Positions 1 through 34,162 of a DNA stretch of 34,162 bases are shown here, in pieces; position 1 is the first letter of the stretch, and each line of letters begins with the position of its first letter. The position numbers and the translations under genes are program-made. The notes under the pieces were generated by a model. That model had not been told where the DNA came from, did no database searches, and saw only the letters and a list, made by a program, of their open reading frames with translations. Source of the DNA: an uncultured archaeon (lineage in GTDB: Archaea > Nanobdellota > Nanobdellia > Woesearchaeales > CAIVOO01); assembly GCA_903842985.1 (NCBI GenBank), contig CAIMOB010000058.1, forward strand, positions 1-34,162. The letters run 5' to 3'.

Positions 1-47
1 CTCAGAAAGAAGACAGCAAAAGCGTTGTGTGCCAGTAAGGCAGGTGA

Positions 48-521
48 TCATTTATATTTCTTCATATCAATTCCTAAATCTTTTGGACCGAATCCCAATG
101 GCAGAAGTTCTTCAATTGTGGCAATAACTATTTTATCCATTTTAGTCGTCGCCATTATTATTTCTAAATTTCTTCCTGAAACTTGAGCAAATTCATAAAG
201 CACTTGCCTGCAGTTCCCGCATGGAGCAGTCACTTTATCTGTGTCAAAATTTTTTCCTTTTGCGATGATTGCTACTTTGCTAAAATTCCTTATCCCCATT
301 GCATTCGCCCTGAATATCGCTGCCCTTTCTGCACAAACTGTGGAGCCGTATGCTGCATTTTCCACATTTGAGCCTGTGATTATCATGCCGTTCTGCGCCA
401 AAAGCGCTGCCCCGACATAGAAATTAGAATAAGGATTGTATGCTGTGTTCATCACTTTCTCAGCTTCATTCAATAATCTCTGCTGCACATCTTCTAATTT
501 TTCATATTTTACTTTTTTCAT
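48..521 (-). CDS. cdd: Cytidine deaminase
   Basis: AYNPYSNFYVGAAL N-terminus, G.NVENAAYG.TVCAER (C-A-E zinc/catalytic motif) and APCGNCRQ (PCxxC); homotetrameric CDA type. Confidence 0.95.
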   Translation of the reverse strand: MKKVKYEKLEDVQQRLLNEAEKVMNTAYNPYSNFYVGAALLAQNGMIITGSNVENAAYGSTVCAERAAIFRANAMGIRNFSKVAIIAKGKNFDTDKVTAPCGNCRQVLYEFAQVSGRNLEIIMATTKMDKIVIATIEELLPLGFGPKDLGIDMKKYK

Positions 522-524
522 GCT

Positions 525-836
525 CTATTGTTTGCCTTTTAACGCATCCAAAACTGCTTTTTCAAATCTGTCTTTTTCAAGAACAGAAAACATATGATAC
601 ATTCTCGGACATAAACCTCTTTCTGTCCCTCTTGTATCCACTCCTTGGGGTGGTTCATATGTTATTTTTTTCCTAAAGTTTTTTCCAAATTCATAAGCTA
701 TATGATCTCCAAGACTTTCGACACTCTTAAACCCGCACATTCCACCTGTTTGAGGGTTATGATCACAGTAATCATAAGAGCGTGTTCCTTTGATAAACCC
801 TACAATTCCGACAAATGTTTGCTGTGATTTTTTCAT
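525..836 (-). CDS. Hypothetical protein (103 aa)
   Basis: ATG-started ORF whose stop lies 3 nt before the cdd start; TATA-like TTTAAATA upstream on the minus strand (~860-868); no family recognised. Confidence 0.6.
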   Translation of the reverse strand: MKKSQQTFVGIVGFIKGTRSYDYCDHNPQTGGMCGFKSVESLGDHIAYEFGKNFRKKITYEPPQGVDTRGTERGLCPRMYHMFSVLEKDRFEKAVLDALKGKQ

Positions 837-1017
837 TTTAACATTCTAAAACCACAGCTCATATTTAAAACTTTTTAGGACTCAAGAGTAATAATACAAT
901 ATATAAACCGCAACTATTATAAACCCCTCCTTCTTACTACGTACTGTACGGGAAAAGGGAGAAAAAAAGACAAAATCTTATTTTCTCGGTTAATGAAAAC
1001 CGTTTTACAGCAAAAAG

Positions 1018-1356
1018 ATGAAAAGTAATAAAATAAAGCCGATTTTACCGAGTTTGCGGGAAAAAAAGCGATATTTGGGCTTTGAACTAATGCAAAAAGG
1101 CGCAAAAAGCGATTTTAAGGCAGTTTCAGCTGAAATAATGCGAAATGCCTCAAAACTTATAGGAGATTTAAGCCTTGCAAATGCCCAGATTCATATATTC
1201 CCTGAAAAATTCAATGGCAAAACAGGCATAATAAAGGTAAATAATAAATATCTTGACCATTTAAAGGCATCAATGGCATTGTCCAGTATTCAGATAAGAA
1301 GCGTAGCTGTTTCAGGCATGCTAAACAAAATCGAGAAAAAAATAGGTGAGGTGTAA
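1018..1356 (+). CDS. rnp2: Ribonuclease P protein component 2 (Pop5/Rpp14 family)
   Basis: LPSLREKKRYLGFE N-terminal motif and VSGMLNK C-terminal motif; canonical position upstream of psmA. Confidence 0.9.
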   Translation: MKSNKIKPILPSLREKKRYLGFELMQKGAKSDFKAVSAEIMRNASKLIGDLSLANAQIHIFPEKFNGKTGIIKVNNKYLDHLKASMALSSIQIRSVAVSGMLNKIEKKIGEV

Positions 1357-1357
1357 A

Positions 1358-2089
1358 ATGCAACCAGTACAGCATCAAATGATGGGGTATGACAGGGCAA
1401 TAACAATGTTCTCGCCGGACGGAAGATTGCTCCAGGTCGAATATGCAAAGAAAACAGTGAAGTTAGGAAATACTGCTTTAGGAATTGTCTGCAAAGACGG
1501 AGTTGTTTTGATTGCAGACAAAAGAATTGCTGACAAATTAATAGTCACAGAAGCTGTTGAGAAAATATGGCAGATTGATGAGCATGTCGGCGCAACTGCT
1601 TCAGGAATATTATCAGACGCGCGCGTCCTTGTTGAAAGGGCACAGCTGGAAGCGCAGCAGCACCGCGTTACATATGACAATGCAATTGATGTTTCAGAGA
1701 TTGTGAAGAACATCTGCGATTTGAAGCAGATATGCACGCAGTCCGGCGGGCTTAGGCCTTTCGGAGTTTCGCTGTTGGTTGCAGGCATTGACGAAACAGG
1801 GCCTATTCTGTATGAGACAGATCCAATCGGAATCTATTTCAGGTACAGGGCAGCTGCAATCGGCGAGGGAGAAACAGAGGTTGAGGAGATACTTACAAAG
1901 GAATACAAGGACAGCATAACTGTCGACGAGGCTTTGAAGCTTGGAGTCAGGGCGCTTGTAAAGATACTTGACAATAACTTTGACATTGACAGGATTGACG
2001 CTGCGTACATAAAGTTGGACAAGCCGAAGTTCACAAGGCTGACAAGAAAAGAAATAGAAAATATCTTTACGCAGATAAAGAAGAAGTGA
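1358..2089 (+). CDS. psmA: 20S proteasome alpha subunit
   Basis: GYDRAITMFSPDGRLLQVEYA alpha-subunit signature and RPFGVSLL; start moved to ATG 1358 after SD GGTGAGGTG (1345-1353). Confidence 0.97.
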   Translation: MQPVQHQMMGYDRAITMFSPDGRLLQVEYAKKTVKLGNTALGIVCKDGVVLIADKRIADKLIVTEAVEKIWQIDEHVGATASGILSDARVLVERAQLEAQQHRVTYDNAIDVSEIVKNICDLKQICTQSGGLRPFGVSLLVAGIDETGPILYETDPIGIYFRYRAAAIGEGETEVEEILTKEYKDSITVDEALKLGVRALVKILDNNFDIDRIDAAYIKLDKPKFTRLTRKEIENIFTQIKKK

Positions 2090-2093
2090 TAAT

Positions 2094-2825
2094 ATGACAA
2101 AGGGATTTGCAAAAAACCTGTACGGAGACCAGCCGCACATAAATGTGGCAAGGTACATCAAGGGCAAGTCAAATCATTTTGAAGTTGTCATAGACCCTGA
2201 CCTTGCAATGAAATTCAGGAACAACCAGATTTCTGATGTGAGGGATGTCCTGAAGAACGAGGGCGTTTTCATAGACGCTAAAAAGGGGTTGAGGCCTGCA
2301 GAAAACGAGCTAAAGGAAACATTCGGCACAACAGACCACCTGAAAATTGCAGAAAAAATAATCAGGGAAGGGCTTATACAGGTCTCTGAAAAATTCAGAG
2401 AGGAACAGAAAGAAGTCAAAAGAAGAAGAATAATCGATTTAATACATCAAAATTGCGTGGATTCAAAGACAGAGCTTCCTCATCCGGCAACGAGGATTGA
2501 AAACGCGATGAGGGAAGCAAAGGTAAGGATAGACGACAACAAGTCAGCTGAGGACCAGCTGCAGGACATAATAAAACAGTTGCGGGCTATCCTTCCGATA
2601 AAATTCGAAATAAAAGAATTGGAAATAAACGTGCCACTTAAACATGCATCAAGGGCGCACGGCGTGATAAAACAGCTTGCGAAAGTGACAGGCGAAAAAT
2701 GGAACGCCGACGGCTCTTTAAGCTGTACAGCAGATTTGCCCGCTGGTATGCAGGACGAGTTTTTTGAAAAAATTAACTCGCTCACGCACGGAGAGGCAGA
2801 GATTAAAGTTATAAGAAGCAAATAG
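2094..2825 (+). CDS. Ribosome maturation protein SBDS/Sdo1
   Basis: HFEVVIDP, DAKKG, FGTTD, PHP..RIENAM.EA and LPAG.Q motifs; conserved psmA-SBDS-rrp4 order. Confidence 0.93.
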   Translation: MTKGFAKNLYGDQPHINVARYIKGKSNHFEVVIDPDLAMKFRNNQISDVRDVLKNEGVFIDAKKGLRPAENELKETFGTTDHLKIAEKIIREGLIQVSEKFREEQKEVKRRRIIDLIHQNCVDSKTELPHPATRIENAMREAKVRIDDNKSAEDQLQDIIKQLRAILPIKFEIKELEINVPLKHASRAHGVIKQLAKVTGEKWNADGSLSCTADLPAGMQDEFFEKINSLTHGEAEIKVIRSK

Positions 2826-2833
2826 GAGGAAAA

Positions 2834-3598
2834 ATGAGTGAGCTTTTAGTAAAAAACAAAAGCATAGTTGTTCCTGGCGAGGAGCTGGCAAGCGGAATGG
2901 ACTTCCTGCCTTCGTTCGGGACATACAGGGACAAGGATATTATAGTTGCCTCGAGGCTCGGAATGGTGAACGTCGAAGGCAAAGTTATCAAGATAACACC
3001 CTTGTCAGGAAAATACAACCCAAGGAGAGGGGACATGATAATCGGAAAGATTGTTGATGTCTCATATTCAGGATGGAGAGTTGACACAAACTCAGCCTAT
3101 CCGGCAATGCTTTCAATAAAGGATGCAACATCAGAATTTATCAACAGAGGCGCCGATTTGACGCAGTTCTTCGATGTCGATGATTACATTGTTGCAAGCA
3201 TCTTCAATATCACATCGCAGAAGCTTATCGACGTCACAATGAAGGGCCCAGGGCTGAGGAAACTTGTCGGCGGAAGAATAATCCAGATAAACACCAACAA
3301 GGTTCCGAGAATCATAGGCAAACAGGGCTCAATGATAAGCATGGTCAAGGACGCGACCGGCTGCAAGATAATCGTCGGGCAGAACGGACTGCTGTGGCTG
3401 ACTGGTGAGCCGAAGATGGAATTGCTTGTAGTTGAGACAATAAAAAAAATAGAAGACGAAGCTCATATGAGCGGACTGACAGAAAAGATAAAGAACTTCC
3501 TTGAGAAAAAAACAGGAAAAAAAATAGAGCCAAGAGAAGAAGTCAGGAATGATGACATGCGCATGAACAGAAATGACGAAGTGCGCAGGGAGAGGTAA
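2834..3598 (+). CDS. rrp4: Exosome RNA-binding cap protein Rrp4 (S1+KH)
   Basis: VVPGEEL, Y.P..GD.IIG, KVPRIIGKQGSMI and IIVGQNG motifs. Confidence 0.95.
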   Translation: MSELLVKNKSIVVPGEELASGMDFLPSFGTYRDKDIIVASRLGMVNVEGKVIKITPLSGKYNPRRGDMIIGKIVDVSYSGWRVDTNSAYPAMLSIKDATSEFINRGADLTQFFDVDDYIVASIFNITSQKLIDVTMKGPGLRKLVGGRIIQINTNKVPRIIGKQGSMISMVKDATGCKIIVGQNGLLWLTGEPKMELLVVETIKKIEDEAHMSGLTEKIKNFLEKKTGKKIEPREEVRNDDMRMNRNDEVRRER

Positions 3599-3600
3599 AA

Positions 3601-4317
3601 ATGACATACTCCAAAAGAACTGATGGCAGAAAATTTGAAGAGTTGAGGCCGATTGAGGCAAAAGCTGGGGTCATCCCAAGGGCTGACGGCTCAGCTTGGT
3701 TCAAGATGGGGAACACTGCAGCATATGCTGCTGTTTATGGGCCAAGAAGCCTGTATCCAAAATTCATGCAGAACCCAAAAGTTGGAATCATAAGGGTAAA
3801 TTACTCAATGATGCCGTTTTCGAGCGCTGGTGAGAGGGTAAGGCCGGGTCCAAACAGAAGGTCAAAGGAAATTTCAATGGTAATCGAAAAGGCGCTTGCC
3901 TCTGTCGTGAATCTGGAAGAGTTCCCGAACTCGGTTGTTGATGTTTTCATAGCGCTTCCGCAGACAGACGCGGGCACAAGATGCGCCGGAATCTGCGCAG
4001 CTTCAATCGCGCTTGCGGACGCAGGAATACCAATGAAGGACATGATTGCAGCATTGTCCGTAGGAAGGGTTGCAGACAAGCTTCTCGTAGACCTGAACTA
4101 CGACGAGGATTCGCATGAGGATGGCGTTGACATACCTGTTGCAATCGTGCAGAGAAGCGGGCATGTGGCGCTGCTTCAGATGGACGGACTGCTTACAAGG
4201 GAACAGCTCAAGACGCTGCTCGGAATGGCGCAGGAAGGCGTCAAGAAGATATTTGAGGAGCAGAAGAAGGCCTTGAAGAATAAATATAAGGCAATTGAAG
4301 AAGAGAATGGTGAATAA
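3601..4317 (+). CDS. rrp41: Exosome catalytic subunit Rrp41 (RNase PH fold)
   Basis: R.DGR...ELRP, ADGSA, AAVYGPR, RRSKEIS, DAGTR phosphate-binding loop and DL..DED catalytic acidic motif. Confidence 0.95.
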   Translation: MTYSKRTDGRKFEELRPIEAKAGVIPRADGSAWFKMGNTAAYAAVYGPRSLYPKFMQNPKVGIIRVNYSMMPFSSAGERVRPGPNRRSKEISMVIEKALASVVNLEEFPNSVVDVFIALPQTDAGTRCAGICAASIALADAGIPMKDMIAALSVGRVADKLLVDLNYDEDSHEDGVDIPVAIVQRSGHVALLQMDGLLTREQLKTLLGMAQEGVKKIFEEQKKALKNKYKAIEEENGE

Positions 4318-5080
4318 AATGGACAGAGCAGATATTTTAAAATCGTTGAATGAAAACTTGAGGATTGACGGAAGAAAACTTCTTGATACAAGGAAGATAG
4401 AAGTTGAGTACAGCATTTCAAAGAATGCAGAGGGCTCTGCAAGGGTTAAGTTCGGCGGGACAGAAGTTCTTGCCGGAGTGAAGCTTTCAGTTGGCACTCC
4501 TTATTCTGACAGACCTGACGAGGGCTCAATGATGGTTGAGGCTGAGCTTTCGCCGATGTCGAACCCGGAATTCGAGGCAGGACCGCCTGACATACAGGCA
4601 GTTGAGCTTGCAAGGGTTGTCGACAGGGGAATAAGGGAGTCAAAGGCAATCGACGTGAAAAAGCTCTGCATAAAGGAAGGAGAGAAATGCTGGCTTGTGT
4701 GCATTGACATTGTCACAATAAATGACGAAGGCAACCTGATAGACGCCTCTTCGCTTGCGGCGCTTGCTGCGCTGAAGAACGCAGTCTTCCCAAAACTGGA
4801 CGGCGAAAATGTGGACTACAAGTCAAAGACAACCAAGAAAATCCCGTTGTCAAAGGAGCCGATTTCAGTCACTGTATGCAAGATAGGCAACCATTTCATA
4901 ATAGATCCGCTGACAGCAGAAGAGAAGATAATTGATGCGAGACTTACTATTGCATCCACTGAAGGCAAACTTTGCTCGCTCCAAAAGGGCGGAGACACGC
5001 CAATCTCTATTGAAGACATCGACAAGATGGTTGAGATAGGGATGAAAACAGCAGATGAGATAAGAAAGGTGCTAGAATGA
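4307..5080 (+). CDS. rrp42: Exosome subunit Rrp42
   Basis: RIDGRK, AEGSARV, FEAGPP...[22 protein letters not shown] and QKGG; start uncertain (ATG 4307 or 4319). Confidence 0.93.
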
Positions 5081-5286
5081 ACGAGCAGCAGCTTACAAAA
5101 TATGAAAGAGCCAGGATAATTGGCACAAGAGCGCTGCAAATATCTATGGGAGCCCCTTTCTTGTTGAAGTTCTCTGAAAAAGAGATTGAGGATATGAAAT
5201 ATAATCCGATAGAGATGGCAAAAAAGGAGCTTGAAAAGGGTGTAATTCCGATAACTATAAAAAGGCCCCAAGTGAACGAGAAATAA
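5077..5286 (+). CDS. rpoK: DNA-directed RNA polymerase subunit K (Rpo6)
   Basis: [21 protein letters not shown] signature and A..EL..G.IPITI.R. Confidence 0.95.
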
Positions 5287-5287
5287 A

Positions 5288-6031
5288 ATGGCAGTAGCAG
5301 CGACAAAAACAATAGATGTCTGGAGAATGAAGAAATGGTGGCAGATAATAGCGCCGCCAGCATTGAAAGGCGCAATGATAGGCGAAACGCCTGCGCTTAC
5401 AATTGACGAAGCAGTTGGCAGAACAGTTAACATAAGCCTGTCTGCCGTAACCAGCGATGTCAAGAGGCAGAACGCAAATGCAACATTCCAGATAACTGGC
5501 GTTAAGGAAAACAGGCTGCAGACAAGGCTGATAAAATACGAAGTATCGCCTTCGTTCATAAGAAGGTGTGTTAGGAAAGACAGGACAAGAGTTGATGATT
5601 CATTTATCTGCAAGACATCTGACAATATTTCTGTGAGGATAAAGCCGTTCTTAGTTACTGCTCATACAGTAAATGGCTCCAGGGAGACTCTGCTTGCAAA
5701 ACTTGCAAGAACAACACTGAGAGACGTGATAAGCAAGCTGGATTACAGCAATCTCATAGAAGAGATTGTTTCAAACAGGCTGCAGAAGAACATAGCTACT
5801 GCATTGAGAAAGGTTGTGCCGCTCAAGACATTTGAAATAAGAGTGATGGAAATAATCGAGGAAAAGAAAGAGACGCCCAAGGCTGAAGCTGCTGTGAAGA
5901 TTGAGCAGAAAATTGAGGAGCCAAAAGCTGTGGAAGAAATAAAGGCGGAAGAGACGCCAAAGGAAGAAGTAAAGAAGAAAAGAGAATCAAAAAATAAAGC
6001 TATTTCTAAAAATGCCGAAACCAATAATTGA
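5288..6031 (+). CDS. rps3ae: 30S ribosomal protein S3Ae (eS1), with Glu/Lys-rich C-tail
   Basis: D.W..KKWW.IIAP, IGETPA, GRTV, IRR.VRK..TRVD and KV.PL...EIR; charged tail after about residue 190. Confidence 0.88.
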   Translation: MAVAATKTIDVWRMKKWWQIIAPPALKGAMIGETPALTIDEAVGRTVNISLSAVTSDVKRQNANATFQITGVKENRLQTRLIKYEVSPSFIRRCVRKDRTRVDDSFICKTSDNISVRIKPFLVTAHTVNGSRETLLAKLARTTLRDVISKLDYSNLIEEIVSNRLQKNIATALRKVVPLKTFEIRVMEIIEEKKETPKAEAAVKIEQKIEEPKAVEEIKAEETPKEEVKKKRESKNKAISKNAETNN

Positions 6032-6194
6032 TCCCAAGAAATGCAACGGCTGCGGGGAATGCGTAAAGATTTGCCCAAAGGAAGTTTTCGGAAAAGTAAA
6101 GGGCAAGGTTGTGACTGTTGATGAGAACGAATGCATCGGCTGCAGGGCTTGCGAAGTGCAGTGTCCAAAGGATGCCATAAAGGTTCAGGATTAG
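6012..6194 (+). CDS. 2[4Fe-4S] ferredoxin
   Basis: Two CxxCxxCxxxCP motifs (CNGCGECVKICP, CIGCRACEVQCP); overlaps the eS1 3' end by 20 nt. Confidence 0.93.
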   Translation: MPKPIIDPKKCNGCGECVKICPKEVFGKVKGKVVTVDENECIGCRACEVQCPKDAIKVQD

Positions 6195-6226
6195 ATTTAT
6201 AAATTCTAAAATATAACCTTATATTA

Positions 6227-6652
6227 ATGATAGAGTTCGTGAAGTATTTTGCAAAAAAGAGAGCTGCGCTGACTGCTGTGTTTCTGATTCACATATTTAC
6301 ATTCATCCCCGCATCAATTCTTCTATGGCTTGAAGGAGAAAGGCATTATATGTTTTACATCTTTGCGGGCGGAATTGCAATAATCACTGGCTGGGTCATT
6401 CTTGAGGCGGGAAAGGATTTAATAAATGCAGTTCCAAGCTTCAGAAAGGACTTCTTATTTCCGGCAAATATCCTATTTTTTGCGTTTTACCTAATTTTCG
6501 GATATGGCATACCTGAATTCTATTACCGAGTTGCAGTTTTTTTCGCGCCGTTTGAGCTTGACTATGTTGGCCCAAGCAGGATTCTGGTATTTTTCATTAT
6601 GATTATAGGATACAATTTATTTCTTGTTCCAAGAATGCTTAAGAAAAAATAA
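6227..6652 (+). CDS. Hypothetical integral membrane protein (~4 TM)
   Basis: Four hydrophobic stretches; own TATA-like TTTATAAA at ~6196. Confidence 0.75.
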   Translation: MIEFVKYFAKKRAALTAVFLIHIFTFIPASILLWLEGERHYMFYIFAGGIAIITGWVILEAGKDLINAVPSFRKDFLFPANILFFAFYLIFGYGIPEFYYRVAVFFAPFELDYVGPSRILVFFIMIIGYNLFLVPRMLKKK

Positions 6653-6716
6653 AAAATCCTCCTAAACGCAGAGTATTTTTTAAGCCTCAAACTTAGATTA
6701 AGCCAAGTTTGAGCAA

Positions 6717-7292
6717 TTATAATTTGCTCTTCACTGCCTTGTCAGAAACAATCACGCTGTTTCCAGTAGGGTCTTCTATGATTAATCTCGCCTTTTCCTG
6801 CCCCCACATTATTTTCTGTATTTTTTTCAGCATATTCTTTGCCTTTGTCCTGTCTGCATCGTCCTCTGCGCTGTCCCTTGCGATTTCTACCGCTCTCTTG
6901 ACCCTGTTCAGGACACCCTCAACATTTGTCACATAGCCGTTTGAGGCGGGGCCTGATTCGATTGTTGTTATGTGAGGAATCTTCACTGTTGCTTCTGCTG
7001 ACTTAACAATCCTTATCCTCATGTCCTCTTCAGAATCAATGTCCAGTGTGTATTTCACAGGCTCGTTTTCCTCTGCAAACTCAACATCTGCCTTGTGGTA
7101 TCCGCATTCATCGCAGCTCATTGAGAAAATGTAGATTAATGTGTCCTTTTCGCCGAAAGGGATGTATTTTTCAAGCTCTGTGAGAGTGCATGTCTTCTTG
7201 CGGCAGACAGGGCATTCCTGTCCGGCGAGAACTGTAAGGTTCTTAGACTCAAACTCCTCTGCTTTTTTTTCTTCTTCGTATTTTTCTTTCAC
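6717..7292 (-). CDS. ZPR1 zinc-finger domain protein
   Basis: CPVC...IPF....IFSMSCDECGY, RIVKS..ATV.IP, GY.TNVEGVL and IEDPTGNS; GTG start. Confidence 0.92.
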   Translation of the reverse strand: MKEKYEEEKKAEEFESKNLTVLAGQECPVCRKKTCTLTELEKYIPFGEKDTLIYIFSMSCDECGYHKADVEFAEENEPVKYTLDIDSEEDMRIRIVKSAEATVKIPHITTIESGPASNGYVTNVEGVLNRVKRAVEIARDSAEDDADRTKAKNMLKKIQKIMWGQEKARLIIEDPTGNSVIVSDKAVKSKL

Positions 7293-7590
7293 GTCGCTAA
7301 GGATATAGTAAAATGAAATTTATAAATCTTGTTGTTTTTAGAAAATTTTAAAAACCAACAAACCCCTTTTTTAGAAAAAAAGGCGTTAGGGCGGGAAAAA
7401 ACTAGTTTACAAGTGCAACAAAATATCCGATTTTGTGCACAAAAACGCCTAAAAGCGTTTTTTGTGTCATAATAATAAGCGCGTAGCCGCGCGTGTTCTA
7501 GCAACAAAATTTAAATCATATTTAAAAATCCAGAAAAACAAAGACAATGTCATCCAGATAAAGTTAAAAATAAAAATATATTAAAAGCAA

Positions 7591-7986
7591 TCAGATACTG
7601 TCATTGCTTATCTTCGCTTCCCTATAGATTGATGCAAATGAAGGGACGACAGCAACCCAATCCTCTCCGAATCCTGCAATGTCGCCTTCGACAGCATCGC
7701 ATGTCTTCTTCAGTTTGTTGATTGCCCTCTTCAATTCTATCAGATCCCTGTCTCTAAGGGGCCTTATATTGATTAAAGCGATTGTGTAGCCTTCTCTAAG
7801 CGAGTCTATGACTGGCTTTATGTCCTCAAAATCCTCAAGCAGGAACGGCCTCACAACAATCTTTGCCTTGCCATCCTCACTTTCAGGCGTTACGTGGACA
7901 TAATCCTCGCTTTCTATAGGTACATCATAATCATCAGAACCAAATCCTCGCCTTAGCGAACTTCTTATTTTTTTAAACACTCCCAT
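7591..7986 (-). CDS. sepF: Cell division protein SepF (archaeal type)
   Basis: N-terminal amphipathic helix MGVFKKIR; core D.LREG.TIALINI..L..D..ELKRAI..LK......GDIAG.GE.....P. Confidence 0.88.
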   Translation of the reverse strand: MGVFKKIRSSLRRGFGSDDYDVPIESEDYVHVTPESEDGKAKIVVRPFLLEDFEDIKPVIDSLREGYTIALINIRPLRDRDLIELKRAINKLKKTCDAVEGDIAGFGEDWVAVVPSFASIYREAKISNDSI

Positions 7987-8163
7987 TTTCAGCCCTCCCT
8001 AGAAGCTTTACTAAAAAATAATCCTCTACAAATATATAAATATTTCGCTTTTTCGCTGTTGTTCTATTTCTGCTGAGTGGTGTCAATAGCAGGCAGTTAT
8101 ATACATTTCATATAGAAAGCTTTTTAAATAACACTTATTATTTATTTACACAGGTGGTTCAAA

Positions 8164-8454
8164 ATGGTAACAAGATTAGCAGGCGGTAGAAAAAAGTCCA
8201 GAAATAAGATGAAGAAGAGTTTCAGGACTCGGGGCAAGCTAAGCCTTACAAAATACTTTCAGGAGTTCAAAAAAGGCGATAAAGTCATTCTGAGGGCTGA
8301 GCCTGCGTATCAAAAGGCGCTGTACAATCTAAGGTTTCACAATAAAGTGGGAGTAATCATAGGAAAAAAAGGAAAGTGCTATGAGCTCACAATAAAGGAT
8401 GGCGGGAAGCTGAAGAAGCTTATTGTGCATCCTATCCACTTAACAAGGTGCTAG
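8164..8454 (+). CDS. rpl21e: 50S ribosomal protein L21e
   Basis: G.R...R..M.K..R.RG, F..GDKV, RFH.K.G and DGGK.K.LIVHP.HL; SD CAGGTGG upstream. Confidence 0.93.
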   Translation: MVTRLAGGRKKSRNKMKKSFRTRGKLSLTKYFQEFKKGDKVILRAEPAYQKALYNLRFHNKVGVIIGKKGKCYELTIKDGGKLKKLIVHPIHLTRC

Positions 8455-8456
8455 AA

Positions 8457-8789
8457 ATGACAAAACCGGAAATAATCTCAGAAACCCCAATCTCAATGTC
8501 TGAGATGAGGGAGAAGCTTGATGAAGTAAAGGAAAAAAGCAAAGAGCTTACTTTCAGGAGCGGGCGGACGCATGAGTTCCTGCAGTCGCTTCCATTGAAC
8601 AAAAAAAGCAAGGAGATTATGAAGAAGATTGAGGAGCTTAATGTTCCTAGATTGAAACCAGAGCACATCATAAAGATTGTTGATTTGATGCCGAAGACAG
8701 TTGATGAATTGAAAATCATACTCCAAGGATACACATTGACAGTGAGCAACGAAAATTTAAGCAAAATAGTGAGTTTGTTAGGAGAATGA
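8457..8789 (+). CDS. rpoF: DNA-directed RNA polymerase subunit F (Rpo4)
   Basis: II.E.PISM.E N-terminus and KIVDLMP.TVDELK.IL HRDC-like motif; conserved rpl21e-rpoF-DUF655 order; ATG 8457 preferred. Confidence 0.85.
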   Translation: MTKPEIISETPISMSEMREKLDEVKEKSKELTFRSGRTHEFLQSLPLNKKSKEIMKKIEELNVPRLKPEHIIKIVDLMPKTVDELKIILQGYTLTVSNENLSKIVSLLGE

Positions 8790-8802
8790 GATTTGGGCTA
8801 AT

Positions 8803-9354
8803 ATGGAAGATAAAGAAGAGTATGCAGTCGTATTGGATTTCCTTCAGCACGGCTATGCCTTTGACACAAGGCCGATGTTTAGGAAGACACCAATAGCCCA
8901 GGCTATAGGAAAAAAATATTTCTCGCTGCTTGAACTCGTACCTAAGAAAGATATTTTTCTTCAGCCTCGTGAAGAGGTTTACATAGGAGAGGGCAAGCGG
9001 GATAAGATACACCATATTGTCGGAAAGATTTCTTCTGCAAAGCTGACGCAGACAGCGAAGGCGGAGCTTGAGAACTTTGTGAAGGAAGCTATTGAGAGGG
9101 ATGAGAAGAGGTTTGTGGAGTTTTTCAACACTGCCCAGCCTCTGACAACAAGGATGCACCAGCTGGAGCTCCTGCCTGGACTTGGCAAGAAGCACATGTG
9201 GGAGATAATTGAAACAAGAAAAGAGAAGCCATTCGAATCATTCGAAGACATAAAGAAGAGAGTAAAATTAATGCCTGACCCGAAGAAGATTGTCATAAAA
9301 AGGATTCTTGAAGAACTGACAGGCGACGAGAAGCACAGGATTTTTGTCAGATAA
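8803..9354 (+). CDS. DUF655 family predicted RNA-binding protein
   Basis: EEYA.VLDFL..G, AQAIG...F.LLEL, FV.FFN.A.PLT.RMH.LELLPG.GKK and F.SFEDI..RV. Confidence 0.92.
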   Translation: MEDKEEYAVVLDFLQHGYAFDTRPMFRKTPIAQAIGKKYFSLLELVPKKDIFLQPREEVYIGEGKRDKIHHIVGKISSAKLTQTAKAELENFVKEAIERDEKRFVEFFNTAQPLTTRMHQLELLPGLGKKHMWEIIETRKEKPFESFEDIKKRVKLMPDPKKIVIKRILEELTGDEKHRIFVR

Positions 9355-11002
9355 ATTTGGACATGTAAGCCCCTTCTTTTTTATAGCCGAGCTTTTTGTA
9401 ATATTCCCTGACGCCGATGCCTGAGATAACTACAATTTTCTTTTTATCATTCAGGTAAGCCATTCTCTCTGCCATATCCAGCAGTTTTTTTCCTATTCCC
9501 TTGTGCTGCACAGCCCCCTCTTCCCCGATGCCTGCTGCAGAGCCATAGACATGCATCTCACGGATGAGTGCGGAATCTTTGGTTATTTCCTTTCTTAATG
9601 TTTGAGACGGGAATCTTAGCCTGCAGAAGCCGAGCAAAACATTATTTTCGGCTGAAATAAATAATTCTTCCCCGCCAGATGCCTTGTACCTGCAAACCTT
9701 GATTGCATAACTGTCAACTTTCTCGTTTCTTATCTCCCTGCATCTTATGCACCTGCATTTAACACCTGTGCTTTTGATTAGTTGCCTAAAATTATTCATT
9801 CCGACGCCTGCAGACGATATTTTTGTCGGGATGTCCCTCTGCACCCTCATGATTCTGCAGTACTCAGGCACTGTTTTCTTGAACTCAGTTATTATTTTTG
9901 CAGCCCTTTCTGTTGTAAGCGCCTTGTATTTCTTGTTTTTCCACAGGTCATAGAGTCTTGTACCCTTCATCACCATGCACGGATAGATTTTGAGCATATC
10001 TGGCTTGAAATTCTCGTCTGAGAAAAGCTTCTTCAATCCATCTAAATCCATTTTTTCGCTTGAGCCTGGAAGCCCAGGCATGTAGTGATAATTTATCTTG
10101 AAACCAAGGTCTTTTAGGGTTTTTGTTGCCTCGATTGTGGTTTTAACATCATGTCCTCTTTCAACTTTCTTAAGGACTTCATCAAAAACAGACTGGACTC
10201 CCAATTCGACTCTTGTGCAGCCGAAAGAAAGCATCTCATTTGCCAATTTTAGGTCTGCATAATCAGGCCTTGTCTCTATCGTCAGCCCAACGCATCTTAT
10301 TTTTGCCTTCTCGTTCTTTTTTTGCTCAGTTGCCAAGATGCACTTTCCTTTTAATTTCTTTAACCTGTCTTGTATCTTCTTTGTCCTTTCGCTGTCTCCC
10401 ACCTTGCCTGGAAGCTCGAAGAATTTCTTGAATTTCATGAAATCAAATTTTTCTTTTTTGTAGAAAAGCTTTGAGAAGTCATTCATTGCCTTAAATGAAT
10501 ATTTTATGAACTCGTTCTTGTAACTCTTCGGGAAGCTCGGGAATGTCCCGCCCATTACTATCAGTTCAACCTTTTCAGGGTTGTGACCCATCACAATATA
10601 CTGCTCTAATCTGTTGAAGACCTGTATGTAAGGGTCATAATTTGCACGGATTGCCCTCATTGTAGCAGGCTCATTCCCTGTGTAGCTCTGCGGAACAGTG
10701 CCAAACTCTGAATCGATTCCGCCGGGGCAGTATATGCATTTTCCGTGCGGGCATTTGAACGGCTTTGTCATTATCGCAACAACTGCAACGCCTGAGATTG
10801 TCCTGGTTGGCTTTGTCAATAATTTATTTTGAAGAAGCGGAAGGTCCTTGTTTTCAGCGTGCGTCAGTATCTCTATGTCTGTCGGAGTCTCCTTTATCTT
10901 GTACTTCTTGCAGAGCTCTGTCTTCAGATGATGGAGATTCTGCTTGTCCAGATTGCCTGATTTTATCTTTTCTATCAATTCGCTGAAAAATTCATCTTTC
11001 AT
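9347..11002 (-). CDS. elp3: tRNA uridine(34) carboxymethyltransferase Elp3 (radical SAM + GNAT)
   Basis: KP.RTISGVAVVA.M, CPHG.CIYCPGG, PQSYTG.EPA.MRA, ETRPD, KIYP, RVQRDIP, C.CIRCRE, REMHVYG, QHKG.G and VISGIGVR.YY. Confidence 0.97.
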   Translation of the reverse strand: MKDEFFSELIEKIKSGNLDKQNLHHLKTELCKKYKIKETPTDIEILTHAENKDLPLLQNKLLTKPTRTISGVAVVAIMTKPFKCPHGKCIYCPGGIDSEFGTVPQSYTGNEPATMRAIRANYDPYIQVFNRLEQYIVMGHNPEKVELIVMGGTFPSFPKSYKNEFIKYSFKAMNDFSKLFYKKEKFDFMKFKKFFELPGKVGDSERTKKIQDRLKKLKGKCILATEQKKNEKAKIRCVGLTIETRPDYADLKLANEMLSFGCTRVELGVQSVFDEVLKKVERGHDVKTTIEATKTLKDLGFKINYHYMPGLPGSSEKMDLDGLKKLFSDENFKPDMLKIYPCMVMKGTRLYDLWKNKKYKALTTERAAKIITEFKKTVPEYCRIMRVQRDIPTKISSAGVGMNNFRQLIKSTGVKCRCIRCREIRNEKVDSYAIKVCRYKASGGEELFISAENNVLLGFCRLRFPSQTLRKEITKDSALIREMHVYGSAAGIGEEGAVQHKGIGKKLLDMAERMAYLNDKKKIVVISGIGVREYYKKLGYKKEGAYMSKFI

Positions 11003-11033
11003 GGATGTTAATTATGCAGAAAAATTTATAAAA

Positions 11034-11417
11034 CTAGCACTTTTCAATTGTTTTCTTCAAAGAATTTTTACATGCAAACTGCCTGTTGTTCTTCTCTATT
11101 ACTGGCCTTATCTCAAGGTTTCCACCAAAATTGGTGTAATTTATCCTTTCAATCAGGATTCCGCCTTCCTTGACTGGCTTCAGCATTGTTATATTGTTCA
11201 CTATCAATCCGGCAATATCAATTCCGTTGTTTTCAACAGCAATTTTTATTGAAGTTGAATCATAGCAGGAATTTATGTTTTGAATCAGGTTAATCTTTAC
11301 ATCATTTATGCAGATAAGTTTCGCCTCTGCATTTGGAACATCGATGACTGTTCCAGCTGTTATGAATGAGCTGCATCCAGTCAGCAGCAATAAAATCAAC
11401 AAGCTAATCCTTTTCAT
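11034..11417 (-). CDS. Predicted lipoprotein, hypothetical
   Basis: MKRISLLILLLLTGC lipobox-type signal peptide; additional Cys residues. Confidence 0.7.
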   Translation of the reverse strand: MKRISLLILLLLTGCSSFITAGTVIDVPNAEAKLICINDVKINLIQNINSCYDSTSIKIAVENNGIDIAGLIVNNITMLKPVKEGGILIERINYTNFGGNLEIRPVIEKNNRQFACKNSLKKTIEKC

Positions 11418-11451
11418 TTTAACGAACCTCGTGAGTTAAAATGTCCGCAAA

Positions 11452-11781
11452 TCAGCGATTTGCGTCATTTTTTGACCTTGTCTTTCTCTTGACCTTCTCC
11501 ATGTCCCTGATGTGGCTCAGGAAGTATTGAAGGCAGTCCACAGCGCAGAAAGACGCCTTCTTTTTAAAACCTTCCGGTCCAAATATGAGTGTATATGAGG
11601 CGTCATACGGCTCGAGCTCTGCAAAGCAGGTTGTGCAGAACTTCGTGCTGTTGTCAAGCTCCTGCATCTTCTCCCAGATTATTTTCTTCACTTCCCTGCC
11701 TCCCATCCCTATCTCTTTCTCGAACTTTCTCAGTTCGTCGTAATTCCAGTTCTTGATTGCGTCTCTTAGTTTGTCTTTCAT
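11452..11781 (-). CDS. Hypothetical protein with CxxC...FCxxxC (TRASH/treble-clef-like) metal-binding motif
   Basis: FCTTC ... FCAVDC; start overlaps the stop of the upstream fibre gene (ATGA). Confidence 0.75.
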   Translation of the reverse strand: MKDKLRDAIKNWNYDELRKFEKEIGMGGREVKKIIWEKMQELDNSTKFCTTCFAELEPYDASYTLIFGPEGFKKKASFCAVDCLQYFLSHIRDMEKVKRKTRSKNDANR

Positions 11782-14624
11782 TGTGCTTCCAGCGCCTCCA
11801 CCCTCTGCTTCAGGGCGTTGTTTTCTGATTTTAATTCTTCAATCTGCTGCTGCTGTTCCTGAATTGCGCTGATTACCAGCGGGTCAAACGAGCCGTACTC
11901 CATCATGTAATAGCCGTCATCACCTTTTTTAACGAGAGTTGGGACTATGTCTTTGTTTTGCTGTGCAACAAAGCCCATCTGTGTTCCGTTAGGGAAGCTT
12001 CCCTTCTGTATAGATTCCTTCTTGTCAGCAGGCATGCTGTCGTCTATGTCTTTTGCTTGTTTCCATTCAAAAGTTACTGGCTTTAAAGCAAGGACTTTGT
12101 CAAGTGCGCTGTTCAATGGCTTGATGTTCTTTTTCAGTCTTTCATCTGAGTTACCTAACCAGCTACCTGCTGCGGATTTTGAAGCTTGCCCATTAACTTC
12201 AAGTGTATTAGTTGCTGGAATCATTCCGATGCCGACTTTGCCTGTGCTCGTCACTCGCATGCGCTCAGTTGGGCTGAGGCCGTATGGGGTTGTCATGAAA
12301 ACAAGCGCGCCAGCATAGTCGCCATTTGTGCTGCTCTCCTTTATTCCCTTAATGCTGGCAAAATTTGCCCGCGCCCCTGCGCTGTTGTATTTGCCAAGGA
12401 ATGATAAACCCGCACCAACACCAGCAGCGAATGGTGAGTCATCTGTCAGGTATAGAATGTGCCGCGCATCGCCATTGATGATTGGCATACCTTCTACATC
12501 TAATTTCACTCCGGGAGTCGTGCCAATACCTACTGAACCGTCAACAAGCACATCATGCTGTGTTTTTCCGCCGCTGCCGCCGCAGCAGCCTGACTTGAAA
12601 TACGTTGCCTGTTTTGCAGTGCCTGAGCCGGGTATCGCTTTTGGATATATTTCGAAAACGCCATCATATTGAGGAGATAAAGGGGAGCCTGATTGAAGAA
12701 CAACATCATAATAAGGATTGCCATTTCCTATTCTTACATCTCCTACAACACGAAGTTTTTTGTCTACGTTTTTGTCTGCGTCTTCTGTGCCGATGCCGAC
12801 GTTGCCGGCGCTTGTTAGCGTCATTACATTCACTCCATTACCTGTAACTCCATTACCTGTTTGACTTCCAAGCCTCAAATCAGTATTAGCCCAGGTATTA
12901 ACTCTTGCCGCAGATACAGAAGCGTAACCTGCACCGCCGCCTATCAAAACTGTTTCCGGATTGCTGGCTGTTGTACCCACCCAGAAATCAGCATTTCCAT
13001 TCACACTTAATTTTCTATCCGGGCTTGTTGTGCCGATGCCGACGCTGCCATCATTTCCAAGAAACAGAGGAACTTTTCCGCTGGTCATGTCGTTAAATAT
13101 CAATCCTGCTGCTGGAGAACTGTCGGTCTGGAAAAGCCAATTATCAGTTCCAGCATTAGTTGATTCTAAAAATATTCTTGCATAGCCTGCTTTTATGTGT
13201 AATGGCACAATTGGGTTCATTGTTCCAATGCCGACTCTGCCTGAGAGGTCTATGTTAAAAGCATATGGAATAGTTGGGTTAGCTGGCGAAATTGTGAAAG
13301 TATTGTATGGTGTCATTCCACTCCACCACTGCCTCGCTCCTGAGCCATACCATTCAATGTAATTCCAAGGATGAACGCCGTCAGTTTGGCGTAACACCAA
13401 TATATTGTCATTAGTAGAACTTATTTCCAAAGGACCTCCGGGACTAGTCGTGCCGATGCCGACGTTGCCATTTGTAGCTATCATTAGTGGAGTTGTTAAT
13501 GTATTTCCAATCCACCTTTCAAAGCTCAATGAGCCTGCAACCGTGTTCCAAGGAGCTACATCACTATTTGCTCTCATCATCCACATATTGTTCCCTGGAG
13601 ATGCCAAAGGCTTACCCGTAGTTGCAATCTTGATCCCGCTATTGAGTCCCGGTCCGGTAATTCCAAAATCACCATTCACTTCAAGCGTATTGCTGGGATT
13701 CGTTGTGCCGATGCCGACGTAGCCGTTATTGCTAAAGCTTGCAATAACATTCGATGATGGCGCACCTTTTAACAGCAGTTGGTTGTTTGTTGTATCCAGC
13801 GACCAGTAAAAGCGTTGTGTTCCGCCATTATCAAAATGTCTAATTTGCGTAAGGCTTGAGCCAGAATTGTATATGTCAATGCCTCCCCTTACATCCAGTG
13901 GCGCTCCAGGAGTTGTAGTTCCGATGCCTACATTACCTGTGTTTGTGTTGTGAATATCATTCGCATTATTGCCTGGCGCCCAGAAGCCTCCTCCGCCTGC
14001 TGTGCTCAGGCATTTATTTCCAACAGCTGTGCAAATGTCTCCTGTTGCGTTTATTCTGCCGGCGACTTCCAGCTTTGCTGTAGGATTCGTAACACCGATG
14101 CCGATGTTGCCTGAATCACCCCAAGTAAGAATTTCAGTTTTCACACCTAGATTGTCCATCCAGCCAAGCGATCCGCGGCGGTATGCGTTTCCCCCCATAT
14201 TGTGGTACTGCTGAAGCAGGATTGCAGGCCCGTTGGCTGTGCCAGTAATCCACCATGGATTGCCGTCGCCAGCTGCGTATCTAAATCCGCCACTTGTCTG
14301 GGCAATTCCGTTGACCAAAACCTTTGTTGGGGAATCGCCAAAACCAGTTAAATGAATGTTATTGCCTGAATTCGACTGTATCCACATGTCGCCAGGCATA
14401 TTTGTATCGCAGCCATCAGTTCCGCACTGCACAATCCTTGACTTAAAATTATCAATATTGAACCACAAATTGCTCTCTCCTGAATTTGTCCCTGGCTTTA
14501 TGCCTATGTCGCCTGTCATTGTTCCAGGCCCGACGCTGTCGGCAGAATGCCCTGGATTCGGGACGTCTGCAAATGCTGTAGCTAATGTCAGCAGCATCAG
14601 CAGTGCATAAATTATTTTTTTCAT
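11778..14624 (-). CDS. Secreted tail-fibre-like repeat protein with C-terminal peptidase S74 intramolecular chaperone (ICA) domain
   Basis: Signal peptide ending AFA-D; nine GxVGIG-type repeats; SDERLKKNI autocleavage motif (Ser826, ~12149), GFVAQ, LVISAIQE and a terminal coiled coil. Confidence 0.88.
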   Translation of the reverse strand: MKKIIYALLMLLTLATAFADVPNPGHSADSVGPGTMTGDIGIKPGTNSGESNLWFNIDNFKSRIVQCGTDGCDTNMPGDMWIQSNSGNNIHLTGFGDSPTKVLVNGIAQTSGGFRYAAGDGNPWWITGTANGPAILLQQYHNMGGNAYRRGSLGWMDNLGVKTEILTWGDSGNIGIGVTNPTAKLEVAGRINATGDICTAVGNKCLSTAGGGGFWAPGNNANDIHNTNTGNVGIGTTTPGAPLDVRGGIDIYNSGSSLTQIRHFDNGGTQRFYWSLDTTNNQLLLKGAPSSNVIASFSNNGYVGIGTTNPSNTLEVNGDFGITGPGLNSGIKIATTGKPLASPGNNMWMMRANSDVAPWNTVAGSLSFERWIGNTLTTPLMIATNGNVGIGTTSPGGPLEISSTNDNILVLRQTDGVHPWNYIEWYGSGARQWWSGMTPYNTFTISPANPTIPYAFNIDLSGRVGIGTMNPIVPLHIKAGYARIFLESTNAGTDNWLFQTDSSPAAGLIFNDMTSGKVPLFLGNDGSVGIGTTSPDRKLSVNGNADFWVGTTASNPETVLIGGGAGYASVSAARVNTWANTDLRLGSQTGNGVTGNGVNVMTLTSAGNVGIGTEDADKNVDKKLRVVGDVRIGNGNPYYDVVLQSGSPLSPQYDGVFEIYPKAIPGSGTAKQATYFKSGCCGGSGGKTQHDVLVDGSVGIGTTPGVKLDVEGMPIINGDARHILYLTDDSPFAAGVGAGLSFLGKYNSAGARANFASIKGIKESSTNGDYAGALVFMTTPYGLSPTERMRVTSTGKVGIGMIPATNTLEVNGQASKSAAGSWLGNSDERLKKNIKPLNSALDKVLALKPVTFEWKQAKDIDDSMPADKKESIQKGSFPNGTQMGFVAQQNKDIVPTLVKKGDDGYYMMEYGSFDPLVISAIQEQQQQIEELKSENNALKQRVEALEAQ
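14026..14088. repeat. 63-nt exact direct repeat, copy 1 (copy 2 at 18049-18111)
   Basis: GCTGTGCAAATGTC...GTAGGATTC is identical in both fibre genes; the wider blocks 14001-14111 and 18024-18134 differ at 5 positions by manual count. Confidence 0.9.
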
Positions 14625-15889
14625 CTTACGTCTATTTTATCATTAAGCTTCGGAGCATACGCCTTTATCCCGATGCTTTCTGCGTATTCTTTCAGCGCAG
14701 CTATTGCTGGCGGGTCGCCATGGTTCATAATAAGCGCCTTTGGATTTGCCTTCTTGATTAGATTCCTCAATCCCGTCATTCCTGCATGGGCTGAAAAGTC
14801 AAACTGCTTCACAAAGCTCTTCACCGTGACTCTCTGGTTGTCTAATTTGACATGCCTGTTGTTAATCAGGTTTCTTCCGTTTGAGCCCTCTGCCTGGTAG
14901 CCAGTCAATAATATTGCTGTGTCGGGGTCGAAATAGAAATGCTTCATGTATTCTATTACTGGTCCGCCGTCGAGCATCCCTGATGTTGTCATGAAGATTG
15001 CTCTTTCCTTCACTATGTTGGCTCTTTCCCTCATTCCGTGAACCTCTTTAATGCTGTGGAATGAATTTTTCAGCGCGCCTATGTCCCTGACTTCATCCGG
15101 ATAGTTGAACAAGTCCTTTGTAACCCTTCTTGCCATGCCGTCTATGTAAATAGGAAGCCCAAGCTTCTTTTTGTTCAATAAAAGCATCAGCTCCTGCGCC
15201 CTTCCGACTGCGAAAGCAGGCACGAGCACAGAGCCTTTCTCGAATTTCTCCCTGACTGTTGCGATAAAATCATCTTCTGTGCTCTTTCTGTCAGGATGGT
15301 CCCTGTCGCCGTAGGTTGAATCAATTATCAGGACGTCAACATCTTCCTCATAATCTGTGTCTGCCTTGTTTAACAGCAAAGTCGGATCTGTGTTTATGTC
15401 GCCTGTGTAGAGAATGTTCTTATTGTCTGCGTTAACCATCACAGATGCTGAGCCGGGAATATGCCCTGCATCATATAATTTGAATCTGATGTTATTGAAC
15501 TTGTACCATTCATTTAGTCCGTGGATTCTTATGCTCTGCGCAATCCTTCTTACGTCTGCCTTCTGGTAGACAACACGACTTTTCTTCAGCCTGTCTATTT
15601 CATACGAATCTATTAACAGCTCCTGCGTTATTGCCCTTGTCGCAGCTGTGCCTATTATTGGGCAGTTCAGCCCCAGATGGTCGAACATCGGAAGCATCCC
15701 TGAATGGTCCAGGTGTGCGTGAGAAATGAATGCGATGTCTATTCCCTTAAGATTCTCTATTGGCGTTGGATATTCAATGTCAGGAGAGATTTTTACGCCT
15801 GCATCAAAAAGGAAGCGAGTTCCTTTTGTGTTGACTTCAATACAAGACCTTCCTACTTCCTGCGCAGCTCCATGCATTATAAATTTCAT
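14621..15889 (-). CDS. Metallo-beta-lactamase/beta-CASP ribonuclease (aCPSF2/YSH1-like, no KH domains)
   Basis: GAAQEVGRSC, DAG, SHAHLDH, AGHIPGS, YTGD, DSTYG, PAFAVGRAQE, TSGML.GG, GYQ, FSAHA and NHGD. Confidence 0.92.
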   Translation of the reverse strand: MKFIMHGAAQEVGRSCIEVNTKGTRFLFDAGVKISPDIEYPTPIENLKGIDIAFISHAHLDHSGMLPMFDHLGLNCPIIGTAATRAITQELLIDSYEIDRLKKSRVVYQKADVRRIAQSIRIHGLNEWYKFNNIRFKLYDAGHIPGSASVMVNADNKNILYTGDINTDPTLLLNKADTDYEEDVDVLIIDSTYGDRDHPDRKSTEDDFIATVREKFEKGSVLVPAFAVGRAQELMLLLNKKKLGLPIYIDGMARRVTKDLFNYPDEVRDIGALKNSFHSIKEVHGMRERANIVKERAIFMTTSGMLDGGPVIEYMKHFYFDPDTAILLTGYQAEGSNGRNLINNRHVKLDNQRVTVKSFVKQFDFSAHAGMTGLRNLIKKANPKALIMNHGDPPAIAALKEYAESIGIKAYAPKLNDKIDVR

Positions 15890-16053
15890 TTCTTCATCAC
15901 CTCAAACTCTATGTACCATCTATTTTCTTTGCTGTCATACTTGAAGAGAACATTGTGCTTCTTGGATTTATCTAAAGCGAAGAGGAGAGGCATAGGTATC
16001 GTCGTCTCGAAGCTCGAGCCTCTTTTGTATAATTTTCGTTTGATTGTTGTCAT
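15886..16053 (-). CDS. Small AbrB/MazE/SpoVT-like swapped-hairpin DNA-binding protein (55 aa; not in ORF track)
   Basis: Manually translated: MTTIKRKLYKRGSSFETTIPMPLLFALDKSKKHNVLFKYDSKENRWYIEFEVMKK. RKL.K.GSS...TIP is the AbrB-like pattern; its TGA overlaps the ATG of the nuclease; it starts 5 nt after the fibre gene stop. Confidence 0.78.
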   Translation of the reverse strand: MTTIKRKLYKRGSSFETTIPMPLLFALDKSKKHNVLFKYDSKENRWYIEFEVMKK

Positions 16054-16058
16054 TTTAG

Positions 16059-18872
16059 TTAAGTCGCCGCCACAATTTGAAGTTTGCAGCAGAGCGCTAT
16101 AAGATCGCCGCCTGATCCTGATCTGTAACCTACCGCAACATACTCATTTGTATCTAATGTATCAGCTGCATTCCTAAAACAATCTGCATTATAAGTACTG
16201 CCGTCAGTAAAGTAATCATTTGTACCTGGATAAAGCCAACCTTCTTGTGGGCTCTTAAAGCAAGAAGATTTGTCTACTGTGATTTTTACGCCTGTTAGAG
16301 TCCCTCCCCCACTTATCTTTACATTGCCAGAAACTTCAAGCTTTTCTGCTGGAGCTGTTGTGCCGATGCCGACTCTTTGTGTTGAGCCTTGGAAGTAAGC
16401 AATAGCTGAAGCCTTACCATTGCCAACAACCAAGTTTCTAAATTGATAAATGTCATTATTATAACCACGATAGTTTATCCAAAAATCAACTATACCGCTA
16501 TTCTGCGGTTGGCTCCACATTTCATTGGTAGCTCCGGTGCAAAGAGCTTTGTTGCCGATGCAAGTATTGCCAGCCACTTCTAGCATATATCCTGGAATTG
16601 TTGTGCCAATGCCGACGTTGCCGCTATTCTGAACATACAGCGCACCATTGCCAATATATGTTGGGCCGTTTCCTGATGTGCCAGGATGCTGTATGTGCAA
16701 ACCATTCGACCCTTTTGCATTTATCTCATTATCATAAATGCTTACGCCAGTTGAGCCAGCACTTTGCAGTCCACCTTCAATAGCAGGGAAAATAATTTGG
16801 TTACTTCCAGTCGGAGTAATTGCACTGGTGCCGCTTGCAGTCCAATAGCTTGTGCCAGCAGTGGCTGCTGTTGTTTGAGTTGTTCCGTCAGGAAACTTAT
16901 AACCGCCAGACGAAGATTCTATCATACCTGCTACATTCAATTTAGAAGTTCCCGGCGACGACGTGCCGATGCCGACGTTTCCGTCTCCTTTAAGAAACAA
17001 GACATTGCTGACTTGGCTTCCAATTCCGTTTGCAATGTTAAAGGATAAATAACTATTTGATCCGCTCATGTAACTTTTTAGCGAGTGATAATACCCATTA
17101 CCTTGATCTATCCTCATAAATTCGGCGTCAGGCACGTTACCAAGATGCAATCTTACTTGCGGGCTTGTTGTGCCGATGCCGACGTTGCCGCTGGACGCTA
17201 TCGTCATTGCAGTTATGCCGTCTGGTGAATTGGCGCCATATTTGTAACCATTGACATTATTAACAACAAAAGATAACGCACCTCCTGTCAAGGTTCTTCC
17301 TGCAATAATGAAATTGCCGCCGTTATTCCCCAACTGCAAAGAATTCCAACCTAAATCTGCGCGGTATGTTTCGTCTGAAGTGTATCTAGCAATTACATGT
17401 TGATTTGCACCTACCCCTAAATCGCCACCTTCAACATCTAGTTTGTAGGCTGGACCTAACGTGCCAATGCCGACGTTGCCTGTCTGGGTTATGCGCATCC
17501 TTTCATTCGCAATAGTCCCTGCTAAGTTTCCGGTACCGACATCAAATGCCATATCTCCATAAGAGAATATATCCATCTTGTTGCTTCCTAAGTATTGAAA
17601 TCCGCCATCGCCAGAAGAAACAGAGCTGATATACATCTTTGAATTATAAGAGTTAGACAATCCTTCAAATCTTGTGACTAAGCTGCCGGAAGGACTCTTT
17701 ACATGTAAAAGTGCTCCGGGGCTTGTTGTGCCGATGCCGACGTTGCCTGACTGCAAAATTGTAAATAAATCGCTATTATTAGATGTGAATACGAAACTTT
17801 TCCAACTGTTTGAATTCCTTTTAGTTTCAAATTTCATTAAAGCATCAGGGCTGTTAGTCTGAATTTTTGAAATAGGCGCTGAATCTGGTCTGAGTGTTAA
17901 GGTACCGTTTACATCCAACGCTGTTGCGGGGCTCTTCGTGCCAATACCGATTTTGTCGGCAAGGTTTGCTGGATAAAGATTGTTGCCTGTGCGATTCCAG
18001 AAGCCAGTGGCTGCTGCAGCAACTGTGCTAAGGCATTTATTGCCAACGGCTGTGCAAATGTCTCCTGTTGCGTTTATTCTGCCGGCGACTTCCAGCTTTG
18101 CTGTAGGATTCATAACACCGATGCCGACGTTGCCATTTGTAGCAACAATAGTCAGATATGGTGATGCGGCATTGTTGCGGGCGATGCCCAAATTCTCGCT
18201 GGCTCCATTATGATAGAAATTCCAGGTATTTGTTGAGCCTGCCGCAGAAAGTCTCAGCCCCCCAGCATAGTCATTCGTAGATTGCTTGATGTCTAACTGA
18301 GCTCCAGGGTTCGTAATGCCGATGCCGACGTAACCGTTTGGCTTGATATAAAAACTATTCATTCCATTTACCTGTAACCCATATCCATCATCTGTACCAA
18401 GAAACTGGGAAATTTTAGCAACATTGCTTCTCCAGAACTGAATCATGCCGACGCTTGAACCTGCTGCTGTGTTTGTATTCAATGCAGCCAATGTTCCGCT
18501 GTTAGAACTTACGCTAAGTTTTGCAGTTCCAATGCCTGTTGTGCTAATGCTAACATTTCCAAGCACAAGAACATTTGTATTACCTCCGTTCCTGGCAGAC
18601 AAATGGATGCTCTTGCCTGTAGAAGCCTGAATCCACAAATCACCAACATTATCACAGGTCCCGCTTGCTGCACATTGCACTATTCTTGAAGAAAGAGAAC
18701 CGCTATTGAACCACAGATTGCTCTCTCCTGAATTTGTTCCTGGCTTTATGCCAATGTCGCCAGTCATGTTGCCGGGACCTATTTGGTTTGCAGAGTGTCC
18801 TGGATTCGGTACGTCTGCAAAAGCGATTGCTACAGAAATCAGAAATACGACGAAAAAAAGCAGTTTTTTCAT
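16059..18872 (-). CDS. Secreted tail-fibre-like repeat protein with Cys-rich C-terminal tip (no S74 domain)
   Basis: Signal peptide ending AFA-D; N-terminus paralogous to 11778..14624; nine GxVGIG-type repeats; GGYKFPDGTTQTTA module; ends ...LIALCCKLQIVAAT. Confidence 0.85.
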   Translation of the reverse strand: MKKLLFFVVFLISVAIAFADVPNPGHSANQIGPGNMTGDIGIKPGTNSGESNLWFNSGSLSSRIVQCAASGTCDNVGDLWIQASTGKSIHLSARNGGNTNVLVLGNVSISTTGIGTAKLSVSSNSGTLAALNTNTAAGSSVGMIQFWRSNVAKISQFLGTDDGYGLQVNGMNSFYIKPNGYVGIGITNPGAQLDIKQSTNDYAGGLRLSAAGSTNTWNFYHNGASENLGIARNNAASPYLTIVATNGNVGIGVMNPTAKLEVAGRINATGDICTAVGNKCLSTVAAAATGFWNRTGNNLYPANLADKIGIGTKSPATALDVNGTLTLRPDSAPISKIQTNSPDALMKFETKRNSNSWKSFVFTSNNSDLFTILQSGNVGIGTTSPGALLHVKSPSGSLVTRFEGLSNSYNSKMYISSVSSGDGGFQYLGSNKMDIFSYGDMAFDVGTGNLAGTIANERMRITQTGNVGIGTLGPAYKLDVEGGDLGVGANQHVIARYTSDETYRADLGWNSLQLGNNGGNFIIAGRTLTGGALSFVVNNVNGYKYGANSPDGITAMTIASSGNVGIGTTSPQVRLHLGNVPDAEFMRIDQGNGYYHSLKSYMSGSNSYLSFNIANGIGSQVSNVLFLKGDGNVGIGTSSPGTSKLNVAGMIESSSGGYKFPDGTTQTTAATAGTSYWTASGTSAITPTGSNQIIFPAIEGGLQSAGSTGVSIYDNEINAKGSNGLHIQHPGTSGNGPTYIGNGALYVQNSGNVGIGTTIPGYMLEVAGNTCIGNKALCTGATNEMWSQPQNSGIVDFWINYRGYNNDIYQFRNLVVGNGKASAIAYFQGSTQRVGIGTTAPAEKLEVSGNVKISGGGTLTGVKITVDKSSCFKSPQEGWLYPGTNDYFTDGSTYNADCFRNAADTLDTNEYVAVGYRSGSGGDLIALCCKLQIVAAT
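18049..18111. repeat. 63-nt exact direct repeat, copy 2
   Basis: Identical to 14026-14088. Confidence 0.9.
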
Positions 18873-18995
18873 ATTTTATACTTATTTTTTTACTTTTTTA
18901 TTTAATCAATTAATTACGAATTTTAATGTATATAAATATACTTATATTTAAAGGTTTCGGAAAAGTTTAATAACAAAGGCAAAAATAACAAAGAT

Positions 18996-19796
18996 ATGAA
19001 AATCGCAATAATCGCTTCAAAGAAGGATCCGGCGGGGATGAACATCGCAGAATCCCTGAAGCGTCTCTATCCATTCAAGGCGACAAATTCCAAGTTCGAG
19101 AAAGAGCCAATCTGCGAGCTAGGGTCAGCAAGCATTTACATCACAGAAACAGATTCAGTCTACTGCGAAAATATTGACAAGAAAATAGAAGCAGACCTGT
19201 TCATATTCGCGACAAAGCACCAGTCGCAGACAAAAATTCCTTCATTGAGCGCGCATGCGCCAGGCAACTGGGGAAAGGCAGAGTTCGGCGGAAAAGACAG
19301 GAAATTGTGCATTGCGCCTGCAAATTATTTGAAGGAAGCAATAATCCAATTAGAAAAATTAAACACTCTCGGCTTCGAGGTTGTTCAGGAATGCACGCAT
19401 CACGGCCCCTATCTGGAAAAGCCAGCGATGTTTATTGAAATTGGCTCATCAGAAGAGCAGTGGGGCAACAAGGAAGCTGGAAAAATAATCGCAGAAGTCA
19501 TATACTATCTGGTCACAAATGAAATCCCAGACTACAAAACAGCTTTAGGAATCGGCGGTCTGCATACAACAACAAATTTCAAGAAGATTGTCATGAAAAC
19601 AGACATTGCACTGGGGCATGCCTGCCCGAAATACAATCTGGAAAACTTAGACGAAGAAATGCTTGAGCAGGCATTAATAAAAAGCATAAGGCCTGCAGAC
19701 ATAGTAATTCTTGATTGGAAAGGCTTGAAGGAGCACAAGCAGAAGATTGTCGACCTGCTGAAAAACAGGGATTATACAAGAACAGATAAGTTCTAA
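18996..19796 (+). CDS. dtdA: D-aminoacyl-tRNA deacylase (archaeal DTD2)
   Basis: S..D.AG.NI, IFATKH.S....SLSAH.PGN, ECTHHGP, FIEIGS.E.QW, GIGG.H and GH..PKY. Confidence 0.93.
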   Translation: MKIAIIASKKDPAGMNIAESLKRLYPFKATNSKFEKEPICELGSASIYITETDSVYCENIDKKIEADLFIFATKHQSQTKIPSLSAHAPGNWGKAEFGGKDRKLCIAPANYLKEAIIQLEKLNTLGFEVVQECTHHGPYLEKPAMFIEIGSSEEQWGNKEAGKIIAEVIYYLVTNEIPDYKTALGIGGLHTTTNFKKIVMKTDIALGHACPKYNLENLDEEMLEQALIKSIRPADIVILDWKGLKEHKQKIVDLLKNRDYTRTDKF

Positions 19797-19839
19797 GTGT
19801 TCACAAACTTTATATACTGGTTCTTTTCAAACCAAGGAT

Positions 19840-20466
19840 ATGAAAAGGCTTGCAATACTCGCGCTGTTGCTGTTCACATCCTGCTCGATGGCTGGATTTT
19901 TCACAGGCAACAATTTCAAGGATGCTGTTAATAAGATAAATGCAATAGACAAGGAAAATGGTATCTCATTATCTGACTATGAAAACGGATTGGAGTATCT
20001 AAGGCTCCACCCAAGATATCCTGACCCGTTGAATATCGAAGAAATTGACCCAATAATAGAAAAATACAGCAAAGTAACTGGCGATGAAGCAGCAAATCTT
20101 TACGTCTCATTCAGGAAAAACCTTCTTTTATCAGAAAAGCATTACATGCTTGCATTCAAGACTTACAAGGGAAATATTGAAAAATACGGCATAAGATGCT
20201 CATACAATGAAAGCATTTTGGAATCATTCTCAAACCAGAACAAGTCAATAAGTTTTGGGACGGACGCTTTAAAAAACATCAAAGAGTTGAAGGAAAAGTA
20301 TCCAAATGAATTCAGCCAGCTGAATATTTCAGACAAATGGCTGACAAACACAAAGAATACATACATAGATACTGAAGGCAATCTTGGGCATCAGAAAGAA
20401 CTTTACAATTATTTCTGCGTTGAAAAGCATCAGAATAACACTCTAAAACAACAGAATAGCACTTAA
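19840..20466 (+). CDS. Predicted lipoprotein, hypothetical
   Basis: MKRLAILALLLFTSC lipobox-like signal; own TATA (TTTATATA ~19808). Confidence 0.72.
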   Translation: MKRLAILALLLFTSCSMAGFFTGNNFKDAVNKINAIDKENGISLSDYENGLEYLRLHPRYPDPLNIEEIDPIIEKYSKVTGDEAANLYVSFRKNLLLSEKHYMLAFKTYKGNIEKYGIRCSYNESILESFSNQNKSISFGTDALKNIKELKEKYPNEFSQLNISDKWLTNTKNTYIDTEGNLGHQKELYNYFCVEKHQNNTLKQQNST

Positions 20467-21236
20467 GCAGCCGGCTTTTTCTCTGACTTTTTCTCTTCTG
20501 TCTTCGCAGCGCCAGGCGCACCAGCAGCTCCGCCGGTTCCGACGATTGTTGCTAATAATTTTGTAATCAATGACTCTGAGATTCCATTTTCTTTTAATCT
20601 TGACTTTATGACGCTCTTCTCCTTGCCTACCAGCGCAGACATTATGTCGTTTGCCTTCTTCTCTTCTTCTGCGTGCCTTCTTGCAACATCTTCTGCCAGT
20701 TTCTTCTTCTCCAATTCAAGTCCCTTAAGGTCGTCTGCAGTCAACTCTGTCTTCTCTGCCTTTATCTCACTGTCATATTTGCCGGAATTAACATCCTGAA
20801 TGGCGTCAACAGCTGCTTTTCCGCCCACAAGAACTCCCATTGAGTTGCATGTGCCGATTATGCACTTGACTTTCTCCTTCAGCGTCCTGCCGCTCAAAGA
20901 ACCGGATTTCATCTTTGCAACCTTGATTATCTGCTCTATCCTCAAGTCAGCAACCTTGTCTGCGTGAGGCATTCCAGAGCCTTTCTCAATTCCTGCCTCT
21001 TTCTTGATTAAGCTTGATGTAGGAGGAGTACCGATTTCAATCTCAAATGTTTTTGTGTCTGTGTCAACTATGACTTTGATAGGAACCTGCATGCCCTTGA
21101 AGCTCTCTGTTTTCTTGTTTATCTCAATTATGACCTGCGCAACATTCAAACCAGTCGGACCTAGTGCTGGTCCTAGCGGAGGAGCGGCAGATGCCTTGCC
21201 CCCTTCAATCATCGCTTCAACAATTGTTTTAGGCAT
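20463..21236 (-). CDS. rpl11: 50S ribosomal protein L11 (uL11) with ~95-aa C-terminal extension
   Basis: GGKAS.APPLGPALGP.G, GMQVP.KV.VD, PPTS.LI and IGTC.SMGV; the core ends near GKYD (residue ~155). Confidence 0.93.
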   Translation of the reverse strand: MPKTIVEAMIEGGKASAAPPLGPALGPTGLNVAQVIIEINKKTESFKGMQVPIKVIVDTDTKTFEIEIGTPPTSSLIKKEAGIEKGSGMPHADKVADLRIEQIIKVAKMKSGSLSGRTLKEKVKCIIGTCNSMGVLVGGKAAVDAIQDVNSGKYDSEIKAEKTELTADDLKGLELEKKKLAEDVARRHAEEEKKANDIMSALVGKEKSVIKSRLKENGISESLITKLLATIVGTGGAAGAPGAAKTEEKKSEKKPAA

Positions 21237-21299
21237 AATTCATCTGTTTTTGGAGTATATTTAAAAAGGTTTCTGTTATTATTTAGAATATTGAAAATA

Positions 21300-21818
21300 T
21301 CACTTATAATGCAAAAAAGTAATATTGCAGTTCTGCATGCGCTTGTAAAAAGCATAATCTGTCTTCCTCATCTTTGAATCGAAAATTGCCAGATACATCC
21401 CCTCCCAAAAAAGGAACCAGCCGGCTGGCTGGAAAATGACTGTGAAAAATGCAGCAAGGAATGTTTTCTGAGATTCGTTCAGCAGGATGAATGTTGCGAT
21501 GAGCATCAGCAAAATGCCCAGGAATGCAAATCCAAGCCCCTGCTTTATCAGCTGCTTTCTTTCTGTTGCAAGCGCTTCATAGTGCCTGGTGAAATGCCCA
21601 TTCAGTCTTTTTTTGATTGTGTTTTCATCGCGCAAATTCTTCCTGCCATCCTCAACAAAAAATTTTATTTCAATCGGCCCTGTGGAATTCAGGTTTGCCC
21701 GCTTTGCCTCATCAAGAAAATCAGAAGATAATGCCCTCACATTATACTGCCTCGGGTCAAAATCAGAAAAAATGTCATCATAGCTGTCAAGGCGTATGTT
21801 TATCTCGTTGTCTTGCAT
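21300..21818 (-). CDS. Conserved-looking hypothetical membrane protein (2 TM)
   Basis: LDSYDDIFSDFDPR...R.LS.DF N-terminal motif; two hydrophobic segments ending GWFLFWEG. Confidence 0.75.
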   Translation of the reverse strand: MQDNEINIRLDSYDDIFSDFDPRQYNVRALSSDFLDEAKRANLNSTGPIEIKFFVEDGRKNLRDENTIKKRLNGHFTRHYEALATERKQLIKQGLGFAFLGILLMLIATFILLNESQKTFLAAFFTVIFQPAGWFLFWEGMYLAIFDSKMRKTDYAFYKRMQNCNITFLHYK

Positions 21819-21843
21819 AACCTGAAGAATTAAATCAGTGTAT

Positions 21844-22158
21844 TTAAACTTTTCTTTGCGCTTCTTGATAGTCTTTGCAATGGACCCTTATTGTTGGAAC
21901 GTTTTCCGGCGAGTTATGAACAAAGTCATGGTCGTTTTCGAGTTTTACAAAAACATTCGCCCAAAAAGGATAATTCTCTCCCATTGCACATCTTAACCCA
22001 TAATTGATTTTGCATTTTTTACCTTTTCCTTTCTGGCAATAGCTGCAATACTCTGAAAGAAATTTCTGTGCTTCTGGAAAATTGCTGAATTCCTGTGATT
22101 CTGCCCTCTTAAAACCTTTTAGAAGATCTTTTACCCTGTCTGAAAGCTCGTTGCGCAA
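21844..22158 (-). CDS. Hypothetical Cys-containing protein
   Basis: TTG start 1 nt after the spt5 stop; CSYC..C...C...C pattern; start uncertain. Confidence 0.55.
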   Translation of the reverse strand: MRNELSDRVKDLLKGFKRAESQEFSNFPEAQKFLSEYCSYCQKGKGKKCKINYGLRCAMGENYPFWANVFVKLENDHDFVHNSPENVPTIRVHCKDYQEAQRKV

Positions 22159-22159
22159 C

Positions 22160-22693
22160 TTATTCTTCTCCCGCCTCTTGCTCTCCTTCGTCAGAATCCC
22201 TTCTTATAACCTTAACAGCATCCATTTTCAAAGTGATTGGAATCGGAACAGCTGACTCAAGCAGCTCCACAACAACCTCTTCTTTTGTCTTGTCTATTCT
22301 TGTGACTTTCGCATTCTCCCTCTTAAACGGCCCTGCGATTATCTCAACAATATCGCTCTTCTTTATGTTCATCTCCTTCTTGACCTGCTCAAGCATGTGC
22401 TCGATTTCCCTGAACTCTATCGGCTGCGGAAGTATGCCTCTCGCATAGGGAATCCCGAATGCAGCCTGCTCAGCGTCTATCTTTGTGGCTGACTCAATGA
22501 AGATGTAGCCTCTCATGCCGTGCGGCCTTATGACAGAATAAACAGCAAGTTTCTTTTTCTCGGCATTGCTTGTCAGGAATCCCATGACCTGGTCTTCCCT
22601 GTTTGCCGTAACCCTGACTGCAAAGATAAGTGTATCTGACTTTTCTTCCTTATTCTCTTTCACTTCCCCGCCTATATTTTCCACTTCATCCAT
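22160..22693 (-). CDS. spt5: Transcription elongation factor Spt5 (NusG family)
   Basis: IFAVRVT.N.E, GYIFIE, KOW motif D.VEII.GPFK.E.AKV and VVVELLE..VPIP.T. Confidence 0.95.
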   Translation of the reverse strand: MDEVENIGGEVKENKEEKSDTLIFAVRVTANREDQVMGFLTSNAEKKKLAVYSVIRPHGMRGYIFIESATKIDAEQAAFGIPYARGILPQPIEFREIEHMLEQVKKEMNIKKSDIVEIIAGPFKRENAKVTRIDKTKEEVVVELLESAVPIPITLKMDAVKVIRRDSDEGEQEAGEE

Positions 22694-22694
22694 T

Positions 22695-22886
22695 TTACAA
22701 AAAAATCTGCTTTATCATCTGCAAAACAAAGCCTATGAATCCAATTATCATAATTCCAATGCCTGATACCTTGACAATTGTCTTGAACTCGTCCTTTGTG
22801 GGCTTTTTAGTAACCCTCAGGACAATCCTGCATTGGTAGATAAACCTTTTCAGCTTCTCTATCAGTGTAACTTTTTCCTCTTCCAT
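22695..22886 (-). CDS. secE: Protein translocase subunit SecE/Sec61-gamma
   Basis: RIVL.V.KKP..DEF....KV.G.G..IIG.IGF; lies between ftsZ and spt5. Confidence 0.93.
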   Translation of the reverse strand: MEEEKVTLIEKLKRFIYQCRIVLRVTKKPTKDEFKTIVKVSGIGIMIIGFIGFVLQMIKQIFL

Positions 22887-22888
22887 AC

Positions 22889-24013
22889 CTAATCAACAAA
22901 GTCAATTCCCAGTTCGTTCTCAATCTCCTTCTTCTTCGCAGCGGTCTTCTTCCTCGGCCTTCCGCCGAATATCTGCGAAGACTGGACTCCGGTTATTATC
23001 AGCATAGCCCTGATAACGCCCTGAAGGTCCTCTGAGATTAATGCTCCCCAGATTATCTTTGCGTCCTCTGAAATCCTGTCGCCGACTGTCTCGACAACCT
23101 TTCTTGCCTCGTTTAATGTCATGTCAGGTCCGCCGACAACATTAATCAATGCGCCGGTTGCGCCTGAAATATCAACATCAAGTAAAGGATTTCCAATTGC
23201 CTTTTCAACAGCATCTATTGCCCTGTTCTCTGAATCAGACTCGCCGACTCCTATCAATGCAACTCCGCCGTTTGCCATCACAGTCCTTATGTCTGCAAAA
23301 TCAACATTGACCAATCCTGCTTTTGTGACAAGCTCTGCAATTCCCTTTACCGCGTTTGTCAGTATCTCGTCAGCAACCTTGAATGCTGTGTGAAGCGGAA
23401 GATCTGGCGCGAGTTCAAGCAGCTTGTCGTTTGGTATAACAATAAGGGTGTCCACAATCTGCTCCATTTTTTCAAGACCGACAACTGCATTCTCGTATCT
23501 TCGCTGGCCTTCCATTGCAAATGGCATTGTAACGACGCCTACAGTCAGGCATCCCATCTTCTTGCTGATCTCTGCAACAACGGGGGCAGCGCCTGTTCCT
23601 GTTCCGCCGCCGAGCCCGCAGGTTATGAAAACCATGTCAGCGCCCTGAATCGCATGCTTTATTTCTGACTCATTCTCCCTTGCAGCCTCTTCGCCGATTT
23701 TTGGGATTGAGCCTGCGCCAAGCCCTTTTGTGATCTCTTTTCCAATTAGGATTTTCTTGTCAGCAGAAGTGTAAAGAAGGTCCTGCGCGTCTGTGTTTAC
23801 AGCTATTGTTTCAGCTCCTTTAACGCCGACCTCAGTGATTCTGTTTATTGTGTTGTTTCCTCCGCCGCCGATTCCGAGGACTTTTATCTGTGCCCTCTGC
23901 TTTGTGAGAAATCCCTCCAGTTCATCATCTTCCGGCACGTGCTTTTCAGGCATTGTCTGTTTCAAGCTTAATTCGTGTTTTTCAATAGGCCTTACATTAA
24001 AATGTTGTTCCAT
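22889..24013 (-). CDS. ftsZ: Cell division protein FtsZ (FtsZ1-type context)
   Basis: [24 protein letters not shown] tubulin signature, NVDFAD and C-terminal LGIDFV. Confidence 0.98.
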
Positions 24014-24071
24014 TTTGATACCTCATCCCCTCATGTTTAAAATCGGCCTCTTTTTGTTTTCTTTGTCAAAA

Positions 24072-24113
24072 CTTATATATAAACTTATTGAAAATTGCAA
24101 TGCAATTTTCAAT
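24072..24113 (-). promoter_or_regulatory. ftsZ promoter TATA box with adjacent perfect 13-1-13 palindrome
   Basis: TTTATATATAAG on the minus strand at 24072-24083; ATTGAAAATTGCA-A-TGCAATTTTCAAT at 24087-24113. Confidence 0.6.
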
Positions 24114-24115
24114 TT

Positions 24116-24138
24116 CAAAAACTCGCAAAGAGTTTTTG
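24116..24138 (-). terminator. 9-bp hairpin just downstream of the FKBP gene (putative terminator or 3' stem)
   Basis: CAAAAACTC-GCAAA-GAGTTTTTG, 1 nt beyond the stop codon. Confidence 0.45.
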
Positions 24139-24139
24139 T

Positions 24140-24805
24140 TTATTTATTTTCTTCTGCAGCTATCTCAAGCTTCTTAATCGTCGGTATTAGCTCAAGCGCT
24201 TTTTTGGTTATGATATCTTGAACCTCTTTTGGAAGCTTTGCTTTTATGCTTAGCTTTACTGCATTTTCGCCATTTTCTATCTTGAACGCGTCTTTCTTTA
24301 TGCCAAGCTGTGTTGTCATGAACGCCTCAAGCTTTTCACTGTCATCTGTTACAATTCTTATGATTTTATACTTGTAGATTATGTCCTTTCCTGACAATGG
24401 ATGGTTGAAATTAACTGTTGTCCTTCCGCCTGCGACTGTCTTGATTACACCATACATTCCATCAATGTTTATGGGCAATCCGGGAACTGGCCTGATGTTC
24501 TGCTTCGTGAACACCCTTGCCGGGACAAACTGGATTAATTTTGCTAAATTCTTTCCAAATGCCTTTTCCGGCGGAAGTGCCAGCTCGTATTCAACGCCAA
24601 CATCTTTTCCTTCAATATCATCATCAAGTCCCTTGACAAGATTGCTCTGCCCGATGCAGATTATGACCGGACCGTACTTTTGCTTCTCGCTGTGAATCTC
24701 ATTCTCTTTTGCAATCTGCTCTGAAGTTGTGTCAAAAACAACATTTGATTCTTTCAGTATGCCTGTGTACTCGATTTCAATAAAATCTCCTTTCTTTGCT
24801 TTCAT
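24140..24805 (-). CDS. FKBP-type peptidyl-prolyl cis-trans isomerase (archaeal long SlyD-like)
   Basis: GDFI.IEYTG, VFDTT, PPEKAFG and VNFNHPLSGK. Confidence 0.92.
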   Translation of the reverse strand: MKAKKGDFIEIEYTGILKESNVVFDTTSEQIAKENEIHSEKQKYGPVIICIGQSNLVKGLDDDIEGKDVGVEYELALPPEKAFGKNLAKLIQFVPARVFTKQNIRPVPGLPINIDGMYGVIKTVAGGRTTVNFNHPLSGKDIIYKYKIIRIVTDDSEKLEAFMTTQLGIKKDAFKIENGENAVKLSIKAKLPKEVQDIITKKALELIPTIKKLEIAAEENK

Positions 24806-24906
24806 TTGAGTGCCCTCTAATTCGCGTTTGCTGTATTAGAAGAATACTATAAAGGATAAAGGGGTTATTTAAAAAGCTTGCGGTGATTTATTTAGAATAT
24901 TGAAAT

Positions 24907-25440
24907 TTATCTCTTTTGTATGAATCTCAGTATCTTTTCAACAACCTCTTCGGCAGTTGTCTTTGTCGTGTCAAAAACAAGGTCATAATTTTTCTTGTCA
25001 AGATATGTTACGCTGTAAGCTTTCTTGTACCTGCCAAGATTTACAGTTTCCCTCTCCTTCATTTTCTTCATTGCTTCTTCAATTGTTTCAAACTTTTCCT
25101 CTTCCCTTCTCTGTCTGAAAACCCTCTCTGTCCTTGTTTTCAAGTCAGCGTCAAGAAAAATCTTAACTGATTTCGGGATAAAATGCCATGCCAGCCTGCT
25201 GTCGATGACAAAATTATCCTCTTTCTCGCCCAGCTCCTTTGAAAACCTGTCAATGTCTCTGTCAATTGATTTGTCTGTTTCTGCTGCAACCATCAGGTCA
25301 TTTATTGTAATCCTCATTTTTATCGCAAGCTGTCGAAGAATGTCGCCGGTTGAATAATGCCTGTAGCCGAGTTTTTCAGCCAGAAGTTTTGCAACGGTTG
25401 TCTTGCCTGCGCCTTCGGTGCCTGAGATTGTTATTATCAT
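24907..25440 (-). CDS. cmk: Cytidylate kinase (archaeal type)
   Basis: MIITISG..GAGKTT P-loop, S.G..R, D..ID, V.DSRLA, RY...Y and YDLV.DT. Confidence 0.88.
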
Positions 25441-25553
25441 TTTTTGAATGAAAGTTTAAGTGTATATAAAAATTGTTATTTTCCATACTGAAAACATATA
25501 ACAAAATATTTATAAACAACCCCTTTCCTAATAACTGACTTCAGGGGTGAAAC

Positions 25554-27173
25554 ATGTCAAAAGGAAATATGCAACCAATATTTATTTTACCAGAAGGAAG
25601 CCAGAGGACGTTTGGAAGGGAAGCGCAGAGAAACAACATAATGGCTGCAAAGCTAGTTGCTGAAACAGTCAGAACAACTCTTGGGCCAAAGGGAATGGAC
25701 AAGATGATTGTTGACGCGCTCGGCGACATAACAATAACAAATGATGGAGTCACAATTCTTCAGGAAATGCAGATTGAGCATCCTGCCGCGAAGATGATTG
25801 TTGAGGTTGCAAAGACACAGGAGGACGAGGTCGGCGACGGAACAACAACGGCAGTTGTAATCGCAGGCGAATTATTGAAAAACGCAGAACGCCTGCTTGA
25901 GCAGGACATCCATCCGACAGTAATCGCAAGGGGCTACAGGATGGCCGAGGCAAAAGCCCAGGAAATTCTTTTAAAAATGGCTGAAAATATCGGCGAAAAA
26001 GATGATGATGCGCTGAGAAAAATTGCAATGACTGCAATGACAGGCAAGGGCGCAGAGGCGTCAAAGGAAAAGCTTGCAGACATAACAGTCAGGGCAGTGA
26101 AGCATGTTCTTATCAAGATAAATGACAAGATTGAAATCGACTCAAACGACATAAAAATAGAAAAAAAGGTCGGCGCAAGCGTCGAGCAGTCAGAATTGAT
26201 TGAGGGCATTGCTGTTGACAAGGAAAGAGTGCATTCGGCAATGCCGAAGATGGTGAGAAACGCGAAAATCGCATTGGTTGACTCTGCATTGGAAATAAAA
26301 AACACAGAGATTGACGCAAAAATCCAGATAACAGACCCGAACCAGATGCAGGCCTTCCTTGACATGGAAGAAAAAATGCTGAAGGGCATGGTTGACAAGG
26401 TCGAGAAGTCAGGCGCAAGCGTTATCTTCTGCCAGAAAGGAATCGACGACATGGCGCAGTATTATCTTTCAAAGAAAGGGATTTATGCATGCAGGCGCGT
26501 GAAAAAGTCTGATATGGAGGGGCTTGCAAAGGCTACTGGCGCGAAAATAGTCACAAACCTTGATGACTTGTCAGCTTCTGAACTGGGAACAGCAGGGCTG
26601 ATAGAGGAAAGAAAGGTCGGGGACGAGGATATGACATTTGTCTCTGAATGCAAAAAAGCAAAGACAGTTACAATTTTGATAAGAGGCGGGACAGAGCACG
26701 TTGCAGATGAAGTGAAAAGAGCCATAACAGACGCTGTTGGCGACGTAATTGCCTCGCTGAAGGTCGGAAAGATTGTCGCCGGGGCAGGCGCTCCGGAAAT
26801 CGAGCTGGCAAGGGAATTAAGAAAATTCTCAAACACACTAAGCGGAAGAGAACAGCTGGCTGTAATGGCTTTTGCTGATTCAATGGAGATAATCCCAAGG
26901 ACTTTGGCTGAAAACGCAGGCCTTGACCCGATTGACATGCTCACTGCATTGAAAAATGCGCATGACAAGGGAGAGAAATGGGCAGGCATTGACGTGTTCA
27001 AGGGAAAGCCGATGGACGCCTGGAAGGCTGGAGTCATAGAGCCGCTGAAAATAAAGACGCAGGCAATATCATCTGCATCAGAAGCAGCTGTGATGATTCT
27101 GAGGATTGATGATGTCATTGCAGGAAGCGGAAAGTCAGGCGGAATGCCTCCTGGCCAGATGCCTGAGATGTAA
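25554..27173 (+). CDS. ths: Thermosome subunit (group II chaperonin)
   Basis: [44 protein letters not shown] and GGM-type tail. Confidence 0.97.
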
Positions 27174-27280
27174 TTCTTTTACTTTTTATTAATAGTAAAA
27201 CAATTTTATATAGTTAAAAGCATAAGATTTTTAAAAACCAGATATTTATCAGTAATAAATCATTAAAAAGAGGTGGCCAA

Positions 27281-27742
27281 ATGGCAGATGAATACGCACT
27301 TGTTCCTGAAAAAGAGGTTAGGAGACTAAGAGAGGATATAGATTCTATCAAGAAGAATCCATTAGGTTCTTTGGGTGGAAACGATCTTGTTGAGAGCATC
27401 AAGAATTTGAATGCTGCAATTAATTCTTTAACAGAGCTATTCAAGACAGCTGCTGAAGAGCTAAAGATAGAGGAAAGGGAGACGCAGACAATCGCGACAA
27501 AAGTCGAGCCTTTGCTTGAAAAGATTGACTTAATAATGGACCAGAACAAAAAAATAGCAAGAGGCATTGTTGCAGTTGCTGACATGCTTGGAGGAGTTGA
27601 GGAGGAGAAACCAGCGTTTTCGCCGAGACCTCCTGTTTTTACGTCGAGGCAAGGACCTATGATGCCGCCTTCACTGCCTCCTCCGCCGGCGATGCCGCCC
27701 GCGCCTCCTGCACCGCCTGCCCCTAGAAAAGGGCTTTTCTAA
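27281..27742 (+). CDS. Hypothetical coiled-coil protein with Pro-rich C-terminal tail
   Basis: SD GAGGTGG upstream; heptad-rich core; PPSLPPPPAMPPAPPAPPAP tail. Confidence 0.75.
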   Translation: MADEYALVPEKEVRRLREDIDSIKKNPLGSLGGNDLVESIKNLNAAINSLTELFKTAAEELKIEERETQTIATKVEPLLEKIDLIMDQNKKIARGIVAVADMLGGVEEEKPAFSPRPPVFTSRQGPMMPPSLPPPPAMPPAPPAPPAPRKGLF

Positions 27743-28353
27743 TGGATGAGATAACCAAGCTAAGCGGAGTAAGCCTAAAAAATCTTTTCATAAGAGTGTG
27801 CAAGACAGCCAAGGCTGTTGAAGCCAAGAAAAGGCAGAAGGCTGATGTCGCGAGGCACATCGAAAGAATAAAATCGCTTTACACTGAAAAAGGCGTGAGC
27901 AGACAAAGAATTGATGATGAGACAGGCGCGCTTTCTTTAAAAATAAATGAGATAATCGACAAGGAAAAGCAGATAACCCACAGGCAGGATGATGAAGATG
28001 AACTGCTGAGAAAGCTTCAGGCAAGAGTTGAGCAGATAGGTGTCACGCCGCTGCCGCAGACGAAGAAGGTTGAGGATTTCATGAAGATGTCGCAGTCACT
28101 GCAGGAAAACATTTCCAGAATAAAAGATGTGACAAGTGAGATGGAGGAAGAAGAGAGGGAAAGGCTGGGCAGGATTGAAGAGAAATTCGGCCTGACAGAA
28201 GGCGAGCTAAAAGAAATAGAGGAAAAATTGAATCTGCTTGAAAAAGAGTACCAGAGGCTCAGGGGATCTGGGAAGGAGAAGAAAAAAGTGGAAATGCTGG
28301 GCTCAAAGATAAAGAAGCAGAAGGAAGTTCTTAAGAAACTTAAACACAGTTAG
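27742..28353 (+). CDS. Hypothetical coiled-coil protein
   Basis: TAATG coupling to the upstream gene; highly charged heptad-rich sequence. Confidence 0.72.
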   Translation: MDEITKLSGVSLKNLFIRVCKTAKAVEAKKRQKADVARHIERIKSLYTEKGVSRQRIDDETGALSLKINEIIDKEKQITHRQDDEDELLRKLQARVEQIGVTPLPQTKKVEDFMKMSQSLQENISRIKDVTSEMEEEERERLGRIEEKFGLTEGELKEIEEKLNLLEKEYQRLRGSGKEKKKVEMLGSKIKKQKEVLKKLKHS

Positions 28354-28927
28354 AAAGGCATTTGCCTGTAAATGTCAATATTGCTGTTCTTATTCCGGGT
28401 GTTGCGTCAGACGGCACAACAATCCTTACCGAATTGTTGAATGTGTCCTCGCTGCTTCCATATTGCATCAGGCCGCACAATGACTTTGATGTTTTTTCAA
28501 TGCTGATGTAGGTTGTTTCGAATCCTGTAGTACACGCGTTTGGCTCTGTTGCTATGCCTTTTATCATGAATCCTGGGCTTGTTCCGCCGACAAACGTAGC
28601 TGCGTCTTCAGTCGAGGTTATGTTCACCGAAATGTTCACAGTGCCGTCGTTTTCTGCGCGGATGTACTGCGGCGCGCCCCAGCTCCATGTTCCGTTTATT
28701 GCGCTTGACAAGGAACTGTCAAGTATTGCGTTTGTTGACGTGCTGTTAACCCTTCCTGGGCCGAAATTTATGTCATAGTTGATTAAAATAGAAGTTTCTG
28801 AGCTGAGATTTATCGAGACATTCGCAAGTGTTCCGAACCCAAAAATCCCTTCCCTTAAAACAACAAATCCGAGCATCAAGACTACTATAGAAATTCCAAC
28901 AAGGATTGCTAGTGATGTGTTTTTCAT
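28340..28927 (-). CDS. Hypothetical secreted/membrane-anchored surface protein
   Basis: N-terminal hydrophobic helix; Asn/Ser/Thr-rich beta-type body with multiple N-x-S/T sequons; four Cys. Confidence 0.72.
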   Translation of the reverse strand: MKNTSLAILVGISIVVLMLGFVVLREGIFGFGTLANVSINLSSETSILINYDINFGPGRVNSTSTNAILDSSLSSAINGTWSWGAPQYIRAENDGTVNISVNITSTEDAATFVGGTSPGFMIKGIATEPNACTTGFETTYISIEKTSKSLCGLMQYGSSEDTFNNSVRIVVPSDATPGIRTAILTFTGKCLSNCV

Positions 28928-28945
28928 AAAAATAAAAATAAAAAA

Positions 28946-29116
28946 TTAAAGGTCCTTTGCCATTACGGTTTTTCTTCCGTTTGCTTCAGCCCTTTTGCAA
29001 GCTTCTTTGATAAGCTGCTCAACTTTTTGTGACAAAGCATCAGCGAGGTCGCCTGCTACATTGTAGCCCTTTGCAACATCCTTAATCTTTGCCTTAACAA
29101 CCAAACTGTCTGTCAT
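28946..29116 (-). CDS. Small histone-fold protein (DUF1931/Bd0055-like, truncated alpha3), 56 aa
   Basis: MTDSLVVKAKIK...ADALSQKVEQLIKEACKRAEANGRKTVMAKDL; RKT...DL clamp; ATG 29116 preceded by SD GAGGTGG. Confidence 0.88.
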   Translation of the reverse strand: MTDSLVVKAKIKDVAKGYNVAGDLADALSQKVEQLIKEACKRAEANGRKTVMAKDL

Positions 29117-29243
29117 TAAAACCACCTCAATTTTTTTTAGCATTATCTGGGTTTTTGCACCCGACTATCCAAAATTATATATGATTATATATAAAGCTTT
29201 TGGTTTTAATAATGGCTAAAACCCTCAAATTCCGGCGTTTAAG

Positions 29244-30932
29244 CTACTTATGAGTAAACCAAAAGTGATATTTTCCTTCCTTTACTTCATCAAGCCTTAC
29301 AAAGCCGAATCTCTCAAACTGGCATATGTCACCCGGCTTAAGCTTCTTTATGCCTGCCTCTCCAAATCCCCTCTCTGTCTTTGCGTCAGGCATCAGGACA
29401 ACAACTTCAACAAGCTCTTTTTCAACAGGAAGCCAGTGTATTATTTTCTCACCGCCTTTCTTATATCTGTCATACTCAATAGAATCAAACACAAGCTCTT
29501 TTCCTATTTTTGTCAGGTTGAGACAATCCATAAGCCTGTAAAGATAATTGTCTTTCATTGAATTGAAATCATTTTTTGTGATGAAGAATTTCTTGTGCGC
29601 CTTGAAAACCCTTTTTCCCATTTCAATGCGGTCAGGATGCACGTCAATCTCAACCTTATGCTCAGGCGCGTCCTTTACTTCAACTTCAACAGGGTCATTG
29701 ATGAAGAAATACCTGTTTGACTTCGGGTCAATTATGTCCCTGTTGTATGCGTCCAAAAGTTTGAAATATTCCTCTGCCTTGATTGTCTTGTCAACAGGCG
29801 ATACGCCTGTGTCTGTTGCAAACTTGATGAATGCCTCCGGCTGGTAGCCCCTTCTTCTCAGCGCTGCCAAAAATGGAAGCCTTATGTCATCCCAGCCTGT
29901 GAATTCGCCTGACTCAATTCTCAGCCTTGTCTGCGAGCAGCTGACTTCCATGCCTTCAAAATTAATCCTGCCGAAAAACAATGACTCAGGAATCGGCTTG
30001 TCAAGATAATTGTAAACATACTCCTGCTTTTTCGCATTGTCCATGTGGTCCTTTCCTCTTATCAAGTGAGTCATCTTCGTGTCCATGTCGTCGATAACTA
30101 CTGAGAAGCTCATCAGCGGCCAAACCCTGTATGCCTCTCCCTTTCTCGGATGCTTGAACTCATTTATTCTCATTGCAGGCCAGTCTCTCATTGCAGGATT
30201 CTTGTGCTTAATGTCTGTTTTTATCCTCAGGACAGCTTCGCCTGGCTTGTATTCCTTAAACATCATTTTCCATCTTTTGATATTTTCTTCCTTTGAAATG
30301 TTCCTGCAGGGGCATGGCTCCATTTTATCTGCCAGCTCCTTGAACGCCTCTGAAGAGCAAGTGCAGACATACGCCTTTTCCATCTCAACTAATTTTTCAG
30401 CATACCTGTAATAGATATCCATTCGGTCTGACTGTATCATGAATTCAGAAACGCCGTTATTTGTCAGCCATTTCGCATCCTCTTCAATCAAATTGTATGA
30501 TTGCGGGTCAATGTTCTCGGGATTTGTATCAGATATCCTAATAATAAATTTTCCATCATATATCCTGCTGTATGCATAGTTTAATGCTAGAACAAAAGCG
30601 TGGCCGATATGCAGCGGACCTGAAGGGCTTGGCTCAAACCTCATCACAACCTTGCCTTGCTTTGCATTCTTTAATTCTGCAAGCTTCTTTTCTTCCGGCT
30701 TTTTTTCCTCAAGAAGCTCTGGAGCGATTTTTTTAAGTGTTTCAAGCTGCTCTTCTGCTGATTTTTTTGAGACTTCCTTGATTGTTTTCTTTATCTCCTC
30801 CCTTAACTCCTTTATTTTTGGCTTGAGATTAGGATTCTGCGAGAAGATATGCCCCAGGACAGCTCCTTCGCTGGGCTTTCCATTGTATTTGATGGAGTTA
30901 TGCAGCACATATTTCAATACAATGTCTTTCAT
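29244..30932 (-). CDS. gltX: Glutamyl-tRNA synthetase (archaeal type)
   Basis: RFEPSPSGPLHIGH, DTNP, AYVC.C, RVWP, TH.IRGKDH, GWDD.RL and QFERFGFVR.D; ATG 30932 preferred over the track start. Confidence 0.96.
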   Translation of the reverse strand: MKDIVLKYVLHNSIKYNGKPSEGAVLGHIFSQNPNLKPKIKELREEIKKTIKEVSKKSAEEQLETLKKIAPELLEEKKPEEKKLAELKNAKQGKVVMRFEPSPSGPLHIGHAFVLALNYAYSRIYDGKFIIRISDTNPENIDPQSYNLIEEDAKWLTNNGVSEFMIQSDRMDIYYRYAEKLVEMEKAYVCTCSSEAFKELADKMEPCPCRNISKEENIKRWKMMFKEYKPGEAVLRIKTDIKHKNPAMRDWPAMRINEFKHPRKGEAYRVWPLMSFSVVIDDMDTKMTHLIRGKDHMDNAKKQEYVYNYLDKPIPESLFFGRINFEGMEVSCSQTRLRIESGEFTGWDDIRLPFLAALRRRGYQPEAFIKFATDTGVSPVDKTIKAEEYFKLLDAYNRDIIDPKSNRYFFINDPVEVEVKDAPEHKVEIDVHPDRIEMGKRVFKAHKKFFITKNDFNSMKDNYLYRLMDCLNLTKIGKELVFDSIEYDRYKKGGEKIIHWLPVEKELVEVVVLMPDAKTERGFGEAGIKKLKPGDICQFERFGFVRLDEVKEGKYHFWFTHK

Positions 30933-30957
30933 AGTATACAAAAAAGAAAGTGGGTAT

Positions 30958-31515
30958 TTAAAGATTTTGATACGTGGCAACTACTATGCCTTTTTTGACT
31001 ATTTTGATTGTTTCGGCTGATTCCATCGAATTTAGCGCCCTTCTGTAATAATGATTTACTTGTTTTTGTGATTTATCCTCATTATAATATGTCTTAAGAA
31101 TCGATGCCAAAATGCTGTCGCCTCTATTAAACGAACAGAAGCTGTTGAATATAATTGTTTTAACAGGCGAGTTGCTGTCAACTGTTATTTCAATCCCATG
31201 ATTGCCCCTAAGTGTCTTGACATCCAAGACCTTTCCTTCTATCACTTGATAGATATCTGAATTGCATGGTTGAGGTTTTCCAGAAACGCCGTTGAATTGG
31301 TCCATCAGCATCCACAACGTATCCATATGAGACATTGTTATTCTTTTATCTGCTTCGTGTATCGAAGCTGCCAGTGATTCCAAAGCTTTATGACTAATTT
31401 TTTTGTTTTTATAACCGCTTCCACTTGCTTCAATATGATGATCTTTAACAGATTCAATTAACATGTTTTCTTTTTCATTTGGCATCGCTATTCTTTCCAT
31501 TGAGCATTTTGACAT
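30958..31515 (-). CDS. Hypothetical protein
   Basis: 185-aa ORF with several possible ATG starts; no family recognised. Confidence 0.55.
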   Translation of the reverse strand: MSKCSMERIAMPNEKENMLIESVKDHHIEASGSGYKNKKISHKALESLAASIHEADKRITMSHMDTLWMLMDQFNGVSGKPQPCNSDIYQVIEGKVLDVKTLRGNHGIEITVDSNSPVKTIIFNSFCSFNRGDSILASILKTYYNEDKSQKQVNHYYRRALNSMESAETIKIVKKGIVVATYQNL

Positions 31516-31616
31516 GTTAAATCCAGAAACAGCACATAAATTTATAGTTTTTGGTTATTGGTTTTTAAAGTTTATAAACAAAGATTTAAATAGTGTCATT
31601 TCAGACTTTTTTGCAG

Positions 31617-31690
31617 GGGCCCTTAGCCCAGCCTGGTAGAGCGCCGCATTGGCTATGCGGAGGCCGCGGGTTCGAATCCCGCAGGGTCCA
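31617..31690 (+). tRNA. tRNA-Ala(GGC)
   Basis: Acceptor GGGCCCT/AGGGTCC with G3:U70; anticodon arm CCGCA-TTGGCTA-TGCGG; T arm GCGGG-TTCGAAT-CCCGC; discriminator A; CCA not encoded. Confidence 0.92.
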
Positions 31691-31708
31691 CTTCATATTT
31701 TGCTTCGC

Positions 31709-31781
31709 GGGCTCATAGATCAGTCCGGCAGATCGTCGCCTTCGCAAGGCGGAAACCCGGGTTCAAATCCCGGTGGGTCCA
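31709..31781 (+). tRNA. tRNA-Ala(CGC)
   Basis: Acceptor GGGCTCA/TGGGTCC with G3:U70; D stem GATC/GATC; anticodon arm TCGCC-TTCGCAA-GGCGG; T arm CCGGG-TTCAAAT-CCCGG. Confidence 0.93.
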
Positions 31782-31816
31782 TAAGTTTTTTAAACAAAAA
31801 GAGATTAACAATAAAA

Positions 31817-32206
31817 ATGGTAAGAACAGACTTGGGCGAACTTTTAGATGAGATATCTGGTTTTTTTATTTTTCCAAGTGCAACAGTCCTCACAGGAACG
31901 CTGACGCGCGCAGGCGAAGCAAAATTTCCAACGCATAAATTTGTATTTGTTGATGTTAGACTGATTGGGATTATTGAAAACAGGGAAAGGCTTAATCATA
32001 CAAAAAGAATAAGCGTGAGAATTGAAAACGACGACAGTGATTACCACGTTGACTATCATCCAAAACTAATGATTAACATATTAAAAGCAATTAGTGATAT
32101 AATAAAAGAGAAAAATCTAAAAGAAAATAGAGCAAGGTCTGGAATAATTTATTCATTTTCAACAACGGGAAATTCATTCACAATCGAGAAAAGAACAGAA
32201 AAATGA
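31817..32206 (+). CDS. Hypothetical protein (129 aa)
   Basis: Start placed at ATG 31817 because the track ORF from 31649 runs through two tRNAs; stop overlaps the HIT start (ATGA). Confidence 0.6.
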   Translation: MVRTDLGELLDEISGFFIFPSATVLTGTLTRAGEAKFPTHKFVFVDVRLIGIIENRERLNHTKRISVRIENDDSDYHVDYHPKLMINILKAISDIIKEKNLKENRARSGIIYSFSTTGNSFTIEKRTEK

Positions 32207-32610
32207 CAGACTGCATCTTCTGCAAGATAATCAAGGGGGAGATTCCGTGCGCAAAGGTCTTTGAAGACAGCGATGTGATTGCTTTCCTTGACATTTCTCC
32301 TGTCAATCCAGGGCATACACTTGTTGTGCCGAAGAAGCATTATGAAACTTTGATGGATTTGCCGGATGATTTGGCATGCAAAGTCATGAAAGCGCTGAAG
32401 AAAATTGTTTCTGCTGTGAAAGAAGCTGTGGACGCAGACGGAATAAATATCAATCAGAGCAACCTTAAGCCAGCTGGCCAGCTTATTCCGCATGTGCACT
32501 TCCATATCATCCCAAGAAATATTGGAGATGGGCTTCGCCATTGGCCGCAGAAGAAATATGAAGAGGGGCAGATGGAAGAAGTGAGGAAGAATATAGATAA
32601 AAGGTTATAA
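32203..32610 (+). CDS. hit: HIT family nucleotide hydrolase (Hint-like)
   Basis: DCIFCKII.GEIP, AFLDI.P...GHTLVVPK.H and AGQ.IPHVHFHIIPR histidine triad. Confidence 0.95.
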   Translation: MTDCIFCKIIKGEIPCAKVFEDSDVIAFLDISPVNPGHTLVVPKKHYETLMDLPDDLACKVMKALKKIVSAVKEAVDADGININQSNLKPAGQLIPHVHFHIIPRNIGDGLRHWPQKKYEEGQMEEVRKNIDKRL

Positions 32611-32630
32611 TTCTTGTTAAACATCCACAA

Positions 32631-32660
32631 CCTTTATATATTAGTTATATTTTTTAACTA
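32631..32660 (+). promoter_or_regulatory. marR promoter: TATA box followed by inverted repeat TAGTTA-N7-TAACTA (putative MarR operator)
   Basis: CCTTTATATA at 32631-32640; repeat arms at 32642-32647 and 32655-32660. Confidence 0.5.
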
Positions 32661-32697
32661 TTATTAAATTTAACAATAAATCTAAATAACCAATAAA

Positions 32698-33204
32698 ATG
32701 CAAAATAAAGACTATGACCAGATAACAGAGAATATTATGTCGCTTTTCCCCTTATTTAGAAGGCTGCTGAAGTTCAGCGAAGAAGACAGATGCACAAACA
32801 TGCTTAATCCGCAGTATCCTGTCTTGGGAATATTGTCAGTCAGGGGCGCTTTGCCAATGTCTGAAATCGGGACGCATCTAGGCATCTCAAAGCCAAATAT
32901 GACTGCCATCATCGACCATCTGATTGCAGAGAAAAAGGTTAGGAGAATAGATGATGAGAAGGACAGGAGAATAGTGAAAATAGGCGTCACTGAAAAAGGC
33001 AGGGAGACATTGAAAGGCTCAAGAGAAATCCTGAAAAAAAATCTCAAGGAGAAACTTCTTGTCCTGGATGAGAAAGAGCTGACGAAGATGTCAGGCTCGC
33101 TAAAGAGCTTAAAAGAGATACTGTCAAAGATTGATTCCTCCAACAACAAAGATAATAAGGGAGTCAAGACTAAAAAAGACATAACCAAGGAGGCTAAAAA
33201 ATGA
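32698..33204 (+). CDS. MarR family transcriptional regulator
   Basis: Q..VL..L, MSEIG..L.ISKPNMT.IID.L winged HTH and DEKDRR...I.VT.KG. Confidence 0.93.
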   Translation: MQNKDYDQITENIMSLFPLFRRLLKFSEEDRCTNMLNPQYPVLGILSVRGALPMSEIGTHLGISKPNMTAIIDHLIAEKKVRRIDDEKDRRIVKIGVTEKGRETLKGSREILKKNLKEKLLVLDEKELTKMSGSLKSLKEILSKIDSSNNKDNKGVKTKKDITKEAKK

Positions 33205-34162
33205 AAACAAGAGGAAATTTGCAGAGTTTAATACTCCTCGCAGCATTTATGATATTTGCTGTTGCAGGGTCAACACCAGCTCATGGCGAGAACGTGAATG
33301 AGATTAATTATTCTTCTTCCACAAACATACCCACTACTTCCAATCCATATTTCATGGTAAGTGTGATTAAATACGAACCTTACCCGGTGAATGCAGGAGA
33401 TTGGTTTGACCTATGGATAAAAGTACAAAACATGGGACTCACTGATGCGCCGGCAGCAAGGTTCGAGCTCAAGCTTGATTACCCTTTCTCTTCGAACGAC
33501 ACGCTTGTGAGGGATTACGGATTAATCAACGGCATAAACAATGCTTACAAGCTGGATGCCACAAAAGACTCCACCCAGGTTGTCCTTAAATACCGGGTTA
33601 AAGTGGCGGACAATGCCCCAGCGGGGGAATCGAAACTAAAGATTATAACAAATGCAAATTCAGAATCAACAACGGCAGCAGCAGGCTATGACATACCAAT
33701 TGAGATAGCCAAGACAAAGACTGAATTCAATGTCAAGCTCAGGGACATAACTCCCCAGGAAACTTCGTTTGTTCTCACAAACACAGGGGGCGAGCCTGCA
33801 AAGGCAATTGTCTTTGAAGTGGAGCAAGGCAATGTGAATTTTCTCAAGGAGACAGAGCCTTCATCTCTCGGCGACCTCAACCAGGGCGATCTTGCAGTCG
33901 CGCATGTGAAAGCTATTCCCACACAAGGCGCTAATGCAATCAATGTCAAAATATCTTACACAGACATCGCAGGAGTCAGGAACACAGTTGAGAGGACAGT
34001 GCCCATTGACAGCTCTATGCTGCAGAATGTATGCACGCAAGCAGCAAACAAGGATTATCTCAGATGGGTCTTCGGCGCAGTGGGACTTCTCACTGGAGTT
34101 TTCATAATGCTTCTCACGATGCTTATTCTGCAGAAGAGGCGCGCTGCAAAGCATCATCAGTA
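33201..34162 (+). CDS. COG1361-type S-layer-domain secreted protein with C-terminal TM anchor (not in ORF track; stop likely cut by the window end)
   Basis: ATG 33201 overlaps the marR stop; reads MKTRGNLQSLILLAAFMIFAVAGS..., KYEPYPVNAGDWFDLWIKVQN.G and LKYRVKVADNAPAG, with a hydrophobic segment then KRRAAKHHQ; the last in-frame codon begins TA at 34161. Confidence 0.8.
   Translation, partial: MKTRGNLQSLILLAAFMIFAVAGSTPAHGENVNEINYSSSTNIPTTSNPYFMVSVIKYEPYPVNAGDWFDLWIKVQNMGLTDAPAARFELKLDYPFSSNDTLVRDYGLINGINNAYKLDATKDSTQVVLKYRVKVADNAPAGESKLKIITNANSESTTAAAGYDIPIEIAKTKTEFNVKLRDITPQETSFVLTNTGGEPAKAIVFEVEQGNVNFLKETEPSSLGDLNQGDLAVAHVKAIPTQGANAINVKISYTDIAGVRNTVERTVPIDSSMLQNVCTQAANKDYLRWVFGAVGLLTGVFIMLLTMLILQKRRAAKHHQ

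Follow-up and report, generated by a model that had tools for sequence, protein, structure and literature searches.

Two fibre genes on the chromosome of an uncultured archaeon of the order Woesearchaeales consist of variable modules that are joined at a short motif with a recurrent DNA spelling. A preliminary description of this DNA had proposed these junctions as sites of recombination or homogenisation at which modules are swapped in frame. Comparison of sequences supports the proposal: the synonymous codons are locked over a narrow stretch and depart from background, the orthologues in a congener are non-collinear, alignment breakpoints fall at the motif, and some modules are common to two domains of life. 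Short-homology recombination between homogenised junctions, on an evolutionary timescale and with no programmed switch, is the likely explanation.

Two fibre genes and their protein family

The window, i.e. the whole stretch of 34,162 nucleotides that was analysed, is one contig (C58) of an 879-kb genome that is 92.65% complete. Both flanks of the fibre locus on this contig are core archaeal genes. The clusters closest to one neighbouring gene place the lineage in Nanobdellota (DPANN). The locus contains genes A and B (Table 1). Each has a single hydrophobic stretch, located at the N-terminus, in a hydropathy scan (not a dedicated signal-peptide predictor), which indicates a signal peptide and no further membrane segment. 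Gene B carries SDERLK at residue 826, corresponding to the SDxxxK of S74 and a feature of MAT fibres. For gene A a Pfam profile search gave no match, S74 included. Residues 452-685 of gene A match Bdellovibrio Bd2133 (PDB 8OND) with an E-value of 6e-18, and homology to the MAT beta-helix fibres is also seen with the Bdellovibrio entry 8OML (E 0.004) and with one further match (E 0.002). The motif of genes A and B corresponds to the capping loop described for trimeric beta-helix fibres in the cited sections of Caulton et al. (2024, PMC10769870). By homology, both genes are predicted to encode secreted, beta-rich surface fibres of the MAT or phage-fibre kind, which may assemble as trimers, be displayed at the cell surface and bind a host. 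They are classed as MAT-like and not as MAT: the N-domain of the archaeal fibres occurs in two types, which are swapped between orthologues, unlike the invariant, beta-rich N-domain of MAT fibres.

The conserved 55-aa gene of the locus was considered as a dedicated fibre partner and rejected. Of 301 genomes in the order, 154 carry it, a tally that includes unpublished genomes, and in none of the 29 loci examined does it adjoin a fibre gene with repeats.

Table 1. Features of the fibre locus, in positions of the window
Feature	Position	Strand	Remarks
Fibre gene A	16059..18872	-	937 aa; signal peptide and N-domain, then 8 internal modules among 9 motifs; non-S74 tip (MAT NS74-like)
Fibre gene B	11778..14624	-	948 aa; signal peptide and N-domain, then 8 internal modules; C-terminus with S74 chaperone/protease plus coiled coil
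Peptidase_S74 domain, gene B aa 826-899	11928..12149	-	PF13884, E 7e-14
beta-CASP metallo-beta-lactamase nuclease between the fibre genes	14621..15889	-	housekeeping neighbour, 93% identical in congener
55-aa conserved small gene	15886..16053	-	copied with gene A flanks to third fibre locus; widespread, not fibre-specific
Nine 18-bp junction cores, gene A (G-N-V-G-I-G codons)	18318-18335, 18117-18134, 17940-17957, 17730-17747, 17463-17480, 17172-17189, 16965-16982, 16605-16622, 16362-16379 (span 16362..18335)	-	all in the same orientation
Nine 18-bp junction cores, gene B	14094-14111, 13920-13937, 13707-13724, 13452-13469, 13224-13241, 13032-13049, 12789-12806, 12522-12539, 12225-12242 (span 12225..14111)	-	
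A module 3	17748..17957	-	sole internal module common to the congener orthologue (module 1 there)
B module 2	13725..13937	-	sole internal module common to the congener orthologue (module 3 there); DNA block ends at junction core
112-nt block in A	18023..18134	-	95.5% identical to B 14000-14111; 5' end is first base of junction core
Partner 112-nt block in B	14000..14111	-	
A module 4 (aa 376-464)	17481..17747	-	whole-module homologue, 78% in Pacebacteria proteins P0039/P0040; 68-70% in P0003, P0016, P0036
Candidate in-frame deletion allele (810 nt, 270 codons, A modules 6-8 skipped)	16356..17165	-	single contig, run X4; 18 nt fit both sides

The junction motif and its codon lock

Nine GxVGIG motifs had been described in each gene. 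Of these 18 junctions, 16 read V-G-I-G and two read I-G-I-G, and 16 have the leading glycine. Spacing from motif to motif gives modules of 58-120 aa in A and B. The shared spelling that had been described is present, with CC(G/A)ATGCCGAC at 14 of 18 junctions and the exact form CCGATGCCGAC at 11, as are a 24-mer at 13021, 17161 and 17719 (the last two copies being identical over 29 nt) and a 26-mer at 13453 and 18118. The segments between junctions are mostly dissimilar, as had been claimed, and A and B are homologous at one internal module pair only. All counts and coordinates of the preliminary description were reproduced.

The word GTCGGCATCGG occurs at 11 of the 16 VGIG junctions of A and B. 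Genome codon use, conditioned on the amino acid and the next base, predicts 0.0077 per site (0.8%; P 2e-20). The junction codons thus depart from background, and protein selection alone is insufficient to explain them, as had been argued earlier. Genome-wide, 13 of 14 copies of GTCGGCATCGG lie on the two fibre-gene contigs, and in the congener (G001) eight of nine VGIG sites are locked in the same spelling. At least 17 identical nucleotides stand in register in 27 of 153 junction pairs; redrawing the synonymous codons 500 times gave 0.5 such pairs on average and never more than 4. The lock is limited to the six GNVGIG codons, where GC3 is 0.73-0.89 against 0.15-0.50 expected (37 junctions, five genes). 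For the conserved residues that come next (Thr, Thr, Pro, Leu, Val, Gly), same-codon rates are as expected, with a mild excess of GC3 at the two Thr only.

Distribution of the spelling

Of 301 genomes in the order, 82 contain GNVGIGT in one spelling or another and 18 contain GGCAACGTCGGCATYGGSAC. A single one of 1536 possible spellings accounts for 32 of ~330 non-self GNVGIGT sites, in 14 genomes, and several genomes with the recurrent spelling have 44% GC or less. These order-wide word tallies, like that of the 55-aa gene, include the unpublished genomes G209, G211, G245, G273, G135, G185 and G207, of which the other claims are independent. Near-complete locks are found in AT-leaning genes (5/5 in G217, and 5/6 and 5/8 in the metagenome loci L053 and L061), these three loci being a selected group that was picked by the word. 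The fibres of G066, G040, G010, G032 and others are unlocked, as are many archaeal and viral fibres. Among the matches listed, GTCGGCATC stands at 14 of 208 unselected sites of viral fibres versus 2.2 expected, and in word-selected viral genes at 57 of 115 further sites versus 4.7, again among the matches listed. The sixth codon differs by lineage: this genus prefers GGC, while in other genomes the word has GGG there at 38 of 42 sites. Such a preference is what homogenisation within lineages predicts.

Unlocked genes of G040 and G148 also have common blocks that end at the motif. Since unlocked fibres exchange at the motif, the lock is not needed for exchange, and it appears to be a sign or an accelerator of the process rather than a requirement. 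The idea that locked modules travel more was not supported: 3 of 50 modules with locked flanks are common across genomes, compared to 20 of 124 unlocked ones, ten of the 20 being tandem copies in one genome.

Comparison with a congener

The only congener compared is 64% complete. Its fibre locus is syntenic, with flanks that are 84-86% identical at the nucleotide level. The orthologues of A and B are 780 and 671 aa long and keep their signal peptides and tip types. The preliminary description had set collinear orthologues against its own proposal; the orthologues found are non-collinear, with one of eight internal modules in common for A and one of eight for B, each at another position.

A third paralogue, gene C, lies on contig C33 and is absent from its syntenic, contiguous site in the congener. 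The flanks of gene C copy those of gene A, which marks it as a copy of the A locus, and it is a mixture of modules from A, B and the congener's A. The N-domain in both congener orthologues is of the gene C type. A search for strain-level orthologous loci with the beta-CASP gene as query found none in metagenome contigs, and genome contigs gave the congener alone.

Breakpoints at the motif and modules in common

Module-by-module comparison, which had been suggested for locating breakpoints, places them at the motif. In the 112-nt block of A and B, identical synonymous codons number 27 of 30, versus 0.74-0.82 for orthologous housekeeping genes, and neither of the congener's two orthologues was found to have the block. 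Because its synonymous identity exceeds that of orthologous housekeeping genes, the block probably moved after the species split; from these small numbers we infer a recent transfer from paralogue to paralogue. The B/B2 block ends at the core and the C/A2 block starts at the core. Several DNA blocks end within a module near the Trp/stalk linker, a second joint.

The match of A module 4 to the Pacebacteria proteins P0039 and P0040 runs from motif to motif, and in these two and the three proteins at 68-70% the neighbouring modules differ wherever comparable. No homologue of this module was found in viral contigs. Homologues that span a module wholly or nearly so are present in other proteins for two modules of A (5 and 8) and three of B (4, 7 and 8). 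Among 221 database proteins compared, no homologue was found of A modules 1, 3 and 6 or B modules 1, 2, 3, 5 and 6. These searches used the best 120 of 1370 and the best 120 of 892 proteins.

A set of 300 fibres contained 166 homologous module pairs (at least 55%), and in these the motif marks where homology switches. Outside the module, identity is no higher than random, at 0.11-0.28 ahead of the left motif and 0.07-0.11 at variable positions beyond the right one. Inside, it rises to 0.44-0.50 after the left motif and 0.55-0.82 before the right. Neighbours of common modules are homologous in 0 of 263 testable cases, where protein pairs with more than 34% of modules in common were dropped and pairs are not independent, and in 16 of 397 under a looser 50% filter. 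About half of the shares in the looser-filter set (239 of 462) involve part of a module.

Reads and recombination machinery

Contigs from four low-depth runs of one study were compared with the locus at 88% likeness. Among 32 of the 185 pieces, contigs span at least 10 of the 18 junctions with the modules in the reference order, which supports the assembly. The contig from run X4 that skips 810 nt joins two cores in frame; it has a depth of 4.8, a shorter side of 69 nt and three substitutions nearby. It is a lead only, because it is a single contig and the letters between are marked as not known. As a weak hint, it suggests a three-module in-frame deletion allele at the word. The mapping of reads that had been proposed for finding rearrangements thus gave this one hint of a variant allele, and exchange otherwise belongs to evolutionary time. 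Seven of nine read joints, with sides of 21-28 nt at the motif, were dismissed as motifs of other organisms, and a further joint falls beyond the fibre genes. Bins of low depth did not count as evidence.

No recombinase or reverse transcriptase gene had been recognised in the window. For recombinases this extends to the whole genome (92.65% complete), in which PF00589, PF00239 and PF01548 gave no match, i.e. no tyrosine, serine or IS110 recombinase. For reverse transcriptases it does not, since the genome has one, in a DGR aimed at other genes. A DGR was rejected as the fibre mechanism: its template on contig C54 matches C54 and C13 only (two other genes) and not the fibres. A shufflon or invertase was rejected as well (no inverted repeats at the junctions, and no tyrosine or serine recombinase in this genome), as were an integron (IntI integrase and hairpin attC sites not found) and a target of an IS110/bridge recombinase (DEDD IS110 recombinase not found in the genome). 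RadA is present. A length of 18 bp is short for RadA-type recombination. A literature search on GC-rich microhomology in illegitimate recombination returned nothing relevant.

Proposed mechanism and alternatives

The GNVGIGTTxP capping-loop motif is likely a structural joint between modules, and a crossover there would therefore preserve both frame and fold. Modules may be gained, lost and replaced via crossovers within the motif DNA, with partners that could be paralogues in the genome or foreign fibre DNA of bacteria, other archaea and viruses. The breakpoints lie at the motif; the donors and the direction of transfer are proposed. The substrate in common would be the GC-rich 18-bp core, with up to 29 bp of perfect homology, perhaps kept uniform by repeated crossing-over and conversion and by easier uptake of modules that already have the common spelling. 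RadA or microhomology annealing, both general host functions, would probably act, with no dedicated recombinase. Folding would select viable products, and the outcome would be fast evolutionary turnover of the fibre shaft.

Against this explanation, breakpoints at domain joints are also expected from folding selection alone. Rare illegitimate shuffling may be filtered by folding, with the lock arising independently from mRNA structure at a critical loop or from translational accuracy or pausing. This would agree with locked codons that end in C and with unlocked fibres that are mosaic at the same joint. However, the lock does not extend to the loop's invariant Pro, Leu and Thr, codon use is not comparably biased in 51 Walker A motifs or in ten housekeeping genes (GTC 0.27-0.34, ATC 0.27-0.31), and many relatives with the motif are unlocked. 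A hairpin or RNA structure for the word was rejected, as its folding is no stronger than that of GC3-matched spellings (rank 0.09-0.67), and this alternative as a whole seems unlikely. A site-specific enzyme supplied in trans by a virus, mobile element or unassembled gene is less probable still. Such an enzyme would recognise the word and recombine cassettes as in integrons or shufflons, which would fit the sharp 18-bp edges, the recurrence of one spelling across families and viruses at the counts given above, and a junction word that is CpG-rich in a CpG-poor genome (0.70). It is difficult to reconcile with a genome that has no match to the recombinase families, with word copies that are direct repeats only, have no dyad or hairpin signal and show graded degeneracy, and with unlocked genes that swap at the same joint.

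The identity could also date from duplications of a single ancestral module within the gene, with exchange no longer ongoing. Tandem module duplications are found in G066 and G010, and gene C copies the A locus. This reading is largely refuted and very improbable, however: the interiors of the modules are unrelated to each other and have a lower GC3 (0.29-0.41) than the genome median (0.45), synonymous identity drops to chance within a few codons outside the core, and the congener orthologues are made of other modules with the same lock. An assembly artefact at short repeats is scarcely credible. The genome is metagenome-assembled and the runs are low-depth, but the frames of A and B are intact, reads bridge the junctions noted above, and the same architecture is present in the independent assembly of the congener.

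Homology-based exchange over evolutionary time is retained as the preferred explanation. A broader version of it is conceivable but doubtful, in which GGC AAC GTC GGC ATC GG(G/C) would be a community-wide compatibility standard. Word-flanked modules would form a pool for DPANN archaea, CPR bacteria and viruses, the commonest spelling would be favoured because it has the most partners, and exchange would be fast enough to give in-frame variants within a population.

Significance and relation to known systems

Genes A and B are concrete candidate adhesins that bear on host recognition and host change in DPANN. Their shafts are almost wholly rebuilt between two congeners, and a motif-bounded module that an archaeon and CPR bacteria have in common at 78% identity points to fibre parts crossing domains. 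With a defined 18-bp site, the role of the junction is testable by synonymous recoding.

In shufflons, invertible tail-fibre loci and integrons, a short repeat in or between coding cassettes sets the crossover. Unlike in shufflons and integrons, the repeats of A and B are direct only and have no hairpin, a recombinase was found neither next to them nor elsewhere in the genome, and a silent cassette store was not seen. DGRs diversify surface proteins in DPANN and CPR, altering adenines and not moving modules. The diversification of surface proteins is a likeness to A and B, and the template of the one DGR in this genome matches other genes.

The MAT fibres of Bdellovibrio bacteriovorus show tip swapping and an invariant N-domain of ~130 aa (Caulton et al. 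2024, PMC10769870). As described there, they resemble A and B in having a signal peptide, the capping-loop motif, adjacent S74 and non-S74 members and an evolutionary exchange of parts, in addition to the Bd2133 match. They differ in that A and B belong to an archaeon and have exchanged most shaft modules as well as the N-domain. Identity of junctions at the DNA level and a recombination mechanism are not among the topics discussed in the cited sections of that paper. The open-access literature yielded no paper that treats these fibres or their junctions in archaea; Supplementary Tables 3-4 of PMC10769870 may list further homologues.

In adhesin and tail-fibre genes of T-even phages, gp38 has glycine-rich motifs and exchange takes place at conserved motifs (Trojet et al. 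2011, PMC3157838, citing Tetart et al. 1996, 1998). By that account the likeness to A and B is that variable segments lie between conserved Gly-rich motifs, with exchanges in or near the motifs, and in A and B too the crossovers fall in the conserved motifs between variable segments. Unlike the T-even genes as described there, A and B are on a cellular chromosome, exchange whole modules that vary in number and order, have a six-codon synonymous lock and include cross-domain modules. The features of a virion or phage tail locus are absent, as A and B neighbour core archaeal genes in a locus that is syntenic in the congener. Based on these comparisons, A and B appear to act like T-even motif exchange applied to MAT-like fibres, and not like a shufflon, an integron or a DGR target. 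The principle is already known from phages, and what is new here is an archaeal, cross-domain case.

A third fibre gene and the small gene beside the fibre locus

The third fibre gene, C, stands between two genes that we take to be peptidase-like and tgt-like, and was inserted together with copies of the gene A promoter and of the small gene downstream of gene A. The corresponding site is empty in the congener, G001. This small gene, unannotated in the window and duplicated along with the fibre locus, encodes a 55-aa protein that we tentatively take to be AbrB/MazE-like, as a weak atlas lead also hints. The protein occurs in 154 of the 301 genomes of the order, where its gene often neighbours a beta-CASP or D-aminoacyl-tRNA deacylase gene.

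In another genome of the family (G003, locus L521), a shorter secreted protein has an N-terminus of the related GHSA type. It is encoded near the 55-aa gene and the deacylase gene, and this neighbourhood suggests that the locus has long served as a slot for surface proteins. At L102 (G070:C55), a fibre open frame runs to at least 5787 codons and carries 34 junction motifs.

Features of the window and of its genome, G000
Feature	Contig or locus	Position	Strand
Fibre gene C	C33 (L001)	975-3578	
55-aa protein gene	window	15886-16053	-
55-aa protein gene, second copy	L001	3587-3751	
Second recurrent joint	window	18023-18040, 14000-14020	
PNPGH motif	window	18780-18815, 14530-14565	
DGR, complete-looking (L113)	C54 + C13	27704-29278 + 21-108	
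DGR reverse transcriptase	C54	within 27704-29278	
DGR template repeat	C54	28746-28833	
DGR variable repeat 1	C54	29131-29218	
DGR variable repeat 2	C13	21-108	
Intergenic palindrome (core TGTAGCGATCGCTACA)	C54	24525-24575	

Other features of the genome

A complete-looking DGR is present, and nearly all mismatches between its template and the two variable repeats are at positions where the template has adenine. Each of the two targets is located at the end of a contig. No tyrosine recombinase, even of Xer type, was matched in this 92.65% complete genome. A repeated intergenic palindrome with the core TGTAGCGATCGCTACA, also found on C6, C2 and C4, stands upstream of a TATA-like stretch, with a start codon downstream on C54 and C6, and is possibly a regulator site.

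Further exchange joints

The PNPGH motif follows the signal peptide. The N-domain that comes after an orthologous signal peptide is of one type in G000 and of another in G001, which indicates that this motif also acts as an exchange point. A second recurrent joint is found in the window's fibre genes and in gene C. Shared fibre blocks frequently have their boundary at a short stalk of Ala/Gly/Thr ahead of a conserved Trp, and this stalk joint resembles the stalk linker described for the Bdellovibrio MAT fibre Bd2133 (PMC10769870).
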